From: Escherichia phage ES12
Direction: 5' to 3' (one strand)
Sequence record: MN508614.1
DNA: 64,000 nucleotides
Part shown: piece by piece, positions 1-64,000 of the stretch
Layout of the letters: every line of letters begins with the position of its first letter
Position numbering within the stretch: the stretch's first letter is position 1
Position numbers and translations under genes: made by a program
Notes under the pieces: model-generated
The model's database searches: none
Seen by the model: the letters and a program-made list of their open reading frames with translations, nothing else
Told to the model about the DNA's origin: nothing

Positions 1-2
1 AA

Positions 3-620
3 GTGGAAGCGCCAATATTCGTCGATCATGGTTATGTTGGACCAGATAGCTATTATCCAATTATTAAAGGAAGAAGTGTAATCACCAATCAAGGGTTTGT
101 AACTGCCGTCGATCTTGGTATTCGTCGTGTCAATAACAATTGGGGACAAGCAATTATTCGTGTTGGATCTGCGGAGGCATCGCCAGCGGCTGGACACCCT
201 AACGCGATATTTGAATTTCATTACGACGGTACTTTCTATTCTCCTGGTAATGGTAACTTTAACGATGTGTATATTCGTTCCGATGGTCGTCTTAAGATTA
301 ATAAAAAAGAGCTAGAAAACGGAGCACTTGAAAAAGTATGCCGACTGAAAGTTTATATTTACGATAAGGTTAAGTCTATTAAAGACCGTAGTGTTATTAA
401 ACGCGAAGTTGGTATTATTGCTCAGGACCTTGAAAAGGAATTACCGGAAGCTGTGTCTAAAGTTGAAGTTGATGGTTCTGATGTTCTGACAATTTCTAAC
501 TCCGCTGTAAATGCTCTTTTAATTAAGGCTATCCAAGAAATGAGCGAAGAAATTAAAGAATTAAAAACGCCTTTCTTCACTAAAATTGCTCGCAAAATTA
601 GTAATTATTTTAAATTCTAA
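3..620 (+). CDS. 37: Long tail fibre distal subunit gp37, C-terminal part (5' end lies outside the window)
   Basis: ORF runs in from the window edge, directly upstream of gp38 and holin t; C-terminal region resembles a tail-fibre intramolecular-chaperone module ([16 protein letters not shown]...[11 protein letters not shown]). Confidence 0.8.
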
Positions 621-624
621 CAAC

Positions 625-641
625 AAGGGGCTTTGCCCCTT
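625..641 (+). other. Intercistronic stem-loop between genes 37 and 38
   Basis: Inverted repeat AAGGGGC/GCCCCTT with TTT loop, immediately 5' of GGAG Shine-Dalgarno and the gene 38 ATG. Confidence 0.3.
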
Positions 642-652
642 TGGAGAAAATT

Positions 653-1453
653 ATGGCAGTAGTTGGTGTTCCTGGTTGGATTGGAAGTTCATCCGTAAAT
701 GAAACAGGACAACGATGGATGAGTCAAGCGGCTGGTCAATTAAGATTGGGTATTCCTTGCTGGATGAGTCAATTTGCAGGTCGCTCAAGAGAAATTATTC
801 ACACGCTTGGAGCAGACCATAACTTCAATGGTCAATGGTTCCGAGATAGATGTTTTGAGGCAGGTAGTGCACCTATAGTGTTTAATATCACAGGAAATTT
901 GGTATCATATTCTAGAGATGTTCCTTTATTCTTCATGTATGGAGATACACCAAATGAATATGTTCAGTTGAATATTAGCGGTGGAGCTCATATGTGGGGC
1001 AGAGGTGGACAAGGTGGATGGACTCATTCTGGTGGAGATGGTAATGGTCAACAGGGTGGACATTGTATTCAAAATGACATTGGTGGTCGGTTAAGAATTA
1101 ATAATGGTGGAGTAATTTGTGGCGGAGGAGGCGGTGGCGGCGGTATCGCTTATCGTCCTCACTCTGGTGCAAACTGGCAAGATATTGGTGGCGGTGGAGG
1201 AAGACCGTTTGGCCCAGGAGGTGGCGGTGGTTATTCAGGAGGTGCTGCTTCTTATGATGGCCCAGGAGGTGGTTATAATTATGGTAATGCTCACTCTGGT
1301 CAAGGTGGCGATGCTGGAGGAAATGGACAAAATGCCTGGCATGATGGTGGTAAAGTTCTAAAAGTTGGCGCTGGCGGGGCGGCAGGTTATGCTGTAATAG
1401 GGTCTGCTCCAACATGGCAAAATGTTGGAATAATATATGGTCCAAGAGTATAA
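653..1453 (+). CDS. 38: Tail-fibre adhesin gp38, T2/T6 type with glycine-rich motifs
   Basis: N-terminus [13 protein letters not shown]...[14 protein letters not shown] then several poly-Gly blocks separated by variable segments; ATG at 653 with GGAG SD (track ORF starts at upstream TTG 641). Confidence 0.85.
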
Positions 1454-1484
1454 TTTTGAATAAATACCCTTAAAAGGAGGGTCT

Positions 1485-2141
1485 ATGACAGCACCTAGAA
1501 TATCATTTTCGCCCTCTGGTATTCTGTTTGGTGTTCTAGATCGCTTGTTCAAAGATAACGCTACCGGGAAGGTTCTTGCTTCCCGGGTAGCTGTCGTAAT
1601 TCTTTTGTTTATAATGGCGATTGTTTGGTATAGGGGAGATAGTTTCTTTGAGTACTATAAGCAATCAAAGTATGAAACATACAGTGAAATTATTGAAAAG
1701 GAAAGAAATGCACGCTTTGAATCTGTCGCCCTGGAACAACTCCAGATAGTTCATATATCATCTGAGGCAGACTTTAGTGCGGTGTATTCTTTCCGCCCTA
1801 AAAACTTAAACTATTTTGTTGATATTATAGCATATGAAGGAAAATTACCTTCAACAATAAGTGAAAAATCACTTGGAGGATATCCTGTTGATAAAACTAT
1901 GGATGAATATGCAGTTCATTTAAATGGACGTCATTATTATTCAAACTCAAAATTTGCTTTTTTACCAACTAAAAAGCCTACTCCCGAAATAAATTACATG
2001 TACAGTTGTCCATATTTTAATTTGGATAATATCTATGCTGGAACAATAACCATGTACTGGTATAGAAATGATCATATAAGTAATGACCGCCTTGAATCAA
2101 TATGTGCTCAGGCGGCCAGAATATTAGGAAGGGCTAAATAA
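1485..2141 (+). CDS. t: Holin (gpt)
   Basis: 218 aa, MTAPRISFSPSGILFGVLDRLFKDNATGKVLASR... matches remembered T4 holin T almost residue for residue; AGGAGG SD. Confidence 0.97.
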   Translation: MTAPRISFSPSGILFGVLDRLFKDNATGKVLASRVAVVILLFIMAIVWYRGDSFFEYYKQSKYETYSEIIEKERNARFESVALEQLQIVHISSEADFSAVYSFRPKNLNYFVDIIAYEGKLPSTISEKSLGGYPVDKTMDEYAVHLNGRHYYSNSKFAFLPTKKPTPEINYMYSCPYFNLDNIYAGTITMYWYRNDHISNDRLESICAQAARILGRAK

Positions 2142-2414
2142 TTATTTGTTTGTATACATCTCTAGATATCGATATACACCCTCAAAACCCTCGTTGAATT
2201 CGTCGATGAGGGTTTTCTTATCTTCTTGAGTTAATTCAGAAACAATTTTACGGAATGAATTCTGATTTAACTTTCTACCTTCATGCGTTACTCCAATCTC
2301 ATTCAGAAATGCAATAAAATTAGCACGATTCTCAACAATATCTTCTCTGGAAAATTTAATCAAAATAGACGCAACAGTAATAATTTCACGAACTGTATCA
2401 ATATTTTTATTCAT
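2142..2414 (-). CDS. asiA: Anti-sigma70 factor AsiA
   Basis: 90 aa, MNKNIDTVREIITVASILIKFSREDIVENRANFIAFLNEIG... matches remembered T4 AsiA. Confidence 0.97.
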   Translation of the reverse strand: MNKNIDTVREIITVASILIKFSREDIVENRANFIAFLNEIGVTHEGRKLNQNSFRKIVSELTQEDKKTLIDEFNEGFEGVYRYLEMYTNK

Positions 2415-2575
2415 TAACTATACCACTCAATTAGTTGACTTTGCTATAATATCATCAGACGTTTGATTTGTAAACTGGTCTGTGGTATTTTCTTCAAAAA
2501 TTTTTTCTACGAATTCCTTGAACGACTTACGTTCCTGAGCTACATTATGCTCGATTACTTTTTCAAGATTATGAC

Positions 2576-2854
2576 TCATTCGAAATAATCTTCAATTTCA
2601 TAATCAAGGACATAAATCATTATAGTTTTTAATACATCATCAATACTTTTTCCTGGAGCTGGAATTACGTAAAAATATCCTGCTTTTGAGTTATCTTTAT
2701 AAGTTCCAATCAAGAAATCATTATTCCCAAGATGTAGTTCTTCAACTAATTCATTAACAATTGAGTGATATAAATTTGGTAGAAACTTGTATAGCTTTTC
2801 TAGAATATCAATTTTGATTGTGTATTGAACCACAGATTGAGAATCAATAATCAT
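2576..2854 (-). CDS. arn: Arn, anti-restriction protein (McrBC inhibitor), acidic DNA-mimic type
   Basis: 92 aa, strongly acidic, ATG with GGAAGG SD, next to asiA as in T4. Confidence 0.7.
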   Translation of the reverse strand: MIIDSQSVVQYTIKIDILEKLYKFLPNLYHSIVNELVEELHLGNNDFLIGTYKDNSKAGYFYVIPAPGKSIDDVLKTIMIYVLDYEIEDYFE

Positions 2855-2937
2855 AGACCTTCCCCTTATGTTTCTGTTTGCGATTAGATTCTTTAAACGC
2901 TTTCTTCTTATCCTTATGGACAGAAGCTTGATTAAAA

Positions 2938-3156
2938 TTATGTTTTGCGACTAAATTGTTCATAGTGCTGAATTACCTCTCTTAAACAATTGCATGTGAA
3001 TGAAAACTTTTTAGCTACACCACATTCAAATATATGTTCTCTTAAATCACGTGTGTCAGTATATCCCATCTCAACGATAAAATGTCTTATTAAATTTTTA
3101 TCTTTATCATTAAGAGAATTAAAATAATCAGATTTTGAATTAATTTCCCTGGCCAA
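2938..3156 (-). CDS. Hypothetical protein, 72 aa (arn-motA interval)
   Basis: Minus-strand ORF in the compact early operon between arn and motA; contains CGV...CNC cysteines. Confidence 0.5.
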   Translation of the reverse strand: MAREINSKSDYFNSLNDKDKNLIRHFIVEMGYTDTRDLREHIFECGVAKKFSFTCNCLREVIQHYEQFSRKT

Positions 3157-3436
3157 ATTGAATCACCTTCAGTTGACGTTTTAATTCTTTTATCATTTCT
3201 TCGTTCATCGCAATATAAAGATCGCGTAAAGCAGGTTTTAACATTCCATTTACTGGAGAACTAAATGGACACACATAATCTTTTCCTACGAGCTTTTTGG
3301 CGAATTCCATATTACAGAACTTAAATCCCGGCTCATTGGTATAAATTCCCCAATTAGTTGACATCATTTTATTAGCATATTCCAGTGCCTGGATTTGATT
3401 CATAATTCCATCGATTTGAAACTTTTTAATATTCAT
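3140..3436 (-). CDS. Hypothetical protein, 98 aa (arn-motA interval)
   Basis: Minus-strand ORF tightly packed with neighbours (stop/start overlaps). Confidence 0.55.
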   Translation of the reverse strand: MNIKKFQIDGIMNQIQALEYANKMMSTNWGIYTNEPGFKFCNMEFAKKLVGKDYVCPFSSPVNGMLKPALRDLYIAMNEEMIKELKRQLKVIQFGQGN

Positions 3437-3900
3437 TAGTAAAGGTCCTCAGAGTAAAGTTCTTTTTCACTACCACCACGTTCAATACGTACTTGTCCAG
3501 CGTAAGTTGCAATAATCATTGCTTCTTCACGCGTCCAATAATTACTATATTGGTCAATAAACCCTTGGTCATCATCACAAACTTGTTGAGTAACTAATTG
3601 AGGTTTAACTACATCTAAAACTTCTGCCATATCTTTAGAATAATGACGAGCACCTGGAATAATAAGAGTTCGTCCATCTTTTAATTTAAAACGGTTGGCT
3701 GCGCAAACAATTCGTCGTTGATACTTTTGGTTTTCATCCCAGTATGCAGACTGCCAGCAGATTTCAGGAACTTCTTTCAGAACATCTTCTTCCGTATAAT
3801 TAGTATAACCTGCTGATTTAAATTTTTCGGCTAAACTCTCTGGAGTCTCACGAGATAATGCAACGTTTAGCATTTCAAGTCTTTCTTCAAATGTTTTCAT
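3436..3900 (-). CDS. Hypothetical protein, 154 aa (arn-motA interval)
   Basis: Minus-strand ORF; stop/start overlap with flanking ORFs indicates translational coupling. Confidence 0.6.
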
Positions 3901-4226
3901 TTAAACCATCCTTTAATACGTTGCCATAAAGTTTTCTGTTGAGCTTTGTTAACACCAATTGAACGAATAACTGGTTGAGATTCCTGGAATTCTTTATAAT
4001 CAGCAAGGTAAATTTCGTAAGCTGCATCTGTAAATGAACTTATTGCTGCCATAAAATTATTGCGAATACCTACTGGAGCATCTTTACTTTCACGAATAAT
4101 CATGTATTTACCAGTCTTAATCTTTACAATAGTTCCAAGATAAGCTCCGTGGTACCAAATGTCCCAACCCTCTTGAGTAGGTTCTGCGCAACGACGAAGT
4201 TCATTAACAATTTCTAACTTGTTCAT
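3897..4226 (-). CDS. Hypothetical protein, 109 aa (arn-motA interval)
   Basis: Minus-strand ORF directly downstream of motA. Confidence 0.6.
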
Positions 4227-4236
4227 TATTTATTCC

Positions 4237-4872
4237 TCACAGTTCAGATGCTACAGTGATTACAGCTTCAATGTTTTCTGCCGAGCGTTTAATGTCAAGA
4301 TACACATTACCGTTTTTAGCGATTTTACATGACATTCCGATATCAGTAAATTTCTGAATATGATGTTCCATCATTTTGTATCCAAAAATTCGCATATTTC
4401 CATTATTGTTAATTTCAAAATTACGAATTCCGTGAGTGCGTTTTTCTAAAATAGCAAGATAGTTACTGCGGTAAGTTTCAACCTTTTTAAGAACAAATCC
4501 ATTTTCATCTAAAAGTTTTAGCATAAGGTCTTTATCTTCTTCCATATCGGAAGTAATCTCACGAGCTTTACGAGTTGCTCGTTTTTTCAGTAGTTCAGGA
4601 GCATTTTCCTGTGCGTATAAAGTTGCTGCATTTGAAATAATATCCTGAGCTTCACCAGTAATGATTAATCCATCACCAGATTTCTCCACCAGGCCTTTTT
4701 TAATCAATACCCCAATATTACTATTAACTACTGCGTTACCTAAATCTGGATGCACCTCACGAACTTCTGCGGCTGTAATGAAATCTTTCTTAGCAATGGT
4801 AATTAAAATCGCAGCAGTTTTTTCATTCAGAACATCGTTAGAAGCTTTGATGATGTAAGTTACTTTAGACAT
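4237..4872 (-). CDS. motA: MotA, activator of middle transcription
   Basis: 211 aa, MSKVTYIIKASNDVLNEKTAAILITIAKKDFITAAEVREV... matches remembered T4 MotA. Confidence 0.97.
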   Translation of the reverse strand: MSKVTYIIKASNDVLNEKTAAILITIAKKDFITAAEVREVHPDLGNAVVNSNIGVLIKKGLVEKSGDGLIITGEAQDIISNAATLYAQENAPELLKKRATRKAREITSDMEEDKDLMLKLLDENGFVLKKVETYRSNYLAILEKRTHGIRNFEINNNGNMRIFGYKMMEHHIQKFTDIGMSCKIAKNGNVYLDIKRSAENIEAVITVASEL

Positions 4873-4977
4873 TTTAATCTCCGTTTCAGTTCATTTATTT
4901 GATAGGTCTATAGTATCATGTTTAAAGCAGAAGTAAACACTTTTTTGCACTCTTTTTCAAGAGCTCTAATAAAGTAC

Positions 4978-5205
4978 TTACTTAATGTTCAGATTACGAA
5001 CTTCGATTTCGTCTTCATGGGCAAAATCAAACTGTTTGAATTCTGTGTCACCTTTAAATTTAAAAATCATTGTGAAGAAAGTCAGAACACCAGGTTTTTC
5101 TTCACGAACTCCACAGATATCATATTCAATACCATCTACAACCAGTTTGTTAGCAGTCAGAGCATTTTTAGCTTTAACGATTTCGTTTTCGATTTTAAAT
5201 TTCAT
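4978..5205 (-). CDS. Hypothetical protein, 75 aa (motA.1 position)
   Basis: ATG at 5205 with GGAG SD, immediately downstream of an early-promoter cassette. Confidence 0.6.
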   Translation of the reverse strand: MKFKIENEIVKAKNALTANKLVVDGIEYDICGVREEKPGVLTFFTMIFKFKGDTEFKQFDFAHEDEIEVRNLNIK

Positions 5206-5249
5206 TTTTTGTATCTCCGGGTTGTTTGTTTCAGTTCATTTATTTGATA

Positions 5250-5300
5250 GTTGTATAGTACCACAGTATGCTTTGGTTGTAAACCGTTTTGTGAAAAAAT
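5250..5300 (-). promoter_or_regulatory. Early sigma70 promoter cassette (GTTTAC -35, extended -10) with AT-rich UP element
   Basis: Minus-strand reading: AAAAATTTTTTCACAAAACGGTTTAC-(18 nt)-TGgTACTAT; near-identical copy at 61800-61850. Confidence 0.5.
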
Positions 5301-5307
5301 TTTTGAA

Positions 5308-5338
5308 ATAAAAAAGGGAGAGCCTCGGCTCTCCCTAA
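5308..5338 (-). terminator. Rho-independent terminator after the gene 52 unit
   Basis: GGGAGAGCC-tcgg-GGCTCTCCC hairpin followed by a U-run on the minus-strand transcript. Confidence 0.55.
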
Positions 5339-5340
5339 AA

Positions 5341-5490
5341 TTACTGCATGACTGTGATAACTGTCATGATAACACGTTGAATTCCGAACGCAAGAAGACC
5401 TCCTGCTACGGCAGGAACAACACCTAAACCCGCCAGTAAAATGCCACCAGATACTAATGCAGCGCTTGTGATACCAATGAATGGACTCAT
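5341..5490 (-). CDS. Hydrophobic microprotein, 49 aa
   Basis: Own translation: MSPFIGITSAALVSGGILLAGLGVVPAVAGGLLAFGIQRVIMTVITVMQ; its ATG overlaps the gene 52 stop (ATGA). Below the ORF-track size cutoff. Confidence 0.4.
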   Translation of the reverse strand: MSPFIGITSAALVSGGILLAGLGVVPAVAGGLLAFGIQRVIMTVITVMQ

Positions 5491-6815
5491 TTGATTTCCT
5501 CTAAATCTTTGGTGTATTCTGTAACTACATCAGTAGTTTTCCAATATTCGTTTTCTTCTTTTTTGGCTTTAGCTTCTTCAGCAAGTTTCTTTGCTTCGTC
5601 GGAAGTCATATGAAAAATATTCATTCCGACTAGTTTATCAACATAAGAAGAATACATCTCAATTTTAGAAAGTTCTTCGGTCAGTTCTTTACGAGTTTTA
5701 CCCTGCACAACAATTTCACCTGAAATTACTTTCTTAATGAAATGTGCCTTGGCAAAAGCTAAACGAAAAGCTGACTCAGTTTCTTTAATTTTATTATCAA
5801 TTCGTTTTTGGACATAAGTTTTACGAACTTCAACGAAGTCTTTGATTAAATCAACTACATTATCGTAAACTTGTAGTTTTCCTTTCTCATTAATAACCGT
5901 AATATTCTGAGAACGACGCTCAATCAACCCGAAGTCTTTCATAATTTTTGCATGGCGTTCTTCTTCGTTATCGCTCAAAGAGTATTCTTTGCGGAATTTA
6001 ACTTTGAAGCCAAAGCCATGCTCACCACAAGCATCATCCCATGTAATGAAGCCTTTATCTTCAAGCGGGTCTAAGATTTTACTCACATAAGTTTCACGAT
6101 CATACTTATATGGAATCTCAGTGATATGCATTTGAGTTCGTGAAGTAAACTTATATGTTCCACGAATTTCATATTGCCCATCAATTTCAACGACTTCACC
6201 ACGAAATTCTGGGAATTCTACCTTCGGTTTAGTTACTTTCTTTCCTTGAAGAGCTTGCAGTACAGCTTTCTTGACAGAAGAAACACTATGAGGAAGAATG
6301 TAAGTTGCATAACCAGTTGCAATACCGGAAACGCCATTAAGAAGAACAGTAGGAATAATAGGCAAATAGAAAGCAGGCGGAATGTGTTCTTTATCTTGAT
6401 GTACCGGAGCATATTCAGTATCTTTATATACGTTATAGAAATTTTTACTTACACGAGCAAAAATATAACGACTTGCTGCTGCCTTTTGGACAGTACGAGA
6501 ACCAAAGTTTCCTTGACCGTCTAACAGAGGAAAGTTATTATTCCAAGTGTTAGCCATCAAAGCACCTGCGTCTTGCGCAGAGTTTTCACCATGATGATAT
6601 CCAAGGTCCGCTACACCGCCTGCGATAGAAGCGAGTTTGTGAAACTTATCTTTATTTCCTCGTGCCAAATCAAGAGCTCGAGCAATAACAAATCGTTGAA
6701 CTGGCTTAAATCCGTCAATCATATTTGGGATAGCACGATTTTCAACCGTGTACATAGCATAAGCCAATGCTTCATTATCAATGATACTTTTTAAATCACG
6801 ATTATTCAGTTGCAT
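5487..6815 (-). CDS. 52: DNA topoisomerase II medium subunit gp52
   Basis: 442 aa, GyrA-like breakage-reunion domain; length matches T4 gp52. Confidence 0.97.
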   Translation of the reverse strand: MQLNNRDLKSIIDNEALAYAMYTVENRAIPNMIDGFKPVQRFVIARALDLARGNKDKFHKLASIAGGVADLGYHHGENSAQDAGALMANTWNNNFPLLDGQGNFGSRTVQKAAASRYIFARVSKNFYNVYKDTEYAPVHQDKEHIPPAFYLPIIPTVLLNGVSGIATGYATYILPHSVSSVKKAVLQALQGKKVTKPKVEFPEFRGEVVEIDGQYEIRGTYKFTSRTQMHITEIPYKYDRETYVSKILDPLEDKGFITWDDACGEHGFGFKVKFRKEYSLSDNEEERHAKIMKDFGLIERRSQNITVINEKGKLQVYDNVVDLIKDFVEVRKTYVQKRIDNKIKETESAFRLAFAKAHFIKKVISGEIVVQGKTRKELTEELSKIEMYSSYVDKLVGMNIFHMTSDEAKKLAEEAKAKKEENEYWKTTDVVTEYTKDLEEIK

Positions 6816-6819
6816 AAAT

Positions 6820-6960
6820 TTACCATACTAGTGAATGTAGTGCCATAATAACATCAGAAATGAAAAGCACGACTTGAATTAATCCGAACATTATTCCGTA
6901 ATATAATGCTATCAATAAAATAGCAAGGGCTAATGAATAGCCCAAGATTTTCTTAATCAT
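6820..6960 (-). CDS. Membrane microprotein, 46 aa (52.1 position)
   Basis: Own translation: MIKKILGYSLALAILLIALYYGIMFGLIQVVLFISDVIMALHSLVW; overlaps the next microgene by ATGA-type coupling. Confidence 0.4.
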   Translation of the reverse strand: MIKKILGYSLALAILLIALYYGIMFGLIQVVLFISDVIMALHSLVW

Positions 6961-7111
6961 TAGTAGATAACAACACAAATGTTAAATATGCACACATACC
7001 CTGAGCTAAAGCTTGCGAAAACACACTGCTGGCATCAATACAGATAGTTAAAACACATGCTACTATCCAACAAATAAATGAAATAACTCCTAATAATTTT
7101 GCAATATTCAT
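6953..7111 (-). CDS. ac: Membrane microprotein, 52 aa, Ac-like (acriflavine sensitivity) by position
   Basis: Own translation: MNIAKLLGVISFICWIVACVLTICIDASSVFSQALAQGMCAYLTFVLLSTND; sits between stp and 52 where T4 ac lies. Confidence 0.45.
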   Translation of the reverse strand: MNIAKLLGVISFICWIVACVLTICIDASSVFSQALAQGMCAYLTFVLLSTND

Positions 7112-7118
7112 ATTTTCC

Positions 7119-7199
7119 TCACTGGCGTCCGAAGACGCCTTTAGTTTTAAGATTATTACGATAGAACTGCATCACGTGTTCGTTGTGGAAATTACTCAT
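7119..7199 (-). CDS. stp: Stp peptide (26 aa), activator of the host PrrC anticodon nuclease
   Basis: Own translation gives [26 protein letters not shown], identical to the remembered T4 Stp; its ATG overlaps the ndd stop (TAATG). Confidence 0.85.
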
Positions 7200-7657
7200 T
7201 AATATGCCTGCAAAACGAATTTAAAGTTATCAGCCAACATACGGTTCATTTCTTCAAGTGTTTGATACTCGGAATGATGATTACGGGTAAACGCCAAAGC
7301 TAACTGACCTTTACCAAATCCTGTCGTCAGAGGTTTCATCTTAGAAGCAGGCAGATAAAATACTGTGTATACCATATTGTTATTTGCAATAGTACGTGCA
7401 AGCTGAGACCGACGTTGACGAATATGACTTAGAACTGCACTGAATCCTTGCTTAGAACGCTGATTACCTACATAAAATCGTGCAGACACACATGGATTAC
7501 TAAATGGACGACCATCTAATTTACTTACTAAAAAGTAAAATCCAGGTTTAGATAAAATATCTTTATGCGGAGTTCCTAAAAACCACTCACCACCCTTGAT
7601 TGTACCAATAACAGTAGCGCCTGCGTTGTTCAGATCAGTAACAGTCATGTATTTCAT
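7199..7657 (-). CDS. ndd: Ndd, nucleoid disruption protein
   Basis: 151 aa from [18 protein letters not shown]..., AGAGGA SD before this ATG; the track ORF extends 18 codons further upstream. Confidence 0.85.
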
Positions 7658-7715
7658 ATTAATTTCCTCTAAATTATTTTCTACTCCAAGGCCGCATGAA
7701 TACGCGGCCATTAAA

Positions 7716-7931
7716 TTAATCGTCGCAGTCGACGCTCAATTCCCAAAACTCTTCTACAGTATAAGTTTCAGTATCATTTTCAATACAGAAACGTTCATTA
7801 CTGTTATTTGCTAAAGTAGCATTAACTGTCGGTTTCTCGCTAGTGCTCTTAAGAGGTGAAATACGAATTAACTGATCACCGTTATCTAAACAGAAAATTT
7901 CACCAACTTTTACATCTTTAAAACTTTTCAT
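7716..7931 (-). CDS. Hypothetical protein, 71 aa (ndd.1 position)
   Basis: Minus-strand ORF in the ndd-denB small-gene array. Confidence 0.55.
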
Positions 7932-8046
7932 AATTCACCTCAAGGAGTATAAAATCCAAACGCAGTTGTTGACCATCCCATCCAATATGGAAAATTTGCA
8001 CCAATGTAAAACATAAGAATATAAAACCAACCGCTCAGCAAATTCA

Positions 8047-8265
8047 TCATTTTACACCATTCCAAATTGTTTCAACCACAGATTTTAAACCATTTTGATG
8101 AATATCAATTCCGACTACTGCCATCAAATAGATTCCAACTACAACTGAACCTAAGGCAAAAATCAGCATGAAAATGAATAAAGCCGGAAAAATATTATCG
8201 AAAAACCATTCAATAAATGTAAAAGCACTGCGTTTACGCTTCATATTTTCCTCACATAAATCCAA
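8047..8265 (-). CDS. Membrane protein, 72 aa
   Basis: Two predicted transmembrane helices (IFPALFIFMLIFALGSVVVGIYLMAVVGI). Confidence 0.55.
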   Translation of the reverse strand: MDLCEENMKRKRSAFTFIEWFFDNIFPALFIFMLIFALGSVVVGIYLMAVVGIDIHQNGLKSVVETIWNGVK

Positions 8266-8363
8266 AGTAAACGTTTAATACATCAATCATTAAAACGATT
8301 GGGAATATACTCAAAACTATTAGTATTATAACTACATTCCATATAGCTTTAATAATCTTTTTC
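8252..8363 (-). CDS. Membrane microprotein, 37 aa
   Basis: MKKIIKAIWNVVIILIVLSIFPIVLMIDVLNVYFGFM; the longer track ORF reads through the upstream promoter cassette, so the start was placed at the ATG after the leader. Confidence 0.35.
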
Positions 8364-8384
8364 ATTTTCTGTTCCTCCGTAGTT

Positions 8385-8440
8385 GATAGGGTAATAGTAC
8401 CACGGAAGAACAGTCTTGTAAACAACTTTTTTAAAAATAT
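8385..8440 (-). promoter_or_regulatory. Early promoter cassette
   Basis: Minus-strand GTTTAC-(18)-TGgTACTAT followed by a GGAGGAACAGAAAATG leader. Confidence 0.45.
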
Positions 8441-8608
8441 TCGTAATAAATGTGAATACCAACTACTACCGCTGAAACCTGTGCAACCCACCACGCACAA
8501 GCAATAAGTACAGAATTCAAAATTTTCATAATAACCTCATTACAAAAGTAAATGTTAAACAAATTACTGGAATACTAATTAACCAAACAAAACACCACCA
8601 TAATGAAC

Positions 8609-8872
8609 TCATAGTTCAATCTCAACGATTTCCAAGTGTTTTTGTTTTATTGCCTTTTTAACACAATCATGGACTAAATATGACCATGAATCATTATATT
8701 CTCCATTAACTAATCGTTGGAGATCTTCACGTGATGATAAGTAAGGTTGATCTGATTCCCATTTTGATAAAAATACTGCAGTAAAAATATCTCCTTCATC
8801 TGTAGTTGAAGTCGTAAATGCAATAAATTCACCGGTAATTTTATGTTTAACGTAAAAGAACTTAAATTTCAT
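8609..8872 (-). CDS. Hypothetical protein, 87 aa
   Basis: ATG at 8872 immediately after the GGAGGAACAGAAA leader of an early-promoter cassette. Confidence 0.6.
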   Translation of the reverse strand: MKFKFFYVKHKITGEFIAFTTSTTDEGDIFTAVFLSKWESDQPYLSSREDLQRLVNGEYNDSWSYLVHDCVKKAIKQKHLEIVEIEL

Positions 8873-8894
8873 TTTCTGTTCCTCCGTAGTTGAT

Positions 8895-8945
8895 AGTTGT
8901 ATAGTACCACGGTCCTTGTGATATGTAAACTGTTTTATGAAAATT
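8895..8945 (-). promoter_or_regulatory. Early promoter cassette
   Basis: Minus-strand GTTTAC-(18)-TGgTACTAT, AT-rich upstream, GGAGG leader. Confidence 0.45.
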
Positions 8946-8947
8946 TT

Positions 8948-9505
8948 TTAAATGGAAAGATACCATCCGCTGTAGTTGCTTTTTCTTACAACTTTACGAA
9001 GGTCTTCTCTGTCACCGATGAACTTCGGAGTGTACTGGATGACACCTGGATGAATTTCTTTAGTGTTGAATATAATTATACAGTCGGCGACTTGATAATT
9101 TAGAATGGGCCCTAGATTTATTCCAGAACCATATGGATACTCTCCGCTGCATCCTGTTGTTACAGAAATCCAACGTGAGTCAGTTTGATGTGTCTTAACT
9201 TCTACGCGAAGCCCACAGTATTTTGGATGTGCTAAAACATCCCATGCATATGTGTACGGATCATCGACATCTTCTTGGCCTTTATTGACATATCCGCTTA
9301 GCCAATCTGCCACAAAAAACTCTGCGTACACAGCGATACGGCATCTTTCGATAACTTCTGCCTTATCCTGATTTGGGTTTTGTTTTAAAGAGTATCTTGC
9401 AGTATCAGCAATTTTGACCTTCATTTCACTAGTCAAGTCACTGTTCGATAGGGTAAATGACGGAATCTGAAATAGTCTCTGCAAACCCGGATTCGTTTTC
9501 TGCAT
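8948..9505 (-). CDS. denB: DenB, endonuclease IV (cytosine-DNA specific)
   Basis: 185 aa, matching T4 DenB length and position next to rIIB. Confidence 0.9.
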   Translation of the reverse strand: MQKTNPGLQRLFQIPSFTLSNSDLTSEMKVKIADTARYSLKQNPNQDKAEVIERCRIAVYAEFFVADWLSGYVNKGQEDVDDPYTYAWDVLAHPKYCGLRVEVKTHQTDSRWISVTTGCSGEYPYGSGINLGPILNYQVADCIIIFNTKEIHPGVIQYTPKFIGDREDLRKVVRKSNYSGWYLSI

Positions 9506-9567
9506 TTAAACTTTCCTTTTATGTCTGAATCACTGGTATTCATATAATAAATCATAATTTCTCTTAA

Positions 9568-9592
9568 AACAAAAGGGCCGAAGCCCTTATTT
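9568..9592 (-). terminator. C(UUCG)G hairpin terminator
   Basis: Minus-strand RNA reads AAGGGC-UUCG-GCCCUU followed by UUGUUUU. Confidence 0.5.
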
Positions 9593-9786
9593 TATTTGAA
9601 TTGTGCAATTCTTTTCTCTAGACATTCAGCATAAGATTTCATTGAGATGAACTGTGAAAGTAGCAGTTCTTGCTCAACTGCACTAACTGTTAGAAACTTT
9701 GCGCTTTCTAAAAATTTGCTCAGTGCATTAATTTTGAGCATTAATTGATCGTATTCTTCTTTTACTCGTGCTTGATAACCTAACAT
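9592..9786 (-). CDS. Hypothetical protein, 64 aa (denB.1 position)
   Basis: Helical small protein flanked by two UUCG hairpins. Confidence 0.55.
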   Translation of the reverse strand: MLGYQARVKEEYDQLMLKINALSKFLESAKFLTVSAVEQELLLSQFISMKSYAECLEKRIAQFK

Positions 9787-9814
9787 AATTTTCCTTAGTT
9801 AAGGGCCGAAGCCC

Positions 9815-10753
9815 TTATTTAAATTGTTCAGTAACGTCTTCAACTACTTCGTATTGGCAGGTACGCATTTTAGCATCGTTGTAATCAATCGGAATTGATA
9901 CTACATCGCGAGGATGAACCTTAACTTTTACAACTCGGCTGGTTGAACTGCCAAAGTGACGAATATAAGATTTAGAACACACATGCAGACCACGAGAACA
10001 AGTTTGTGTATCATCGTCATTCACACGAGTACGTGGCATTTTAACTACTTTACCCGGACTGTTATCAAAGGTGTTTGAGTGACAGTCAAAGTAATTGCTG
10101 CGAACTACTTTCCAAGCATAGAAGTAGCCATCTTCTGTAATTTCAATATCATTTGCTACCAAGAAATCAAAGAGTCGAGATACCGCTTTTTGGCTTGGGT
10201 TTTCCAGCAGATTTTCCAAGAACGGAAAATAAAATTCAAAGTTTTCACCTTTTTCCATCGAGTCGAGAATACGATCAACCAAACCAGATCGCAATTCAAT
10301 ATTTTGATAGAACAAGCTTCCACCTTCAATTCGAACATCACCGGAAATATATTTTTCAACAGCGCGACGAACATTAATTTTTTGTGCCGCTTCTTCCAAC
10401 TTATCCGCTACAAGCAGATTAAGAATTTCCTGGAAGTTTGAATGAGTATTAGGAGTTGCGTTATAAGTTACACCATCAACAGTAATTGAAATGAATTTTT
10501 TAGATGCATTCCAAATAATGTCAGATTTAGCAACTGGAGCAATAACTGCATCGCTATTAACTTTAACTGTAATATCACCACTAATAGTAACTTTAGGGCG
10601 TTTAGCTTCTTCAGCATTTTTCAAAACACGACGGATTGTGTCAACCGATACATCCTTCCAATAAGCTAATTCCTGCTGAGTGTAATTACCACTTGAATAC
10701 AGTTTAACAATTTCAGCTTGTTCGTTTTTGGTCAGGCATTTAATATTGTACAT
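9815..10753 (-). CDS. rIIB: rIIB protein
   Basis: 312 aa, length and position match T4 rIIB. Confidence 0.97.
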   Translation of the reverse strand: MYNIKCLTKNEQAEIVKLYSSGNYTQQELAYWKDVSVDTIRRVLKNAEEAKRPKVTISGDITVKVNSDAVIAPVAKSDIIWNASKKFISITVDGVTYNATPNTHSNFQEILNLLVADKLEEAAQKINVRRAVEKYISGDVRIEGGSLFYQNIELRSGLVDRILDSMEKGENFEFYFPFLENLLENPSQKAVSRLFDFLVANDIEITEDGYFYAWKVVRSNYFDCHSNTFDNSPGKVVKMPRTRVNDDDTQTCSRGLHVCSKSYIRHFGSSTSRVVKVKVHPRDVVSIPIDYNDAKMRTCQYEVVEDVTEQFK

Positions 10754-10764
10754 AATTTTCCTTA

Positions 10765-12942
10765 TTAGGCCGCAAGGGCCTTCATAGTTTTAGCGATTTG
10801 AGAAACTTCATCATCACTTAAAGAGTTGCGATATCCGATGAAGTCGGAAACAATACGGAATTTCTTGGTAAACTCAGCAACCATTTTATCACTGTTTTTT
10901 GAAGCATTATGTGATAATTCATCAAAAAGATTAGTTACTGTCCAGATGTCATGACCGATGGTATCTTTTCCACCATTAAAATATACACCCTGTAATGAAC
11001 TAACCATATTAGCGAGTCGTGTATATTCTTCAGAAACTTCATCTACACTGAAGTACTTCATCATAAAATCTAACTCAGGATACTTGATAATTTTATCAAT
11101 ATATCGTTTAGCTGAACTTGAATAACCTACATACTTATCATAATCTACATCATCAAAAGCATCTACATATAAATCACGCAAAGCTTCAAAAATACATTGG
11201 CACTGACCGAGTTCTTTTACCTTTTTCTGTAAAAGCGGACGAATAACATAAAATTCATTAATGCCAATAAGATTAGCCATACGAATCAAAATATTCATAG
11301 ATGGATGACAAAGCGATGTAGTACCATCCATAGAGAAAATATCAGAACGATGCATATACGCTACATAACCAGTAATTTCATCTGCTTCTGATGTGAGCGT
11401 AAATAATTCCTCTTTTTCCCAGCGTCCGTCTTTAATTTCAAACTTAAATGCTGTAGCAGCTTTAGGACGAGGAGCTTTACTTTTAACTACCTTTGGAATA
11501 TAGCTTTTAACTAAAGCTTCAATTTCTGACAAATAATGAATGTTAACTTCATCACTTTCAAACATCGCCATAATATCAGGAAGTAAATCAATCTGTGATT
11601 CTACTTCTGGGTTAATAAACAGAAGGCGTTCGTTATGATGAATATTCAAAGTGTTATTAAATTCACTATCATCTAACGCACGTGCTAATCCACGGACAAT
11701 ATTAACACGATTTTTAATATTATCAATAACGATATTAATTTTTGTTGCATTAATACCAAACAGACGATAACTTGATGCAACGGCCGAAGTTTCATGGCTT
11801 TGTTTAATTCGTTTCAGTCGAGGGTCAAGATTTACTTCATACACAACCCCCGCGTTGCATAACTTACTATCAGGTTCAAACATGCTTTGCATCTTTTTAT
11901 ATGACAGATTTTTAGTCGTAAATTTGACTGAATTACTAATCATATAATCTCGAGCAGAATACCCCATCTTCATCAATTCACGATATGTGTGACGAGGAGA
12001 TGTAGATTCTTTAAATCGTTTTACATCTTCATTAAATGCTTTCTCACTGAGTTCTTTAACTCGTTCAATGATATTTTTACGAGTGCGATCATCTAGTGAA
12101 AGAGCCTCGCGAGATGGAGCAATATCAAGTGAACCCATTGGAAATTTAATGTAATTCACTTCATTGCGAATGCTTAGCCAGTTACGGTCTCTAATAACAC
12201 CATCGATAGGATAAACAATACCGCCATAGATAGCATATAATCCACCACGATCTGGCCAGTATCTTTCTGGATTTACACCGTAATAGTCATCAAAATCCGG
12301 AAAATAATCAATTTCGCGGTCAAGACCATTAATGATAGCCAAATCTTTGAATGGTCGCATGATATAAGAAACTTCATAAGCAAAGTTTCTAAAGTCTTTT
12401 TCTTCAACTGGAACTACGATTTCAATACCAGTTTTATCATTTGGACCCATTTCTTTTACGAATGTAGGTTTAATCTGTGGACCATCACCATCCATGTAAG
12501 CTACATAACCACGAATTTCACCTTTATGATACGAAGTAATACTAAACGTATCAGTATAACTAAACGGAGATTTAGAACCTAAACCAAATCCGCCAATGAA
12601 ATCGTTAGATTCAGCCTTAGATGAACTGAAGTATGAATTATACAGACCAGGAGAATTATCATCACCTTGAATATCAAAATCACTCATACCCGGACCAAAA
12701 TCTCGACAAACAAATCGTGGGTCTAAACGTCCTGGAACTTGTATGATAAATTTTTCAGGATTTCCATTGAGAGCATGGGCATCAATCATGTTAGTAATCA
12801 ATTCACGGACTACTGCGCGAATCTTGTTTGTATACAAATCAGATGATAGAATTTTAAATACTTTAGGAGATGCTGTGATGCTAAATGCTTTTGATTTAGA
12901 ACCATTGCCAAGAATTGTTTCTTTTTCAGTGGTGATAATCAT
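10765..12942 (-). CDS. rIIA: rIIA protein
   Basis: 725 aa with N-terminal GHKL-type ATPase motifs; length matches T4 rIIA. Confidence 0.97.
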
Positions 12943-12952
12943 AATTTCCTCA

Positions 12953-13156
12953 TTAATTCATATTACGTTTAATAACTTCGGCAACTTCTAGTAGTTCATC
13001 TTTAGTTGCGGTGTCGGATTGAATTTTATCTCTAATATCCTTAAAGCGGTTTTTAAATTCTTCGGCTTCTCCCATATCGAAAAAGCGTTGAATGATTCTA
13101 TATTCTCGATGAACTGCTTTATCAAAAAGTTCTAAATTTACTTTATATGATTTCAT
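12953..13156 (-). CDS. Hypothetical protein, 67 aa (rIIA.1 position)
   Basis: Small helical ORF between gene 39 and rIIA, downstream of a consensus early promoter. Confidence 0.6.
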
Positions 13157-13179
13157 TTCAATATCCTCATTTGCCCAAT

Positions 13180-13212
13180 TAATTATACCACATCCTTGTG
13201 GTAAAGTAAACT
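13180..13212 (-). promoter_or_regulatory. Early sigma70 promoter for the rIIA.1-rIIA-rIIB unit
   Basis: Minus-strand GTTTAC-(18 nt)-TGgTATAAT with a perfect TATAAT -10; a near-identical copy sits at 57390-57426. Confidence 0.55.
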
Positions 13213-15031
13213 ACTGGCTCATCCATTCTTTACGAAGGTCAGCATTATCTCCCATGAGCATTTCAAAAAGCTCTTTCCAATTCTCAGGAAGTTTAACAAC
13301 ATCATATACTGGGTTTTGAATCATCTCACGATATTCAGATTTTTCCAAAGAGCCAAGTCCCTTAATATAACGGATGCTATGTTTAGGTAGAGCATCTTTA
13401 GCACTCTCATATTCAGCGACTGTATAAAACCATTCTTGTTTTTTACCGACCTGAGCGATGATTACAGGAGTTTTGACGAAGCGAATTCTTCCTTGTTCAA
13501 ACAGTTCTGGCCAATTACTAAAAAATCCGAGCAGAGAAGGATAAATGCTTCCTAGACCATCATGGTCAGCATCAGTCATAATAGCGATATTATGATAATT
13601 CAAGTTTTCAGCTTTTTCACCGAGAACTAATCCAGTGATTGCGCAAATATCAAACAGTTCTTTGTTTTTAAGCATGTCAGCATATGACATACCCCAACTG
13701 TTGAGAACTTTACCACGTAATGGATAACCACCGTGAAGTTCTTTATCACGAACATCAATAAGATATCCGATAGCCGAATCACCCTCAGTCAAGAAAAGAG
13801 TAGTATCAGCATCTTTACCACAAAGATTCGCTTTAATATGTTTATGAACCTTAGCTTTAGAAGCCTTTTTAGCTGCTTTAGTTTCTGCTGCTTTTTCTGC
13901 CGCTAATTTACGAGCCAAAGCAGCTTCAATAATCGGCATTAGAATTGCTTCATTATTTAGAATAGCACGTGAAATCTTTTTAGCATCAAGTTGAATATGA
14001 CTACGGATTTCGCCAAATGGAGAAGTCAAACGCTCTTTAGTTTGAGAATCAAATCGCATGTTTTTCATATCACGGACAAACATAACGATAGTCAAACATT
14101 CTTTAACGCGTGCTTTAGTCACATCAATTTTGAACTTACGTTTGATTTGTGGAATAAGGTCTTCACAAATATCATCCATAACACAGTCAATGTGATGGCC
14201 ACCATTCTTAGTGTGAATGTTATTCACATAAGTTAATTGACGAAAACCATCCGGTGAACGACCAACCGCAATAGAGCAATTTTCTTGTTCTTGAACAATA
14301 GCATGCTCATCATATTGGCGTGCATATTTCTTAAAATTGCCCTGAACCTTTTTACCATTAAAGGTAAATTGAATATCAGGATAAACTACTGCAAGTGTCT
14401 GGAGACGATCTAGTGTAATGTCAAGATAAACTTGGGACAGCTCATTAGTTTCAAATGACATAAAATCAGGAATGAAAGTAACACGAGTTCCTTTCCATTT
14501 TCCAGGAATAGTTTCCCATGATTTATTTTCCATGCCATTTGAACAACGAACTACAATATTATTTTGACCATCACCAGTTTCACCAACAAACATCACAGAA
14601 AAAATGTTTGTCAAACTAGAACCAACACCATTCATACCGCCAGTGACACGTTCTTTATCATCGCCAAAGTTACCACCTGCTTTTGGAATAGTCCATGCAG
14701 CAACAGGACCAGGAATTTCTTCACCGGTAGGTGTTTTAACCATCGCCTGCGGAATACCACGACCGTTATCTTCAACTGTTACTTGATTGTTTTTAATAGT
14801 AACATTAATTTTATTTGCGAATTTAAACTTAGTACGAATACCTTCATCTACTGAGTTATCGATAATTTCATCAATAAGCTTAACAAGACCAGGTACATAC
14901 TGAACACTTTCCCATTTACCAAACAGAAAGCGCTCATGCATTTCATTAGCAGAAGAGCCAATATACATGCCGCTACGCTTTTTGATATGTTCAATATCGC
15001 TCAGAATTTTAATTTCATTCTTAATCATCAC
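13211..15031 (-). CDS. 39: DNA topoisomerase II large subunit, unsplit gene 39 (covers T4 gp39 plus gp60)
   Basis: 606 aa continuous ORF: N-terminal GHKL ATPase and C-terminal Toprim region ending ...LMGDNADLRKEWMSQ; no intervening ORF or bypass gap. Confidence 0.95.
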   Translation of the reverse strand: MMIKNEIKILSDIEHIKKRSGMYIGSSANEMHERFLFGKWESVQYVPGLVKLIDEIIDNSVDEGIRTKFKFANKINVTIKNNQVTVEDNGRGIPQAMVKTPTGEEIPGPVAAWTIPKAGGNFGDDKERVTGGMNGVGSSLTNIFSVMFVGETGDGQNNIVVRCSNGMENKSWETIPGKWKGTRVTFIPDFMSFETNELSQVYLDITLDRLQTLAVVYPDIQFTFNGKKVQGNFKKYARQYDEHAIVQEQENCSIAVGRSPDGFRQLTYVNNIHTKNGGHHIDCVMDDICEDLIPQIKRKFKIDVTKARVKECLTIVMFVRDMKNMRFDSQTKERLTSPFGEIRSHIQLDAKKISRAILNNEAILMPIIEAALARKLAAEKAAETKAAKKASKAKVHKHIKANLCGKDADTTLFLTEGDSAIGYLIDVRDKELHGGYPLRGKVLNSWGMSYADMLKNKELFDICAITGLVLGEKAENLNYHNIAIMTDADHDGLGSIYPSLLGFFSNWPELFEQGRIRFVKTPVIIAQVGKKQEWFYTVAEYESAKDALPKHSIRYIKGLGSLEKSEYREMIQNPVYDVVKLPENWKELFEMLMGDNADLRKEWMSQ

Positions 15032-15044
15032 TTATCCTCGTTTG

Positions 15045-15100
15045 GTTTCGGGAATATTATACTCCGGTAATCATAAAGCTAAAGGCCCGAAGGCCTTTTA
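15045..15100 (-). promoter_or_regulatory. MotA-box middle promoter with adjacent UUCG hairpin, upstream of gene 39
   Basis: Minus-strand AAGGCC-UUCG-GGCCUU hairpin then AGCTTTA-(12)-TATAAT. Confidence 0.4.
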
Positions 15101-15367
15101 TTTAAAACGGATAGTCGAATCTTTGAAGAATAGACCAGAACATACTGTTCCTTCTACTTTCTGCCCGGTAGGTCCAATAGCACGAAATCCAGTATGCTGG
15201 AAATCATTTTCAGAGCAACCGAACCAATTATATCCAGTGATTTCAATATTAGTAAAACCGCTTGATGACAAAATTTTGGTTGCATTATCAGTATCAGTAC
15301 ATCCTGCTAAAGACACTGCTAATACTAATGCTGCGATAGAACGATTAATATATTTCATAATTTTCAC
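15098..15367 (-). CDS. Lipoprotein, 89 aa (39.1 position)
   Basis: Signal peptide with lipobox LAGC (MKIMKYINRSIAALVLAVSLAGCTD). Confidence 0.6.
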   Translation of the reverse strand: MKIMKYINRSIAALVLAVSLAGCTDTDNATKILSSSGFTNIEITGYNWFGCSENDFQHTGFRAIGPTGQKVEGTVCSGLFFKDSTIRFK

Positions 15368-15735
15368 TCAAATTTAATGGCTTGAAGGAGACTAATAACT
15401 CTCAAGCGACTTCTTTCATCTTTAACTGTAAAAGAAAGAGGGTCACCAGATTTCATAGTAATAGTACATTCAAAATCAAAATCTTCGGAAACTTCTTTGA
15501 AGAAGTCAAATTCTTCATCATAAATTAGAACATTACTCTGACAACTATGAAGAATTTTTCCATCATTTCCAGATGCTGTACTAATCATTGTAACATTATG
15601 ACCTTTCATATCTTCAACGATAAATTCACTAGTCAATATTACAGCATTAATAGAACTATTCCTATTACTAGCAGAAAGTAGATATTTCTGTTCTTCACCT
15701 TCACGAATGCGATATTTCTTACCGATTTTAAACAT
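15364..15735 (-). CDS. Hypothetical protein, 123 aa
   Basis: Minus-strand ORF, stop/start coupled to neighbours. Confidence 0.6.
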   Translation of the reverse strand: MFKIGKKYRIREGEEQKYLLSASNRNSSINAVILTSEFIVEDMKGHNVTMISTASGNDGKILHSCQSNVLIYDEEFDFFKEVSEDFDFECTITMKSGDPLSFTVKDERSRLRVISLLQAIKFE

Positions 15736-15737
15736 AA

Positions 15738-15914
15738 TTACCCTTTAAGTAAGTCGTAAAATCCACCATTCACATGCTTAGGAGCGGAAACTAACCGAAT
15801 AGCAATCCGATGACAATCAGGACATACATCAGTATCTCTTTCAGAAATTTTCTTGATTTTTTCGTATTCTTTTGCACAGTCTTCGGATTGGCATTTATAA
15901 TCATAAAGCGGCAT
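15738..15914 (-). CDS. Zinc-ribbon microprotein, 58 aa
   Basis: Own translation: MPLYDYKCQSEDCAKEYEKIKKISERDTDVCPDCHRIAIRLVSAPKHVNGGFYDLLKG (CxxC...CxxC). Below the ORF-track cutoff. Confidence 0.4.
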   Translation of the reverse strand: MPLYDYKCQSEDCAKEYEKIKKISERDTDVCPDCHRIAIRLVSAPKHVNGGFYDLLKG

Positions 15915-15916
15915 AA

Positions 15917-16336
15917 TTATTCCTTAAAGTGAGCTTTCAACATCTGATACAAGGACCATGCTTGTTCATTATTTTCAATAGTAACTTTCATGATCGGGAA
16001 TTCTGTGAAATCTTCTATTTGTTCTTGCTCTTCCTGCTCTTGTTCTTCAGCTGCCTGATATGGATTTTCCACTTCATTAAAGAACTCAGCTTCGCTCGTT
16101 GAAAGCCAAATAAAATCTTCATCCAAAATATCTTTACCGGAGGATAACGCCAATCTTCCAGTAGATGTCACAATTTTAGTAGGACGACCAAGATGGTCAA
16201 TATCTATAACTTTAAAAGGTTCCATACCTAAACGCCGCGCATAGATTCCGTTATCAGTATGGTCTTTAATAAAATTTTCTTGAGCTTGTTTATTTTTAAA
16301 TTGATACCATTTATTAACTTCGAATTTAATAGCCAT
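15917..16336 (-). CDS. Hypothetical protein, 139 aa, acidic EQEQEEQEQ tract (goF position)
   Basis: Position corresponds to the T4 goF region; no motif evidence for function. Confidence 0.55.
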
Positions 16337-16563
16337 TAATAAATTTCCTTCCAGTAAGTTGTGCCGTCTTCAGTAATTTCACGAAATACACCGTAAATTG
16401 GTTGTTTATCACCGACTTTCTCATACACATAAACTGAAGTCAAGTGAGTAAACTTGACAGTGTGTTCCTTTTGAACTACTACCAAATTTGGATCAAATAA
16501 TACATCTTCAAATTCATCATTAGTGCAGTTCTGAACAATTTTGTGTTTCATTACATTCTCCAA
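16336..16563 (-). CDS. Hypothetical protein, 75 aa
   Basis: ATG at 16563 directly after a promoter-leader cassette. Confidence 0.55.
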
Positions 16564-16569
16564 GTTTCT

Positions 16570-16640
16570 GTATCAGTAGTTGATATTGATATAGTACCAT
16601 AATCAACTACTGATGTATATAGTTTTATGAAAAAATTTTA
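16570..16640 (-). promoter_or_regulatory. Degenerate early-promoter/leader cassette upstream of the 75-aa ORF
   Basis: Contains the conserved TGgTACTAT element and AT-rich upstream region but no clear GTTTAC -35. Confidence 0.3.
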
Positions 16641-16644
16641 AACT

Positions 16645-17136
16645 TTATGCATAGCGAGCTTTGCTGTAGTGTTTAATCCAGCTTTCAGGAATGACTTTGT
16701 ATGTTCCTAAAAATACAACGTTGTACAACTTAACGCCATCTTCTACCCATTGATCAGTAATGTATGCACACATAGCGCGAGTACGGCGAGGAAGGGGTTG
16801 TCCACCTTCGGTAAATTCAAACTCATAAGGAGCAACGAACTTAATAGCTTGACCGAGTTTCCACTTAAAGTCTACACCTACATGCGAAGTATCAATCGTT
16901 TCAATTCCTTTAGCGGGAACAGCTTTCAAAAACGCAGGCTCAAGAAATTTCCATCGAACATAACCAAACTGAGGTTTAGACATTCCATCTTTAGGAATGA
17001 TACGCACTTTTACTTCAGAATCTTCATCTTTAACACCGTGTTTAAGCTGAATGCTTACGACTTCAACCAATTTTCCTGCTGCTTTAGAACGGGATTTATC
17101 AGATACACGAGCCAATTCACCAATATTAATAATCAT
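16645..17136 (-). CDS. motB: MotB-like protein, 163 aa
   Basis: Length and position match T4 motB; C-terminal domain is paralogous to the next ORF (ITDQWVEDGVKLYNVV). Confidence 0.55.
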   Translation of the reverse strand: MIINIGELARVSDKSRSKAAGKLVEVVSIQLKHGVKDEDSEVKVRIIPKDGMSKPQFGYVRWKFLEPAFLKAVPAKGIETIDTSHVGVDFKWKLGQAIKFVAPYEFEFTEGGQPLPRRTRAMCAYITDQWVEDGVKLYNVVFLGTYKVIPESWIKHYSKARYA

Positions 17137-17174
17137 AGTTATCTCTCACTTGTTAAAAAGATTTTATACTCCAC

Positions 17175-17212
17175 AGGACCATTATACTCTGGTCCCAAGA
17201 GTTTGTAAACTA
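17175..17212 (-). promoter_or_regulatory. Early sigma70 promoter upstream of motB
   Basis: Minus-strand GTTTAC-(18)-TATAAT. Confidence 0.5.
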
Positions 17213-17758
17213 TTAATTCAAAATAGCTACCACCGCACTACGAGGTACTACGCTAAAATCACCTGCATGAACAACGTTCAGAAGTTCAACACCATCTTCA
17301 ATCCACTGGTCTGTTACCCAACCACAGATAGGATTATCAAAAGGACGATGGATAGACACAGCAGCACACAACAGGTCTGTAGGGTCTTGTTCTTCAACTT
17401 CTTGGAACAGGATGAACTCATCTTCATAAACCAGGTTTTTCTTTATTTTGTTATTATCTAACCGGCGACCGTGGATGACGTAAGATTTATCAAACCACTC
17501 ACTTTTGGCAAATTCTTCAACAATAAATTCGCCTTCGCCAAAAACATCAGTCAGAGTTTTATGACCAGAAATCAAGGCATTAGTTTTAATTTTAGGTTCA
17601 ACCAGTTTGTAGGTTTTGCCGATTTCAATAGCGGTAGTCATAGTAGGTTCCTTAATTTCCAGTGGTTTAACAGGGCATACATAAGTGCTTACAACATCAA
17701 AATCAATCAGTTTAGCTACCGGATTTGGTATGTATTCAGGATTATAATTAAATTTCAT
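17213..17758 (-). CDS. MotB paralogue, 181 aa (motB.1 position)
   Basis: C-terminal VTDQWIEDGVELLNVV block parallels the motB-like ORF. Confidence 0.6.
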   Translation of the reverse strand: MKFNYNPEYIPNPVAKLIDFDVVSTYVCPVKPLEIKEPTMTTAIEIGKTYKLVEPKIKTNALISGHKTLTDVFGEGEFIVEEFAKSEWFDKSYVIHGRRLDNNKIKKNLVYEDEFILFQEVEEQDPTDLLCAAVSIHRPFDNPICGWVTDQWIEDGVELLNVVHAGDFSVVPRSAVVAILN

Positions 17759-17760
17759 AA

Positions 17761-18261
17761 TTATCTCATTTCAATAAAATCTACGAGTTCAGCATGCGAT
17801 TTGCGGAACATTACTTGGTGCCCACCAATGATAACTTCATCTTCAGGAACTTCGTATACAGCGAGATAAAATCCTTTAGAAGATAATTCTTCCCGCTCTT
17901 CTCGTGTGAACCATCTCATCATATCATACTCACTAGCGAAAGCAAAATGATAAAGAGCTATAAACCATCCTGGAATATGATATTCTACTCCAACATAATC
18001 TTTCTTGAACTTAGTATTAATTACTATATTAGCGTTTTTAACTAATAGTTTATCTTCGTGTGGTAAAGGAATTCTTTTATTATTATCGCTATGATGCATA
18101 AAATTAGGTCTGTCATAACCTACGTGTAATAGCCACTCTTCGCTCCATGAATCTATTATACTCCTGTACGGCGTTATTTGAACACAAAGATTTCGACGTA
18201 TTGTTATAGCATCTTCATAATCAAGAATACTAAACGATGATTCAACACGATAAATTTTCAT
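17761..18261 (-). CDS. Hypothetical protein, 166 aa (motB.2 position)
   Basis: Minus-strand ORF downstream of an early promoter. Confidence 0.6.
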   Translation of the reverse strand: MKIYRVESSFSILDYEDAITIRRNLCVQITPYRSIIDSWSEEWLLHVGYDRPNFMHHSDNNKRIPLPHEDKLLVKNANIVINTKFKKDYVGVEYHIPGWFIALYHFAFASEYDMMRWFTREEREELSSKGFYLAVYEVPEDEVIIGGHQVMFRKSHAELVDFIEMR

Positions 18262-18284
18262 TTTATTATCCTCAGTAGCTATGG

Positions 18285-18320
18285 TGTTATAATACCATAA
18301 CTAACCGAGGAAGTAAACAA
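18285..18320 (-). promoter_or_regulatory. Early promoter
   Basis: Minus-strand GTTTAC-(18)-TATTAT. Confidence 0.45.
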
Positions 18321-18323
18321 CTT

Positions 18324-19007
18324 TTATCGTTTTGTTGGAAGAGATAGAGGATCGCACTCTTCCTCTGATGGAGCGTCTTCAAGACCCATAGCATATCGCA
18401 AAGCATACTTCATCATCAGAATGTCTTTCGCACAGTCATGAATAGAATCATGCGCAACGAATCCATCTAAAGTTCCCTTTGGAAGAGGACATGTGGTCAT
18501 ATCACGAACAAGCAGAAGTGCTTCAATTCTGGTACGAATATCACGCTGATTCCAAAATTTACATGGTTCTAACTTAAATGTGTCAAGCTCATTCTCAGAT
18601 ACACCATTAAGACGCTGAATATCACGAATGAGATCGACTAAAATTGGAAAATCAAATGACATTCCACGACACCAGCCTTGAGATTTCCAAGGATCGATAT
18701 TATGTGCATTAATGTAATCATTAAATTTTGCAATACCATCGATAGTGCTTACATCTTCATCGGATGGTGCAATATTTTTTCTAGCTTCAGGAGATTGATT
18801 CTTCCACCATTCGATAGTGCTTTTAGTAAAAAGACGATGTCCTTTTTGGCTTTTTAAATCAAACTTGATTTTAATGCCGCGTGAAACTAATTCATCAAAT
18901 GTTTCAACTACTTCTGGATTAGGGTCAAAGGCAATAACAGCCAAATCAATAACAGCTGCCTTTTCACCGCTTCCCATTGTTTCAAAATCTATAATAAAAT
19001 CAAACAT
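18324..19007 (-). CDS. dexA: Exonuclease A (DexA)
   Basis: 227 aa, DEDD-type exonuclease N-terminus (MFDFIIDFETMG); length matches T4 DexA. Confidence 0.9.
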   Translation of the reverse strand: MFDFIIDFETMGSGEKAAVIDLAVIAFDPNPEVVETFDELVSRGIKIKFDLKSQKGHRLFTKSTIEWWKNQSPEARKNIAPSDEDVSTIDGIAKFNDYINAHNIDPWKSQGWCRGMSFDFPILVDLIRDIQRLNGVSENELDTFKLEPCKFWNQRDIRTRIEALLLVRDMTTCPLPKGTLDGFVAHDSIHDCAKDILMMKYALRYAMGLEDAPSEEECDPLSLPTKR

Positions 19008-19249
19008 TAAATTTTCCTCGCTAAATCGCGAATTTGGCCTACAGTATAGTCTTGAATATAAACTTTATTAATAGGTTCATCAATAAATTTTGCCATAGAT
19101 TCAATATCTTTTTGCATCTCTTCAAGACTGTATATTATCTTTAAAGCTTTTTCGCGAATAGTAATATTTTCAGGACCAGAATTTTTCTCAATGACAGCTT
19201 TAACATTTGTCATAAGAGATTTAAACTGACACCAACTTAATTCAATCAT
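19007..19249 (-). CDS. Hypothetical protein, 80 aa
   Basis: Small helical ORF; weak paralogy to the next ORF (LEEMQKDI... / LEEIERDL...). Confidence 0.5.
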   Translation of the reverse strand: MIELSWCQFKSLMTNVKAVIEKNSGPENITIREKALKIIYSLEEMQKDIESMAKFIDEPINKVYIQDYTVGQIRDLARKI

Positions 19250-19502
19250 TAATAATCGCCTTATAAAGATAGCTAATTTCGCCTAAAATATAATCATTGA
19301 TTGTAACAGTTTTCACTTCACCGCAAAAGAATTCTAACGCAATCAAATCTCGTTCAATTTCTTCCAATTGAAGCATTAACTTGCCTGATTCAATTTTCAC
19401 GTTTTTGCGATTTTTACTATAAGCTATTTCATAAATTTCGCTCACTTTATCTTGAAGCAGATAAAACTGGTCTTTAGTTATTTCCACGAATAGCTTCCTC
19501 AA
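19242..19502 (-). CDS. Hypothetical protein, 86 aa
   Basis: Small helical ORF, tandem with the 80-aa ORF. Confidence 0.5.
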   Translation of the reverse strand: MRKLFVEITKDQFYLLQDKVSEIYEIAYSKNRKNVKIESGKLMLQLEEIERDLIALEFFCGEVKTVTINDYILGEISYLYKAIIND

Positions 19503-19734
19503 ATTTAATCAGCAGCTTACAGACACTTTCATCTAATGTAATTACCGTGTCTGTATTACTATGATATGATTGTTTTTCAATTCGTTTAATTGCTAGTATA
19601 GTATCACTTATAAGATTAAGTTTATAAAGGAGCTCAGCTCCTGTTACCATAACACTGAGGTTATCTTGCTTATCAGTATGCTTCTTTATACCATCTATTA
19701 GACGATTTAAATATTTTGAATTGATGTTAATCAT
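19474..19734 (-). CDS. Hypothetical protein, 86 aa
   Basis: Minus-strand ORF immediately downstream of dda. Confidence 0.5.
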   Translation of the reverse strand: MININSKYLNRLIDGIKKHTDKQDNLSVMVTGAELLYKLNLISDTILAIKRIEKQSYHSNTDTVITLDESVCKLLIKFEEAIRGNN

Positions 19735-19740
19735 ATATCC

Positions 19741-21060
19741 TCACACATAAAACACATCATAACGACCACGAGTAACACCAACATAAAGAAGCTGCTGAGC
19801 TAGTTCAGCGTCTGCATAATGAATACAAGGCGTATAAATGAAAGCACGGTCTACAGACATACCTTGAGCTTTATGGAATGTTGATGCAGGAAGTGCTTTC
19901 ACTTTACTAAACTGTGATTTAGCATCCCAAAAATCACTCCATGGAGCTTTTCCGCCTTTGTTCCAATTTTTATAAGTTTCTGCCGTTTTACCTAAAAATA
20001 GGTTAAACTTATATAACTCTTCATCAGATGAAATTATTTTAATCTTTTCACGATAATATTCATCATCGCCGTAAGTTTCTACTGTTAAATCCCAATGACG
20101 AATTAAGTATTCTCCAGGAACACCACGAGCTTTAACAAACGTCGATGTATACTCTGCTTCTATAATACGAACTAATTGTCCGTTATTAAAAATAATTTCT
20201 GACACAGGCTTTCCATCAATTTTATATGTTTTAATTAATGGTTCCTGCATTACAATAATTTCACCGACAATAAAATCTTTATCAGTTTCAAAAATCTTTT
20301 TACGAATAATGCTATTTAACTTGTCAACAGATTTATTTGTAAATGCCATTACGCGATTTTCAAACAAATCGTCTAGTGATTTTACGATTGAAAAATAATT
20401 TACCATAAAATCGCGTAAAGCGGTATCACCAGTAAATCCACGTACTCCATGGCCGTCAACAACTTTATCATAAATCCACTTACCGTTGCGAACATCAGTA
20501 GCTACATCAATAATAGGAGCATTACTGCGTTTAACTTCAGTGAGTTCACACTGATAAAAATCTTTATGTGTAAAGAATGGACTGATATAAGCAGTATTTT
20601 CTCCTGGGTCAACAGGTCTAATTTGCTTATTATCACCTATTCCAATTATAGTACACCACGGCGGGATAGTTGAAAGCAGAATTTTAAATAGCTTTCTATC
20701 ATACATTGACACTTCATCGCAGATTAATACTCTGCATTTAGCTAAATCCGGTACTTCCTTCTGCTCAAAGAGGACATTTTCTTCATATGTTACTGGGTTA
20801 ATTTTAAGAATGCTATGAATAGTACTTGCTTCTTTCCCTGATAGTTTTGAAAGAATCTTTTTAGCTGCATGAGTAGGAGCTGCTAAAATAATACCAGTTT
20901 CACCCGTAGATATTAAAGCTTCAATGATGAACTTAGTAAGAGTAGTCTTACCGGTACCAGCAGGTCCATTAATAGTTACATGATGTTTCTTTTCTTTAAT
21001 AGCCCTCATAACGATGTTAAAGGCATTTTTCTGGCCTTCTGTCAAATCATCAAATGTCAT
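19741..21060 (-). CDS. dda: Dda DNA helicase (SF1B)
   Basis: 439 aa, Walker A GPAGTGKT; length matches T4 Dda. Confidence 0.97.
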   Translation of the reverse strand: MTFDDLTEGQKNAFNIVMRAIKEKKHHVTINGPAGTGKTTLTKFIIEALISTGETGIILAAPTHAAKKILSKLSGKEASTIHSILKINPVTYEENVLFEQKEVPDLAKCRVLICDEVSMYDRKLFKILLSTIPPWCTIIGIGDNKQIRPVDPGENTAYISPFFTHKDFYQCELTEVKRSNAPIIDVATDVRNGKWIYDKVVDGHGVRGFTGDTALRDFMVNYFSIVKSLDDLFENRVMAFTNKSVDKLNSIIRKKIFETDKDFIVGEIIVMQEPLIKTYKIDGKPVSEIIFNNGQLVRIIEAEYTSTFVKARGVPGEYLIRHWDLTVETYGDDEYYREKIKIISSDEELYKFNLFLGKTAETYKNWNKGGKAPWSDFWDAKSQFSKVKALPASTFHKAQGMSVDRAFIYTPCIHYADAELAQQLLYVGVTRGRYDVFYV

Positions 21061-21368
21061 CGGAAAGTCCCTGCAATTGGAATACTAACAATACGCCCAG
21101 TATCTAGAATTCGTTGATATAATCTTTGTGTATCTACATCAGGCTTAACATGTTTAACTTCTATTTTATTAAACCAAAATTTACGTGGAGTCTCAACTAA
21201 TCTTGGAATTCCTTTACCTAAAGCTAGTCGATACTGCTCTTTAAGAGTGGTAAATACTTTATCAGCAATCTTCCATTCAAAAAATACAGCAGGACGATGT
21301 TCATCAAGCGGAACTGGCGCCGTAAATCCGTCTTTGTCTCGGTAAACTATCGCATATACATAAACCAT
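21057..21368 (-). CDS. Hypothetical protein, 103 aa (dda.1 position)
   Basis: Minus-strand ORF between srd and dda. Confidence 0.6.
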   Translation of the reverse strand: MVYVYAIVYRDKDGFTAPVPLDEHRPAVFFEWKIADKVFTTLKEQYRLALGKGIPRLVETPRKFWFNKIEVKHVKPDVDTQRLYQRILDTGRIVSIPIAGTFR

Positions 21369-21369
21369 A

Positions 21370-22116
21370 TTATCCTCGGATAAGTTTAAAAATTGAACAA
21401 TTTAGCGGGTATCCTCTTTTCAGTTTAAGTTTATCAATAAAAGACAAATTTTGATACCGCTCTACACCTTGAATAATTTTATCACACATATCATATTGCA
21501 TTTCTGCTTCTGACAGCTTTTTCACAATTTTCCAATCCGAGCCTTTAAGAAGAACGTTCAATTTAACAACTTCAGCGCCTTCTGCTATGCGAGAACCATC
21601 AATACGTGCTTTAAGTGCTATAATCCTTAGCTTAATGTCAGAGGTCTGTTTTGATTTAGAAAGCTGAGAAATGTGTTCAATTCGGTTTTCACGTTTTTTC
21701 TGTATAGCTTTAATTTGATTATAAGTCTTTTTGATTTTAGCCCATTTCTTTTCATCTAAATTTAGTTTATGAACTTTTTTCGCAGATGAACGACCAATTC
21801 GCAAAGCAAATAAATCACGCTTTTCAATCAACTCTTCTAAAGTATAATCAGAACGAAATGTATTATACTTTTTCTTTACTGCAATAACATTCCCTTTAAT
21901 GTATCCAACGTTATTATCAAAACGTTCTAATGATAATTTCTCTCCTTCAATACGATTATCAAAAGGTTCTCCCGAGTAAGCACAAACTTTTTGATCTAAA
22001 ATGTTCTTAATGTAATTGAAGTCTAAGTTAAAATCTTTAGAACGTCTTTTTGCAGATGCCTGAGTATGCTCTAGACGACGTTTAATTTTACGAATTTGGT
22101 TATTAGACAGCTTCAT
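21370..22116 (-). CDS. srd: Srd (sigma-70-like; reported RNase E activator)
   Basis: 248 aa basic protein at the T4 srd position between modA/B and dda. Confidence 0.7.
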   Translation of the reverse strand: MKLSNNQIRKIKRRLEHTQASAKRRSKDFNLDFNYIKNILDQKVCAYSGEPFDNRIEGEKLSLERFDNNVGYIKGNVIAVKKKYNTFRSDYTLEELIEKRDLFALRIGRSSAKKVHKLNLDEKKWAKIKKTYNQIKAIQKKRENRIEHISQLSKSKQTSDIKLRIIALKARIDGSRIAEGAEVVKLNVLLKGSDWKIVKKLSEAEMQYDMCDKIIQGVERYQNLSFIDKLKLKRGYPLNCSIFKLIRG

Positions 22117-22149
22117 ATTTTTCTCACATCTTACGGACGGTTAACTACT

Positions 22150-22185
22150 TATACTATAACATTTTTACCTTAACTTGTAAACAAC
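22150..22185 (-). promoter_or_regulatory. Early promoter upstream of srd
   Basis: Minus-strand GTTTAC-(18)-TATAGT with AT-rich UP region. Confidence 0.4.
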
Positions 22186-22238
22186 TTTATGAAAAATGCT
22201 TTAAAACTTTCATGGTATAATGAATCTAAGTCCTTCCA

Positions 22239-22841
22239 TTATAGATTAAATCCTTCAAAATCAAGAGTATAGATAGTGTATGTTGAATACTTTTTATACT
22301 CGTATCTATCCGCAATTCTAAATACACTTCCAGCTGGTATCATTACTTCTTGTTCATCTGAAACTAATTCCATATTACGATAGCGATGGCTATCCGGAAA
22401 CTTAAAGTTTGGATTGTATTCTTTACAGCGTAGAGCTTTTATAGCATACTCCTGGAAATTAAACACCATAGGAGCTTTGAATTCAAAAATAACTTGTGTG
22501 TTGTATTCTAATCCAGAAGCAAAATGTAGAGCTATATTTTTATCATATGAAGCTGATACTACTTTATCAAATGTAATAATATCAATTCCTTGATTTAACA
22601 CCTGTTTAGTCTCAACTGGAACACCTCTCCAAAGAGGTTTATCGTTTGGAACCAAACGAGATTTGACTATTTCATTTAACCAAGAATGATCGTCTGGTTT
22701 ATTAGTAATACAATGAATTAAAAGTTCAATTTCAGATAAATTAAATCCTTCAGAAAGTAATTCTTCACGAATAGAAGCACGCACCGATGCATCCATTGAT
22801 TTGATTTTAAAATCTTTTAATTGCATTGCTGAATATTTCAT
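22239..22841 (-). CDS. modA: ADP-ribosyltransferase ModA
   Basis: 200 aa with R (LWRG), S-x-S (SAS) and E-x-E (EQEVMIP) motifs; modA/modB assignment is by length only. Confidence 0.65.
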   Translation of the reverse strand: MKYSAMQLKDFKIKSMDASVRASIREELLSEGFNLSEIELLIHCITNKPDDHSWLNEIVKSRLVPNDKPLWRGVPVETKQVLNQGIDIITFDKVVSASYDKNIALHFASGLEYNTQVIFEFKAPMVFNFQEYAIKALRCKEYNPNFKFPDSHRYRNMELVSDEQEVMIPAGSVFRIADRYEYKKYSTYTIYTLDFEGFNL

Positions 22842-23461
22842 TCAACTACCTCAATATCATACACTTTAAATGTTCCAAATGAATCGTGTAATTTTTCTTT
22901 TGAAATAGAAGTTATTCTATACTTTCCAATTGGAATCATCCATTCTTGTTCACGCACAATCATCATTAAGTTATCAGTACGCTCTGAATCTAATCCATCA
23001 GTATCTTCATATGTATACTTAAATTCAGTATTAGGAGAAGAAAGTATAATATCGCTGATATGGTCAGAATAATTAAAAGCTTTATCAGTTTTTAAGCGAA
23101 ATATTATTTCAGTGAAATACTCAACATAAGAAAAACCACATGCTGTGTGCAAACTAGTAGTAAATGAATCTACTCTGTTCGTTGAAAACACTTCTCCGAC
23201 TTGTAAATCTTTAATGAGTTCTTTTGTCGATTTTGATATACCACGATATAGCTGATAAGGCGATTTAGTTAAATGCTTTTTAACGATTTTATTCAACTGC
23301 CGATGAAGAGCTTCATTCTTTTTGGCTTCTATACACTGCCAAAGAACTGACTGTTCAAAGTCAGTAAATTTTTCACAGACCTTTTTATACATATCATATT
23401 GAAAATCAACGCTTTCAGCTTTTATAGATAACTGTTCAACATCTGCAGGATTAATAATCAT
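22838..23461 (-). CDS. modB: ADP-ribosyltransferase ModB
   Basis: 207 aa paralogue with R (LYRG), STS-like and EQEWMIP motifs; overlaps the next gene by 4 nt. Confidence 0.65.
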   Translation of the reverse strand: MIINPADVEQLSIKAESVDFQYDMYKKVCEKFTDFEQSVLWQCIEAKKNEALHRQLNKIVKKHLTKSPYQLYRGISKSTKELIKDLQVGEVFSTNRVDSFTTSLHTACGFSYVEYFTEIIFRLKTDKAFNYSDHISDIILSSPNTEFKYTYEDTDGLDSERTDNLMMIVREQEWMIPIGKYRITSISKEKLHDSFGTFKVYDIEVVE

Positions 23462-23484
23462 GATAGCCTCCGTATACTTCAGAA

Positions 23485-23520
23485 GCTATCATATCATCGT
23501 TAGAAAGGAAAGTAAACAAC
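23485..23520 (-). promoter_or_regulatory. Early promoter upstream of the modB-modA unit
   Basis: Minus-strand GTTTAC-(18)-TATGAT. Confidence 0.4.
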
Positions 23521-23528
23521 TTTTTGAA

Positions 23529-23711
23529 TTATTTTGTCCAGGGAGCCCAAGGCGGAGGGTCAAGATGGTATGAAGCTAGTTCTTCTAGAAGAGCATCTGG
23601 GGCTTCAATTCCATAATTCTGTAATACTATACGGTACTCTTTCTTATAATCACTAGAATCATTCTGGATATTCGTAGAATGATTATCTTCTAACATCTCA
23701 AATAAATCCAT
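23529..23711 (-). CDS. Hypothetical acidic protein, 60 aa
   Basis: Minus-strand ORF in the modB-soc interval. Confidence 0.45.
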   Translation of the reverse strand: MDLFEMLEDNHSTNIQNDSSDYKKEYRIVLQNYGIEAPDALLEELASYHLDPPPWAPWTK

Positions 23712-23719
23712 ATTAATTC

Positions 23720-24190
23720 CTAGCGATAAAAACCAAATTGACGATTAGCTTCAATAATCTTTCTTTCTTCTTCGGACATTCTCCAGCGTAGTCCAACATC
23801 AAAATGAGCCCAGACCATCCTAACAAATGCATTTATATCTTTAATATCTTCAATAATGAATGTTTTACTTTTAGAAGGTTGACTCGCTAATTTAACTTTA
23901 TCGTCTTCAAACATGTCAAAAAGACCATATTCATGAGCTCTTTTATAGCCTTTAATAGTTAAAGCTTCAGAAGAAGAAAATGGTGAATCTGTATTCTGCA
24001 AAATATCTTCAGTATGCTTTATAATTAGAATAACATTTTCTGGATATTTTCTTTCTTTTATATCTTTAATTAAAATATCCGGATTTTCTGCTAAAGGAAT
24101 AATTAACGAGCATTTTTTATCAAGTGTATTTACTGATTTACCTTCTTTAGACATAAATCCTATTGAATACAGTTTTGCTACTTCAATCAT
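23720..24190 (-). CDS. Hypothetical protein, 156 aa
   Basis: Minus-strand ORF in the modB-soc interval. Confidence 0.55.
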
Positions 24191-24343
24191 GTGATTTCCT
24201 CTTGCCTACTAATGGACCATCAGGAATTTTGTTTTCCTGGATATATTTCTCATTTTCTTCCATCATTTTACTACCAATTTTAAGAAGCAAATCCATTGCT
24301 TCATTTGCTTTTGCTTTGGCCTCTTCTAACGTCATATCTTTGC

Positions 24344-24547
24344 TCATGATTTATCACCGTAAATATCTCTCATTAATTTAAGAGCTGAGCGCTCTAATTT
24401 CTTTTCTTTCTCAGCACTAATCATTGATTTCATCCATTCTTCCGATTCGTTCTGCATTTCTTTATTTGCCTGTTCAACCCAACCATCATCAATATACATT
24501 GAGTTTGGTCTATTGAACCATTCAAGCATTTTCTTCAGAACTTTCAT
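24344..24547 (-). CDS. Hypothetical protein, 67 aa
   Basis: Minus-strand ORF, charged helical. Confidence 0.45.
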
Positions 24548-25019
24548 TTGTTTTACCTAAAACAATAGTAGGAGCATCGTCAAATTCATGAATTTTTAGC
24601 AATTTTGGATTTAAATTATTCCATACATAATAAATAAAGTATGATAAAGCATCTTCACTCGCAATTATAAATTTATTTCCTTCATTTATTTTCCAGTCAT
24701 ATACTGAATCGTACGAATAAAAAGATAAAGGATTACCATTATATTGTTCTGCGCTAACATTAATGTATTCGGATTTAGTAAATGCTTCAATTGCTCTAAA
24801 CGGACTATTTGGCACAGTTTCAATAATTCCGATCTTTTTAAGTTTTATTTCAACATCTTCTGGAACTGGCATTGAAACGAAATTTTCTACGAGATACATA
24901 GGGTTACAATAACCCTTATCAATCACTACGGCTACAGTAATTGGAACATCTTTAGCAAACGACATGCTATTACTGCTAATATACATTTCAAACAAAATCG
25001 CTTCCATAATTTTCCTCAA
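24522..25019 (-). CDS. Hypothetical protein, 165 aa
   Basis: Minus-strand ORF in the modB-soc interval. Confidence 0.55.
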
Positions 25020-25357
25020 TCACAAGATGTAGATGAACAACTAGAATCACAAGAACTTCCACATGAATCACCTGCCCATACATGAACAGGAACATTGGTG
25101 TCATATGAATCAGAACTAGACTGTGTATTCTGTGCATTAGATGATGTAGTAGGTACTGACCAGCGCCAAGGATTTTTATAATATTCTTGGGCTTCTTCAT
25201 AAGTCATAGTAACTGCTTCTACTGTTCCATCTCCCATATAAACATATTCAACTACAGTTAAAGGAAGATAGTCATTTGAAATAGGAACTACACCTTCTCC
25301 CGGAGTTGTAGAGAAAAAATCTGTAAAGAAATTTTTAAACCAATTAAAGATAAACAT
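25016..25357 (-). CDS. Hypothetical protein, 113 aa, with Cys/Ser-rich C-terminal tail
   Basis: N-terminal hydrophobic segment; tail ...[20 protein letters not shown]. Confidence 0.55.
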
Positions 25358-25569
25358 TACAAAAAGCCTCTTTGAAATTCGACTCTTTGAAATCCACCCC
25401 AGTCAGTATATCGCATTTCAGCATTGAACTCGACTGAACCATCTGCATGCATCATGAATGAATGCGTGACGACATCACAATCCCAGCTTTTCATACCCCA
25501 TTTATCAGAGATAGCTTTATCAAGAACCTTCTGAAGGTCTTCATTTGGTTTAATCCAACGATTTAACAT
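25357..25569 (-). CDS. Hypothetical protein, 70 aa
   Basis: Minus-strand ORF upstream of soc. Confidence 0.5.
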   Translation of the reverse strand: MLNRWIKPNEDLQKVLDKAISDKWGMKSWDCDVVTHSFMMHADGSVEFNAEMRYTDWGGFQRVEFQRGFL

Positions 25570-25637
25570 AGTGTTCTCCTCTATAAGATATTTTTATTAT
25601 ACCACACTCATTTTGACATGTAAACCATAAAATGAAA

Positions 25638-25660
25638 AAAGGAATCCCGAAGGATTCCTT
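25638..25660 (-). terminator. Rho-independent terminator downstream of soc
   Basis: Minus-strand RNA AGGAAUCC-UUCG-GGAUUCCU followed by UUUUUUCAUUUU. Confidence 0.5.
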
Positions 25661-25667
25661 AAATTAT

Positions 25668-25925
25668 TTAACCACCTACACCAGGTGTAGGTGTAACAGT
25701 CCAAAGACCTTCATTAGCAGTGATCCATTCAGTACGCTGATTTTCTTCATATACTGTAGAATATGCTGCTTTTTCAGAAGGGAATGTCTGATAATGAGCA
25801 CCAGAAATTTTGTGAACATCAGAATAAAGAGGGAAAGCTACAGAAATTTCTTTACCCTGAATTGTACCACCATCAACTGCTTGGTCAAATGTTTTGATAT
25901 TAACATAACCGCGAGTACTAGCCAT
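25668..25925 (-). CDS. soc: Small outer capsid protein Soc
   Basis: MASTRGYVNIKTFDQ...ISVAFPLYSDVHKISGAHYQTFPSEKAAYSTVYEENQRTEWI... matches remembered T4 Soc; TATAAATA late promoter upstream. Confidence 0.85.
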   Translation of the reverse strand: MASTRGYVNIKTFDQAVDGGTIQGKEISVAFPLYSDVHKISGAHYQTFPSEKAAYSTVYEENQRTEWITANEGLWTVTPTPGVGG

Positions 25926-25941
25926 GTAATTCTCCTTTTAT

Positions 25942-26151
25942 TTAAATTACATGATTATTTATAATAAATTCTCGCGGAACGTTAAAATACCCGATTTTAG
26001 TTAATATAACAACATCGCCGTTAATAATTACCGGAGAATAATCTTCTGGAGCATTAAATTTCCAATGGGCTCTAATATTATATCCATCAGAACCAAATGC
26101 TCGCGTAGCTGGTCTCCCAGCTTTTTGCCATGCGTAGAAATCAAATTTCAT
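25942..26151 (-). CDS. Hypothetical protein, 69 aa
   Basis: Minus-strand ORF between gene 56 and soc. Confidence 0.5.
   Translation of the reverse strand: MKFDFYAWQKAGRPATRAFGSDGYNIRAHWKFNAPEDYSPVIINGDVVILTKIGYFNVPREFIINNHVI
25956..25963 (-). promoter_or_regulatory. Late promoter (TATAAATA) for soc
   Basis: Exact TATAAATA on the minus strand about 30 nt upstream of the soc ATG, followed by AAAGGAG SD. Confidence 0.5.
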
Positions 26152-26342
26152 TTTGAATGCTCTATAATTAATTTTAAAGCTTCTTCACTGACAAAAATTT
26201 CGTCAGGACCTTCTATAACTTCAACCATACGAAGTTGATTAGTTAAGAGCTCACATACGAGCTCCTTGTTATAATCTTTAAATAGCTGGTCAATACGTTT
26301 CTTGTGGGCTTTCTTAAGCTGGCGTTTATTTAAACGAGCCAT
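26148..26342 (-). CDS. Hypothetical basic protein, 64 aa
   Basis: Minus-strand ORF overlapping the gene 56 stop. Confidence 0.5.
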   Translation of the reverse strand: MARLNKRQLKKAHKKRIDQLFKDYNKELVCELLTNQLRMVEVIEGPDEIFVSEEALKLIIEHSK

Positions 26343-26860
26343 TAATAACCTCGGTCTTGACGAGCGAAGTTTTCAGCATTTTTCAGATAATAAAGTTTAA
26401 AGATTTCTTCAGCCGTAAGACCGAGGCCTTGGAACATGTTCAGAACGAAATGAAGAATATCAATCATTTCGAATTTAATTTCCAACTGGTCTTGTGGAGA
26501 CAAATCAGTAATCAGAGTTTCACGTCGTTCACCATGTTGAGCTTTCCAAGGCTTCCATACAGCAGATGCATCTTTTTCACCATTGCTCATACCACCAAGA
26601 GAAGTCAATAGTTCGCGGAATTCATCATCAATATAATCTTTCTGATTACGCAGCCAATCAACAACTTCACCCGCAGTAGCCAAATCATCAGGATGACGGT
26701 TATATTCAGGTTTATCTTTAGCTAAACGAACCTGCAGAGATTTCTGCATATCAAGCATAACTTGCAACGGGTCTTTTTCATCACCGAGAATATCCCAGTA
26801 TTCATTTTGAGCTTTATCAGCGCCTTCAATCAGTTGTGAACATTCATTAAAGTATGCCAT
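26342..26860 (-). CDS. 56: dCTP pyrophosphatase (dCTPase/dUTPase) gp56
   Basis: 172 aa from MAYFNECSQLIEGADKAQNEY..., MazG-like; the track ORF extends 31 codons upstream. Confidence 0.85.
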   Translation of the reverse strand: MAYFNECSQLIEGADKAQNEYWDILGDEKDPLQVMLDMQKSLQVRLAKDKPEYNRHPDDLATAGEVVDWLRNQKDYIDDEFRELLTSLGGMSNGEKDASAVWKPWKAQHGERRETLITDLSPQDQLEIKFEMIDILHFVLNMFQGLGLTAEEIFKLYYLKNAENFARQDRGY

Positions 26861-26931
26861 TATTTTTCCTTTCAATTCATGGGTTAGTAGATTAATTATA
26901 CAATAAATATATAAAGCAATAAGGAGGACAT

Positions 26932-27132
26932 ATGGTACAAAAATTAATGGCACTTGTTAATGCCATCAAAGGTAATAAAAAGCGTATAGCTTTTACTATT
27001 TCTGCTATGGTAGGAATTTTACTCTGGAACTTTATTTTATCACCTGTTGCAATTGCACATGGTATTAATATTCCAGTAGTTACTCTTGATACATTCGTAG
27101 ATTTAGCATTTGCTTTGGTTGGGTTAATTTAA
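26932..27132 (+). CDS. Membrane protein, 66 aa, plus strand, convergent with gene 61
   Basis: Strong SD AAGGAGG 5 nt before the ATG; two hydrophobic helices. Confidence 0.5.
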   Translation: MVQKLMALVNAIKGNKKRIAFTISAMVGILLWNFILSPVAIAHGINIPVVTLDTFVDLAFALVGLI

Positions 27133-28157
27133 ATCTTAGCATATTTAGATAGCCGCATTTTAGCCATCAACCCTTGGGCAATATTATTTTTCATATATTC
27201 CATAATTTGTTTAGGGGTTGCACCTTCCTTTCTAATCATATCATTAACATCTTTTGATTTCCAGGGAGATTTGTCCCAAAACATAACCCTTTCTCCTGCA
27301 TCAACCAATTTAGTCATTCGTTTAATAGTGTCAGGGTGACGAGGTTCATTATCTAAAACCCATACACGTCTATCTTTAAATGGAACAATTTCTAGGTCTA
27401 ATTGACCACCCGTAATAGCTATACCATTTTCAATAAAAAGTGAATCTATAGGTCCTTCTAGAACATATACATCACCATCTTTAACTCGTTCGACTCCATA
27501 GATTTTTGTTGCCTCAGGATAAGCTTTAATGGTGATATATTTTTGAGGAGCATTTTTCTTTAATGCACGTCCTTGAAAAGACTCAGCTTTTCCATTAGCA
27601 TTATAAATTGGAATAACAAGACGAGGCTCAGATATTTCCTTTTTATATGTTCCCGGTGCTATGCTATTAACCAATTTAGGCCATTCGGTTGTAAACCAAA
27701 GATATTTCCATTTATCCTTTGGAATACAACGAGCTTTTACATATTTTATAATTGGATGGTCTTCCGCCAGTTTATCTAATCTAACACATGACGGAAGAGA
27801 TTTAATTATTTTCTTCTCAGGTTGTTTAGGAAGTTCTTTAGGTTTTTCTACTGGACGACTTTTACCTTTTTCTTTTCTTATTTCAAAGATATACTCACGA
27901 TATAAATCGGGTTCAAACTCCTTTAAATATATTCCGATTGGTGCATGATAGTTACAGTTATAACAATGAATATTTCCTTCATTATTATCACCATAATACC
28001 ATCCACGGGCTTTATTCTGGTCGGTTTTTGAATCTCCACACACTGGGCATCTAAACCGTAATTTAAAAGTTGAACTATTATTTACTTGTGTGAATTTAGG
28101 TAAATGAGCTAATGCACGATACGCAAACTCATTATCAATCCAAGGTATTGATGACAT
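27129..28157 (-). CDS. 61: DNA primase gp61
   Basis: 342 aa, N-terminal zinc ribbon CPVCGDSK...CYNC and Toprim; length matches T4 gp61. Confidence 0.95.
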   Translation of the reverse strand: MSSIPWIDNEFAYRALAHLPKFTQVNNSSTFKLRFRCPVCGDSKTDQNKARGWYYGDNNEGNIHCYNCNYHAPIGIYLKEFEPDLYREYIFEIRKEKGKSRPVEKPKELPKQPEKKIIKSLPSCVRLDKLAEDHPIIKYVKARCIPKDKWKYLWFTTEWPKLVNSIAPGTYKKEISEPRLVIPIYNANGKAESFQGRALKKNAPQKYITIKAYPEATKIYGVERVKDGDVYVLEGPIDSLFIENGIAITGGQLDLEIVPFKDRRVWVLDNEPRHPDTIKRMTKLVDAGERVMFWDKSPWKSKDVNDMIRKEGATPKQIMEYMKNNIAQGLMAKMRLSKYAKI

Positions 28158-28325
28158 TTTTACTCTTCTTTTTCTTTAGATTCCTCTTTTTTCTTTTTAG
28201 AAATCTGTTCAGGGCCTTTATTTACTACAGCGCCTGACGCTGTTCCAGTAGAGATATTTTCAGGATTACCACCTGAATCTCCAGCAACCATATCTTCTTT
28301 GATAAATTCTTTATATGTTTTCATA

Positions 28326-28682
28326 TTAACCTCTATTCATAAAAGCATTAAAAATTTGGTCATCAATAGATGGAATAGCAACTTTTTCTGCATCATTTAG
28401 CAAATCATTAATTTCATCAGATAGCATAACACATGTACCTTTATTTCCTGTAATTGTTACTGCGCAATTACGAACGTTTTCTTTATTAAATTTTAGGTTA
28501 ATATTTTCGTAATGAAAATCCTTTAATGCTGAATATATTTTTAAAATAAAATTGTCTTTTACTACAATAAACCCAACCTCACTATTAAAACGTGGTTCAT
28601 GGAAACTGTAATAAACCTTTTCATCTATAAAATCGTATGAAATTTTTTCCATTTTTAAATATGAAAATTCAGAACTATACAT
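28326..28682 (-). CDS. Hypothetical protein, 118 aa (61.1 position)
   Basis: Minus-strand ORF between genes 41 and 61. Confidence 0.55.
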   Translation of the reverse strand: MYSSEFSYLKMEKISYDFIDEKVYYSFHEPRFNSEVGFIVVKDNFILKIYSALKDFHYENINLKFNKENVRNCAVTITGNKGTCVMLSDEINDLLNDAEKVAIPSIDDQIFNAFMNRG

Positions 28683-28694
28683 ATTAACCTCTAA

Positions 28695-28988
28695 TTACTC
28701 ACCTACCACTTCAGCGATGATATTTTTATTATTAAAGTTTTTATCGCAATACAGAACATAATTATACTGCATTACACCACCAGACTTAAGCTGTTTTTGC
28801 ACTTCAGCTTTCATTTCAGGGCGATCGCGCTCAACGATATTCATAATATCTGCTTCAATTTGAGTTTCAACCTCGGTTTGATCAGCAGTCATAGACCATT
28901 CGCACAAATCTTTATCATAACCTGCCATAGCAGGCTGAGCAGCACAAGAAGCTAAAGCAAAAATTGTGGCAAAGATAAATTTTTTCAT
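28695..28988 (-). CDS. sp: Spackle-like periplasmic protein (superinfection exclusion)
   Basis: 97 aa with cleavable signal peptide MKKFIFATIFALASCAAQPAMAGYD; length and locus match T4 sp. Confidence 0.6.
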   Translation of the reverse strand: MKKFIFATIFALASCAAQPAMAGYDKDLCEWSMTADQTEVETQIEADIMNIVERDRPEMKAEVQKQLKSGGVMQYNYVLYCDKNFNNKNIIAEVVGE

Positions 28989-29048
28989 GATAATCTCCTC
29001 GGTAGTTTATGTTTATATAGTATCTCAATTTCCAACAAAAGTAAATAG

Positions 29049-29306
29049 TTATTTTAAAACTTCTGCGTAATCACATGTTACAAACTGTTTCTCTAGCTTG
29101 ACGATTTTACGAAAGTATCTTTTGCATTGGCGAATCTGCCTCTTCGTAGGACGTACAGCAAACTTAATAAATTCCACTCGACCAAATGGAGGACTTTCTT
29201 CTGCTGGAATATCTAACACCAATTCCCATGTATCTGCAATAAGTGCTTTGAATTGCGTATTTTTCCTGACGTTATACGGAGTAGGTTTAAATAAAACAAT
29301 ATGCAT
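29049..29306 (-). CDS. Basic 85-aa protein (61.4 position; possible TifA-like anti-toxin factor)
   Basis: Start placed at the internal ATG 2 nt after the dmd stop; Lys/Arg-rich; the track ORF is 99 aa from an upstream start. Confidence 0.5.
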   Translation of the reverse strand: MHIVLFKPTPYNVRKNTQFKALIADTWELVLDIPAEESPPFGRVEFIKFAVRPTKRQIRQCKRYFRKIVKLEKQFVTCDYAEVLK

Positions 29307-29307
29307 A

Positions 29308-29490
29308 TTATCCTCGGCAATCCACTTCACATACTTTCTTGTCATCAATGAAAGCTTTAACTAGTGCTTTATTAACTTCAGCATATTGAGTAGTAGCCCA
29401 TTGAACGTCATCTTTCATCATTGTGATCTCTTTAGTAAACATGCTTTCATTCTTAAACCACCCCATAAAAACTACCTTTACCAATTCCAT
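29308..29490 (-). CDS. dmd: Dmd, inhibitor of host RnlA/LsoA toxins
   Basis: 60 aa, MELVKVVFMGWFKNESMFTKEI... matches remembered T4 Dmd, immediately upstream of gene 41. Confidence 0.8.
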   Translation of the reverse strand: MELVKVVFMGWFKNESMFTKEITMMKDDVQWATTQYAEVNKALVKAFIDDKKVCEVDCRG

Positions 29491-29548
29491 AACAATCTCC
29501 TCATTTAACCAACAAGACTACTATACCATAGTCTTGTCAGCTTGTAAA

Positions 29549-30976
29549 CTAAAATTTTAATTCATTTGCCAAAGCATCTAACTGAGCTCGAGTCGATTCG
29601 TTTCTTTGATAGCGATTCTGCTCAGCTTGTATCTGTTGTGAACCTGCTACCTCACTCACTTCAGTTGGAGTAGAATCTTGTTCAATTTCTACCCATTTCT
29701 GATTTCCTTTTTGAACACCCATCAAAAACTTATTCCATTTGTTCTTATCGCCATATCGTGATTTGATTTGCTTAATGAGTTGCTGTTCAGCAGCTGCTAA
29801 CTCCTCGGTTTCAATGACCGCAAGCATAAAATCGGCTGTTGCTGGAAGACCGGCAGATTCTGCGATATCACTCATGTTAACATCAGAAGAATCCCAAGCT
29901 TGTTTACCAACCTGTGCTGCGGTCCAAAGAACAGTTTCGGTTTCAACAGCCAGAGCACGCAATTCCTCTGCGATAGCTTTAACAGTTGTGTAACTATTTT
30001 CTGAATAAACTCTAATGCGGCAAGATTTACAAATACCCAGATAGTCAACAATAATGATTGTTGGAACAAAATTCTTCTTGAGCTTTAATTCATTTAAAAG
30101 TGATCGAAATGTATTAGCGTCTGCTCCACCAGTAGGATACTGTTTAACGATTAAACGACCAAGAGTAGATTTCTCACGCCATTTTTCCATTTTTCCTTTA
30201 TACTCAGCGTAAGAAATATGCCCATCATCAATGTCATCAAGAGAAACATCAAGCATATTAGCATCAATACGCTTAGCACAGACTTCTTCTGCCATTTCCA
30301 TGGAAATGTAAAGAACATTATGTCCGAGCTGCAAATAATCTGCTGCCAATGAACACAGACCTAATGACTTACCAACGTTAACGCCAGCCATTAAAACGTT
30401 CAGTGTTCCTGTCTCAGCTCCGCCTTTAGTAATTTTGTTTAGAATTCTGAGTTTAAATGGAACTTTACGAGCTTTATTCATATAAGATAGCCAGCGTGCT
30501 TCGTAGTCATCCATCCAATCATGACCAACGTAGCTATCAAATGAAATTGATAATGCTTGACGCATGATATCAGGAATAGCACCTACATCTGGCATTTTCT
30601 TATTTCGTTTTTCCGGAGGAAGTTCAGCATTAGTTTGGATTTCAATTATTTTAGACGTAGCATTAAACATCGCCCTTTGCTGAACATATTTTTCTGTTTC
30701 TTTTACTAACCAACTGTGGTCTTCCGGAGAATCAGCCAGTTTTGAAATAAGTGTTTTTACACCAGAATATTCTGTTTCAGTAAATGAACTATTTTCTAAT
30801 GCAACATTTAACGCATTAATAGATGGAACGCTATGATACTCATTAACATGAGATTTAATTAATTTGAATGTATTTTTAGCTGGACCACTTTCAAAATATT
30901 CTGAATCCATATATGGCCAAACTTTTGAAAAATAAGCTTGATCAAATATAAGATGAGAAAGAATAATTTCTACCAC
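29549..30976 (-). CDS. 41: Replicative helicase gp41 (DnaB-like)
   Basis: 475 aa; length and position match T4 gp41. Confidence 0.97.
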   Translation of the reverse strand: MVEIILSHLIFDQAYFSKVWPYMDSEYFESGPAKNTFKLIKSHVNEYHSVPSINALNVALENSSFTETEYSGVKTLISKLADSPEDHSWLVKETEKYVQQRAMFNATSKIIEIQTNAELPPEKRNKKMPDVGAIPDIMRQALSISFDSYVGHDWMDDYEARWLSYMNKARKVPFKLRILNKITKGGAETGTLNVLMAGVNVGKSLGLCSLAADYLQLGHNVLYISMEMAEEVCAKRIDANMLDVSLDDIDDGHISYAEYKGKMEKWREKSTLGRLIVKQYPTGGADANTFRSLLNELKLKKNFVPTIIIVDYLGICKSCRIRVYSENSYTTVKAIAEELRALAVETETVLWTAAQVGKQAWDSSDVNMSDIAESAGLPATADFMLAVIETEELAAAEQQLIKQIKSRYGDKNKWNKFLMGVQKGNQKWVEIEQDSTPTEVSEVAGSQQIQAEQNRYQRNESTRAQLDALANELKF

Positions 30977-30985
30977 ACTTACTCC

Positions 30986-31342
30986 TTAAAAGAATTTAAA
31001 CTTTTTCTTTGACCTTTTATTAAATGCATCTTGTAGTTGCATTGTAATACATTTTTCTACATGAGGAGCTAACTCAGCTTTTCTTTCTTGGTCAAGAACA
31101 GCAAAGTCCATTACGACTTTTCCATCAACCCAATCTAATTTTGTCACATACACAATGTGTGTAGAACCATCTTCTAGTTTAATGACAATCTCCTGGATAA
31201 CATTTTCCATAGCGGATTTAATTATCTTAAGAGACTTATTAAAAAGACGTTCTTTTCTTTCTTCTTCCCCCTCCGAAGAGGGGGATTCATCGATAATTTC
31301 TAAATCTAAATCATCTTTACTCATTAAATTCTTCCATATCAC
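30986..31342 (-). CDS. 40: Hypothetical protein, 118 aa (gene 40 position)
   Basis: Sits between uvsX and 41 where T4 gene 40 lies; assignment by position only. Confidence 0.5.
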   Translation of the reverse strand: MIWKNLMSKDDLDLEIIDESPSSEGEEERKERLFNKSLKIIKSAMENVIQEIVIKLEDGSTHIVYVTKLDWVDGKVVMDFAVLDQERKAELAPHVEKCITMQLQDAFNKRSKKKFKFF

Positions 31343-32498
31343 TTAACTGCTCGAGGTCAGTTTCTAAATCAGCTGCTGATTTACTTTTACTTTCTGGAGA
31401 TTTAAATTTTTCAACCTTTGAGTTAATCAATTCATCAACTTCAGCTTCAACAATTTCATTACTATCAATAGCACCTAACTGATAAGCACGTTTAATAGCA
31501 TCTCGGAATGGTTGATGCTTAAATAAAGGACCCCAGAATGTAGTGCAGTTGGTATCTTTTGCACGCCAAGATTTTTCTTCGCGAATCATCTCGCCGGTTT
31601 CTTCATCAAGAAATTCACGAGCATACCAACCATTTTTAGGTTTTACTACAAATCCTAATTCTAGAGCCATATCTAACAATCCAGAATAAGGATCAATACC
31701 ACCGTCAAATTTAACATCAATAAAGAATTTACTTTTTTCTTTAACGGTACGAGATTTTTCTACATTTAGAACAAATTGATACCCCTGAAGATCAGAACCA
31801 TCTTTAATCTGACGCTTACCGATAATGAATACAGTATCAGCCGAATACATTACGCCTGTACCACCTGTCATCACGGTTTTACTAAACATTTCAATTGTTT
31901 CAATTGTATGGTTAACCGCAACACATGGAATATTTTTAATGCTAAAGTAAGGAGTAACAATACGGAATAATGACTTCAGTGATTTAGCACGAGTCATATC
32001 TGCCACAGATTTTTCATTCAAGGCATCTTCCGTTTCTTTCTTAGAAGCCATATTACCGATTGAGTCGATGAATACAATAACTTTTTCACCACGCTCAATA
32101 GCTTCAAGCTGATTCACCATATCAATTTTCAGCTGTTCAACTGACTGGATTGGCGTATGAATTACTCGTTCCGGGTCAACTCCCATGGATCGCAAATAAG
32201 CTGGAGTAATACCAAATTCACTATCATAGAATAGACAAACCGCGTCAGGATATTTGTTCAAATATGCCGCAACCATAGTCAAAGACATATTTGATTTAAA
32301 GTGTTTAGAAGGCCCTGCGAAAATAGTTAAACCAGACTGCATACCGCCATCAATCGCACCAGAAATAGCAATATTCAGCATTGGAATTTTTGTACGGATT
32401 ACATCCTTTTCATTAAAGAATTTAGATGTAGTCAGTTCAGCAGTCATTTTAGAAGTGGAAGCTTTAATCAAACGGGATTTTAAATCTGCAATAGACAT
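31317..32498 (-). CDS. uvsX: UvsX recombinase (RecA-like)
   Basis: 393 aa, Walker A GPSKHFKS, acidic C-terminal tail; near-identical to remembered T4 UvsX. Confidence 0.97.
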   Translation of the reverse strand: MSIADLKSRLIKASTSKMTAELTTSKFFNEKDVIRTKIPMLNIAISGAIDGGMQSGLTIFAGPSKHFKSNMSLTMVAAYLNKYPDAVCLFYDSEFGITPAYLRSMGVDPERVIHTPIQSVEQLKIDMVNQLEAIERGEKVIVFIDSIGNMASKKETEDALNEKSVADMTRAKSLKSLFRIVTPYFSIKNIPCVAVNHTIETIEMFSKTVMTGGTGVMYSADTVFIIGKRQIKDGSDLQGYQFVLNVEKSRTVKEKSKFFIDVKFDGGIDPYSGLLDMALELGFVVKPKNGWYAREFLDEETGEMIREEKSWRAKDTNCTTFWGPLFKHQPFRDAIKRAYQLGAIDSNEIVEAEVDELINSKVEKFKSPESKSKSAADLETDLEQLSDMEEFNE

Positions 32499-32575
32499 TC
32501 ATTTTTTCCATAGGCATCATTATATTTTCCTCACTGGTTAAAGATAGAGTAATTATAACACAATAAATTTAGGCA

Positions 32576-33424
32576 TTAATCAACTGCTATTGGATGAATA
32601 GCATTAAACTTATGAAATGCTTCTGATTTTTCTTTACGTGAAACGCACATGCGAAGAACCTTTAATGGCTCGTCTTCTTCACCCAACGATTTTCGTTTTT
32701 CAATATTCGACGTTTTCCAACGAGCTTGCTCTGGAAACTCTCTATTGATTTGCTCAAGCGCTCTATTATGTTTAGAATTACTACGAATTGAACTACACCC
32801 ACCAGGAGCTTGCGCTTTTCCAGATACAACCAGATATTTGAACAAGGCCAAATGCGGATAACCTTGATTAATTAAATTGAGAAATGCATACATATCTTCG
32901 CACAAATCAATTTTTCCATACCCAATTTGTTCTGTCGTAAGTTTTCCGAGGTCATACCATGTATTCGTGAATCCATATGAATTTTCACGATAATTACCCC
33001 AAGATGAAGTAATTTTAAAAATTGGTAGACGAGCATGGCCATGATAATACCCGCAATCCATGGCATCCTCAACATATTGAATCAATTCATAGAACTGTTC
33101 ACGAGTCAATTGATTGACTTTATCTACACAACGACGGTCATCTCTTTTTCGCATTGAACTCATACGAATAGTAGTATCATCGTCAATCATCCAGATTCGT
33201 TGACCTGCATACATATCAGTAATTGCTTTACGAGTACCGGCAATTCCGTTTACATCATCAGGAATAGTTATAATTTTAGCTCTAGACCCATAGGCATCAT
33301 AATAAGCTTTTTCTTCATGTTCACGCACTATAATATGCGGTTCATAATCAGTCGGAAACATATCAAGGGCAGAAACTGCCCCTACACGCTGATAACTTGG
33401 AATTACGAATTGAATCATTTCCAC
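32576..33424 (-). CDS. DxD-motif glycosyltransferase at the beta-gt locus (candidate beta-glucosyl-HMC-alpha-glucosyltransferase)
   Basis: 282 aa with IWMIDDDTT; occupies the uvsX-42 interval where T4 has the 351-aa beta-gt. Confidence 0.6.
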   Translation of the reverse strand: MEMIQFVIPSYQRVGAVSALDMFPTDYEPHIIVREHEEKAYYDAYGSRAKIITIPDDVNGIAGTRKAITDMYAGQRIWMIDDDTTIRMSSMRKRDDRRCVDKVNQLTREQFYELIQYVEDAMDCGYYHGHARLPIFKITSSWGNYRENSYGFTNTWYDLGKLTTEQIGYGKIDLCEDMYAFLNLINQGYPHLALFKYLVVSGKAQAPGGCSSIRSNSKHNRALEQINREFPEQARWKTSNIEKRKSLGEEDEPLKVLRMCVSRKEKSEAFHKFNAIHPIAVD

Positions 33425-34155
33425 TCACCATTATAATCTTTTTTCACAATATGAGTTTCGCCAGTATTCCACCAATGATCAACCAAGTAAAAATGACGAG
33501 AATATACATGAAGACTTCCAACATTCCATATAATAGAACCTGCTTTATATTGACGAGTTGAATCGCCTGCATTCAAATCAGATACTAATTTATCTAATAC
33601 GTATTTTTGCCATGCATAATCATTACGGAATCCGAAGACCACATCATTTGAGCGCATGTTAACAACCGCATTGATTTTCTTGTCACGAATCAGGTATTGT
33701 ACTGTATTTGTACACATGAAATCTGACATGCCATCTTTATTGTAGTCAAACTGCATAGATGGACGAGTATAAATCATGATACCACGTCGAGAATCAGGAT
33801 TTTGACCAAGTTCAGCTAAACACATGTCATATTGAGCATAGTTATCTTCTGACCAGATAGCCCAACCATAATTCGAGTTAATTTCACCTTTAGAAGATGC
33901 TACTTGTTGCCAAATCTTCGGTGTTTCACCCGGAATATCTTTAACGAACAAGCTTTTAGATTTATACCATTCAAGTTCACGCTGAATGTATTCATCATTA
34001 AGAGCGCCAAAAATAAACGGTTCATCTGCTACAAATGATGCGCCAATAATTTCAATAGTTTTAACACCAGTTTTATCAACTACGAAATCTTTTTCTTTTA
34101 ATGCAAGCCCCAAATGAAGACGGATTTCTTCAACTGTCATAGAGTCACTAATCAT
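33415..34155 (-). CDS. 42: dCMP hydroxymethylase gp42
   Basis: 246 aa, thymidylate-synthase-like fold; length matches T4 gp42. Confidence 0.95.
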   Translation of the reverse strand: MISDSMTVEEIRLHLGLALKEKDFVVDKTGVKTIEIIGASFVADEPFIFGALNDEYIQRELEWYKSKSLFVKDIPGETPKIWQQVASSKGEINSNYGWAIWSEDNYAQYDMCLAELGQNPDSRRGIMIYTRPSMQFDYNKDGMSDFMCTNTVQYLIRDKKINAVVNMRSNDVVFGFRNDYAWQKYVLDKLVSDLNAGDSTRQYKAGSIIWNVGSLHVYSRHFYLVDHWWNTGETHIVKKDYNGEWK

Positions 34156-34162
34156 TTAAACC

Positions 34163-34312
34163 TCAATTGATACATTCATATTTAACTTGTAACAGTAATA
34201 AACCCCAACCTAAAATAATAGTTGGAATCATAAGAGGAACCGTTACACTATAGTATATACTTATTATAATCATCAAGATTAAAAGCAACACTGTTATAAT
34301 TTTGCTTTTCAT
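34163..34312 (-). CDS. Membrane microprotein, 49 aa
   Basis: Own translation: MKSKIITVLLLILMIIISIYYSVTVPLMIPTIILGWGLLLLQVKYECIN; its ATG overlaps the imm stop. Confidence 0.35.
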   Translation of the reverse strand: MKSKIITVLLLILMIIISIYYSVTVPLMIPTIILGWGLLLLQVKYECIN

Positions 34313-34560
34313 TCCTTCTCTCTGATGATAATTACCTGATTTGGCTGCGCAAACTTTTTAGTTTCACCTGCAATTGACCAAATAAATGTAATAAACCAAC
34401 CAATAATTGACCAGTTAAACAGTAAAGACGTGAAAAAGATTCCTACTGTCGATTTTGACCCACGCATCAAGGCGATAAACCATGGAAGCATGTATATAAT
34501 AATAGCCAACACGCCTGAAACTAAAACCATAAAAATTGAACCTGCTACTAAAGTTTCCAT
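34309..34560 (-). CDS. imm: Imm, superinfection immunity membrane protein
   Basis: 83 aa, two TM helices; length and position match T4 Imm. Confidence 0.9.
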   Translation of the reverse strand: METLVAGSIFMVLVSGVLAIIIYMLPWFIALMRGSKSTVGIFFTSLLFNWSIIGWFITFIWSIAGETKKFAQPNQVIIIREKE

Positions 34561-34567
34561 GTTTTCC

Positions 34568-34948
34568 TCACTTAGTCAAATTTTTTACGCATGAATTATA
34601 AGAATTCACTACATACTCCATCGGAGCATTTTTACCAGTACGCCATTGGTAATTATTAGCCCAATTAGCCCAAATTTCGGCGCAGTAGTTTTCAATTTTT
34701 TCTTCGCGTGTAATTACATCAGAATTACGATATGCTTGAGCAGATTCATCTGGACGAATAGCTTCGTCAAAATTCGCCTGCATTTGTTCGACTGTTTGCT
34801 TTGGAGCTTCTTTATAACACTTGACATTAGGATTATAAAATTTGCTTGAACAGTTTACAATTTTTCCTACATCAGACTGATTTACTACCGGTCCTTGAGC
34901 TACACAACCAGTAAGACCTAATGCAATAACCAAAATAGCGATTTTCAT
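34568..34948 (-). CDS. Lipoprotein, 126 aa (imm.1 position)
   Basis: Signal peptide with lipobox LTGC (MKIAILVIALGLTGCVAQ). Confidence 0.6.
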   Translation of the reverse strand: MKIAILVIALGLTGCVAQGPVVNQSDVGKIVNCSSKFYNPNVKCYKEAPKQTVEQMQANFDEAIRPDESAQAYRNSDVITREEKIENYCAEIWANWANNYQWRTGKNAPMEYVVNSYNSCVKNLTK

Positions 34949-34958
34949 AATAATTTCC

Positions 34959-35195
34959 TCAAATGCAAGTAGTAATTACTCCAGTAGTGCTTATGCAGGT
35001 ATTACCCATTTGCACACCTAAAGATCCATTTGTATTCACATGAAGATTATCATCAATTTTAACTGATATTTTACCATTAGTGTGAATAACGGTGCTAGAT
35101 TCAATCACAGGTTGAGTATCATTTTCAACACTAACAAATGGAACTGCTGCTAATGCAACTAAACAAACTGCTAAGCATCCCATAACAATTTTCAT
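34959..35195 (-). CDS. Secreted small protein, 78 aa
   Basis: Start at MKIVMGCLAVCLVALAAVPF (signal peptide) after an early-promoter leader; the track ORF reads through the promoter. Confidence 0.55.
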   Translation of the reverse strand: MKIVMGCLAVCLVALAAVPFVSVENDTQPVIESSTVIHTNGKISVKIDDNLHVNTNGSLGVQMGNTCISTTGVITTCI

Positions 35196-35227
35196 TTCAT
35201 TCTCCAAATCCGTATCAGTAGTTGATA

Positions 35228-35290
35228 GTTGTATAGTACCATAGAAGAACAGGGATGTAAACCGTTTTGTGAAAAAATTTTTAATGAATT
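35228..35290 (-). promoter_or_regulatory. Early promoter cassette
   Basis: Minus-strand GTTTAC-(18)-TGgTACTAT, AT-rich UP, conserved leader. Confidence 0.5.
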
Positions 35291-35348
35291 CTAGAGGTCC
35301 AGAATCATCTATTTTTCCTAAGTATAGATTTATATTACTTGTATGAAA

Positions 35349-35368
35349 AAGGGACCCGGAGGTCCCTA
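35349..35368 (-). terminator. Rho-independent terminator downstream of gene 43
   Basis: Minus-strand RNA GGGACC-UCCG-GGUCCC followed by UUUUUCAU. Confidence 0.55.
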
Positions 35369-35379
35369 GATTTATTCTA

Positions 35380-38076
35380 TCAGCCAAACAGGAAGTCTAA
35401 CGAAGCTTTTTCTTCATAGTCCATACCTGCCGATTCACACATACCAGCAAGCGGTTTAACAAACGATTTTTGGAACAAAGTTGAGTAGTCAATCCAAGAC
35501 AGTACATCAGAACGAATTTCTTTTGGAAGTTCTGTACCCGACGGCCAAGCAATGCACTTATCACCAAATGGATTTCCTTCACGCAATGGAAGAACCATTA
35601 CCTTATTTCCATCCAAAATTGGAGCTACACCTAAACCGCTAACAGCTCGACGATAAGTTAGCACACCACGAATATGGAACGGACATTTAAATCCTGGCCA
35701 ACCTTTATCATCATATTTCGCTATATCGTTCGCAGTTTTTACTTCAGCAATAACTTTATAGTCAAGTTGACGATATTCTTTCTCGAAGTTCTTGTAATAT
35801 TCTTGGACAGACTCTTCACCTTCCTGAAGAATACGACGAATACTTTCTTCGAGAGCTTCTTGGACCGCTTTAGGCGTTGAACTCTGCTGAGTTTCCATAC
35901 CCATGATTTTTAGATGCGGTTCAGCAAATCGCTTATCTTCCATATCATAAACGTTCAGAGCATAACGCTTTTTCGCTTTCCAAAATCCACCAACGCCCTT
36001 TGAACCAAGTGGAGGGCAAGAAATAGCTTCACGGTCCATATGCATCAGATGCTCGCGGTTATTCATATAATCACATAACTCACGATATGCAACATCAATC
36101 ATAGGTTCCATCTTTTTCTTACCGAACTGATTCATGAATTCAACTAAATCGTTCTGCTCTTTGAATCGGTCAAGACCAACTTTTTCAATAACTTTATCTA
36201 CACAAACATATACCGAATCAGTATCACCTGCTGCGATGAAATCTTCGCCATTAGTTCCACATACTTTATTCAGATACTCATTAATTTTACGAGCAATCCA
36301 CTGAATACCGACTTGACCAAAAATTGTAATAGCAGTAGCATTTCGCAAATCATAGTAACGGAAATGAATATTACCAAGAGCACCATAAAGACTGTTAATA
36401 AGAATTTTACGGTTCAGCTGATTTGTGTTAGCAAGTGTAGCTGCTTTTTCACATTCTTCGATCAGACTATTAAGAACAGATTCAGTATAATTCGATAGTT
36501 CATTTAAGAAATCATCACTGAACTTAACATATCGTTCAACTTCTGGTTTAGTTGAACAAGACCCTGCGCCTTTCATAATAATCTTTTTAATAGCTTCGGC
36601 ATTCATTTCTTCAGCGAACATTTTCTTTTTCCAGTCTTTACGCTGGAAAAATACTTTAGCGATTTCCTTTGGAATGATACCTTCTTGATGCTTATCATAC
36701 ATCCATCCATTCGGAGAACAAGAATATTCATCACTCGGTTTAGGAGCTGTTCCTGCGATATATTCATGAATTGGATGAACTTTAAATTGTCCACGAATAG
36801 TTTCAGGACTAATGTTAACCTGACGAATAATGCTCGGATACAGAGACGTCAAGTCAAAACTCATAATATATCGACGAGCAATTGGTTTAGGTTCAAATAC
36901 AAATGCACCCGGAAAACTTTGTTTAACGTGCGAACCTTGTTGAGGAATAACCTTATGTTCACCTTTCAATGAGTTAAAAATAATAGCATCCCAAGTTTTA
37001 ATAGGACTCATTACACCAGAAAAAGGCATTTTAGCATAATAAGACATACTTAAAACTAGATCGATAAACCCGCGAATTTTATCAATTGCTTGAACTGATT
37101 CTACGTCAATGATGTTATAACTAATGTATCGTTGATGATTAGTCTCACGGAGTTTATTAATAGGACCGTCGTATGGTAATTTACCTTTTTTGGTTTCATG
37201 TTGAGCAACTGATTCCAAAGAGAATGACGGCAAATTAGTAAAAGCGAATTTCTTGTACAAATCTAAATAATCAAGAATAGATACGCCATCAATAGAATAA
37301 ATTTCTTTGCTACCGTACATATTTTGAATTAGTTTAGATTTTACCCGACCGATTGGAGAGAAACGTTTCATACTACGTTCACCTAGAATCATTTTAACGC
37401 GATTCATGATATACGGAACGTCAAATCCCTCAATATTCCAACCAGTAAAAATAGCAGGTCGTTTCTGTTCCCAGAGATTGATATATTCCATGAGCATATC
37501 ACGCTCATTATCGAATGGCATATAAATTACTCGGTCAAGAATTTCTTGAGGAACTTCATCACCACCTTCACAGTCAAGCTTAGCAGCTAACTTTGCATCC
37601 CATTTTGATACTGAACCGTACATTGAATTCAAAAGGTCGAAAACATAAAAACGATCATCAATTGAATCGTAATGAGTGATAGCATCAATTTCATATTCAG
37701 CTTTCATTGGGTCAGGAAATTTATCACCAGTAACCTCAATGTCACAGTTAGCTACACGAACAAATTTTCGGTCATAAACAATTTCTGAACCGTATGTATC
37801 ACTGATATAAGCGAGTTTAAAATCGTTCATACCGAGAGCTTCGAGACCGATGTCTTCCATTCGTTTCATCCAATCTCGAGCATCTTTCATTGATGGAAAT
37901 TTTTGAGGAGCACAATTTTTACCATAGATGTCTTTGTACTTTGACTCTTCCTTACAATGCCTAAACATAGTCGGAAGATATTCTACTTCACGAGTACGTT
38001 CCTTTCCGTTTTCATCAATATAACGTTCAACAATGTTATTTCCGACTGTTTCAATAGAGATATAAAATTCTTTCAT
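35380..38076 (-). CDS. 43: DNA polymerase gp43 (family B)
   Basis: 898 aa; length and N-terminus MKEFYISIETVGNNIVERYID match T4 gp43. Confidence 0.97.
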   Translation of the reverse strand: MKEFYISIETVGNNIVERYIDENGKERTREVEYLPTMFRHCKEESKYKDIYGKNCAPQKFPSMKDARDWMKRMEDIGLEALGMNDFKLAYISDTYGSEIVYDRKFVRVANCDIEVTGDKFPDPMKAEYEIDAITHYDSIDDRFYVFDLLNSMYGSVSKWDAKLAAKLDCEGGDEVPQEILDRVIYMPFDNERDMLMEYINLWEQKRPAIFTGWNIEGFDVPYIMNRVKMILGERSMKRFSPIGRVKSKLIQNMYGSKEIYSIDGVSILDYLDLYKKFAFTNLPSFSLESVAQHETKKGKLPYDGPINKLRETNHQRYISYNIIDVESVQAIDKIRGFIDLVLSMSYYAKMPFSGVMSPIKTWDAIIFNSLKGEHKVIPQQGSHVKQSFPGAFVFEPKPIARRYIMSFDLTSLYPSIIRQVNISPETIRGQFKVHPIHEYIAGTAPKPSDEYSCSPNGWMYDKHQEGIIPKEIAKVFFQRKDWKKKMFAEEMNAEAIKKIIMKGAGSCSTKPEVERYVKFSDDFLNELSNYTESVLNSLIEECEKAATLANTNQLNRKILINSLYGALGNIHFRYYDLRNATAITIFGQVGIQWIARKINEYLNKVCGTNGEDFIAAGDTDSVYVCVDKVIEKVGLDRFKEQNDLVEFMNQFGKKKMEPMIDVAYRELCDYMNNREHLMHMDREAISCPPLGSKGVGGFWKAKKRYALNVYDMEDKRFAEPHLKIMGMETQQSSTPKAVQEALEESIRRILQEGEESVQEYYKNFEKEYRQLDYKVIAEVKTANDIAKYDDKGWPGFKCPFHIRGVLTYRRAVSGLGVAPILDGNKVMVLPLREGNPFGDKCIAWPSGTELPKEIRSDVLSWIDYSTLFQKSFVKPLAGMCESAGMDYEEKASLDFLFG

Positions 38077-38118
38077 AGATATTCCTTAGTTTATAGCCCG
38101 AGTTATTAGGCTCTTGAT
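38077..38118 (-). promoter_or_regulatory. Gene 43 translational operator (autoregulatory RNA hairpin plus SD)
   Basis: Minus-strand RNA CAAGAGCC-UAAUAACU-CGGGCUAUAAACUAAGGAAUAUCUAUG matches the remembered T4 gp43 operator hairpin. Confidence 0.6.
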
Positions 38119-38127
38119 ATATTATAC

Positions 38128-38150
38128 TCCAAATAAGGGGCCGAAGCCCC
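38128..38150 (-). other. C(UUCG)G hairpin upstream of gene 43
   Basis: Minus-strand RNA AAGGGGC-UUCG-GCCCCUU followed by AUUUGGAGUAUAAU. Confidence 0.4.
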
Positions 38151-38154
38151 TTGC

Positions 38155-38376
38155 TTAAATTAGTACTATTTGCCGGGTGAAAATTATCATTCCATCTGCA
38201 TTAATTGACTTAACGACTGCAGTAAAATGTTTTTGTTCTGGGTGAACTAATTTTTGAAATTCTACCTGAAATTTTAATTGGAGGTTTTCTGGTAAATCAA
38301 AAAGTGTTTCTGTTGCAGAAAGATTATATTTTTCTTTAAGAGACGCCATGTATTCTTGTGGAGTTATAGCAGTCAT
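38155..38376 (-). CDS. Hypothetical protein, 73 aa, between regA and gene 43
   Basis: Start at the ATG 2 nt after the regA stop (MTAITPQEYMASLKEKY...); the track ORF extends 14 codons into regA. Confidence 0.45.
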   Translation of the reverse strand: MTAITPQEYMASLKEKYNLSATETLFDLPENLQLKFQVEFQKLVHPEQKHFTAVVKSINADGMIIFTRQIVLI

Positions 38377-38377
38377 A

Positions 38378-38746
38378 TTAATTACCAATCGTATATTTAG
38401 GAACGAGTTTCCATTCATGTTTTTGTTTAAAAGAAATAACTCGGAAGTTATTAGTTAAATCTTTCATAAAAGTTCTTTGACCAGGAACGATTTCAATCAG
38501 TCCCCAATCTTCTAACAGCCATGCAATCGAATCACGACGAACTTCATCTTCTTCTGTCATTTCAACTTGACGGCCATCCATACGAAGCATTTCTTTAAAA
38601 TGAACGATATAGTATAGTCCTTTTTTCTGAAGAATATGACAGGACTGATACAGAACTTTATCTTTATTATTAGCAATTCCCATACGAGTCAAAGTTTCTT
38701 TTACTTTCAGAAAATCTTCAGGTTTTTTAAGAGTAATTTCAATCAT
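38378..38746 (-). CDS. regA: RegA translational repressor
   Basis: 122 aa, MIEITLKKPEDFLKVKETLTRMGIANNKDKVLYQSCHI...; matches T4 RegA. Confidence 0.95.
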   Translation of the reverse strand: MIEITLKKPEDFLKVKETLTRMGIANNKDKVLYQSCHILQKKGLYYIVHFKEMLRMDGRQVEMTEEDEVRRDSIAWLLEDWGLIEIVPGQRTFMKDLTNNFRVISFKQKHEWKLVPKYTIGN

Positions 38747-38747
38747 T

Positions 38748-39311
38748 TTACCATTCCAATGCTAGTTTTTTGAGTTGTTTCTGTTCTTTTACGTTCTTAG
38801 TCACTTCTTTCAAAAAATCATCCGTGACTAAACCTTTTAGTTCTTTTAATACTAAAGGAAGTTTTCCATTTTTAGTAAGAATTGATTTATAGTTAATTGC
38901 ATCATTTGTATTAACTTGATACCGCTTAGCAAGTAACTTAATAATCAATACTTCGGTGGAATCTTCAACCAGTTTTGCCCATTTACCATATCTTTTACCA
39001 CGAGGAACTGCAGCCATTAGATAATTAAAATGAGCTTCATCACTTAATCCAGAACCGATTAAATTCATAGCATATACAGCTGGCATGCACTCTGGAAATT
39101 GTGATAATGCATTTTCAACCATGAATTTTGAATAATCTTTTTGAGCAATAGAGCATTTAGTTTTATTATTAATAGCTCCAATTATTTCAAAAAATTCATT
39201 TTCAGCTTTTTCTTTAAAAGAATCAGCAGCGGATTGGACAGCTGTCCAATCTTTTGAATACCAAGCAACTTGATGCTCGTTTAATTGAATATCATCTTCA
39301 AATAAGCTCAT
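38748..39311 (-). CDS. 62: Clamp-loader subunit gp62
   Basis: 187 aa; length and position match T4 gp62. Confidence 0.95.
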
Positions 39312-39312
39312 A

Positions 39313-40272
39313 TCACTTCCACTGCATTTCGCATGCTAATTGAATGAAAAGATAAGCTAAATGCAATTCAGTATTAGCTGCAATACCATGATACTGATTA
39401 TTTTCGCCTACAATTTCGTACATACGAATAATACTCTGCGGAGTTACACGTGAATAGATTTCTTCGGCAAGTTTACCAACGAACCACGAATAATCAGCTG
39501 CATATTTTGGTGCTAAAGCTCTGAGTTGTTTAACATCTTTATTTTTGAGAGACTCAAGAACATCATCAATAGCACCACGATCGTTAGTAACCAGTGATAA
39601 AATACCAGCATCCAAAACACCTTTAGATGAATAACTATCGAGCTCGCCAATAGTTTTACGAAAATCAGGAAAATTCTTTTTAACCAAAGCTGCTACAACT
39701 TTCATATCAGCTATAGCAATTCCTTCATGCTTACAGATTTCAGTCAATCGACGAATCATCTGCTTCATCATTTCAATTTTATCTTCATCGGTCGGTTGAC
39801 CGAACGTAATAACTCGGCAGCGTGACTGAAGTGGTTTAATAATACCATCAATATTGTTAGCAGTAATAATAATACTACAGTTTGAACTATAAGCTTCCAT
39901 AAAGGAACGAAGATGTCGCTGAGACTCTGCTAATCCTGAACGGTCAAATTCATCAATAACGATTACCTTTTGACGACCGTCAAATGAAGCTGCACTGGCA
40001 AAATTAGTCAAAGGACCACGAACGAAATCAATTTTACAATCTGATCCATTCACAAACATCATATCAGCATTTACATCATGACACAATGCTTTTGCTACAG
40101 TTGTTTTACCTGTTCCTGGAGAAGGAGAATGAAGAATAATATGTGGAATTTTACCTTTACTTGTAATAGATTTAAAGGTTTCTTTATCAAAGGCGGGAAG
40201 AATACATTCATCGATAGTAGATGGACGATATTTCTGTTCAAGAATGTGTTCTTTTTCATTTACAGTAATCAT
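39313..40272 (-). CDS. 44: Clamp-loader ATPase gp44
   Basis: 319 aa from MITVNEKEH... with GAGG SD; Walker A GTGKTT; the track ORF starts at an upstream TTG. Confidence 0.95.
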
Positions 40273-40299
40273 AATTTCCTCATTCAAGTTTTAGTGTAA

Positions 40300-40322
40300 A
40301 TTATAAAGGGCCGAAGCCCTTT
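40300..40322 (-). other. C(UUCG)G intercistronic hairpin between genes 45 and 44
   Basis: Minus-strand RNA AAGGGC-UUCG-GCCCUU. Confidence 0.4.
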
Positions 40323-40323
40323 A

Positions 40324-41010
40324 TTAAAAATCGTGAGTAGAATCAGCTTCAAGAGCTACTACATAATTCGCATGTTCACCTTCAAATTTAGCAGCACCTT
40401 GTTTACCTTTTGCCCAGAGCAGAAGTTTATAATTTCCTGGTTGCATTTTCATATTTGCCATATTGATAATGAAATTAAATGTATTTTCACCATCATAATC
40501 ACCAAGAGTCAAAGAATATTTAACACGGGTCAGAGCAGAATCTTCTACTTTATTAAAACCGTTAATTACGATTTTACCTTCTTTTACCGTGATAGCAATT
40601 GTATCAATTTGCAGACCACGAGATACGCGCAACAGTTGTTGAAGGTCTTCAGCTTTAATTTCGGTAACAACAGATGCTACCGGGAATGGAATTGGTTTAT
40701 TAGGAGCAACTACTGTACTCGGATCGGCTGCTGGCCAAAAAATTGTTGAGCGGGCATCAGCAATTTTAATATTTCCATCTTCTGACTGGGAAATTTCTGC
40801 ATCATCATTAACTAGAGACAGAATACCGAGAAAACCGTTCAAATCGTAAATTGCTACATCAAAATCAATAACGTCAGAAATATTTGCTTCCGCATAAGTT
40901 GTACCATTAACCGCGCGAGTCATAATAAATTGACCGGATTTAAGCATAATGCCAGAGTTAATAGTAGCGAAATTTTTCAAAATATTCAGTGTATCTTTAG
41001 ACAGTTTCAT
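40324..41010 (-). CDS. 45: Sliding clamp gp45
   Basis: 228 aa; matches T4 gp45 length and N-terminus MKLSKDTLNILK. Confidence 0.97.
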   Translation of the reverse strand: MKLSKDTLNILKNFATINSGIMLKSGQFIMTRAVNGTTYAEANISDVIDFDVAIYDLNGFLGILSLVNDDAEISQSEDGNIKIADARSTIFWPAADPSTVVAPNKPIPFPVASVVTEIKAEDLQQLLRVSRGLQIDTIAITVKEGKIVINGFNKVEDSALTRVKYSLTLGDYDGENTFNFIINMANMKMQPGNYKLLLWAKGKQGAAKFEGEHANYVVALEADSTHDF

Positions 41011-41065
41011 GTAATTTCCTTCAATTCAAATGAGATTTAATTTTATAACTAATTTAATAAAGCAA

Positions 41066-41455
41066 TTAACGATTAAAATCAGCCGCAATTGTTTCGGCAA
41101 CAATTTGAGCGGCAACAATCAGACGTTCATCTGCATTGCCACAATATTCATCTTCAAGGCGTTCACCACATGAAGTCATAATAAATTTAGCACCAGCGTT
41201 TAGGGATTCTGTAGTATGTTTGCGCATTAGTTCAATCCATTTATTACTTACTTCACGATCGATAGCTTCATAATACGCATGACGAGCAGGTGCAGATTTA
41301 ATTTTGTTCTGAATAACTTCCATTGCGTTATCAGAAAGAGACAAAACCCATGCTCGACGAATTTTATTTTGGTTTTGTGGATTTGATTCAGAACGCACGT
41401 GTTTTGGCTGAATATCTTTTACATCAACAGTATAATTCACAGTAATTTTAGTCAT
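41066..41455 (-). CDS. rpbA: RNA polymerase binding protein RpbA
   Basis: 129 aa at the T4 rpbA position between 45 and 46. Confidence 0.9.
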
Positions 41456-41464
41456 AATACACCT

Positions 41465-41653
41465 TTAGTCATAATAATCAGTAACAGTCCAAGCTTCATT
41501 TCTATTGGACATTATTTTTGTATATTCTGCTTTAAATGCATTCCTAAGCATAGATTCAGTAACTATATGCTCTTCATTAGAAAAATTATTTCTCAGAATA
41601 TATCGTTTTATTTCAGGAATAGTTAATAGATGCTGTCCAGTTGAATATTCCAT
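41465..41653 (-). CDS. Hypothetical protein, 62 aa (45.2 position)
   Basis: Minus-strand ORF between 46 and rpbA. Confidence 0.6.
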   Translation of the reverse strand: MEYSTGQHLLTIPEIKRYILRNNFSNEEHIVTESMLRNAFKAEYTKIMSNRNEAWTVTDYYD

Positions 41654-41708
41654 GTTTTTCCTCCATAGAGATTATACTCTAATAAATTAAAGCATAATCT
41701 CTTATAAA

Positions 41709-43391
41709 TTAAACCATTACAGTAAATCGACCAACTTTCTTCATTTGAAGATGCTGACCGTATTCTTGCGGGTCATGGTCTTTATGCGAAATTATAAAAA
41801 CATTAGTGTTTTTCATTGAATTTATAATATTAGCTACACCTTTAATACCTTCGGCATCAAATGACCCATCAAACACTTCATCGAGTATTAATGTACTAAT
41901 ACTAACACCAGATACAATAGAAGCAATATCACGCCAAGTAAATAAAAGAGCAATATCAATTCGCGCTTTTTCACCTTCACTAAATGAAGCATAACTAAAA
42001 TCTTCGCGACCACGGGATTTAATTGTCTCATTAAATTCTTCATCTAATGTAAACACATAATCCGCTTCCATTATTTTAAGATAATGGTTAATCTGCTTAT
42101 TAAATAATGGAATGTACTTTTTAATAATAGCACCTTTAATACCAGAATCTTTGAGCATATCAGTCAAAATTCCTCGGTGGTATTTTTCCATTACTAAATT
42201 AGTTTTTGTCTTAACAATTTTATCAAGTTCTTCTTGAAGCAGTGCTATTTCATCAGCATGGTCAATAAACTCAGAAGATGCTTTTTCTATAGCCGCTTTA
42301 ACTTTTTTAGCTTTATCTACCGTCGTGATTAGAGATTGCTTTTTATTGCGGATATCATTTGCCAACGACTGTTGGGTTTTAATATTATCTCGGTATTCAT
42401 CAACAAGAACTTTTAAATTATCACGATGCGTTGAAAGCTGTTCAAATGAATGTGTGCATTCAGAAACTTTATCTTTAATTTTAGAAACAACTTTATCACC
42501 GGAACTTAATTGTGACAAACAGGTTGGGCATAATCCACCTTCGTGATACATATTAATGACTTTATTATACGAGTCAATTTTTGATTTAATTAAAACTGCT
42601 TCTTGACCGATTTTATTAAATGCATCAGTCGGGTCTTCGTCTAAAACAATATTAACTAATCTTTCATTAGCTTCTTCTATTTCCGATTTTAGCGTTCTAG
42701 CTTCTTTTGCCAAATCATCATACATATTTTGCAGACGAGTAAGGTTGTCACCCGTTAATTTTTTCTGGCGTTCAACGTTATCATTATATATTTTAATTTG
42801 TTGGATAATACTATCTTTTTTAACATCAAGCACTTGGTTTTGTGAATTTAATTCACGTATTAGTGCTTTATTAAGCTTATCCATTTCAGCTAATGTTCCT
42901 ACCTCAAGCAGGTCTTCCACAAGCTTTCTTCGCGCAGGGGTCGACAAACCCATGAAAGGGGTATACCCTGCTGTACCAAGGACAACAATCTGCTTGAAAC
43001 TGGCATATGACATTCCGATAAGCTGTTCAAATTCTGCTTGGAAATCTTTACTGCTGGCAGATTCATTAAGACGTGTACCGTTAACGGTGATTTCGAAAAC
43101 GTTTGGTTTTTGTCCTCTTTTGATATAGTACTTTTTCTCATCATATTCCATCCACAGTTCAACTAAAAGTTCTTTCTTATTTGTGCTGTTTATTAATTGG
43201 CCTTTCTTTACATCACGAAATGGCTTGCCAAAAAGCCCAAATGTGATGGCTTCTAACATAGTAGACTTACCACCGCCATTTCGTCCAGTAATAAGAGTTT
43301 TTTGAACCTTATCTAATTGAATGTCAATCCCATTTTGACCAACTGACATTATATTTTTATATTTTACTCTATTAAGTTTAAAATTCTTCAC
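41709..43391 (-). CDS. 46: Recombination nuclease subunit gp46 (Rad50/SbcC-like)
   Basis: 560 aa, Walker A GRNGGGKST, central coiled coil, signature/Walker B at the C-terminus. Confidence 0.95.
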   Translation of the reverse strand: MKNFKLNRVKYKNIMSVGQNGIDIQLDKVQKTLITGRNGGGKSTMLEAITFGLFGKPFRDVKKGQLINSTNKKELLVELWMEYDEKKYYIKRGQKPNVFEITVNGTRLNESASSKDFQAEFEQLIGMSYASFKQIVVLGTAGYTPFMGLSTPARRKLVEDLLEVGTLAEMDKLNKALIRELNSQNQVLDVKKDSIIQQIKIYNDNVERQKKLTGDNLTRLQNMYDDLAKEARTLKSEIEEANERLVNIVLDEDPTDAFNKIGQEAVLIKSKIDSYNKVINMYHEGGLCPTCLSQLSSGDKVVSKIKDKVSECTHSFEQLSTHRDNLKVLVDEYRDNIKTQQSLANDIRNKKQSLITTVDKAKKVKAAIEKASSEFIDHADEIALLQEELDKIVKTKTNLVMEKYHRGILTDMLKDSGIKGAIIKKYIPLFNKQINHYLKIMEADYVFTLDEEFNETIKSRGREDFSYASFSEGEKARIDIALLFTWRDIASIVSGVSISTLILDEVFDGSFDAEGIKGVANIINSMKNTNVFIISHKDHDPQEYGQHLQMKKVGRFTVMV

Positions 43392-43651
43392 AAAAGATTC
43401 CTTTTAATGTATCTTTTAGACCATTCTATCATATCATCATAATCTAAAAAGTATTCATCAAATTCAGCCATGCAAACAACACCTTGTGCTGTTTTTGATG
43501 TAATATAAATTATTCCAACATATCTAGAATCTTCTTCGGTATAATCAATGTTTGCTATGAATTCATCATTAATGTCAAATGTCGAAAACTTCACAGTATG
43601 CATCCTTAATACAAGATACAGCCATATCTTGTAATGATTTAGGTGTGTCAT
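43388..43651 (-). CDS. Hypothetical protein, 87 aa (46.1 position)
   Basis: Minus-strand ORF, 4-nt overlap with the gene 46 start. Confidence 0.55.
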   Translation of the reverse strand: MTHLNHYKIWLYLVLRMHTVKFSTFDINDEFIANIDYTEEDSRYVGIIYITSKTAQGVVCMAEFDEYFLDYDDMIEWSKRYIKRNLL

Positions 43652-43838
43652 TATCTAAAATGTTGAAGTTAAAAGATACAGCCCAGTCAGTGCAGACTGT
43701 AACCTTTTTAATACAATTATCTTCAACCTCTAACGGTTCAAACCAATATTCAATAATTTCTTTATGCCCAATATCATCTTTTACTTCGCATTCAAAATGC
43801 TGACTCATCATAACATTTTTAAATTCATCAAAAGTCAT
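43575..43838 (-). CDS. Hypothetical protein, 87 aa (46.2 position)
   Basis: Minus-strand ORF overlapping the gene 47 stop. Confidence 0.5.
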   Translation of the reverse strand: MTFDEFKNVMMSQHFECEVKDDIGHKEIIEYWFEPLEVEDNCIKKVTVCTDWAVSFNFNILDNDTPKSLQDMAVSCIKDAYCEVFDI

Positions 43839-44854
43839 TGTGTTGCCTCTACATATAGCTGATTTGCATATTGAATAAGTGCTTCACGATCAGAATCAGT
43901 GATGTCTGGAATTGCATTAATATACTCTTCCATTAATGTCTGAAGCGATTGAACTTCAACTTCTTCACTGTCATCTGACTCGACAGAGTTATCAATCTTT
44001 GACACAACTCGTAACGAATGCACAACTTTCTCTAGTTCAGATTCGAACTTCGTCAGATTTTTGTCTACTTCAGTTACTATAACACGTACTGATAGATTTG
44101 TAAAATCTTTATAGTCAATTTTTCCTTTAAATGGATAATGAATTCTACGATGCCAGGTAGTATTGTTTGGAATAAATTCCATTCGTTCTGTTTCTGTATC
44201 AAACATCCAGAACCCACGAGGGTCATTCTCGTCACCTGCAGTTAGTGTCCATGGTGTCCCAATATATCTGACGTTTGCAGCCTCAGAGATAGTATGGAAG
44301 TGACCAGACCACACTTCTTTATAAGTCTTAAGGAAATCAGGTTCAAGACCGTGAGATTTCATTCCTTTATAAAAATAAAATCCGTTCAGTTCCCAGTGAC
44401 CAACGCAAAAAGAAGCAGATGAAGTTTTGATGTGTTCAAGAATTTCACCAGTATTTTCTTCACACATCCAAGGAATTAAATCAATTAAACATCCGTCAAA
44501 ATCTACTGTAGTAGGCTTATCATATACTTTAACATTAGGATATTTAGCCAAAAGCTCAGTAGAGGCATTTGGAGTTAAAGTATTTTTAAAGTGCATATCA
44601 TGGTTTCCTACAACAGTATGTAGGGTAATACCAGCATCATCAAGCATTTGAACTATTTCACGAGCGAACTCCATAGTTTTATGCGTGATTGCTTTTCGCA
44701 CATCAAAAATATCGCCGTATTGAATCCAGGTAGTAATTCCATTTTTCTTAGAATATTCTATTGCTTGTTTAATTCCATCCAACTGAATGGATTGAACCCA
44801 CTCATCATCGGCTTTAACGCCTAAATGCCAATCACCTAAATTTAAAATTTTCAT
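43835..44854 (-). CDS. 47: Recombination nuclease subunit gp47 (Mre11/SbcD-like)
   Basis: 339 aa, calcineurin-like phosphoesterase motifs (GDWHLG, GNHD). Confidence 0.95.
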   Translation of the reverse strand: MKILNLGDWHLGVKADDEWVQSIQLDGIKQAIEYSKKNGITTWIQYGDIFDVRKAITHKTMEFAREIVQMLDDAGITLHTVVGNHDMHFKNTLTPNASTELLAKYPNVKVYDKPTTVDFDGCLIDLIPWMCEENTGEILEHIKTSSASFCVGHWELNGFYFYKGMKSHGLEPDFLKTYKEVWSGHFHTISEAANVRYIGTPWTLTAGDENDPRGFWMFDTETERMEFIPNNTTWHRRIHYPFKGKIDYKDFTNLSVRVIVTEVDKNLTKFESELEKVVHSLRVVSKIDNSVESDDSEEVEVQSLQTLMEEYINAIPDITDSDREALIQYANQLYVEATQ

Positions 44855-44984
44855 ATATCAAGAACCGTCATTGAAATGCAAAATAAAATTATTGAAATAA
44901 ACCCATCTGGCGTGCTAAAGAACCCAATCCAACATGCTCTAGTGAATAGATAAAATGCAAGAAAAAGTATCACATATCCAAGAA

Positions 44985-45028
44985 ATATCATTATATCAAA
45001 CTCCGTATAAAGCTAAAGGGCCGAAGCC
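44985..45028 (-). promoter_or_regulatory. UUCG hairpin plus MotA-box middle promoter upstream of gene 47
   Basis: Minus-strand RNA AAGGGC-UUCG-GCCCUU then AGCTTTA-(12)-TATAAT. Confidence 0.4.
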
Positions 45029-45030
45029 CT

Positions 45031-46233
45031 TTATTTTGTAATAATGTCAAACTGTTCTTTAAAGCAGAAGCTTGAATCTTGATGCTGATACAAAAATTCA
45101 TAAGCTTTTTCGCGTTCACGGTCATAAAGAGTTCGGTCAGATGACAGTTCTTTAATACGTTCAAATGTTGATTCCATGTCATTTTCATCAAACCAAATGA
45201 TACCGCTATCATGTGAGGTCAAAGGAGTATTATCAACACGGAATTTTAAATTTTCGCCAGTAGATTTCCAAAATACCGGAATTGTTCCACATGCACCAAG
45301 CTCGAGATGAGTATATTCTAAAGAACGTTGTAGATATTTTTTGTCCAACTTACTCAGCTGATAACCAAATCCGGATTTACTCATGCGTTCAAGCATTTCG
45401 CTATTTACATAACGGTCAAGAATTTGCGTTGGCAAATTAGGAGCAATTTTAATTTGGTCTACTTGATGAAGACGATAATACTCGTATGGAATTCCTTTTT
45501 CTTTAATAGGAATGAACGCTGGAGAACGTTCCAGACCTTCCATAATAGTACTTAGTCCTGCAGGTTTAAGATGTTTTTCGTGAAAATCAAACATCTGATA
45601 AAAACCTTTCCATGTAGTCGTACGACCAATCCAACGGTTGACATTCATGTTAATTTCAGAAACATCTTTCCAGTAGGTTGACCGAACCTTCGCAATATCC
45701 ATAGGAGGCTGAAAGTTATATACTGTCGGTGCTTCTTCAATATCATCAAACAGAGAAACAGTTTCTGGATACCATTCTTTCATCAGAACTTTATTAAAAT
45801 CACCATTATCAGAATGGCTAAAAATAACATCAGCTCGACGAACAGTTTCTTCTAATCCCAAATTTCGACGCAAAGAAAGAGAAGAATGGTCATGCTGATA
45901 AACTACAACACGAACCGAAGGTTTAATGTTATCAATAATTTTTTTATAGTTATTAATAGTGTCTTCTTCAACCGAAGTAGCAGGAACTGAATTGATAATT
46001 AGAATATCACAATCATTTACCAGCTTAAGTGTTTTATCATATTCTTTTGCCAATAAAACCGGAATTGAAAATGATTTATAATCATGCGCGCAATTACGAG
46101 TAAATGATTTATCTTTAGCATAAACCAAAGTCACTTCATGACCATTTTTAATAAACCAATCACGTTGCTCGAGTGAGAATTTTGTTACACCACAACCTTC
46201 AAGACCTCGAGCCATAAAAATACATACTTTCAT
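45031..46233 (-). CDS. a-gt: DNA alpha-glucosyltransferase
   Basis: 400 aa, ...CIFMARGLEGCGVTKFSLEQRDWFIKNGHEVTLVYAKDKSF... matches remembered T4 AGT. Confidence 0.95.
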   Translation of the reverse strand: MKVCIFMARGLEGCGVTKFSLEQRDWFIKNGHEVTLVYAKDKSFTRNCAHDYKSFSIPVLLAKEYDKTLKLVNDCDILIINSVPATSVEEDTINNYKKIIDNIKPSVRVVVYQHDHSSLSLRRNLGLEETVRRADVIFSHSDNGDFNKVLMKEWYPETVSLFDDIEEAPTVYNFQPPMDIAKVRSTYWKDVSEINMNVNRWIGRTTTWKGFYQMFDFHEKHLKPAGLSTIMEGLERSPAFIPIKEKGIPYEYYRLHQVDQIKIAPNLPTQILDRYVNSEMLERMSKSGFGYQLSKLDKKYLQRSLEYTHLELGACGTIPVFWKSTGENLKFRVDNTPLTSHDSGIIWFDENDMESTFERIKELSSDRTLYDREREKAYEFLYQHQDSSFCFKEQFDIITK

Positions 46234-46244
46234 TTAATATCCTC

Positions 46245-46296
46245 TTTGTTTTGGTTTATTTTACCAAAAATTTATAAAGCAATATAGGAGCCGAAG
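46245..46296 (-). promoter_or_regulatory. Terminator hairpin plus MotA-box middle promoter for a-gt
   Basis: Minus-strand RNA UAGGAGC-UUCG-GCUCCUA, then TTGCTTTA-(12)-TAAAAT and SD AAGAGGA. Confidence 0.45.
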
Positions 46297-46476
46297 CTCC
46301 TATCCGCATAATACGCCATACAGAGGCTCGTTAGAACTTTTAAATTTTATGCGCTTATATTTTATAGTTCCTTCTGCTTTAGCTTTATCATGAGACTCTT
46401 TAAAGCGTCTCATCATTTCCTCTTTAGAGGAACGAATTTTATTATAATCTATTTCAGAAGTCTGGGTGTTCATCTT

Positions 46477-46683
46477 TCATAGTTGCCACCATTTTTTGAC
46501 TTGATAGGAATCAACCCACACTTTCATATTAGGGTCTGCTCTTACAATAGGAGGATTAACTTCTTTAATTGAACTATCATGGTATTCTTTTTCAGAAATT
46601 TTCACACAAAGATGACCATTCAAAGATTCAGTAAATCCTGCATTAATTTTAAGACGCTTGAATTTTACGTGTGTAAGCATCAA
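46477..46683 (-). CDS. Hypothetical protein, 68 aa
   Basis: Minus-strand ORF between gene 55 and a-gt. Confidence 0.45.
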   Translation of the reverse strand: MMLTHVKFKRLKINAGFTESLNGHLCVKISEKEYHDSSIKEVNPPIVRADPNMKVWVDSYQVKKWWQL

Positions 46684-46966
46684 TCATATCCTCAATTTGC
46701 GATCTAGTAGTCTTCCAAAGAATACTGATGAGTTCATCGTTATATGGCTGTTTTAGAATATCCCGACTTTTCTTGATAGCATATTCGTATTGAGCAAAAT
46801 TATTGTTTTCAGCTGCGATCTGAGCGTGCTTATAAAGACGATTCAGTTCGCGTTTGTTTTTAGACAATAACTTATTTGCTTTTCTTTCTGCTTCAAGACG
46901 GTTCTTTTCTTCAATAGAAGAAATAAGCTTTTCCACTTCATCATTAATTTCGGGTTTATCAGTCAT
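46649..46966 (-). CDS. Hypothetical protein, 105 aa
   Basis: Charged helical ORF, minus strand. Confidence 0.55.
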   Translation of the reverse strand: MTDKPEINDEVEKLISSIEEKNRLEAERKANKLLSKNKRELNRLYKHAQIAAENNNFAQYEYAIKKSRDILKQPYNDELISILWKTTRSQIEDMIDAYTRKIQAS

Positions 46967-46967
46967 A

Positions 46968-47186
46968 TTATTTCTCTAATATAAAATAAAAATCATCATC
47001 TGTTAAATGATACCGATAGTTTAATTCTACACCATTAGATTTAAAAGCGGTATCATACGGATTTTCTGGATCAATATCAATGTCAAGAGCTAAAACTTCC
47101 CTGAGATACATTTTAAGTAAATAGGGAATAGCTTCAACTTCAGGTATTTCTTCCAAGAATCCGGAGAGGTTAATCGTTAGCCTCAT
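46968..47186 (-). CDS. Hypothetical protein, 72 aa
   Basis: Minus-strand ORF overlapping the gene 55 stop. Confidence 0.55.
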
Positions 47187-47733
47187 ATAAAAAATCCAAA
47201 CTAGGAGAATCGTCTACAACACTTTTCTTTTCAGCCCCCGGTGTTCTATAGGTTGATTCTTCGTAATGCGTCATTTTATCGTAGATGTCTTGAATAAAAG
47301 TTTCATCTACTAACGCAACCATATCGTCGTCACGACTGTCATAGACATTGTGAACGAAGTAACTATATTTCTTTGCAACTTCCTTACGTTCTTTTTTAAT
47401 ACGCTGGACGAATGCATTAAAACAAGCTTGAGTTATATACGCATGTGGGTTTTTATATTTCGTTTCATCAAAATTATGAAGCCCCTTAATAGAAGCTTCT
47501 ATACCATCTGCAATCATTTCTTGTTTCCAAGACTGGGTGTATCCTGAAAAGTTGAAACGTTTAGATAAGCCTTCTGCAATAAGCATAATGGCTAATCCGA
47601 TAGTATCATTCTGACGAACTACTTTATTTGGGTCTTTATTATTTGCTAATTCTGTTTTCCAATCAATAATAGCTTGTAAAAGCTCTTTATTGTTTACGTA
47701 ATTATATTTAGGCTTAGTTTCTGACATTTTCAC
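47170..47733 (-). CDS. 55: Late sigma factor gp55
   Basis: Sequence after the first two residues ([23 protein letters not shown]...) matches T4 gp55 (185 aa); the track ORF starts at an upstream alternative codon; exact start uncertain by a few nt. Confidence 0.9.
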
Positions 47734-47805
47734 CTCTTAGCTCAATTCATAGATCTATTATATCATAATATTTGAAGATCTATCTTAAAGCATAGAGGAT
47801 ATCAG

Positions 47806-48075
47806 TTATCTAAGTAAACAGTATGCTTGGAACACTTTTTCCATCATCTTTTTAAATTCATGAATATCTATGTAATGACTAGTTAAATCAGCATGATATA
47901 AAAAGTCTAAAAACTTTTCATGTGTACTAACATATTCACTTTCATTTAATTCAGAAACATGGCTTTCCCAATATCCAACACCAGTCTTATTTGGGAAAAA
48001 TGAAATTTTCATGTATTGGTCAACATAGAAAATGCCATAATTTTCAATAGTAATAGAAATATTAATAAATTTCAT
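47806..48075 (-). CDS. Hypothetical protein, 89 aa
   Basis: Minus-strand ORF in the gene 55-nrdH interval. Confidence 0.55.
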   Translation of the reverse strand: MKFINISITIENYGIFYVDQYMKISFFPNKTGVGYWESHVSELNESEYVSTHEKFLDFLYHADLTSHYIDIHEFKKMMEKVFQAYCLLR

Positions 48076-48287
48076 ACATTCATCAACTTAGCCGCTTCAA
48101 GAGCTGCATCTAATGAATCAAATTGATCAACATATTCAATCAATTCGCCGTAATTGGCATATAACCACCATTGGCTAAATTCATACTCAAGGATGAATCC
48201 GTTTCCTTCAATTTGAGTTAAACCAATGCCATTTGTATTTACTTCATACCCAGCAAGACGTAAATCGTTAATAAGAGCTTCGTTCAT
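48072..48287 (-). CDS. Hypothetical protein, 71 aa
   Basis: Minus-strand ORF, 4-nt overlap with the downstream gene. Confidence 0.55.
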   Translation of the reverse strand: MNEALINDLRLAGYEVNTNGIGLTQIEGNGFILEYEFSQWWLYANYGELIEYVDQFDSLDAALEAAKLMNV

Positions 48288-48289
48288 AA

Positions 48290-48616
48290 TTATACCTTAG
48301 TAATTTTCAGGTCTGCAAATTTTTTCTTGCGTTGATTTTTCATGCGACGAATAGTTTTATCGGAAATTTCATGCTTTTGATAAGCTTTAGATTCTACGCC
48401 AAAAGCTTTAACATCAAATTCCGACAAGATATATTGAACCAGCAATTCACGGACAGTATTACGTCCAATCTTCTGATCATTCTGTTTCATCGTCTGATGA
48501 AGCTCTTTTTCCCATTTATCCAAAATTTGAGGAGTTACAATATCGCCTTTTTCTAGCAAAGAAACTACTTTATCATATGCGTAAGAATTAATGACGTTTT
48601 TAATTTGAATAGTCAT
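48290..48616 (-). CDS. Hypothetical protein, 108 aa, basic C-terminus
   Basis: C-terminal RRMKNQRKKKFADLK suggests nucleic-acid binding. Confidence 0.55.
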   Translation of the reverse strand: MTIQIKNVINSYAYDKVVSLLEKGDIVTPQILDKWEKELHQTMKQNDQKIGRNTVRELLVQYILSEFDVKAFGVESKAYQKHEISDKTIRRMKNQRKKKFADLKITKV

Positions 48617-48651
48617 ACATTATCCTCAATTACGTTAAAATTTTATTATCC

Positions 48652-48670
48652 AAAAAGGGCCGAAGCCCTT
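48652..48670 (-). terminator. C(UUCG)G hairpin terminator
   Basis: Minus-strand RNA AAGGGC-UUCG-GCCCUU followed by UUUUGG. Confidence 0.45.
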
Positions 48671-48869
48671 AGCTAAACTTTTTGGCACCCTTCCAGCCTT
48701 CATACATCATTGCGGCTGATATTAATATTGCTCCTGAGCAACTTGAATATTTGTGATTCCAAAACCAGTTTAGAAAAACTTCGTCATCAATACCTTGTGC
48801 TATCATATTTTCAAAGAACTGACGACGAGCTTCGGCAATTCGCTGCGATAATTTAGATTCAGGATTCAT
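48669..48869 (-). CDS. Hypothetical protein, 66 aa
   Basis: Minus-strand ORF. Confidence 0.5.
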   Translation of the reverse strand: MNPESKLSQRIAEARRQFFENMIAQGIDDEVFLNWFWNHKYSSCSGAILISAAMMYEGWKGAKKFS

Positions 48870-49085
48870 TTAAATTTCCCAATTACCATTTTCATCAATG
48901 AATTTAATCCAGTCATTTACTGACCACTTAGTTGTATCGCCTTTTGGAGTAACATTTAAAGTATATAGCCCTTGCTTAAAAAGCATTCGTTTGATATTCA
49001 TAATTTCCTCAGCTGTAACGATAACACTCGTTTGATTTACGTTTAGCAACTCGTTGAGAAGTATTATAATCAAAATCATCGTCAA
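48870..49085 (-). CDS. Hypothetical protein, 71 aa
   Basis: Hydrophobic N-terminus (MTMILIIILLNELL); overlaps the upstream ORF, so the true start is uncertain. Confidence 0.45.
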   Translation of the reverse strand: MTMILIIILLNELLNVNQTSVIVTAEEIMNIKRMLFKQGLYTLNVTPKGDTTKWSVNDWIKFIDENGNWEI

Positions 49086-49341
49086 TGTAAACTGATTTTT
49101 TCAACTTTCTTACTTCACCACGTAATTGGCGATTTAGCTCATCTTTAACTTCTGAATCAATACCTTTCATTCTACGCCATTTATCTGAGCGAAAAATGTT
49201 TTCAACCATATCTTTATGACTTACACCATCAGGAGCTTTACGCTTTCCGAAATAGTCATAATCACGCACTTTTAAGTCTTTACGACGATACGTTTTACCC
49301 ATGGAGTTTAATTTCCTTAGCAACTGAACTAAATGCAGCAC
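49009..49341 (-). CDS. Hypothetical basic protein, about 100 aa
   Basis: Very Lys/Arg-rich (KTYRRKDLKVRDYDYFGKRKAP...); start ambiguous. Confidence 0.5.
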   Translation of the reverse strand: MLHLVQLLRKLNSMGKTYRRKDLKVRDYDYFGKRKAPDGVSHKDMVENIFRSDKWRRMKGIDSEVKDELNRQLRGEVRKLKKSVYIDDDFDYNTSQRVAKRKSNECYRYS

Positions 49342-49477
49342 GATCGCAAATCATGCGTTTATGTAACTTGAGTATAATATAGCAAACTTCAAAACTATTT
49401 ACATGAGTAACACGAACAGCATTACCATTAATGAGATAATACTGTCCCTTTTTAATTTCTTTATCAACCACAACCAT
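49295..49477 (-). CDS. Hypothetical protein, 60 aa
   Basis: ATG after an early-promoter cassette. Confidence 0.45.
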   Translation of the reverse strand: MVVVDKEIKKGQYYLINGNAVRVTHVNSFEVCYIILKLHKRMICDRAAFSSVAKEIKLHG

Positions 49478-49504
49478 ATCAATTCCTCAAAGGTAATTCA
49501 TATG

Positions 49505-49540
49505 TTAATAATACCACGGTTTGAACTTGTTGTAAACAAC
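49505..49540 (-). promoter_or_regulatory. Early promoter
   Basis: Minus-strand GTTTAC-(18)-TGgTATTAT. Confidence 0.45.
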
Positions 49541-49616
49541 TTTGTGAAAAATATTTTAGGGAATGACAAGAAGGGAACGATAGCTTAGAATGGTAATATA
49601 CAGAATGTAAGAAAGA

Positions 49617-49634
49617 AAGGCCCAGAGGGCCCGT
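49617..49634 (-). terminator. Rho-independent terminator after nrdH
   Basis: Minus-strand RNA GGGCC-CUCU-GGGCC followed by UUUCUUUCUU. Confidence 0.45.
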
Positions 49635-49635
49635 C

Positions 49636-49959
49636 TTAGTCTTCTATGATATCTCTATCATATCCAAGTGAAATGAGAGTTTCTTTGAAGTGTTTAATGT
49701 TCTTTTGTCTAGAATCATTGATGAAAATGACTGGATAACGAATGTTAAGAGATGTGAATCCAGCGCGTTTAGCAAGAGATACAATCAGTGGACGATCATA
49801 CTCAATCTTACCATTATTTGTAAGAACTTTATAGAAAGTAAAAGGAGCATTAAGCTCCTTTAGAAGTTTTGTAACTGATTGACATCCAGGACAACGACCT
49901 ACTTCATCTGGAATTCCATAGACTTCAATCTTATTCTTTAAGTTCGAGTTTTGTTCCAC
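49636..49959 (-). CDS. nrdH: Glutaredoxin-like NrdH
   Basis: CPGC redox motif (YGIPDEVGRCPGCQSV); start tentatively at a GTG, since the track's longer ORF overlaps the upstream gene. Confidence 0.5.
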   Translation of the reverse strand: MEQNSNLKNKIEVYGIPDEVGRCPGCQSVTKLLKELNAPFTFYKVLTNNGKIEYDRPLIVSLAKRAGFTSLNIRYPVIFINDSRQKNIKHFKETLISLGYDRDIIED

Positions 49960-50242
49960 GAGAAATAATTCCTTGATAAGCCCAGTATGGCGGGTTAACA
50001 GAATCATCGCCAGAATTTTCTTCAGGAAAATAAACCTGGATAACAAATCCAGATGCATCAAAGGTAAAATAAACCGTAGGTAATTCACCTAACAATTCAG
50101 CGCGGTTATTAATTTCTTCAAGTTCTCGTTCTCGTCCAGCCCAAAAACTAGGATTTAGACTACATTCATAGAAATAATAGTCATTACCGAACATATCAAA
50201 ACCCTTCCAACTCTCTACCACATATCGCTCAAAACTAATCAT
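49931..50242 (-). CDS. Hypothetical acidic protein, 103 aa
   Basis: Minus-strand ORF upstream of nrdH. Confidence 0.5.
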   Translation of the reverse strand: MISFERYVVESWKGFDMFGNDYYFYECSLNPSFWAGRERELEEINNRAELLGELPTVYFTFDASGFVIQVYFPEENSGDDSVNPPYWAYQGIISRGTKLELKE

Positions 50243-50244
50243 AA

Positions 50245-50460
50245 TTAGGCCTTTTTATCAAGAACAGCATTCAGTTTGTTAGTAATTTTATCCAGACGCT
50301 CATTGAACTCGCTAGAAGATAAGCCTTTTTCTGGAGAAATTAAGCTAATCACGAAAAATATAGCAATAAAAGGAATAAGAAAAATAGCACCAACTGCCAT
50401 AAACAAAAAGAACGTTACAGTTGTAAGAAAATCAGCTAAACCTTTACGAAATTTATACAT
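50245..50460 (-). CDS. Membrane protein, 71 aa
   Basis: Two TM helices (FLTTVTFFLFMAVGAIFLIPFIAIFFVISLI). Confidence 0.5.
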   Translation of the reverse strand: MYKFRKGLADFLTTVTFFLFMAVGAIFLIPFIAIFFVISLISPEKGLSSSEFNERLDKITNKLNAVLDKKA

Positions 50461-50575
50461 ATTTTACCCTTAATTGATTAACCAAGCATTGATAAGCACT
50501 AAACTATATTGCGAATAAAATTCTGGACCAAAATGAAAAATCATATCATTTATAGTATCCATAATGTAATTCAAT

Positions 50576-51046
50576 TTAATCATGTGTCCACACCCCATCG
50601 GTATTTGACCAAAGTCGCTGATTATCTGATCCTCGCCACAGCTTTTTGGTCGGAAGATTTTTCTCATACTTCCCATCAATAATAACATCAACATATTTAA
50701 GCATTTCTAGTTGTTTAATATCTTCAAACTTATATCCTGTCCACAACCAAATGCTTTTATTGGGATAAAGATTTTTAATAGTTTGAACCACAGAGTGAAT
50801 CACGTCTCTGTTATCAGGATAGAGAGGGTCACCTCCGGTTATAGTCAATCCTTCTATATAATCATTATTCAAACATTCAATTAATTGTTCTAGTGTTTCA
50901 CCAGTGAATGGAACACCATTTCTAGCATTCCATGTTGATTTATTATAACACCCTTCACATTTATGCAAACAACCTGTAACGAAAAGAACGGTCCTGCAGC
51001 CAGGACCATTAACAAAATCGCAAGGATAAAATCTATCATAATTCAT
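50576..51046 (-). CDS. nrdG: Anaerobic ribonucleotide reductase activase NrdG (radical SAM)
   Basis: 156 aa, CxxxCxxC cluster (GCLHKCEGCYNK). Confidence 0.9.
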   Translation of the reverse strand: MNYDRFYPCDFVNGPGCRTVLFVTGCLHKCEGCYNKSTWNARNGVPFTGETLEQLIECLNNDYIEGLTITGGDPLYPDNRDVIHSVVQTIKNLYPNKSIWLWTGYKFEDIKQLEMLKYVDVIIDGKYEKNLPTKKLWRGSDNQRLWSNTDGVWTHD

Positions 51047-52860
51047 TGGTGCTTAACCCTATGCATGATTTCTTTATTTTTGCCGAGATTAAATCCGCGT
51101 TCGTTCGGATTTCCCAAATAACCACATGTTCTTCTTATTGTGTTCATCTTTTTAGGATCAGTTTCTCCACAAATAGAACAAACAAATCCGTTTTCAGTAG
51201 GAGTCATTTCATGGGTACTTCCACATGTAAAACATTTATCTACTGGCATATTAACACCAAAATAATCTAAATGTTGTGCAGCATAATCCCAGACAGCCTC
51301 AAGACCTTTTAGGTTATTTTTCATATCAGGAAGTTCAACATAAGAAATGTGACCACCTGTCGCAATGAAATGATATGGGGCTTCGCGAGAAATCTTTTCA
51401 AACGGAGTAATATTTTCTTCTACTGAAACATGGAAACTATTAGTGTACCAGCCTTTATCAGTAACATCTTTTACACTTCCATATTTTTCAGTATCAAGTT
51501 TACAGAAGCGATAACAAAGGTTTTCAGCGGGAGTAGAATACAAGCTAAAAGCAAAACCGGTTCTTTCAGTCCACTGTTTAAGACGAGCATTCATTTTAGT
51601 TAAAATTTCCTGTCCAATATCACGACCGACAAGAATATTCAATTCGTGAATACCAATGTATCCTAGGGACACTGAACTTCTACCGTTTTTAAATAACTCA
51701 ATTATGTCGTCATCAGGTTTAAGACGAACCCCGAATGCACCTTCTTGGTAAAGAATAGGAGCAACAGTCGCTTTAACTCCTTTTAATGAACTAATTCTAC
51801 ACATCAAAGCTTCAAAACATAAATCCATTCGCTCATTGAACAATTCGATAAATTTCTGTTCATTGAACTGTGTTCCAATATAAGAATCTAATGCGATACG
51901 AGGAAGATTCAGTGTTACAACACCAAGATTATTACGTCCATCAAGAATTTCATTACCAGTCGAATCTTTCCATACGCTCAAGAAACTACGGCAACCCATC
52001 GGAGAAACAGGAATAGATGAACCGGTGATAGCTTTATTGTTCTTAGCTGAAATAATATCAGGATACATTCTTTTGCTTGCGCACTCTAGAGCAAGCTGCT
52101 TAATATCATAGTTCGGATCGTCTTTATAAAGATTAACACCTTCTTCAACAAACATAACAAGCTTAGGGAAAATAGGAGTTATCCCATCACGACCAAGACC
52201 TTTAATACGATTTTTCAGAATTGCTTTCTGAATCATTCGTTCAGTCCAGTCAGTTCCCGTACCAAATGTAATTGTTACAAAAGGCGTTTGTCCGTTTGAA
52301 CTAAAGAGAGTGTTTACTTCATATTCATAAGCTTGAAATGCATCGTATACGTCTTTTTCTGTTTTAGATTGAGCATAATTCAACGCATCAGCGATTTGCC
52401 ATTTTTCTGCATCCTCAATATGTTTTGCATAGGTGCGTTTAACATAAGGAGAAAGTACTTTATCTACATTCGCAAAAGTCGTTCCGCCGTATTGATGGGA
52501 AGCAACTTGCGCAGTAATTTGCGCCATAATTGCAGTAGCAACGCCAATTGATTTAGGAGTTTCAATCTGTGCATTACCAAGCTTAAATCCGTTTTCAAGC
52601 ATTCCTTTTAAATCTACTAAACAACAATTAGTAAATGGAAGAGCAGGGGAATAATCAATATCATGGAAATGAATAATTCCGCTTTCATGCGCTTTCATAA
52701 TAAAAGACGGGACCATATTTTTGGCAATGTGTTTAGACACAATACCAGCCATAAGGTCCCGTTGAGTTGGAAAAACACGAGAATCTTTATTAGCATTCTC
52801 GTTTAAAAGGTCTTTATTAGTTTTATGAATCAATCCTTCAATTTCTTTTTCAATTGTCAT
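51043..52860 (-). CDS. nrdD: Anaerobic ribonucleotide reductase NrdD, uninterrupted
   Basis: 605 aa continuous ORF with C-terminal glycyl-radical motif RRTCGYLGNP and a Cys zinc site. Confidence 0.95.
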   Translation of the reverse strand: MTIEKEIEGLIHKTNKDLLNENANKDSRVFPTQRDLMAGIVSKHIAKNMVPSFIMKAHESGIIHFHDIDYSPALPFTNCCLVDLKGMLENGFKLGNAQIETPKSIGVATAIMAQITAQVASHQYGGTTFANVDKVLSPYVKRTYAKHIEDAEKWQIADALNYAQSKTEKDVYDAFQAYEYEVNTLFSSNGQTPFVTITFGTGTDWTERMIQKAILKNRIKGLGRDGITPIFPKLVMFVEEGVNLYKDDPNYDIKQLALECASKRMYPDIISAKNNKAITGSSIPVSPMGCRSFLSVWKDSTGNEILDGRNNLGVVTLNLPRIALDSYIGTQFNEQKFIELFNERMDLCFEALMCRISSLKGVKATVAPILYQEGAFGVRLKPDDDIIELFKNGRSSVSLGYIGIHELNILVGRDIGQEILTKMNARLKQWTERTGFAFSLYSTPAENLCYRFCKLDTEKYGSVKDVTDKGWYTNSFHVSVEENITPFEKISREAPYHFIATGGHISYVELPDMKNNLKGLEAVWDYAAQHLDYFGVNMPVDKCFTCGSTHEMTPTENGFVCSICGETDPKKMNTIRRTCGYLGNPNERGFNLGKNKEIMHRVKHQ

Positions 52861-53330
52861 TTTAAACTCTTTCTAAGCTGCTTCTTAAATGAAGCTATTA
52901 ACTGTGTTTTGGTGTCAGATTCATTATATTCAAATCCTCTTTGAAGCATCTCGGCCATCATTTCCTCTTTTCCTAAACGAGAAAATTCCTTTGATTTATC
53001 TCCAACAAAGTTAGGGTGAATATTATTTTGGGTGTAATCGGATTTTAAATAAGTAAGTAAATTTTCTAACCATTCAAGATAATCAACACCTTGTCCCTTT
53101 AATCCAGAACGATTAAATTTATGCTTCATTTGACCTTCTGCGGCATTGCAGAGATTACAAAGCAATCCACGTACCTTTCCTGCTTTTGGTCCATTTAATT
53201 CATGGTCATGATCAAGATGATTAGCTTGAACATCAGGATTTAGTTCTCGTTGGCAAATTAAACATTTACCGTTTTGTGCATCATAAAATTTCTGTTTTTC
53301 TTCTTTATATAATTTGCCAGTCAATAACAT
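52857..53330 (-). CDS. 49: Endonuclease VII gp49 (Holliday-junction resolvase)
   Basis: 157 aa, zinc-binding CLIC...HLDHDH...CNLCN; matches T4 endo VII. Confidence 0.95.
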   Translation of the reverse strand: MLLTGKLYKEEKQKFYDAQNGKCLICQRELNPDVQANHLDHDHELNGPKAGKVRGLLCNLCNAAEGQMKHKFNRSGLKGQGVDYLEWLENLLTYLKSDYTQNNIHPNFVGDKSKEFSRLGKEEMMAEMLQRGFEYNESDTKTQLIASFKKQLRKSLK

Positions 53331-53372
53331 AATAAAACCCTTACCTTAAATAGATAAGGGTATTTATTATTT

Positions 53373-53549
53373 TTAAGTATTGTAAAACATTCGATGCAAT
53401 CGTTTATACTGTCGAATCATCTTTTTAGTAGGACGAGAATAGGTTCCTACGCAAGTGGTCATATGAGGGTCCGTAGAATGTCCTTTAATAAAAAGTTTCC
53501 AAACCTTACCGCCATTTAACTTTTCAGTATAAACCAATTCGGTTTTCAT
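53373..53549 (-). CDS. 58-aa ORF whose C-terminus duplicates the Pin C-terminus
   Basis: Own translation: MKTELVYTEKLNGGKVWKLFIKGHSTDPHMTTCVGTYSRPTKKMIRQYKRLHRMFYNT; the last 15 residues parallel Pin's ...QMIRQYKRLHQMFYNT. Confidence 0.4.
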   Translation of the reverse strand: MKTELVYTEKLNGGKVWKLFIKGHSTDPHMTTCVGTYSRPTKKMIRQYKRLHRMFYNT

Positions 53550-53585
53550 TAAAATGCCTTGTCAGAAAAAGAATTTTGAGTTTTT

Positions 53586-54071
53586 TCAAGTATTATAAAA
53601 CATTTGATGCAATCGCTTATATTGCCGAATCATTTGGTCAGAAAAAGAATTTTGTGTTTCAAGCCATTCAATATATTCTGCCGCAGCTTGCATCAGGTTA
53701 CCTTCATAATCATCAATATCTTTTTTCAATGCCACTTTAGCTAATGCATATGAAATACGTTCACCTTGAAAAGCGGCTTTAGGCTTCTGAACATCTTGGC
53801 TAGTTCTCTCTACAACTTCTTCAATTTCGCCATTTTCAACGGATTCAGTATTCCACAAGCACCAATACGTAATTGGCTTATCATAGATGTTAATAATCTT
53901 TCCGTCGGAAAGTTCAATTTCAATAATTCCAGTATCAGGCTCTATATCATCTTCACATTCTTTTGTAAGTTCACGAACTTTAAAGACAGTACCTGCACTA
54001 AGTTCCGGCCAGTAATTACATAGCCCTGTATCAACACGATTAATTCTAAACCACTTATCTACTGTAATCAT
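53586..54071 (-). CDS. pin: Pin (inhibitor of host Lon protease)
   Basis: 161 aa from MITVDKWFRINRVD...; length and locus between 49 and nrdC match T4 pin. Confidence 0.7.
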   Translation of the reverse strand: MITVDKWFRINRVDTGLCNYWPELSAGTVFKVRELTKECEDDIEPDTGIIEIELSDGKIINIYDKPITYWCLWNTESVENGEIEEVVERTSQDVQKPKAAFQGERISYALAKVALKKDIDDYEGNLMQAAAEYIEWLETQNSFSDQMIRQYKRLHQMFYNT

Positions 54072-54193
54072 GTCCCATCTCCATATCAATTAAGTCATTT
54101 ATCGTTGGTTCATTATATACTGTTTCTTCATCAGTGTAAACCGGTTCTTCCGGCTCTGGCTCTACAGTTTCCCATCTAGCCGCCCACCAGGGT

Positions 54194-54403
54194 TTAACCC
54201 CGAAGCTTATTAAGTTCTTCATAATCAATCCAGGATTCTAGTCCTGATGGCAAATCAGATTCAATTTCCCAAAGAAGCTCTTCAATTTTCTGAAGACGAT
54301 CTAGTTCTTCAGCTGGAATAGTAACCATTGATGGAGTTCTTGATACACTAATATCGTAAATCATATTTACCCCAGTTTGACCATGCAATCGCCGTATTTC
54401 CAC
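54194..54403 (-). CDS. Hypothetical acidic protein, 69 aa
   Basis: Minus-strand ORF between pin and nrdC. Confidence 0.5.
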   Translation of the reverse strand: MEIRRLHGQTGVNMIYDISVSRTPSMVTIPAEELDRLQKIEELLWEIESDLPSGLESWIDYEELNKLRG

Positions 54404-54582
54404 TTAGAAATAGACTTTTCGCCATTAGAATAATAAACTTCGAGTTTAGCACGGTTATTTTTAATTTGAATAACCTTGGCTGTCATTAAAGTTCCATACC
54501 CATAGTAAACTGCAACTTCATCACCTACATATACCGCGCTTCCGCGGTAATCATGGATATAATCAGTTCCTTCGAGCATCAT
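54367..54582 (-). CDS. Hypothetical protein, 71 aa
   Basis: Minus-strand ORF, 4-nt overlap with nrdC. Confidence 0.5.
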   Translation of the reverse strand: MMLEGTDYIHDYRGSAVYVGDEVAVYYGYGTLMTAKVIQIKNNRAKLEVYYSNGEKSISKWKYGDCMVKLG

Positions 54583-54842
54583 TTAAAGTATTCCCGCAAT
54601 TGGTCAAATCCACCAATATGACTTCCATCAGGAGCAAATACCTGAGGCACTGTTAAGCCGATTTGAGTATCACGACCTAGTTTAGTCAGAAGCTCAGCGA
54701 TTTTCTCATCATCAAAAACACCTTTTTCCGGCATAATGTTGATAAATTCAAACGGCTGTTTCTTCACGGTCAAAAGACGTTTTGCATTATCGCAATACAC
54801 GCATTTATGAATGTTGCTATCATAACCATATACTTTAAACAT
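54579..54842 (-). CDS. nrdC: Thioredoxin/glutaredoxin NrdC
   Basis: 87 aa, CVYC active site; MFKVYGYDSNIHKCVYCDNAKRLL matches T4 thioredoxin. Confidence 0.9.
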   Translation of the reverse strand: MFKVYGYDSNIHKCVYCDNAKRLLTVKKQPFEFINIMPEKGVFDDEKIAELLTKLGRDTQIGLTVPQVFAPDGSHIGGFDQLREYFK

Positions 54843-54843
54843 A

Positions 54844-55086
54844 TTATTCCTTAATTCCTAATACTTGTTTAAAAGTCTCGTCGTAATCAAGACTTTGGCC
54901 TGTTTGTTCTTTATGTTTGTATATAATATCACTTACTTCTGATAGCATATTTTTATATGAACGAGTTAAAGCAGATTTAAGCACGCTGTATCTATCAGGA
55001 AATTTACCGTGTTCATTATAATAAGCTATTGCTAATTCACGGACTGCCTTTTCAGCAGCCTCCATATATTCTTTACGCTTTGTCAT
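54844..55086 (-). CDS. Hypothetical protein, about 80 aa
   Basis: Start placed at the internal ATG ([15 protein letters not shown]...) to avoid overlap with the upstream zinc-ribbon ORF. Confidence 0.45.
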
Positions 55087-55387
55087 TTTCTTCTCGGTCA
55101 AATCGGTGTTTACAATGGCGACATTTATAACGAAGATTACTAGTCTGCCAATGGACCAATTGCACCTGTTCAGTTCCACATTCAGGGCAATTAGGAACGT
55201 TTTTAGAAGCACGTTCGCGGCGTTCAACCATGACCGTTACAGAATCCCAATTAATAGGGCTGCTATAATCATCACAACCATGAATCTTTCCACGCATTTC
55301 CAAATCGTCTTCTTCACCGGCCATAATAATTTTAATTAAACTGGAATTACTTGAAGCTGCAATGTCTTCTAATAGACGCTTTTTCAT
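55073..55387 (-). CDS. Zinc-ribbon protein, 104 aa
   Basis: C-terminal CPECG...CRHCKH four-Cys ribbon, acidic N-terminus. Confidence 0.55.
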
Positions 55388-56313
55388 TTCAATACCTCAA
55401 TAGCATTACGTAAACCATTTGCTTTTGCATTAAGAGCTTTTAACAATTTGGTGTGTTCTGCAATTTGGGCTTCAACTTCAATCAAACGAGCATTGAGATA
55501 TTCGCGTTCTTCACTCAGATTATCAGCCTTTTCTGCTTTAGGTTCTTTTACAACTTGCTTATATGTATTAGGGTTCTTCAGTTTAATTAGAATGCGTGAA
55601 CTGTACAGCATTGAACCATTATCTTCGGTTTCGTCATACATTTCCACTACGTCCATCATCTCCACCATCGTGCAGAGTTTATAAGACAACGAACGAATAA
55701 TTTTGTTGTGCTTATTAATTTCTCTAGCTGTCATGGTGCCGAGATTACGTGAGTAATAATAAGGAACCTGGATATTAATTAATACTGATGAACCACCTGG
55801 CTTGTGTGTTACTTCATCAGCAATAACCCAATCCTTAACATGAACTGTATTTGTACGGTCATCGCCCGCGGTAAATAGTTTACGAGCATGCTTAAAAAGC
55901 ATATTCACTTGGTCATTGAATTGACAAGCGAATTTATCAGCAAATTTAGTTTCGGGAATGGTAGATAACCAATCAGCCAAATGAGTCTTTTTAACATCGT
56001 TAACAATAGTAAATTCAACCAAATCGGTTATAGATGTCTCAGATTTAATGAAGCTCGGCTTCATAAAGTTTTTAATGTTATCGCGAGCTACAGTAGAAGA
56101 TAACATACGAGAACGTTTAAACCATTCAAGCAAATTGCCTAACGAATGAGAATAAGCGTTTTGAGTATCTTTACAGATATGATTTTCCTGGCCAACATAT
56201 TGAAGGAAATCACGAAGAATATTATTGATTACTGCTCTGTGTCCTATCTGATAATTACGATGTTTAGTAATAAGACTGTCAAAATAATCAATATAATGTT
56301 TACGAGTTTTCAT
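55384..56313 (-). CDS. Paralogue A of a four-member tandem family with coiled-coil C-terminus, 309 aa
   Basis: Shares a central helix (MLFKHARKL) with the next three ORFs; heptad-like tail ...EEREYLNARLIEVEAQIAEHTKLLKALNAKANGL. Confidence 0.6.
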   Translation of the reverse strand: MKTRKHYIDYFDSLITKHRNYQIGHRAVINNILRDFLQYVGQENHICKDTQNAYSHSLGNLLEWFKRSRMLSSTVARDNIKNFMKPSFIKSETSITDLVEFTIVNDVKKTHLADWLSTIPETKFADKFACQFNDQVNMLFKHARKLFTAGDDRTNTVHVKDWVIADEVTHKPGGSSVLINIQVPYYYSRNLGTMTAREINKHNKIIRSLSYKLCTMVEMMDVVEMYDETEDNGSMLYSSRILIKLKNPNTYKQVVKEPKAEKADNLSEEREYLNARLIEVEAQIAEHTKLLKALNAKANGLRNAIEVLK

Positions 56314-56365
56314 GTTCTTCTCACTTGGTTAATGATTTATACTCCGAGCCATCCTTGGCTTTAAA

Positions 56366-57367
56366 TTACTTAATTAACTGTAAAGCTTGTTCAAGACGAT
56401 CCAGGCGATTAACAGATTCTTCCCAAATCCTTTTAGCCTGCTCATATTCTTTCTGCGCTTTATTAGAAATTTCTAGAACTTCTTTATAAGCTTTTTCTAG
56501 TGCAATAACTTCTGGACGAATTTCTACCGGTTCAGGTGAATCATCAAGACATTCCATTAGTTCCTCAAGGGTAGTTTCTTCTTTAGGAGTATTCACAATT
56601 TCATCACATTTTTGTTGGTAAATTTCTTTACTAGTAGGTGAATAAGTACATTTCACTTCACGAAGACTAACTACAATTTTATATCCTTCCCAACCGCATA
56701 TATTCTTAAAAGGATATGTATGAATATTTTCTACTGTTTCCATACAAAGTAATGCGGTCTCTAATTGACGAGTTATAGTGCTAGCAATTGAGAAAAATTT
56801 ATTAATGTTCTTTTGGTTAGTTTCTGGTGTAAAAAATCCATAATTCACAAAAATAGCTACTTTATTTTTATCAAGTTCATATTCTTTTATGATAATCATA
56901 TCAGAAGCCAAAGGATGAATTTGACGATAATCGCCATAACATAATTTAGAAGCTGATTTTAGAATTTGCTTCTTGAAAAGTCTGAAATTACTAATCCAAC
57001 GACGAGTAAAAATATTCTCAGGGTCTTCTTTATTATTGAGATGATAAGAATTAACATCACCGAACCAATTATATCCTACTACATCTTTAGTTCGTTTAAT
57101 TTCTTTCCCAAAATTACCAAGAATATCCCGATTAACCAAATATGAAAGAAGACGAGACTCTTTAAAGGTTTTCTTGATAACATCTTTATCTACACGGCTA
57201 GAAATTTTACGAATTTCATGAATAAATTTAGTAGAAGAAACAATACTTGCATCAACACTATTGAGCCATTGATTGATAATAGAAAGAACGATATTTTGAC
57301 CAAACATCGGTATAGCTTTATCATCAATAACGCTATTGAATGATTTGATATATTCGTTACGAGTCAT
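56366..57367 (-). CDS. Paralogue B of the four-member tandem family, about 333 aa
   Basis: Start at MTRNEYIKSF with GAGGAG SD; central FRLFKKQILKSASKL helix; coiled-coil tail. Confidence 0.6.
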   Translation of the reverse strand: MTRNEYIKSFNSVIDDKAIPMFGQNIVLSIINQWLNSVDASIVSSTKFIHEIRKISSRVDKDVIKKTFKESRLLSYLVNRDILGNFGKEIKRTKDVVGYNWFGDVNSYHLNNKEDPENIFTRRWISNFRLFKKQILKSASKLCYGDYRQIHPLASDMIIIKEYELDKNKVAIFVNYGFFTPETNQKNINKFFSIASTITRQLETALLCMETVENIHTYPFKNICGWEGYKIVVSLREVKCTYSPTSKEIYQQKCDEIVNTPKEETTLEELMECLDDSPEPVEIRPEVIALEKAYKEVLEISNKAQKEYEQAKRIWEESVNRLDRLEQALQLIK

Positions 57368-57389
57368 AATAATCTCCTCAGTAGAAAGT

Positions 57390-57426
57390 AAGAACATTAT
57401 ACCACATCCTTGTGGTAAAGTAAACT
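57390..57426 (-). promoter_or_regulatory. Early sigma70 promoter between paralogues C and B
   Basis: Minus-strand GTTTAC-(18)-TGgTATAAT, near-identical to the copy at 13180-13212. Confidence 0.5.
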
Positions 57427-58444
57427 AGTTCAGTGCATTTAATGCATTGTTCAGTTTAGAACGTTGCTTCGTGAGATTTTTGACTTTTTCTTGTGCTTTT
57501 TCTAGCATCTTTTCAGCTTCTAACACTTCATTGGTCGCTTTAACGAGTTCATCATCTACTGCCTTAAGGGACTTCTCAATCGCATCCGCGTGCCATTTTT
57601 CAACAGGTTTAAGACTCGGATTTTCAATAGGAAGAAAATTCACTTTATTGAATTTCCATGCATCTTTATTACCTGAACTATACATCCAAAATTTAGGATC
57701 ATTTGACGAGTAATTAGATAAATTTAAGGTATCTTGTACTTCCTGCTTTTTCTCTTGTGTAACTTCGTCCTTTCTCAAAAAATCGTATTTAAATGAAACG
57801 ATCATATCAAGTTCATATGTTGTTGTGTCTAATTTAAATCGTTCGAAATGCTGTGAAATCTTAGACTGAACTGCAGCAACAACATCCATATACTTAAATG
57901 CTTCTGTCAGCTGTGATTTAAGGCATTCACAAATTGAAAGAGAATTTTTTGTATTAGGTTTAAAGCTAATTCGTGCAGTTCTATTATTTTCTTTTAATGG
58001 TCTTACTTCCATCTGAAGAGTATAACCATCAAATTTCAGATTCTTTAAGTTAATATCAGAGCCTTTTAATCGACTAGCCGTCGACAAAATTTGCTTTAAT
58101 TGTTTACGGAATAGAGCAATAAATCTCCACTCAAGACGATAATGATTTGGATTAAAAAATCCAGATGATAAATCGACCTTACTCTGACCAACACCTTGAA
58201 CAAACAGAGGATTTTTATAATCAATAGTTTTACAGAAATCGGTGAGCTGCTCACGAGCAGTCATTTGTGTAATATACCCCGCTTTACTAAAATGACGTAA
58301 CCATTCACTGCTATTCATATATTTAAAGTGAATATCACGATTAACTTTATCAGGGTCTAAATTATTTTCACACAAAAATGTCATAACATCACGAGTATAG
58401 CTGGCATTACGAACCATATCTTCAATTTGAGAACGAGTTTTCAT
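57425..58444 (-). CDS. Paralogue C of the four-member tandem family, 339 aa
   Basis: Central FIALFRKQLKQILSTASRLK helix; tail ...ATNEVLEAEKMLEKAQEKVKNLTKQRSKLNNALNALN. Confidence 0.6.
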   Translation of the reverse strand: MKTRSQIEDMVRNASYTRDVMTFLCENNLDPDKVNRDIHFKYMNSSEWLRHFSKAGYITQMTAREQLTDFCKTIDYKNPLFVQGVGQSKVDLSSGFFNPNHYRLEWRFIALFRKQLKQILSTASRLKGSDINLKNLKFDGYTLQMEVRPLKENNRTARISFKPNTKNSLSICECLKSQLTEAFKYMDVVAAVQSKISQHFERFKLDTTTYELDMIVSFKYDFLRKDEVTQEKKQEVQDTLNLSNYSSNDPKFWMYSSGNKDAWKFNKVNFLPIENPSLKPVEKWHADAIEKSLKAVDDELVKATNEVLEAEKMLEKAQEKVKNLTKQRSKLNNALNALN

Positions 58445-58452
58445 GGTGTTCC

Positions 58453-59361
58453 TTAAGATTTAAGTAAATCAACAATTTTAATTAACTTTTCACGCTCAGA
58501 TTTAGCTTTACTACTCAATCCAGATAGTCTGAAAATTTCATCATCATATTGTTGAATAGAAATATTCAGCTCTTCAATTTGCTCATTAAAATAATCAATT
58601 TGCTCAGAATGTTTTTCGTTACTACGAACTGGTACAGGTTTTGTAGGTAATTTAGATGAACTGGATTCATCCGGGCGATAAATTAAAATACAACTTGAAC
58701 CAATTGGACATTTTGCACCAGATGAATATTCTAACGTTCCAGCTTCTTTTAAAACTTCAAAAGCTAAACAGAGATGATGCCCCATATTAACATAATCTGT
58801 AGAGCGAGCTCTGATATAATAATCATCGCCGCGAATACTAAATTTAAAGCATTTAAGGTCTTCTGTATTATTGGTCTTAAAAATCATTTGTTTATCTAGA
58901 CCTTTAGCTAATCGAGCGCCTAATGCTAATAATCGTCGTTGATTTTCCCACAAATCTGCGATCATTTGGTCAAATGATAATTTCGGCATTAATCGACCAT
59001 AAAGGTCATATCCTTTATTATAATTGCGAAGGATTTCACTCGCATTAATACGAGACAACGCTCCAATTTTATTAAGGGCTTTCATGATGCGATTAGATAA
59101 ACCCATTCCAGACCCGTTTGTTCGTTGTAAATGTTTATCTAATCCAAACCCAATATCAACTTTAAATTTATCTAAAATTTCAGCATGAACATCTCTGTCA
59201 ATAACATTCAAATCCAAAGTTGGGTTAAATCTATGAAAAAATTTATCTGGCTCTCCACGACGAAGTACAGTCCATTCATTCAATTTTTTATTAACTAAAG
59301 ATTTAATTACTGCATTGACATTATTAATTACTACTGACATATTTTCCTCACTCAATTTCAA
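58453..59361 (-). CDS. Paralogue D of the four-member tandem family, 302 aa
   Basis: Central RRLLALGARLAKGL helix; tail ...EQIEELNISIQQYDDEIFRL...EREKLIKIVDLLKS. Confidence 0.6.
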   Translation of the reverse strand: MKLSEENMSVVINNVNAVIKSLVNKKLNEWTVLRRGEPDKFFHRFNPTLDLNVIDRDVHAEILDKFKVDIGFGLDKHLQRTNGSGMGLSNRIMKALNKIGALSRINASEILRNYNKGYDLYGRLMPKLSFDQMIADLWENQRRLLALGARLAKGLDKQMIFKTNNTEDLKCFKFSIRGDDYYIRARSTDYVNMGHHLCLAFEVLKEAGTLEYSSGAKCPIGSSCILIYRPDESSSSKLPTKPVPVRSNEKHSEQIDYFNEQIEELNISIQQYDDEIFRLSGLSSKAKSEREKLIKIVDLLKS

Positions 59362-59755
59362 TTTTACTAAATATACAGAATAAGATGGAACAGACTATAT
59401 AAACACCACACACAGATTGAACTAATACCATTCCAAAGAACCAAACAATATTATCAAACAATGTCTGTTTTACGTCGAAAGGACGTAAACTTACAGTAAT
59501 ATTATCGCCTTTTTCTATTGATGAATACATCTCTGGTGAAATATATTCGCTAAATCTATAACCGTCTTTGAGTTCATATACAGCAATAAACGATAAACTA
59601 GACCCCTTTCCTTGAGTTCCTGTAAAGGTATTAACTACAGTAACATCATAATCTTTATAATGCATATAATCATTAATTGCGTAATAACCATATGCAACTA
59701 CTACACATAAACAACATATCAATAAATTCAATCTTTTAATTATCAACTGTTTCAT
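59348..59755 (-). CDS. Membrane protein, 135 aa
   Basis: N- and C-terminal TM helices; overlaps the paralogue D start by 14 nt. Confidence 0.55.
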   Translation of the reverse strand: MKQLIIKRLNLLICCLCVVVAYGYYAINDYMHYKDYDVTVVNTFTGTQGKGSSLSFIAVYELKDGYRFSEYISPEMYSSIEKGDNITVSLRPFDVKQTLFDNIVWFFGMVLVQSVCGVYIVCSILFCIFSKIEIE

Positions 59756-59769
59756 AATAATCTCAATTA

Positions 59770-59805
59770 AAAGGGCTTAGAACCATTATACCATCCTTGG
59801 TATAA
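59770..59805 (-). promoter_or_regulatory. MotA-box middle promoter
   Basis: Minus-strand CGCTTTA-(12)-TGgTATAAT. Confidence 0.4.
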
Positions 59806-59810
59806 AGCGG

Positions 59811-60338
59811 TTATGCGAGTACCGTCTTTAACCGTTCTTCAAACTTCCGAAGAGTATTTTGGCGTTCAGCTCTTTGCTTTTTGTAAGTTTCAATACGCTC
59901 TGAAATGAGAGTGTATCGTTCATTTACTGATTCTTTCATAAAATCAGGAATTTCACGAGAAGCTTTAATCTCATCAAATTTATCAATAACAGCTTGCTCT
60001 TCAGCAATTAAGTTATCATACATCAAAATATCTTTCTTGATGAACTCAATATCTTCTTGAGTTACACGAGATAATTTAGATGCTTTATCCTTTTTGTACT
60101 GTTCGTTAGTATCACGAGACCAGTGTAATGTACGATTTTTATTCGTATTCTTGTAAATTTCTACAATACCAATCTCATCGATAATAACGATCCAATTCCA
60201 ACGAGATTTGTAAATTTGTCCTCCGTCAACCACGATTTCACCTCCGATTGAGATGTCATTAAAGAACTTGCTTTGTGCTTCAGATTTAAATTTACCATCA
60301 TTGTAGTTTACCAAGTTGAAAATATCTTTAGCATTCAT
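59811..60338 (-). CDS. Hypothetical protein, about 175 aa
   Basis: Start at MNAKDIFNLVNYND after the promoter leader; the track ORF reads through the promoter. Confidence 0.55.
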   Translation of the reverse strand: MNAKDIFNLVNYNDGKFKSEAQSKFFNDISIGGEIVVDGGQIYKSRWNWIVIIDEIGIVEIYKNTNKNRTLHWSRDTNEQYKKDKASKLSRVTQEDIEFIKKDILMYDNLIAEEQAVIDKFDEIKASREIPDFMKESVNERYTLISERIETYKKQRAERQNTLRKFEERLKTVLA

Positions 60339-60359
60339 TTTTGTTCCTCCGTAGTTGAT

Positions 60360-60397
60360 AGTTGTATAGTACCACAGAGGAATGGTCTTGTAAACCA
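60360..60397 (-). promoter_or_regulatory. Early promoter cassette
   Basis: Minus-strand GTTTAC-(18)-TGgTACTAT with GGAGGAACAAAAATG leader. Confidence 0.5.
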
Positions 60398-60712
60398 CTA
60401 AAAGAAACTTCTTTCACAATTTTTTCCACTGAACCAAGCGCTCACTGCTTTCTTAGTCTCAGGAGCAGTGTTATCCATAAACCATTCAAAAGCAGCCTTT
60501 TTATGATTCTGGAGGGCTTCTCGGGCTTTAATCTGCTCACGGTCTATTAACACTAACATATGAGCCTTTCTTGTCACCAAGGGCTTCTTATGATTCTTGG
60601 AGTATTCCCAGTCATTTGTCCAACGCATTGTCGTTGCGAACTGATGAACCGCGTCTTTAATTTTAGTTTCGTAAATTTCACGAGCCTTTGAGTATAACAT
60701 CACTACCTCCAT
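60398..60712 (-). CDS. Hypothetical protein, 104 aa
   Basis: Minus-strand ORF downstream of the AAA+ ATPase gene. Confidence 0.55.
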   Translation of the reverse strand: MEVVMLYSKAREIYETKIKDAVHQFATTMRWTNDWEYSKNHKKPLVTRKAHMLVLIDREQIKAREALQNHKKAAFEWFMDNTAPETKKAVSAWFSGKNCERSFF

Positions 60713-60801
60713 TTACCAGTTTAATTCTAATCATCTTTTTGATGGCAGTCCATATAATCTATTTCTGAACTGCCTTTTTGTCATAGAAGGCCTCTTATGA
60801 A

Positions 60802-61770
60802 TTATTTCAGAAGAGTAACCTCAGCGATTTCTTCCCAACCGTTTTTGTCGGTCATAATAAAGTCAGCAAGATAAAGTGCAGTACGCAGTGAAACATTGCG
60901 TAAACGATTAACATTGACTTTCATCCATGATAATGCTTTATAAGTTTCTTCATCAGAAAGACCGCGTTTTTGCATCATGTCAGTTGAAAGAATAACATCT
61001 TCAACCCTGACCATAATTTCTTCATTAGTGTGAACACCCAAATCTAAATAAACTGAGCGGGACACTAATGCTTGTAAATGTGGAGCAAGTTTAGTACCAC
61101 GGTCTAATTCGCGGTCAATGTCAACGTTTGTGATAAAAACAATCGTTCCTTTAAATTCAAACTCACGCTCAATGCCTTTTTCTTCTAAGTAAGAAGATGC
61201 AGTGCTCCAGCAGACTTTACGGGTCTCTCCAGTGTCCAGAGCAGCTTTCAGAAGATTAAGAATGTCCATATCAGAGAAAACATCCACATCATCAATCAAA
61301 AGGACAGAATTCTCTTCACGATTATTCCAAAGCTGCTCATAAAGACCAATACCAGAGATTTTACCATTAATGCTTTTATATTCAATGTATCCAATATCAT
61401 TTGCTTTATTTAAAGCTTTATCTAAAGAATACGTTTTACCAATACCTGCTGCGCCAGAGATAATTAATGAACGAATATTTCCGTTAATAATACCATTCGT
61501 CATCATTCCCATAACATTAAATCTTTTATTAATGCGGGTTTTCATATCTTCATACGATTCTTTAACTTCTTCAACTTTTACACCATCATATGAAATGTCT
61601 GATTTGTAAACCCAAACACCGCGACGCTTACCGTCAATTTCAACAAAAACTTTACCATCTCCTTGTGCATCTACCGGAGCATTATCTGGGAACCATTCAC
61701 CTAAGAGCTCAAAAGTTCCAGAGATTTCTTTACCGAAGTAGATACCCTTATTGATAGTTACAGTTTTCAT
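60802..61770 (-). CDS. AAA+/P-loop ATPase, about 322 aa
   Basis: Start at MKTVTINKGIYFGK after the promoter leader; Walker A GAAGIGKT, Walker B VLLIDDVD, sensor-1-like FITNVD. Confidence 0.65.
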   Translation of the reverse strand: MKTVTINKGIYFGKEISGTFELLGEWFPDNAPVDAQGDGKVFVEIDGKRRGVWVYKSDISYDGVKVEEVKESYEDMKTRINKRFNVMGMMTNGIINGNIRSLIISGAAGIGKTYSLDKALNKANDIGYIEYKSINGKISGIGLYEQLWNNREENSVLLIDDVDVFSDMDILNLLKAALDTGETRKVCWSTASSYLEEKGIEREFEFKGTIVFITNVDIDRELDRGTKLAPHLQALVSRSVYLDLGVHTNEEIMVRVEDVILSTDMMQKRGLSDEETYKALSWMKVNVNRLRNVSLRTALYLADFIMTDKNGWEEIAEVTLLK

Positions 61771-61799
61771 TTTATTCTCCAAATCCGTATCAGTTGATA

Positions 61800-61850
61800 G
61801 TTGTATAGTACCACAGTATGCTTTGGTTGTAAACCGTTTTGTGAAAAAAA
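61800..61850 (-). promoter_or_regulatory. Early promoter cassette
   Basis: Minus-strand AAAAATTTTTTTCACAAAACGGTTTAC-(18)-TGgTACTAT; about 60 nt near-identical to 5250-5300. Confidence 0.5.
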
Positions 61851-61866
61851 TTTTTGAAATAAAAAA

Positions 61867-61885
61867 GGGAGCCCGAAGGCTCCCT
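61867..61885 (-). terminator. Rho-independent terminator after the NTase-fold gene
   Basis: Minus-strand RNA GGGAGCC-UUCG-GGCUCCC followed by UUUUUUAUUU. Confidence 0.55.
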
Positions 61886-61886
61886 A

Positions 61887-62900
61887 TCATTTATAATAAC
61901 TTCGGTGGTTTTCAAGATAAACCCTCTCAAGGAAGTCATCCCAGAAACCCATGTCTACTTTTTGCTGCATACCGTTCTTAGAAGCTTCAATGGATGCTGC
62001 TTCTACTTGATCGACCACATCTTCCAAAAACTCTTGAACAGTTTTAAATGGATGTTTACCCAACTTCACGTCGAGAATAAATGGAGCGTCTTGAAGTGGA
62101 TAGACTAAGTCACCAGTTTTGTAAATTTCCAATAGTTGGAGTCCACCACGGCAAGCATGACTCAGAGCTTTCCAGTCAATGCCCTCATTCGCTTCAGCCT
62201 TACGAGCACGTTCGCCGTATTCAGCATCAAGTTTATTCAAAGATTGCTTAAGCTCAATAAGAGAAAGTGTTGTTTGATATTTACGACCCAACACAGTGTA
62301 GAACGTTTGTGGGCCTGTTTTCTCATGATTATGGAATACCCATTCACAGAATTCGTTCTCTGGAAGACGATGCTTAATATCTTCAACTTTAGTTCGACGC
62401 TGCTTAATGGAACCGTCTTCTTGGTAATCAACCCATTGCTCAGGGATTTGATTAACTACTTTCAATACATCACGTAATGCGGCCAAACGAGAACCCTTAA
62501 CACCGTATTTAGAAGCTTGCTTGCGAACATATCCTAAATAGGATTTCATGTTAGTCGTATAAAAACGAGAACGATTATCTTGGATAAACTTCCATACATC
62601 AGGCAAATCAGATTTAACCACTAGTTCAGGCGGAGTGTGAAGCATATCCAATGCTACAGTTTCACCATCTGCCGCTAATTTAAAGAAATACTTAAGACTG
62701 TATAGTTCATGGTCAATATCATCTTTAGTGTTTTTAGATGATGTGTTGTTAGTGTTTTTGCTCATATGCTCTTTAACATTTCCGATAAGAATATCGCGAG
62801 CAGGAGGAACAAAAATTTCTTTAAAATCTACATCAGATTCTGGAGTAGAAGTTCCATAAAGATGACTACCAAAATAGCTTTTCATTACTGTTTTCATCAT
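61887..62900 (-). CDS. Nucleotidyltransferase-fold protein (Pol-beta-type GS...D.D motif), 337 aa
   Basis: N-terminal YFGSHLYGTSTPESDVDF fits the G[SG]x(9-13)DhD NTase signature; helical C-terminal domain. Confidence 0.6.
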   Translation of the reverse strand: MMKTVMKSYFGSHLYGTSTPESDVDFKEIFVPPARDILIGNVKEHMSKNTNNTSSKNTKDDIDHELYSLKYFFKLAADGETVALDMLHTPPELVVKSDLPDVWKFIQDNRSRFYTTNMKSYLGYVRKQASKYGVKGSRLAALRDVLKVVNQIPEQWVDYQEDGSIKQRRTKVEDIKHRLPENEFCEWVFHNHEKTGPQTFYTVLGRKYQTTLSLIELKQSLNKLDAEYGERARKAEANEGIDWKALSHACRGGLQLLEIYKTGDLVYPLQDAPFILDVKLGKHPFKTVQEFLEDVVDQVEAASIEASKNGMQQKVDMGFWDDFLERVYLENHRSYYK

Positions 62901-63358
62901 TCAGCCTTATATTCAATAACAGGACATACTTTAGCTTTACGAGCTTTTAAAAATTCAACGATAACCGATTTCTTTGGTTGAATAGGAGGTAAACCTTTAT
63001 ACGCCCTATCAATATTTTCTACGTGTAAAGCATAATCCTTTTTCCATTTATAATCTTTATATTTTTCACGCAAATGTGCAGGAATAACAAATGAACCGAT
63101 AATAAGTAAAACAACCAAAAGTGCAAGTATAAATGCTGATGGAATAAGAGTCCATAAACTACCAAAAATAAGCCATTTCTGTATGATTTCTGCACAGATA
63201 ATAGTTAGACCTGCGAGTATAGTACATCCGAAAAAAGAAACGAAAAATGTAGGGATAACAATAGACCAAAAGTATGCACACAGTGTCTTAGGTCGTTTCC
63301 ATTCGTCGTTAAACAGTTTGAATAATTTATAGTGCCAAGAGTTTTCATTAATAATCAT
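62897..63358 (-). CDS. Membrane protein, 153 aa
   Basis: Multiple TM helices; 4-nt overlap with the NTase-fold gene start. Confidence 0.55.
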   Translation of the reverse strand: MIINENSWHYKLFKLFNDEWKRPKTLCAYFWSIVIPTFFVSFFGCTILAGLTIICAEIIQKWLIFGSLWTLIPSAFILALLVVLLIIGSFVIPAHLREKYKDYKWKKDYALHVENIDRAYKGLPPIQPKKSVIVEFLKARKAKVCPVIEYKAE

Positions 63359-63360
63359 AA

Positions 63361-63882
63361 TTATCCTTTCATTGAAGGTGTAACAGTTGTTAAATACTTA
63401 ATCATAGCTTCAGCTTCTGATTTTGATAATGAAATTTCTTCATTGTTTTGACGAATAGAAATAAAATCCGGATGACGGTCACCACCAGCTTTTAAAACAC
63501 ACATATAAGTATCAGTTTCATCTTCAATATCTGAAATGATTGAAGCAGTTCCACATGAATGTGGTTTTTGATAAATCAATACAGCTTTTCTTCCACCGTT
63601 TGACTGTTCATAAACTTTTAACACATCAAACAAATCGCTTCTTTTATCAATAGCTAAGATGTTGTTTTCATCTTCAATATTAAATCCTTCGGATACTTCA
63701 TAAAGTGTCACCCATAAATCACCAATATCAATAACAGCGTTCACTTTTCCATGACTTTCAAGAGCATTACAAATTTTCTTAATTTCATCATAACTCATTT
63801 TAATAATATCATCTCCTTGAATAAGGAAGATGTCATTTTTAAATTCAACACGAATTAAACCACTTCCACTTGAAATAAACAT
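63361..63882 (-). CDS. Hypothetical protein, 173 aa
   Basis: Minus-strand ORF near the window end. Confidence 0.55.
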   Translation of the reverse strand: MFISSGSGLIRVEFKNDIFLIQGDDIIKMSYDEIKKICNALESHGKVNAVIDIGDLWVTLYEVSEGFNIEDENNILAIDKRSDLFDVLKVYEQSNGGRKAVLIYQKPHSCGTASIISDIEDETDTYMCVLKAGGDRHPDFISIRQNNEEISLSKSEAEAMIKYLTTVTPSMKG

Positions 63883-63888
63883 ATTTCC

Positions 63889-64000
63889 TCACTTTGAAAT
63901 CATAGTTGGAATGACAGAATCGAGATAAGTCTTTAGCGCAATAGCTTCGTCTTTGGTAAATGTGACAATATACGATCGAAAATCATCAATTTGACGAATA
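63889..64000 (-). CDS. C-terminal fragment of a minus-strand ORF running out of the window
   Basis: Open frame ...DFRSYIVTFTKDEAIALKTYLDSVIPTMISK ending at a TGA 7 nt before the next gene's start. Confidence 0.3.
   Translation of the reverse strand, partial: IRQIDDFRSYIVTFTKDEAIALKTYLDSVIPTMISK

Follow-up and report, generated by a model that had tools for sequence, protein, structure and literature searches.

In phage T4, the interval between gene 42 and uvsX holds the gene for the 351-aa beta-glucosyltransferase (beta-gt, annotated b-gt), as the original prediction had said, together with segA. What occupies the syntenic place in Escherichia phage ES12, and which glucosylated forms of 5-hydroxymethylcytosine (hmC) are to be expected in its DNA? 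We addressed this question in a stretch of 64,000 nucleotides of that phage (MN508614.1; hereafter the window), in which the genes and motifs described below all lie on the minus strand. The list of open reading frames contains a frame at 32576-33424 that encodes 282 aa from a GTG codon and includes the sequence IWMIDDDTT. The locus is bounded downstream by uvsX (31317..32498), an open reading frame with 90.5% identity to T4 UvsX, and upstream by gene 42 (33415..34155), which encodes the dCMP hydroxymethylase that makes the hmC precursor; its product is 98% identical to T4 gp42 and has thymidylate-synthase-family matches. The original prediction had thus been correct about the existence of the frame, its motif and its place between uvsX and gene 42, and had overestimated the protein by two residues.

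The protein almost certainly starts at the ATG at 33418; the coding sequence is then 280 aa plus stop, at 32576..33418. We preferred this codon because of an ATGA overlap with the stop codon of gene 42 (33415..33418), the placement of a Shine-Dalgarno-like sequence, and the annotation of homologues. The Shine-Dalgarno-like GGTGAG at 33424-33429 lies 5 nt upstream of the ATG, and the homologues in phages Bas39, T2 and T6 are annotated from the equivalent ATG as 843-nt or 840-nt genes, with the same overlap with gene 42. The GTG at 33424 was dropped as a start, as it sits within the GGTGAG sequence that serves the ATG; the two extra codons of the longer frame, GTG GAA (33419..33424), are probably outside the translated protein. 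Judged from the ATGA overlap, translation of the gene is probably coupled to that of gene 42.

Profile and pairwise searches identified the product. The protein matched PHROG 842, 'beta-glucosyl-HMC-alpha-glucosyltransferase' (E 7e-89, residues 2-277), and Pfam PF20691 (TAGT, TET-associated glycosyltransferase) with 38.2 bits against a gathering score of 27.5; the latter match extended over profile positions 2-205 of 205 and protein residues 5-209. It is identical to the T2 protein at 277 of 280 positions, to the T6 protein at 275 of 279, and at 279 of 280 to a Bas39 protein annotated 'hmC beta-alpha-glucosyltransferase ba-gt'. PF20691 is listed for nine of eleven database homologues and for neither P0005 nor P0008, and NCBIfam offered a model neither for this protein nor for the alpha-glucosyltransferase (alpha-gt) described below. 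The frame is no chance occurrence: in addition to the PHROG match, it was found full length in 474 records of the phage collection at at least 90% nucleotide identity, and it is syntenic with the annotated ba-gt genes of relatives, again between gene 42 and uvsX. By its modest score of 38 bits, we judge that the window protein is a divergent branch of the TAGT family. We therefore hold with high confidence that the gene (ba-gt, also ggt or TAGT) encodes a T2/T6-type beta-glucosyl-HMC-alpha-glucosyltransferase of the GT-A-fold DxD type that extends alpha-glucosyl-hmC. The gene is not new: it is widespread, its near-identical orthologues have been characterised by experiment, and it is said to have been first cloned by Winkler and Rueger, in Nucleic Acids Research in 1993. 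What our analysis itself shows is which gene this is, its fold class and synteny, its conserved motifs, the genes that accompany it, and that beta-gt is missing.

Homology to T4 beta-gt was ruled out by Pfam, blastp, tblastn and hhalign. The window protein did not match PF09198, the T4 beta-gt family, on which T4 beta-gt itself scores 325 bits, and blastp against T4 beta-gt found no relation (best E 2.2). When T4 beta-gt was searched against the 64-kb window by tblastn, nothing was found at E<=1e-3 (best match E 1.4). A profile of nine family members aligned to T4 beta-gt using hhalign with a probability of 0.2%; this is the kind of profile comparison that the original prediction had proposed, and its reading of the gene as something other than T4 beta-gt stands.

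To describe the fold, we aligned nine sequences drawn from the eleven database homologues, down to 32% identity (alignment A1), and placed the conserved columns on a predicted structural model. Invariant columns include I6, P7, S8, Y9, R11, D79, D80, D81, D93, D121 and D175. Five of these fall in the N-terminal IPSYQR motif (residues 6-11; 33386..33403), a GT2-like nucleotide-sugar binding strand and loop that is modelled with a pLDDT of 88 and that aligned with IPTYNR of the GT2 beta-1,3-glucosyltransferase 9jma in a PDB profile search, at a sub-threshold E of 0.26. D79-D81 (codons GAC GAT GAT; 33176..33184) form the DxD motif for metal and nucleotide-sugar binding; they are invariant in the nine homologues, come after strand E74-77 of the model and line up position by position with the DDD of 9jma in that sub-threshold search. 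The protein has the single Rossmann-like alpha/beta/alpha nucleotide-sugar-binding domain, with the DxD motif after a central beta strand, that characterizes GT-A enzymes, and lacks the two-domain organization of the GT-B fold. The GT-A fold that the original prediction had suggested from the DDD motif was thereby borne out.

At the start of helix 174-184 of the model lies E174-D175 (in 'CEDMY'; 32894..32899), a candidate 'ED' motif of an inverting GT-A enzyme whose position resembles that of the ED/TED motif of GT2 enzymes; D175 is thus a candidate catalytic base. The acceptor-binding site and the catalytic base are uncertain because the C-terminal half of the model is only moderately confident: pLDDT falls under 50 at residues 129-140 and 191-211. 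GT2-like enzymes are inverting, in keeping with the formation of a beta linkage from UDP-alpha-glucose. On the strength of the fold class and of the beta linkage in the known product, the enzyme is most likely inverting, and by analogy it would depend on a divalent metal. Published models of TAGT proteins likewise have a GT-A fold and form a sister group to GT2 (PMC13216743). Searches of the PDB and the literature returned no solved structure or biochemical characterisation of a purified T-even TAGT.

An enzyme that extends alpha-glucosyl-hmC needs a supply of this acceptor, and the window encodes one. The alpha-gt gene that the original prediction had described as intact lies at 45031..46233 and encodes a 400-aa DNA alpha-glucosyltransferase that matches PF11440 with 785 bits (E 9e-237) and shares 91% identity with T4 alpha-gt across all 400 aa. 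A homologue of the gp56 dCTPase, which excludes dC from phage DNA, was found at 26345..26860 by tblastn with T6 gp56 (71.5% identity, 172 of 172 aa). The co-occurrence of alpha-gt with ba-gt and the absence of a T4-type beta-gt both hold in the window. For the reaction, and for its effect on defence systems, we draw on published work on near-identical orthologues. Deletion of ba-gt from T6 yields DNA with only alpha-glucosyl-hmC (PMC11078745). In Tequatroviruses that encode an alpha-GT and a TAGT, liquid chromatography–mass spectrometry (LC-MS) detected hmdC, alpha-glucosyl-hmdC and alpha-gentiobiosyl-hmdC and no beta-glucosyl form, in proportions either of about 1:2:2 or with hmdC making up about a third and the gentiobiosyl form the other two thirds (PMC13390438).

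These data are consistent with a pathway in which gp42 and gp56 would give rise to phage DNA with hmC, and alpha-gt would attach an alpha-linked glucose to it. The ba-gt enzyme, whose gene is co-transcribed with gene 42, would bind UDP-glucose with the help of the IPSYQR strand at its N terminus and of a divalent metal coordinated by D79-D81. It would add a second glucose, beta-1,6 to the first and with inversion of the anomeric configuration, to give alpha-gentiobiosyl-hmC. We predict that the DNA of the window phage is a mix of hmC, alpha-glucosyl-hmC and gentiobiosyl-hmC, without beta-glucosyl-hmC. The T2/T6-like chemistry put forward in the original prediction is supported by the near-identity to the T2 and T6 enzymes, the intact alpha-gt and the lack of a beta-gt in the window. 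The ratio of mono- to di-glucosylated residues cannot be predicted from the sequence. We found no homologue of the Dam methyltransferase in the window using T2 dam as the query. In the Durham collection, it was in the Tequatroviruses without a Dam-like gene that gentiobiosyl-hmC made up about two thirds, which is a correlation only.

Three other accounts of the gene were weighed against this one. As ba-gt fills the same slot as T4 beta-gt, it could be a primary glycosyltransferase that glucosylates bare hmC directly and replaces beta-gt functionally; many phages carry a solitary TAGT with neither alpha- nor beta-GT (NAR 2026), and some distant members may use other acceptors. Two results from phages with both enzymes make this highly improbable: LC-MS of Tequatroviruses with an alpha-GT and a TAGT revealed no beta-glucosyl-hmC (PMC13390438), and the T6 deletion mutant keeps alpha-glucosyl-hmC and loses gentiobiosyl-hmC alone (PMC11078745). 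The enzymes so studied share about 99% identity with the window protein. The same identity to T2 and T6 enzymes with a gentiobiose product, together with a gp42 of the hmC type that is nearly that of T4, speaks against transfer of another sugar or use of another donor. Phage DNA glycosyltransferases are diverse, and RB69-like phages arabinosylate their DNA (PMC13390438), so arabinose, as in Mosigvirus, would be an example. The arabinosylation genes of Mosigvirus come with a sugar-nucleotide biosynthesis cluster, of which our searches, aimed at other genes, gave no sign; for the window enzyme we regard another sugar or donor as extremely remote.

The gene could also be inactive or hypomorphic in the window phage, leaving DNA with essentially no modification beyond alpha-glucosylation, as in T2 or weaker still. 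Lesions in ba-gt do occur in sequenced laboratory stocks, among them an amber codon in one T6 record, loss of part of the DDD in another and R11H in T2 (see below). The window copy is nevertheless full length and keeps every residue that is invariant in A1, including R11 and D79-D81, and its single departure from the consensus of close relatives is I30, a position at which they have V; we consider an inactive gene very unlikely. Nothing measured contradicts a T2/T6-type ba-gt.

The T2 and T6 alleles deserve description in their own right. The T6 records MH550421 and AP018814 each have one different ba-gt lesion and are otherwise identical over 865 nt. In MH550421, codon 10 (window 33389-33391) is changed from CAG to the amber codon TAG, and the coding sequence is annotated from M20 with 261 aa; in AP018814, a 3-nt deletion removes one Asp from the family-invariant DDD (window 33176-33184). 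These lesions could be the outcome of laboratory-stock drift or of selection. Both independent T2 records (AP018813 and MH751506) have R11H and P251S. Codon 11 (window 33386-33388) encodes an R within the IPSYxR motif that is invariant in all nine sequences of A1, and the window allele has R11. The reported gentiobiosyl content is about 5% for T2 and about 72% for T6. R11H might be a candidate explanation for the low value in T2, a hypothesis from sequence comparison; the broader idea, that allelic differences in ba-gt set the mono- to di-glucosyl ratio of hmC and so account for both values, is possible and, in our judgement, rather doubtful. If it were true, the window allele, with R11, an intact DDD and full length, would predict a T6-like, mostly gentiobiosylated genome. 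The hypothesis concerns T2 more than the window.

How the locus came to differ from that of T4 can be read in part from the DNA. The DNA is homologous to T4 as far as 32486 on the side of uvsX, and again from 33433 on that of gene 42, limits that define the swapped cassette as ba-gt with its 77-nt 3' spacer; the T4 counterpart is 1.9 kb of beta-gt and segA. No segA homologue was found in the 64-kb window. The 3' end of ba-gt, its last codons and stop (32574..32598), survives in T4 as a 25-nt relic at 24238-24262 of NC_000866, between beta-gt and segA and directly 5' of the segA start. The relic is identical at 24 of 25 positions (blastn-short E 4e-7), and its longest exact run is 18 nt, whereas none of 200 shuffles exceeded 14 nt. 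We take this as a sign that ba-gt was formerly present here in the T4 lineage and was displaced by a cassette of beta-gt and segA. Over the 1.2 kb and the 25 kb around ba-gt, the window shows 100% identity to Escherichia phage ES26, a Tequatrovirus whose record (MN508618) has no annotation.

The spacer between ba-gt and uvsX (32499..32575) contains TGCCTAA, 11 nt and TATAAT (at 32552-32557) on the minus strand, an arrangement that resembles a T4 MotA-dependent middle promoter and marks a possible promoter of this type. Just upstream of uvsX, on the same strand, is a strong GAGGAAA ribosome-binding-like site before a short out-of-frame ATG ATG start. A generic sigma-70 scan did not flag the putative middle promoter in 32499-32575, and a generic promoter and terminator scan of 32300-34400 yielded no more sites than were found in shuffles. 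A terminator-like hairpin is present at 33364-33384, within the ba-gt coding sequence. On the far side of gene 42, between imm.1 and the DNA polymerase gene 43, we observed a small open reading frame (34959-35387, minus strand) with a hydrophobic, signal-like N terminus (MKIVMGCLAVCLVALAAVPF...). T4 has only a non-coding spacer there, and Bas39 and T2 have short hypothetical genes at this spot, that of T2 mislabelled 'tail tape measure protein'; the interval is a variable small gene slot.

Against the 474 records with full-length ba-gt, T4-type beta-gt was found in 29 records of the phage collection, and those listed were T4 isolates and derivatives together with RB55 and RB59. An NAR 2026 survey found alpha-GT and beta-GT together in only 6 of 753 GT-encoding phage genomes, most of which pair an alpha-GT or a beta-GT with a TAGT. 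T4 is the exception and the ba-gt arrangement is the common Tequatrovirus state, unusual only from a T4-centred view. Public annotation is uneven: many records label ba-gt 'hypothetical protein', 'glucosyl transferase' or, wrongly, 'putative beta-glucosyltransferase'; RB55 and RB59 have the reverse error, their true T4-type b-gt being called 'beta-glucosyl-HMC-alpha-glucosyl-transferase'; and AP018813 and AP018814 have many plainly wrong product names in the ba-gt region. The main value of our result is correct annotation, and it resolves no open question.

Knowing whether a phage makes gentiobiosyl-hmC or beta-glucosyl-hmC helps to predict its behaviour against modification-dependent defences and is relevant to the choice of T4-like phages for therapy or biocontrol. 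In vitro, the glycosylase Brig1 excises alpha-glucosyl-hmC and spares gentiobiosyl-hmC; deletion of ba-gt from T6 turns its DNA into a Brig1 substrate in vitro and makes the phage more sensitive to this enzyme (PMC11078745). DNA of a T6 ba-gt deletion is also a substrate for the deglucosylating enzyme BapA, which is unable to deglucosylate gentiobiosyl-hmC (bioRxiv 10.64898/2026.02.25.707755). The general claim of the original prediction, that the modification affects sensitivity to such systems, agrees with the Brig1 results. Its choice of GmrSD as the test system is less apt: GmrSD reportedly attacks alpha-, beta- and gentiobiosyl-hmC without distinction (PMC13216743), so that plating on GmrSD hosts would discriminate poorly, and a sharper distinction would be expected from Brig1-type glycosylases or BapA.

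Among known systems, the ba-gt genes of T2 and T6 are closest, with the same 280 aa, position, ATGA overlap with gene 42 and companion alpha-gt; the differences are point differences only, and the window lacks R11H and P251S of T2, Y40N, D55G and R106H of T6, and the lesions of the two T6 records. The TAGT family is matched over the whole domain model above threshold and shares the GT-A fold with DDD, although the substrate of the T-even members is hmC that gp42 makes as a nucleotide, and not TET/JBP-oxidised 5mC. GT2-like GT-A enzymes (AvpGT 9jma, TarP 6h1j, TarS 5tze and BcsA 9fmv) are only 10-15% identical, with a best E of 0.26 that is not significant, and act on lipid, polysaccharide or teichoic acid, whereas the acceptor of ba-gt is a sugar on duplex DNA. 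T4 beta-gt (PF09198, GT-B) occupies the same slot between gene 42 and uvsX, uses the same donor, UDP-glucose, and likewise forms a beta linkage. It is, however, unrelated to ba-gt in sequence and fold, shares its slot with segA where the window has none, and acts on bare hmC, whereas ba-gt acts on alpha-glucosyl-hmC.

Follow-up and report, generated by a model that had tools for sequence, protein, structure and literature searches.

PinA is the textbook example of a phage protein that inhibits the Lon protease, and in Escherichia phage ES12 the C-terminal tail of Pin occurs twice. We analyzed a 64,000-nucleotide stretch of this genome (sequence record MN508614.1), referred to here as the window, in which the last 15 residues of Pin recur at the C terminus of a 58-amino-acid open reading frame (ORF) immediately downstream. 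A first-pass annotation, made from the letters of the window alone, had taken this repeat as the footprint of a partial duplication or illegitimate recombination that swapped a C-terminal module. The locus raises three questions: to which of the two proteins the tail belongs, how it came to lie on both, and whether it matters on Pin.

We compared 1.6 kb around the repeat: over this length the match to Escherichia phage ES26 is 100%, and many Tequatroviruses, RB32, RB33, and SHFML-26 among them, are 97 to 99% identical. The window is from a Tequatrovirus. Every gene at the locus lies on the minus strand, and the order nrdD-49-(ORF)-pin-49.1 matches that of T4, with pin in its conserved position upstream of gene 49. 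The features are as follows.

51043-52860, minus strand: nrdD
52857-53330, minus strand: gene 49 (endonuclease VII), the constant neighbor on the downstream side in all alleles
53337-53361, minus strand: stem-loop separating the small ORF from gene 49, a terminator-like site (RNA fold)
53373-53549, minus strand: DUF7279/phrog_3272 gene, 58 amino acids, the tail donor (Pfam, PHROG, dN/dS, AF2)
53586-54071, minus strand: pin, predicted Lon protease inhibitor, 161 amino acids (Pfam Inhibitor_I24, phrog_2167, T4/HY01 alignment)
Upstream of pin, minus strand: 49.1-like and further small genes

The start of pin is the ATG at 54071 (MITVDKW..., as in T4), the TTG at 54089 being merely a mechanical ORF start. 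The stem-loop at 53337-53361 folds with a dG of -18.1 kcal/mol (z -4.25), and its U-run runs into the ATG of gene 49. It is kept in Tequatro-, Mosig-, and Dhakavirus loci and forms the right-hand limit of all the rearrangements described below; the position of the DUF7279 gene, directly upstream of this hairpin before gene 49, is likewise constant. Searches of Rfam returned nothing over threshold, and PADLOC gave zero matches.

Residues 147 to 161 of Pin (MIRQYKRLHQMFYNT) and residues 44 to 58 of the ORF (MIRQYKRLHRMFYNT) are identical at 14 of 15 positions, or at 14 of 16 once the preceding Q/K pair is included, which bears out the recurrence that the first-pass annotation had noticed. Its description of the DNA repeat, about 60 nt at roughly 85% identity and including a flanking GTCAGAAAAAGAATTTTG motif, held in part. 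The repeat spans 65 nt at 82% identity (53356-53420 and 53569-53633, spacing 213), and its 48-nt core, the 15 codons plus the stop, is identical at 42 positions (87.5%). The GTCAGAAAAAGAATTTTG motif, on the other hand, forms a second repeat pair of 23 nt (22/23 identical) at 53561-53583 and 53637-53659, and both of its copies bracket the tail copy of Pin, with neither adjoining the ORF's own. Four elements can thus be laid out along the locus.

53373-53420, minus strand: tail copy 2, the native helix (ORF codons 44 to 58 plus a TAA stop)
53549-53583, minus strand: relic of the ancestral pin 3' end, made up of one GTCAGAAAAAGAATTTTG copy (D3a, 53561-53583) and AAGGCATTTTAA
53586-53633, minus strand: tail copy 1, the captured copy (Pin codons 147 to 161 plus a TGA stop)
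53637-53659, minus strand: the Pin core's functional 3' end (..ETQNSFSD codons), the other 23-nt GTCAGAAAAAGAATTTTG copy (D3b)

Two antisense ORFs on the plus strand (53394-53519 and 53604-53744) share the repeat; they are by-products and without family support.

The region is A/T rich and the extension of the repeat past the stop codons is weak, as would be expected if the repeat were a chance match in A/T-rich sequence or an assembly artifact, the latter a possibility that the first-pass annotation had itself raised. Nevertheless, the best ungapped self-match scores 33, against 10.3 +/- 1.2 and a maximum of 18 in 200 first-order Markov simulations, and the repeat sequence is not of low complexity. 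Moreover, 113 phage genome records, deposited independently, contain the same diagnostic junction (coverage of at least 80%, identity of at least 95.9%, records not de-duplicated), among them RB32, RB33, and SHFML-26. We accordingly give almost no credence to artifact or chance. The locus has what a segmental duplication or illegitimate recombination leaves behind, namely, two direct copies beyond chance, a definable novel junction, and unduplicated parental alleles (A and B, described below) in relatives.

To which protein, then, does the tail belong? Seen only within the window, neither copy stands out as the original, and of the two genes Pin is the one with a name and a known identity, both of which favor the direction that the first-pass annotation had assumed, with the C terminus of Pin partly duplicated onto a fortuitous downstream ORF. 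The family assignments point the other way. The ORF matches Pfam PF23945 (DUF7279) over its full length (62.7 bits, cutoff 24.5; E 3e-17), with profile positions 1 to 53 of 53 covering ORF residues 7 to 56, tail included, and it matches phrog_3272 (E 3.4e-34) over 1 to 58 of 59. Its dN/dS is 0.08 to 0.26 against six homologs from Tequatro-, Dhaka-, Gapriver-, and Mosigvirus. These data indicate that the 58-amino-acid ORF is a conserved, real gene under purifying selection and a full-length member of the DUF7279 family. The AF2 model (pLDDT 81.8) has strands at residues 2 to 9, 15 to 22, and 31 to 37, followed by a helix at 42 to 56, such that the duplicated module is predicted to be essentially the C-terminal helix of DUF7279. 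This helix reads ..KKMIRQYKRLHRMFYNT in allele A, and the same basic helix (RPTK[KR].IR.[YF]KR.HR.FY..) ends the homologs of Dhakavirus JS10 and VR5, Gaprivervirus VR7, Mosigvirus SF, PECP20, and Gelderlandvirus UTK0003. In PECP20 and UTK0003, a 49.1-like gene, not pin, lies upstream of DUF7279.

The profiles of Pin, in contrast, end before the tail. Pfam PF10465 (Inhibitor_I24) covers Pin residues 4 to 140 (155.6 bits, cutoff 27; E 9.2e-46), as in an ordinary member of that family, and phrog_2167 covers residues 1 to 146 (E 3.9e-62). Residues 147 to 161 fall outside both, while the small-ORF family phrog_3272 matches Pin residues 146 to 161. Natural Pins that carry no tail are common, in forms of 148 and 136 amino acids: about 140 Tequatrovirus records (alleles A and D) are tail-less, as are most Mosigvirus Pins, which have 136 amino acids and end in ...YLERRLS-stop. 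Given that the DUF7279 profile includes the tail, that tailed homologs exist where no pin is adjacent, and that the Pin profiles stop short of it, the tail is native to DUF7279 and foreign to Pin. On DUF7279 it is a functional helix. The duplication of a Pin C terminus onto a chance ORF is therefore very improbable; the recombination footprint that the first-pass annotation described is real, but its direction has to be reversed, the ORF having donated its tail to Pin. Read in this way, pin consists of Pin residues 1 to 146 fused to the last 15 codons of the adjoining DUF7279 gene.

The same reading would extend to the reference protein. T4 PinA (MEROPS/Pfam Inhibitor_I24) is about 90% identical to the Pin of the window, also has 161 amino acids, and occupies the same place upstream of gene 49, with no difference in the protein itself. 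The two phages differ in that T4 has lost the donor DUF7279 gene, whereas the phage of the window retains it. By sequence comparison, residues 147 to 161 of T4 PinA are thus foreign to the Pin family and captured from the neighboring DUF7279 gene. The first-pass annotation had missed both that T4 Pin bears the captured tail without its donor gene and that the flanking motif is a duplicated old pin 3' end.

DUF7279 is a tiny family. A PDB sequence search with the ORF found no relatives, and Foldseek with the ORF model gave a best E of 0.27 against the PDB (weak dsRBD- or HigB-like noise only) and, against viral models, the family's own Salmonella phage S16 member as its sole match. A profile search of 1.84 billion representatives returned nine hits, five of which are short (29 to 61 amino acids) and match from the N terminus as members do; the four long ones (493 to 1089 amino acids, with four to seven matched stretches and E of 1e-6 to 1e-3) look spurious. 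The family comprises small proteins such as RB32ORF078c and those like RB69ORF087c, and the ORF of the window lies where its members usually do, just before the hairpin of gene 49. In the GenBank record of RB32, ORF078c is already labeled "similar to ... pin," with no reason given; in the open-access literature searched, we found nothing on DUF7279 and no publication that explains the similarity of ORF078c to pin.

When the locus was compared across T-even phages, as the first-pass annotation had proposed, the tail was found in Dhaka-, Gapriver-, Mosig-, and Gelderlandvirus homologs, and the Tequatroviruses themselves fell into four alleles. These were defined by aligning 21 Tequatrovirus loci from the pin 3' end to the start of gene 49; sizes are relative to allele A.

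Allele A: Pin148 ending in ...ETQ[I/N]SFSDRAF-stop, TAATG overlap, intact ORF (HY01, ZCEC14, pSs-1, Nami, G50, LF73P3)
Allele B, -137 nt: Pin 1-146 in frame with ORF codons 44 to 58, ORF body gone; Pin ends in ...SFSD[R/Q]-[M/K]I[R/Q]QYKRL[H/N]QMF[Y/F]NT-stop (T4, e11/2, REP2, IsaacDaniel, four IMG/VR contigs)
Allele C, +76 nt: B-type fused Pin and its stop, six A's, AACTCAAAATTCTTTTTCTGAC-A[A/G]G[G/A]CATTTTAATG, complete ORF (this window, RB32, SHFML-26, ZN18)
Allele D, -169 nt: Pin148 kept, ORF excised between TTTTAAT and ..TACAAT (ESh17, teqsoen)

Across 50,697 phage records, and counting by BLAST coverage and identity bands that are approximate and not de-duplicated, allele C is found in the 113 records noted above, allele B in about 250, and allele A in about 65 to 81. 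In the same search, the fused Pin peptide was covered to at least 80% in 425 records, of which about 60, at 60 to 80% identity, are D-type read-throughs. IMG/VR scans gave five loci with Pin and six with the ORF, and the counts are drawn from the BLAST bands since the IMG/VR loci are too few for a census.

Allele C explains the arrangement in the window. After the A-run, the former last codons of pin are repeated (..TQNSFSD[K/R][A/T]F-stop), TAATG included. In the window this stretch, at 53549-53583, reads ..TQNSFSDKAF-stop, preserves the TAATG by which the former stop overlaps the start of the small ORF, and is collinear with the true pin ends of the allele A phages HY01 and pSs-1 (GACCGAGCATTTTAATG) and ZCEC14 (GACAGGGCATTTTAATG). 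This relic of a pin end is no longer translated and places AAGG, an element resembling a Shine-Dalgarno sequence, 8 nt ahead of the ORF's ATG. A fused Pin, a relic, and an intact ORF together account for both repeat pairs: the tail pair is a donor and its captured copy, and the GTCAGAAAAAGAATTTTG pair is the Pin core's 3' end in a live and a dead version.

The junctions themselves could be placed to the base pair. Classical T4 deletions and duplications occur between short direct repeats. The junction of allele C, between ACTTGAAAA and AACTCAAAA, lies in the A-run beside a CTTGAAA heptamer that is present in both parental contexts, once at the stop of the tail (AATACTTGAAAAT) and once within pin (TGGCTTGAAACTC). 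The ends of the 137-nt deletion that separates allele B from allele A show no microhomology in the sampled alleles.

The polarity of these changes can be read from relatives outside the genus. In Dhakavirus VR5, the pin C-terminal gene ends in ...FSDKAF-stop and is TAATG-coupled to its own DUF7279 gene. Since allele A has this pin end and this coupling, and since the family profiles agree, allele A is ancestral. Codon 10 of the tail is CAA (Q) in 13/13 sampled Pin tails and CGA (R) in 10/10 ORF tails; the CAA common to every sampled Pin tail indicates a single fusion origin for all Tequatrovirus Pin tails. As for the two halves of allele C, the right half (relic plus ORF, 215 nt) differs by 4 to 7 nt from the allele A phage ZCEC14, versus 17 to 25 nt from other allele A phages, whereas the left half of the allele C phage ZN18 differs at 2 of 120 nt from the B-type phage e11/2.

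These observations are most economically described by two events. The ancestral allele A would have had the stop of Pin148 overlapping, as TAATG, the start of a separate 58-amino-acid DUF7279 gene. In the first event, a 137-nt deletion would have removed the last two codons and stop of Pin along with codons 1 to 43 of DUF7279, leaving Pin 1-146 in frame with DUF7279 codons 44 to 58; the product would be the 161-residue Pin of T4 (allele B), with the donor lost. In the second event, an illegitimate join inside the A-run next to the shared CTTGAAA heptamer would have set a B-type left part (pin through the tail and its stop) before an A-type segment starting within the pin 3' end. With a ZCEC14-like genome as the A-type parent, this join would yield allele C, i.e., the fused Pin, a 35-nt relic of the pin end with its TAATG, and an intact DUF7279 gene. 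We put the probability of this history as a whole, in which allele A is ancestral, B arose from A by deletion, C arose by a join of B and A, and the tail is a near-neutral passenger on Pin, at roughly 80%.

We infer that B preceded C, and the reverse order deserves some weight. Allele C could have arisen first, if in an A-type phage the 213 nt that run from the pin 3' end to the end of the ORF tail had been duplicated in tandem and the first of the two copies had then suffered the 137-nt deletion; T4-type B would derive from C through homologous recombination between the two tail copies, and some A-type genomes (ZCEC14) through the 23-nt repeats. From the geometry of the locus, recombination at the two repeat pairs of C would indeed give back exactly allele B (-213 nt) and allele A (-76 nt). 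The near identity of ZCEC14 to the right half of C and the occurrence of the CAA-AAG tail alleles in both C (ZN18) and B (e11/2) fit such an order as well, but frequent homologous exchange among T-even phages can account for shared alleles without it. It also needs three events instead of two, and a non-exhaustive search turned up no intermediate carrying two complete ORFs. Furthermore, the codon at the junction is still the ancestral CGA in T4-type B but the derived CAA in all C alleles sampled. Finally, B tails resemble copy 1 until their last 18 nt, so a crossover from C to B would have had to fall in a very short stretch. On balance, we regard an origin of C before B as unlikely and retain the deletion followed by the join. 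A comparison of the flanks with respect to the order of B and C was confounded by mosaicism.

Pin and DUF7279 genes have also been joined outside Tequatrovirus. In Mosigvirus, pin often lies between two DUF7279 paralogs, and an independent fusion of Pin to the tail is found there at a deletion between 6-nt ACGTTT repeats, giving a 141-residue protein that ends in ...YLERR-FHRDFYNVY-stop. It is carried by a Logan contig and the isolate vB_EcoM-ZQ3, and four records are at least 99% identical to the fusion peptide. In two metagenome assemblies, a 1-nt deletion joins the upstream paralog to the N terminus of Pin (191 amino acids). Most hits in a search of isolate genomes for such a full-length DUF7279::Pin protein were in two pieces, i.e., separate genes. 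In PECP20, which has no pin, the single DUF7279 gene resembles a recombinant between the tail codons of the two paralogs.

Does the tail matter on Pin? Here the two copies behave differently. The tail on Pin has four polymorphic nonsynonymous changes (M/K, R/Q, H/N, and Y/F), one fixed one (R to Q), and one synonymous change; the tail on the ORF has no nonsynonymous and three synonymous changes, and its protein sequence is invariant in the 10 Tequatrovirus ORFs sampled. This difference gives a Fisher P value of 0.048, calculated on nine events in non-independent sequences. The Pin of phage slur07 has a premature stop (...WLET-stop) upstream of the tail. Constraint thus appears to be relaxed on the Pin copy, and since it is, the captured tail is most likely a near-neutral passenger.

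The alternative is that the tail was captured because it is useful. The basic-aromatic helix of DUF7279 might bind a target of Pin (e.g., Lon, a Lon substrate, or nucleic acid), it would have been captured repeatedly because it improves inhibition, and the two proteins would be functional partners. In keeping with this idea, their genes have been fused three times independently, lie next to each other, and are TAATG-coupled in Tequatrovirus and Dhakavirus VR5; the fused Pin is the commonest allele, and the tail frame is open in 13/13 sampled phages. Repeated fusions are, however, equally expected from recurrent deletion of neighboring small genes, deletion of a neighbor is the default route of gene loss here (allele D and locus L026), and two in-frame outcomes would arise by chance about one time in nine. 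Moreover, DUF7279 is also found without pin (PECP20 and UTK0003), Pin in the tail-less Tequatrovirus records and most Mosigviruses does without the tail, the Pin-borne copy gains nonsynonymous changes while the native one gains none, and no link to Lon in structure or sequence was found. We consider an adaptive module improbable. A wider version, in which Pin and DUF7279 are functional partners and the helix is a targeting module for Lon or a shared host target, captured independently in Tequatrovirus and Mosigvirus while a third lineage fused a whole DUF7279 to the N terminus of Pin, is doubtful too, if anything slightly more so. Were the two proteins partners, T4 PinA would be a two-part inhibitor, and the orphan DUF7279 would act in the takeover of host proteolysis. 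The role in Lon binding that the first-pass annotation had suggested for the tail finds no support, given how common tail-less Pins are and how the tail on Pin has accumulated nonsynonymous changes, and we favor the near-neutral passenger.

The capture of the tail has practical consequences for work on PinA. All the biochemistry of Lon inhibition that we found was done with the 161-residue T4 PinA, and recent Lon work uses the full-length T4 protein and asks for a structure of the complex (PMC8835725). In the open-access literature searched, we found nothing on the C terminus of Pin; a PDB sequence search with Pin gave no match, and its AF2 model (pLDDT 60) is too poor to place the tail. The comparisons made here set the true domain boundary of Pin for structural and mechanistic studies, and they supply natural controls in the tail-less 148- and 136-residue Pins, the independent fusions, and the truncation mutant. 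They also show that the small ORF, tempting as it is to read it so, is not a fragment of Pin.

In T-even phages, the boundary between pin and gene 49 is a small hot spot for recombination. T4-type genomes contain hyperplastic regions shaped by indels, modular shuffling, and PeSL cassettes (Arbiol et al. 2010, PMC2839356; Comeau et al. 2014, PMC4122927). The locus resembles these regions in that small nonessential genes are acquired, deleted, and joined anew between conserved neighbors via short repeats and in that several alleles exist among close relatives. It differs from PeSL shuffling in its breakpoints, which lie inside coding sequence (the pin 3' end, ORF codon 43/44, and the stop-codon region) at microhomologies of 0 to 7 nt and not in promoter-plus-stem-loop cassettes, and in its product, a chimeric protein instead of a cassette exchange. 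Consistent with this difference, no sigma-70-like promoter was found on the minus strand between 53300 and 53700, and the sole stem-loop (53337-53361) lies outside all junctions. The fusion is also like "Rosetta stone" fusions, since an in-frame deletion joins the 3' end of one gene to the gene lying 5' of it and recurs independently in a second genus. Unlike them, it keeps only a fragment of a helix, 15 residues in Tequatrovirus and 8 in Mosigvirus, and the small size of this fragment and its relaxed constraint point to a by-product rather than a functional fusion.

We therefore view the locus as a previously undescribed instance of a known process: a mechanistically ordinary gene fusion and re-duplication, instructive rather than surprising, and a tidy recombination footprint as opposed to a new system. 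Its value is that of a compact, well-resolved case of small-gene loss, fusion, and re-acquisition in T-even phages, with base-pair junctions for all four alleles.

Pin's last codons have drifted in the relic, the untranslated copy of the ancestral pin 3' end that lies ahead of the 58-aa DUF7279 ORF.

Window 53550-53560, minus strand: relic of pin's last codons (homologous relic in the comparison loci L001, L006, and L019)

The original CGAGCA reads AAGGCA in the window, AGGACA in RB32 and ZN18, and AGGGCA in ZCEC14 (allele A), and each of these drifted relics provides a better AGG/AGGA Shine-Dalgarno sequence ~8 nt ahead of the ORF start. The improved site may make up for the loss of translational coupling in allele C, the fused-Pin allele of the window, RB32, and ZN18.

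Pin has also been joined to DUF7279 sequences in other genomes.

L025:1329-1926 and L036:405-1002: second Pin-tail fusion, Mosigvirus
L026:1501-2076 and L027:1501-2076: DUF7279::Pin read-through, metagenome contigs

The Mosigvirus fusion is an independent one, joining Pin to the 8 C-terminal residues encoded by the DUF7279 gene downstream, via a 6-nt ACGTTT repeat; two DUF7279 paralogues often lie on either side of Mosigvirus pin. In the metagenome contigs, the upstream DUF7279 paralogue has lost its stop to a 1-nt deletion, resulting in a predicted 191-aa DUF7279::Pin read-through protein that is known from two separate metagenome assemblies and not confirmed in isolate genomes.

Elsewhere pin is missing, truncated, or split.

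L021:1001-1171: single DUF7279 gene of PECP20
L029:229-648: truncated pin of slur07
L005:1029-1504: split pin region of JS10 (Dhakavirus)
L035:456-901: pin region of VR7 (Gaprivervirus)
L024:828-1001: C-terminal pin piece of VR5

PECP20 lacks pin and carries one DUF7279 gene. Because this gene appears chimeric, with its body from the upstream paralogue and its last codons from the downstream paralogue, the sequence suggests that recombination between the two tail-coding repeats deleted pin. In the natural isolate slur07, a CAA-to-TAA change creates a premature stop (...WLET*) that removes the last 22 Pin residues, including the tail. The two pieces of JS10 pin are in permuted order: the upstream gene has 57 aa and matches Inhibitor_I24 profile positions 88 to 136, and the downstream one has 100 aa and matches positions 3 to 74. 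VR7 likewise has the 57-aa C-terminal piece, followed by a 90-aa gene with no Pfam match, and VR5 has kept the C-terminal piece alone.

Two features lie upstream of pin in the window.

Window 54112-54140, minus strand: predicted near-consensus sigma-70-type promoter (TTTACA-17-TATAAT, 11/12)
Window 54194-54403, minus strand: 69-aa ORF matching phrog_3402

The promoter is within the 49.1-like gene, directly upstream of pin. The phrog_3402 annotation of the ORF is "antitoxin from a toxin-antitoxin system," and its weak Pfam match to the T7 gp5.9 RecBCD inhibitor (E value, 5.7e-4) is subthreshold (20.2 bits versus a cutoff of 24.5).

A conserved hairpin precedes gene 49.

Window 53337-53361, minus strand: conserved strong stem-loop (dG, -18.1 kcal/mol; z, -4.25)

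Its U-run reaches the gene 49 ATG, and the structure is consistent with the described RBS-sequestering hairpin of this gene. The stem-loop is preceded by AATAAATA, a 7/8 match to the T4 late-promoter consensus TATAAATA, and Mosigvirus has a perfect TATAAATA at the equivalent site.

Follow-up and report, generated by a model that had tools for sequence, protein, structure and literature searches.

The tandem genes nrdC.3 to nrdC.6 of a Tequatrovirus as likely diverged copies of one accessory, immune-neutralising gene

Are the four consecutive minus-strand genes found in a stretch of the genome of Escherichia phage ES12 copies of one another, and if so, what could such a set serve for? The window analysed here, which comprises 64,000 nucleotides (MN508614.1), belongs to a Tequatrovirus, and the region in question shares 100% identity with phage ES26 and 96-97% with many Tequatrovirus genomes. 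The four open reading frames were found as described in an initial annotation of this DNA and, judged by synteny and identity with T4, are the orthologues of T4 nrdC.3, nrdC.4, nrdC.5 and nrdC.6 (Table 1). In the T4 annotation the four genes follow one another in the same order, flanked by nrdC.2 and nrdC.7, and local comparisons yield amino-acid identities to T4 of 98% (nrdC.4), 94% (nrdC.5) and 97% (nrdC.6). NrdC.3 is about 60% identical to its T4 counterpart compared to 78% for the Mosigvirus copy, while it shares 96-99% identity with other Tequatrovirus copies, T4 carrying a different allele class. Gene lengths of 309, 333, 339 and 302 aa had been proposed, the first three of which we retain. 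For nrdC.4, the ATG at position 57367 is preceded by a GAGGAG Shine-Dalgarno sequence and yields 333 aa; a 343-aa reading was discarded, as its start would fall within the -10 element of a putative promoter. The nrdC.6 reading frame reaches a TTG at position 59361 (58453-59361, 302 aa); rather than this codon, the ATG at 59340 (295 aa) is more likely the start, since it coincides with the beginning of the family profile and of all homologues.

The database families provide a first view of how the four proteins are related. Both nrdC.3 (E 1e-115) and nrdC.4 (E 5e-168) match phrog_1435, and their close homologues carry a precomputed match to PF26897 (Phage_T4_Y04OP); the paralogy of this pair is thus already implicit in the databases. 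NrdC.5 matches PF23882 (DUF7235) over its full length with 410 bits (E 7.7e-123; gathering threshold 30 bits), and nrdC.6 matches phrog_2257 (E 2e-152) in an alignment that begins at residue 8. PF26899 (Phage_T4_Y05B) is assigned to a protein 98% identical to nrdC.6 (P0134) as well as to all 109 homologues. The four proteins showed no match to any enzyme family, defence family or solved structure, and a search with PADLOC and NCBIfam HMMs returned just sub-threshold coiled-coil or chance matches. The nrdC.5 family is confined to phages; a set of 1.84 billion proteins contains 15 representatives of it. Single-copy relatives occur in T4-like phages of Klebsiella, Acinetobacter, Erwinia, Pectobacterium and Enterobacter.

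Beyond these assignments, sequence and profile comparisons strongly support that nrdC.3, nrdC.4 and nrdC.5 form one family. NrdC.3 and nrdC.4 are related by BLASTP (E 1.6e-7) and by hhalign of their families (97.9%), and their joint profile aligns to that of nrdC.5 with 95.9% probability (E 5e-9) over 237 collinear columns, to which both parts contribute (core-only 91.8%, tail-only 94.8%). Two bridging proteins are in line with this result: P0204, a Y04OP-family protein with an nrdC.5-type tail (E 3e-7), and Mineola_080, which occupies the syntenic position and matches both the nrdC.3/nrdC.4 and the nrdC.5 profiles at about 91%. The tandem family that had been proposed for all four genes is well supported for these three (97.9% and 95.9%), whereas the signal for nrdC.6 is weaker (42-67% versus at most 0.8% for controls).

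Based on a weak profile match to nrdC.3/nrdC.4 and on predicted structures, nrdC.6 probably belongs to the same family. The competing explanation, that nrdC.6 is unrelated and acquired its coiled-coil end and basic amphipathic helix by convergence, appears unlikely to us, although a direct hhalign comparison of nrdC.5 and nrdC.6 is not significant (0.9%), the core-only comparison of nrdC.3/nrdC.4 with nrdC.6 gives an E value of 0.009, the tail-only comparison is not significant and both Pfam and PHROGs list nrdC.6 as a separate family. Against convergence, the full nrdC.3/nrdC.4 profile aligns to nrdC.6 at 42% (E 2.6e-4) over 210 collinear columns with three landmarks in register, and the nrdC.3/nrdC.4/nrdC.5 superfamily profile, in an alignment that covers both the SR helix and the basic helix, reaches 67.5% (E 5e-5), compared to 0.2-0.3% for controls; in the same profile comparisons the control families nrdC.7, nrdC.8 and nrdC.10 do not exceed 0.8%. 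Moreover, the independent AlphaFold models of nrdC.5 and nrdC.6, which are of moderate confidence (pLDDT 69 and 77), show their secondary-structure elements in identical order. Both models match the BFVD protein A0A2Z4QAR2 in Foldseek (nrdC.5 E 1e-6, nrdC.6 E 1.7e-3), and the Foldseek matches of nrdC.6 further comprise proteins of about 300-335 aa from other T4-like phages (E 3e-6 to 2.5e-4), among them the syntenic Acj9p122 and the Mineola protein that is homologous to nrdC.3/nrdC.4 and to nrdC.5.

Taken together, these comparisons suggest a common build. The proteins would begin with an N-terminal segment that varies, followed by a conserved helix (SR..A...L..NF/Y) and a small beta unit. Next would come the basic broken helix pair and a two-layer alpha/beta sandwich (beta-beta, helix, beta-beta), which a disordered linker rich in indels would connect to a C-terminal coiled-coil helix of about 50 residues. 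The conserved basic helix that the initial annotation had recognised is borne out, as its motifs are the segments that profile-profile alignment places in register: nrdC.4 RRWISNFRLFKKQILKSASKL with nrdC.5 EWRFIALFRKQLKQILSTASRL, and nrdC.6 NQRRLLALGARLAKG with the nrdC.3/nrdC.4 motif, the nrdC.6 helix being aligned to that of the other three at 42-67% probability. AlphaFold predicts a confident broken helix pair at residues 104-126 of nrdC.5 and 123-144 of nrdC.6, and the central segments of all four proteins are basic (pI 9.2-10.0). Among 51 Tequatrovirus cluster representatives the entropy of the nrdC.5 helix is near zero. Invariant residues are R113, K117 and R125 in nrdC.5 and N133, Q134, R136 and R143 in nrdC.6. 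The accompanying statement that the N-terminal halves differ holds in part only, given that nrdC.3, nrdC.4 and nrdC.5 are collinear from about residue 57-73 onwards and all begin with M(K)TR.

Table 1. Positions of the genes and of the features discussed in the text, numbered along the window.
Feature	Position	Strand	Details
nrdC.3 orthologue	55384..56313	minus	309 aa; Pfam Phage_T4_Y04OP / phrog_1435
nrdC.4 orthologue	56366..57367	minus	333 aa; Pfam Phage_T4_Y04OP / phrog_1435
nrdC.5 orthologue	57425..58444	minus	339 aa; Pfam DUF7235
nrdC.6 orthologue	58453..59340	minus	295 aa from ATG (more likely start); Pfam Phage_T4_Y05B / phrog_2257
nrdC.3 basic helix, residues 128-150	55864..55932	minus	aligned to nrdC.4 helix (alignment A6)
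nrdC.4 basic helix, residues 122-145	56933..57004	minus	hhalign register with nrdC.5 helix
nrdC.5 basic helix pair, residues 105-128, EWRFIALFRKQLKQILSTASRLKG	58061..58132	minus	model helices 104-114 and 116-126, pLDDT 83-92
nrdC.6 basic helix, residues 128-147, ADLWENQRRLLALGARLAKG	58900..58959	minus	model helices 123-132 and 134-144
nrdC.3 tail, last 49 aa	55387..55533	minus	heptad test p = 0.0025
nrdC.4 tail, last 49 aa	56369..56515	minus	heptad test p = 0.0005
nrdC.5 tail, last 49 aa	57428..57574	minus	heptad test p < 0.0005
nrdC.6 tail, last 49 aa	58456..58602	minus	heptad test p = 0.0005
Putative T4-early-type sigma-70 promoter between nrdC.5 and nrdC.4	57396..57424	minus	GTTTACT-N17-TGgTATAAT, TG extension

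The coiled-coil tails noted earlier are likewise evident in each protein. Within the last 49 residues, 83-93% of the a/d heptad positions are hydrophobic, compared to 17-33% elsewhere, and this pattern is significant in all four cases (shuffle p ≤ 0.003). In the models, the nrdC.5 tail is a single 58-residue helix (residues 281-338, pLDDT 84-93), while the nrdC.6 tail is formed by helices 245-271 and 277-294. The T4 reference sequence of nrdC.6 lacks the tail.

The early promoter that had been noted between nrdC.5 and nrdC.4 is present as a consensus match only (TTTACT-17-TATAAT), identified by promoter scan and sequence reading, and promoter matches are no more numerous across the region than in shuffled sequences. 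In our interpretation, nrdC.3-nrdC.6 would be early, non-essential genes. In line with dispensability, all four are scored as non-essential in T4 in the HIDEN-SEQ supplement, and with this scoring a housekeeping role can be set aside. A point against a host-directed role is that none of them has a significant effect in the passage considered of a HIDEN-SEQ host-comparison table.

With respect to variation, the proposed diversifying selection is not borne out. Gene-wide dN/dS values of nrdC.3-nrdC.6 (0.04-0.4) are raised above those of their neighbours (0-0.1), yet all remain below 1; thus, they do not demonstrate an arms race. A better description of the variation is recombinational exchange of ancient allele classes, together with gene loss or truncation and chimeras. 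NrdC.3 occurs in two allele classes that are 60% identical (dS about 0.9), nrdC.4 is truncated in L007, and in L003 and L004 nrdC.4 is deleted and nrdC.5 broken. Between genera, the copy number of the family ranges from 1 to 4.

Functional information is available for one member. Srikant, Guegler and Laub (2022, PMC9391042) reported that T4 nrdC.5 suffices to overcome the Sir2 defence protein Dsr1: supplied alone and in trans, it restores infection of dsr1-carrying E. coli MG1655 by a T4 deletion clone. This published function had escaped the initial annotation. T4 NrdC.5 (Y05A_BPT4, DUF7235) is the orthologue of the window's nrdC.5, to which it is 94% identical and with which it agrees in position and length; the roughly 6% of residues that differ are found chiefly in the N-terminus and in the linker. 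The earlier suggestion of a counter-defence role is therefore substantiated for nrdC.5 through its T4 orthologue, whereas for nrdC.3, nrdC.4 and nrdC.6 it would follow from kinship, in that a family shared with the anti-Dsr1 protein makes them good candidate anti-immunity factors. In the literature searched, we found neither a mechanism for NrdC.5 nor a mention of its relationship to the other three. Published anti-defence genes nearby are nrdC.1, directed against Septu, and 49.2, directed against OLD; the window contains nrdC.1 and nrdC.5 and lacks 49.2.

We therefore consider it likely that the four genes are the Tequatrovirus nrdC.3-nrdC.6, diverged copies of a single accessory gene, which encode the same kind of immune-neutralising protein. 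Such an accessory gene is located between gene 49/nrdC and nrdC.10 in many T4-like (Straboviridae) phages. NrdC.5, which in its T4 form neutralises the host Sir2-family abortive-infection protein Dsr1, may act as a non-enzymatic binder that is rendered oligomeric by its coiled coil and contacts Dsr1 through its core and variable flanks before Dsr1 depletes NAD+. NrdC.3, nrdC.4 and nrdC.6 could then have been redirected to different immune proteins of the host or to further variants of Dsr1. Specificity probably lies in the parts that vary, namely the N-terminus, last hairpin and linker, in contrast to the fixed basic helix and tail.

Other explanations have to be weighed against this reading. 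The four proteins might be subunits of one hetero-oligomer whose tails pair and which has a single function, e.g. blocking Dsr1. The heptad tails present in all four proteins, the homology of the tails between nrdC.3/nrdC.4 and nrdC.5, the adjacency of the genes on one strand and natural tail swaps between family members (P0204, P0089) would fit such an assembly, but nrdC.5 alone rescues the deletion mutant, the T4 reference nrdC.6 is tailless and the genera differ in the number of copies (1 to 4). Furthermore, nrdC.4 is absent or truncated in natural phages that retain nrdC.3, nrdC.5 or nrdC.6, and it is found in fewer phage records (553) than nrdC.3 (653) or nrdC.5 (619), so that we regard such an assembly as quite improbable. 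Similarly low is the probability that we assign to early host-takeover factors, whose basic helix pair would have DNA, RNA or RNA polymerase as its target and which would counteract Dsr1 indirectly. Here, the basic central segments (pI 9.2-10) with conserved Arg and Lys and the early-promoter match are in favour, while family searches gave no match to a nucleic-acid-binding family, the genes are dispensable on laboratory hosts according to the HIDEN-SEQ data, and the rescue is dsr1-specific (PMC9391042).

A further reading concerns the alpha/beta core, which could mimic a virion protein of the tail terminator or completion type and thereby occupy repeat-type sensor domains of host defences. 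Such decoys would be made early, oligomerise via the coiled coil and bind the sensors before the real, late structural proteins appear; Dsr1 and, for the paralogues, Avs-like sensors would be the targets, with the tandem family serving as a panel of decoys for different sensors. We give this reading little credence. The fold of the core, a simple alpha/beta sandwich, is matched by RNA polymerase alpha-type domains and designed proteins as well. That the proteins are themselves tail terminators or completion proteins was rejected, as the early-type promoter match in the cluster and the non-essentiality of all four genes in T4 contrast with a late, essential virion component.

We regard the superfamily as real for nrdC.3, nrdC.4 and nrdC.5 and as probable for nrdC.6; it was partly known beforehand, through the function of nrdC.5 and the paralogy of nrdC.3 and nrdC.4 in databases. 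If the genes are copies of one scaffold, as we favour, the anti-Dsr1 activity of NrdC.5 provides a template for three further T4 genes and for the relatives that T4-like phages of Klebsiella, Acinetobacter, Erwinia and Pectobacterium carry in single copy, and this yields concrete candidate host-range determinants in therapy phages. With 49.2, nrdC.1 and nrdC.5, three different inhibitors map to a T4 segment of about 6 kb, and the present findings add to the view that the gene 49–nrdC.11 block is an anti-defence island.

Compared to existing resources, Pfam (PF26897, PF26899) and PHROGs (1435, 2351, 2257) hold three separate families annotated without function, of which those of nrdC.3/nrdC.4 and nrdC.5 are here joined at 96%; nrdC.6 (PF26899 / phrog_2257), which the databases keep apart, is added tentatively. 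Tail terminator and completion proteins (lambda gpU, T5 p142, SPP1 gp17-like, DUF3168) share no sequence similarity with nrdC.3-nrdC.6, which in addition carry extra N-terminal, linker and coiled-coil parts. Similar in role are DSAD1 (the SPbeta anti-DSR2 protein), Ocr, TifA, Dmd and AdfA, small phage proteins that bind defence sensors, each an early, dispensable inhibitor of one abortive-infection or NADase defence and likewise located in a genomic island of such genes. Compared to these, the nrdC.3-nrdC.6 proteins are larger (about 300 aa), possess a coiled-coil tail and form a tandem family.

The window belongs to the genus Tequatrovirus. Around the four consecutive genes A to D, a 5-kb stretch shows 100% identity to Escherichia phage ES26, and many T4-type phages match it at 96-97%. 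In the T4 annotation A, B, C and D correspond to nrdC.3, nrdC.4, nrdC.5 and nrdC.6, with nrdC.2 and nrdC.7 flanking the block. Translation of B starts at the ATG preceded by a GAGGAG Shine-Dalgarno sequence; a 343-codon version was discarded, as its start would fall within a promoter -10 element. For D, the most likely start yields a product of 295 aa and coincides with the beginning of every homologue and of the PHROG profile. The early promoter that the initial annotation had placed between B and C does fit the T4 pattern (GTTTACT-N17-TGgTATAAT), but only as a consensus match, and promoter-like sites in the region overall do not exceed the number in shuffled sequence.

Coordinates of the A-D block, of neighbouring features and of related loci in comparison sequences
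Feature	Sequence	Position	Strand
A-D, four consecutive ORFs	window	55384-59361	minus
B, start ATG	window	57367	minus
D, most likely start ATG	window	59340	minus
Early-promoter consensus match	window	57424-57396	
nrdC.2-nrdC.3 block	window	55073-56313	
58-aa ORF and pin	window	53373-53549 and 53586-54089	
ORFs of 69 and 71 aa	window	54055-54582	
nrdC.6 segment compared with T4	window	58456-58570	
T4 reference nrdC.6	L001 (NC_000866)	8067-8894	
nrdC.5-nrdC.3 fusion, P0056	L003	6001-6900	
nrdC.5-nrdC.3 fusion, P0056	L004	2362-3261	
Mineola gene 080	L019	12446-13426	
~70-aa ORF (further equivalents exist)	L010	5763-5978	
~70-aa ORF	L011	5748-5951	
~70-aa ORF	L002	7133-7348	

Four tandem paralogues had been proposed, and for A, B and C this is borne out by profile comparison. 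On sequence grounds A and B are plainly paralogues: they match in BLASTP across 270 residues (E = 1.6e-7), phrog_1435 takes in both, their profiles, built from four genera, match with 97.9% probability, and Pfam now unites them in the single family Phage_T4_Y04OP (Y04OP). The A/B profile in turn matches that of nrdC.5 (DUF7235, the family of C) with 95.9% probability (E = 5e-9) over 237 collinear columns. Because the core and the tail each score separately (91.8% and 94.8%, respectively), this match is not a coiled-coil artefact. A bridge between the A/B and C families is further supported, at the sequence level, by two proteins: P0204, a metagenomic Y04OP-family protein bearing an nrdC.5-type tail (E = 3e-7), and Mineola_080 (326 aa), the sole gene at the equivalent position in Klebsiella phage Mineola, which scores about 91% against both the A/B and C profiles. 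Searched exhaustively with HMMER, the C profile recovered none of the A, B and D families, save for the P0204 tail, and an IMG/VR scan by the C alignment returned only 5 near-identical loci.

Family copies number four in Tequatrovirus, three in Mosigvirus (D-like, C-like and A-like), three in Dhakavirus and Gaprivervirus (D-like, C-like and B-like) and one recognisable copy each in Jiaodavirus and Acinetobacter phage Acj9. That A and B arose by simple in-situ duplication is doubtful, since A is nearest to the sole Y04OP-type copy of Mosigvirus and B to the sole copy of Dhakavirus and Gaprivervirus. An ancient duplication followed by differential loss, or else a recombinational acquisition, is equally possible.

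D is the least firmly linked of the four. The claim that it is a fourth paralogue finds no backing in BLASTP, which gave nothing significant for A, B or C against D, or in the direct profile comparison of C with D, which was not significant. The A/B profile matches D with 42% probability (E = 2.6e-4); this alignment spans 210 collinear columns and brings three landmarks into register, namely the SR..L..NF/Y helix, the basic helix and the ...LLK end. A combined A/B/C profile reaches 67.5% (E = 5e-5) over exactly the segment from the SR helix to the basic helix, compared to 0.1-0.8% for three unrelated neighbouring families searched with the same profiles as controls. The AlphaFold2 models of C (pLDDT 68.6; core 80-94) and D (pLDDT 77.3) follow a common order of helix, small beta unit, broken helix pair, beta hairpin, helix, beta hairpin, disordered linker and long C-terminal helix. 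In a Foldseek search against BFVD, D matches proteins of ~300-335 aa from T4-like phages of Pectobacterium, Enterobacter and Acinetobacter (E = 3e-6 to 2.5e-4), and the Mineola protein is a match common to C (E = 1e-6) and D (E = 1.7e-3). The Acinetobacter match, Acj9p122, lies in an equivalent neighbourhood between gene 49 and nrdC.10; it is too diverged for a sequence link to the family to be detected. Taken together, we consider it likely that D truly belongs to the family. A further candidate, nrdC.8, has a coiled-coil-like C-terminus, yet scores 0.2-0.8% in profile comparison and is unrelated.

The basic helix and the coiled-coil tails described in the initial annotation both stand. The helix is the best-conserved segment across families and near-invariant among 51 Tequatrovirus nrdC.5 cluster representatives, the central segment is basic in all four proteins (pI 9.2-10), and the heptad pattern is significant in 4/4 tails (p <= 0.003). 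The N-termini are indeed the more variable part, but a difference between entire N-terminal halves was overstated, since A, B and C have a common M(K)TR start and can be aligned from ~residue 60 on. Within nrdC.5, variation falls mostly in residues 1-55 and 181-280, with residues 61-180 and the tail almost fixed. In P0089 (173 aa, on an 803-bp ENA contig) the first 120 residues are unrelated and are followed by a coiled-coil tail 98% identical to that of NrdC.5, a junction that suggests movement of the tail as a module.

Gene-wide dN/dS, computed against six Tequatrovirus genomes, is 0.13-0.43 for A, about 0.2 for B, 0.12-0.18 for C and 0.04-0.17 for D, and mostly 0-0.1 (up to 0.14) for gene 49, nrdC, nrdC.10 and nrdC.11. 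By this measure constraint on A to D is relaxed. Because dN/dS is below 1 in every gene, gene-wide positive selection is rejected. The A gene occurs in two allele classes (about 60% identical, dS about 0.9), and the class in the window is nearer to the Mosigvirus gene (78%) than to the T4 gene. Among natural variants are a truncated B, a deletion fusing C to A, and swapped-tail proteins. The four genes behave as dispensable, exchangeable accessory genes, which is compatible with a counter-defence role and no proof of diversifying selection.

The nrdC.2-nrdC.3 block is an allele-replacement hotspot: identity to other Tequatrovirus genomes is 65-95% for nrdC.2, either about 60% or 96-99% for nrdC.3, and mostly >90% for the flanking genes, among which nrdC.4 is cut short in one genome and missing by deletion from another. 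In two metagenomic Tequatrovirus contigs, P0056 joins nrdC.5 residues 146-273 to nrdC.3 residues 137-309; these contigs have lost nrdC.4 and retain the 5' portion of nrdC.5 as a separate 115-codon ORF. Since the junction lies at non-equivalent positions, the fusion looks like the product of an illegitimate deletion. The T4 reference nrdC.6 differs from the window by a single-base deletion (CTGAATATT to CTG-ATATT), by which the last ~37 codons are frameshifted and the coiled-coil tail is lost. Given the full-length gene (891 nt) in the T4 annotation used for transposon mapping (HIDEN-SEQ), the deletion reflects either polymorphism between strains or an old sequencing error. Mineola gene 080 shares just 43-45% identity with the equivalent gene of about 140 other Jiaodavirus genomes, and hence this locus too is dimorphic among T4-like phages of Klebsiella. 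A conserved ORF of ~70 aa separates the nrdC.6-like and nrdC.5-like genes in Dhakavirus, in Gaprivervirus and in a single metagenomic contig; the window lacks it. By tblastn, 49.1, pin, nrdC.1 and nrdC.2 are present in the window and T4 49.2 and 49.3 have no homologue there; two small ORFs lie where the latter would sit. Downstream of pin, the 58-aa ORF has the C-terminus ...MIRQYKRLHRMFYNT, near-identical over 15 residues to that of pin (...MIRQYKRLHQMFYNT), a sign that the 3' end of pin may have been partly duplicated.

Searches of Pfam, NCBIfam and PADLOC matched none of A to D to enzyme, defence or nucleic-acid-binding families, A, B and D giving sub-threshold noise only (XerD N-terminus, PHL, BrxC, coiled-coil families); a PDB sequence search returned coiled-coil noise and no relative with a solved structure. 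Very few proteins belong to the nrdC.5 family: among 1.84 billion proteins it has 15 representatives, all of them in phage or phage-contaminated records. All four genes are scored non-essential in the HIDEN-SEQ data, which rules out a housekeeping role in T4. To these data our analysis adds the union of Y04OP and DUF7235, and probably Y05B (the family of D), as one scaffold, its spread over T4-like phages and a map showing which of its parts are fixed and which vary.

The observation behind the initial annotation is real and its guess at counter-defence a good one, to which the answer is partly published already. A T4 deletion clone is unable to grow on ECOR17 owing to the Sir2-domain defence protein Dsr1, which T4 nrdC.5 suffices to overcome (Srikant, Guegler and Laub, eLife 2022, PMC9391042). 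C is 94% identical to T4 NrdC.5. In a 2026 preprint, the sensor domain of Dsr1 is reported to recognise the major capsid proteins of phages. In the literature we found neither a function for nrdC.3, nrdC.4 or nrdC.6 nor a relation of these to nrdC.5, and for A, B and D the guess extends by inference. The four proteins may be non-enzymatic binders. The conserved basic helix would then serve, together with the sandwich, as a shared scaffold, the coiled coil would allow oligomerisation, and specificity for a target would lie in the variable flanks; A, B and D could then be directed at other immune proteins. Published inhibitors are also encoded nearby in T4, namely nrdC.1, which acts against Septu, and gp49.2, which acts against OLD.
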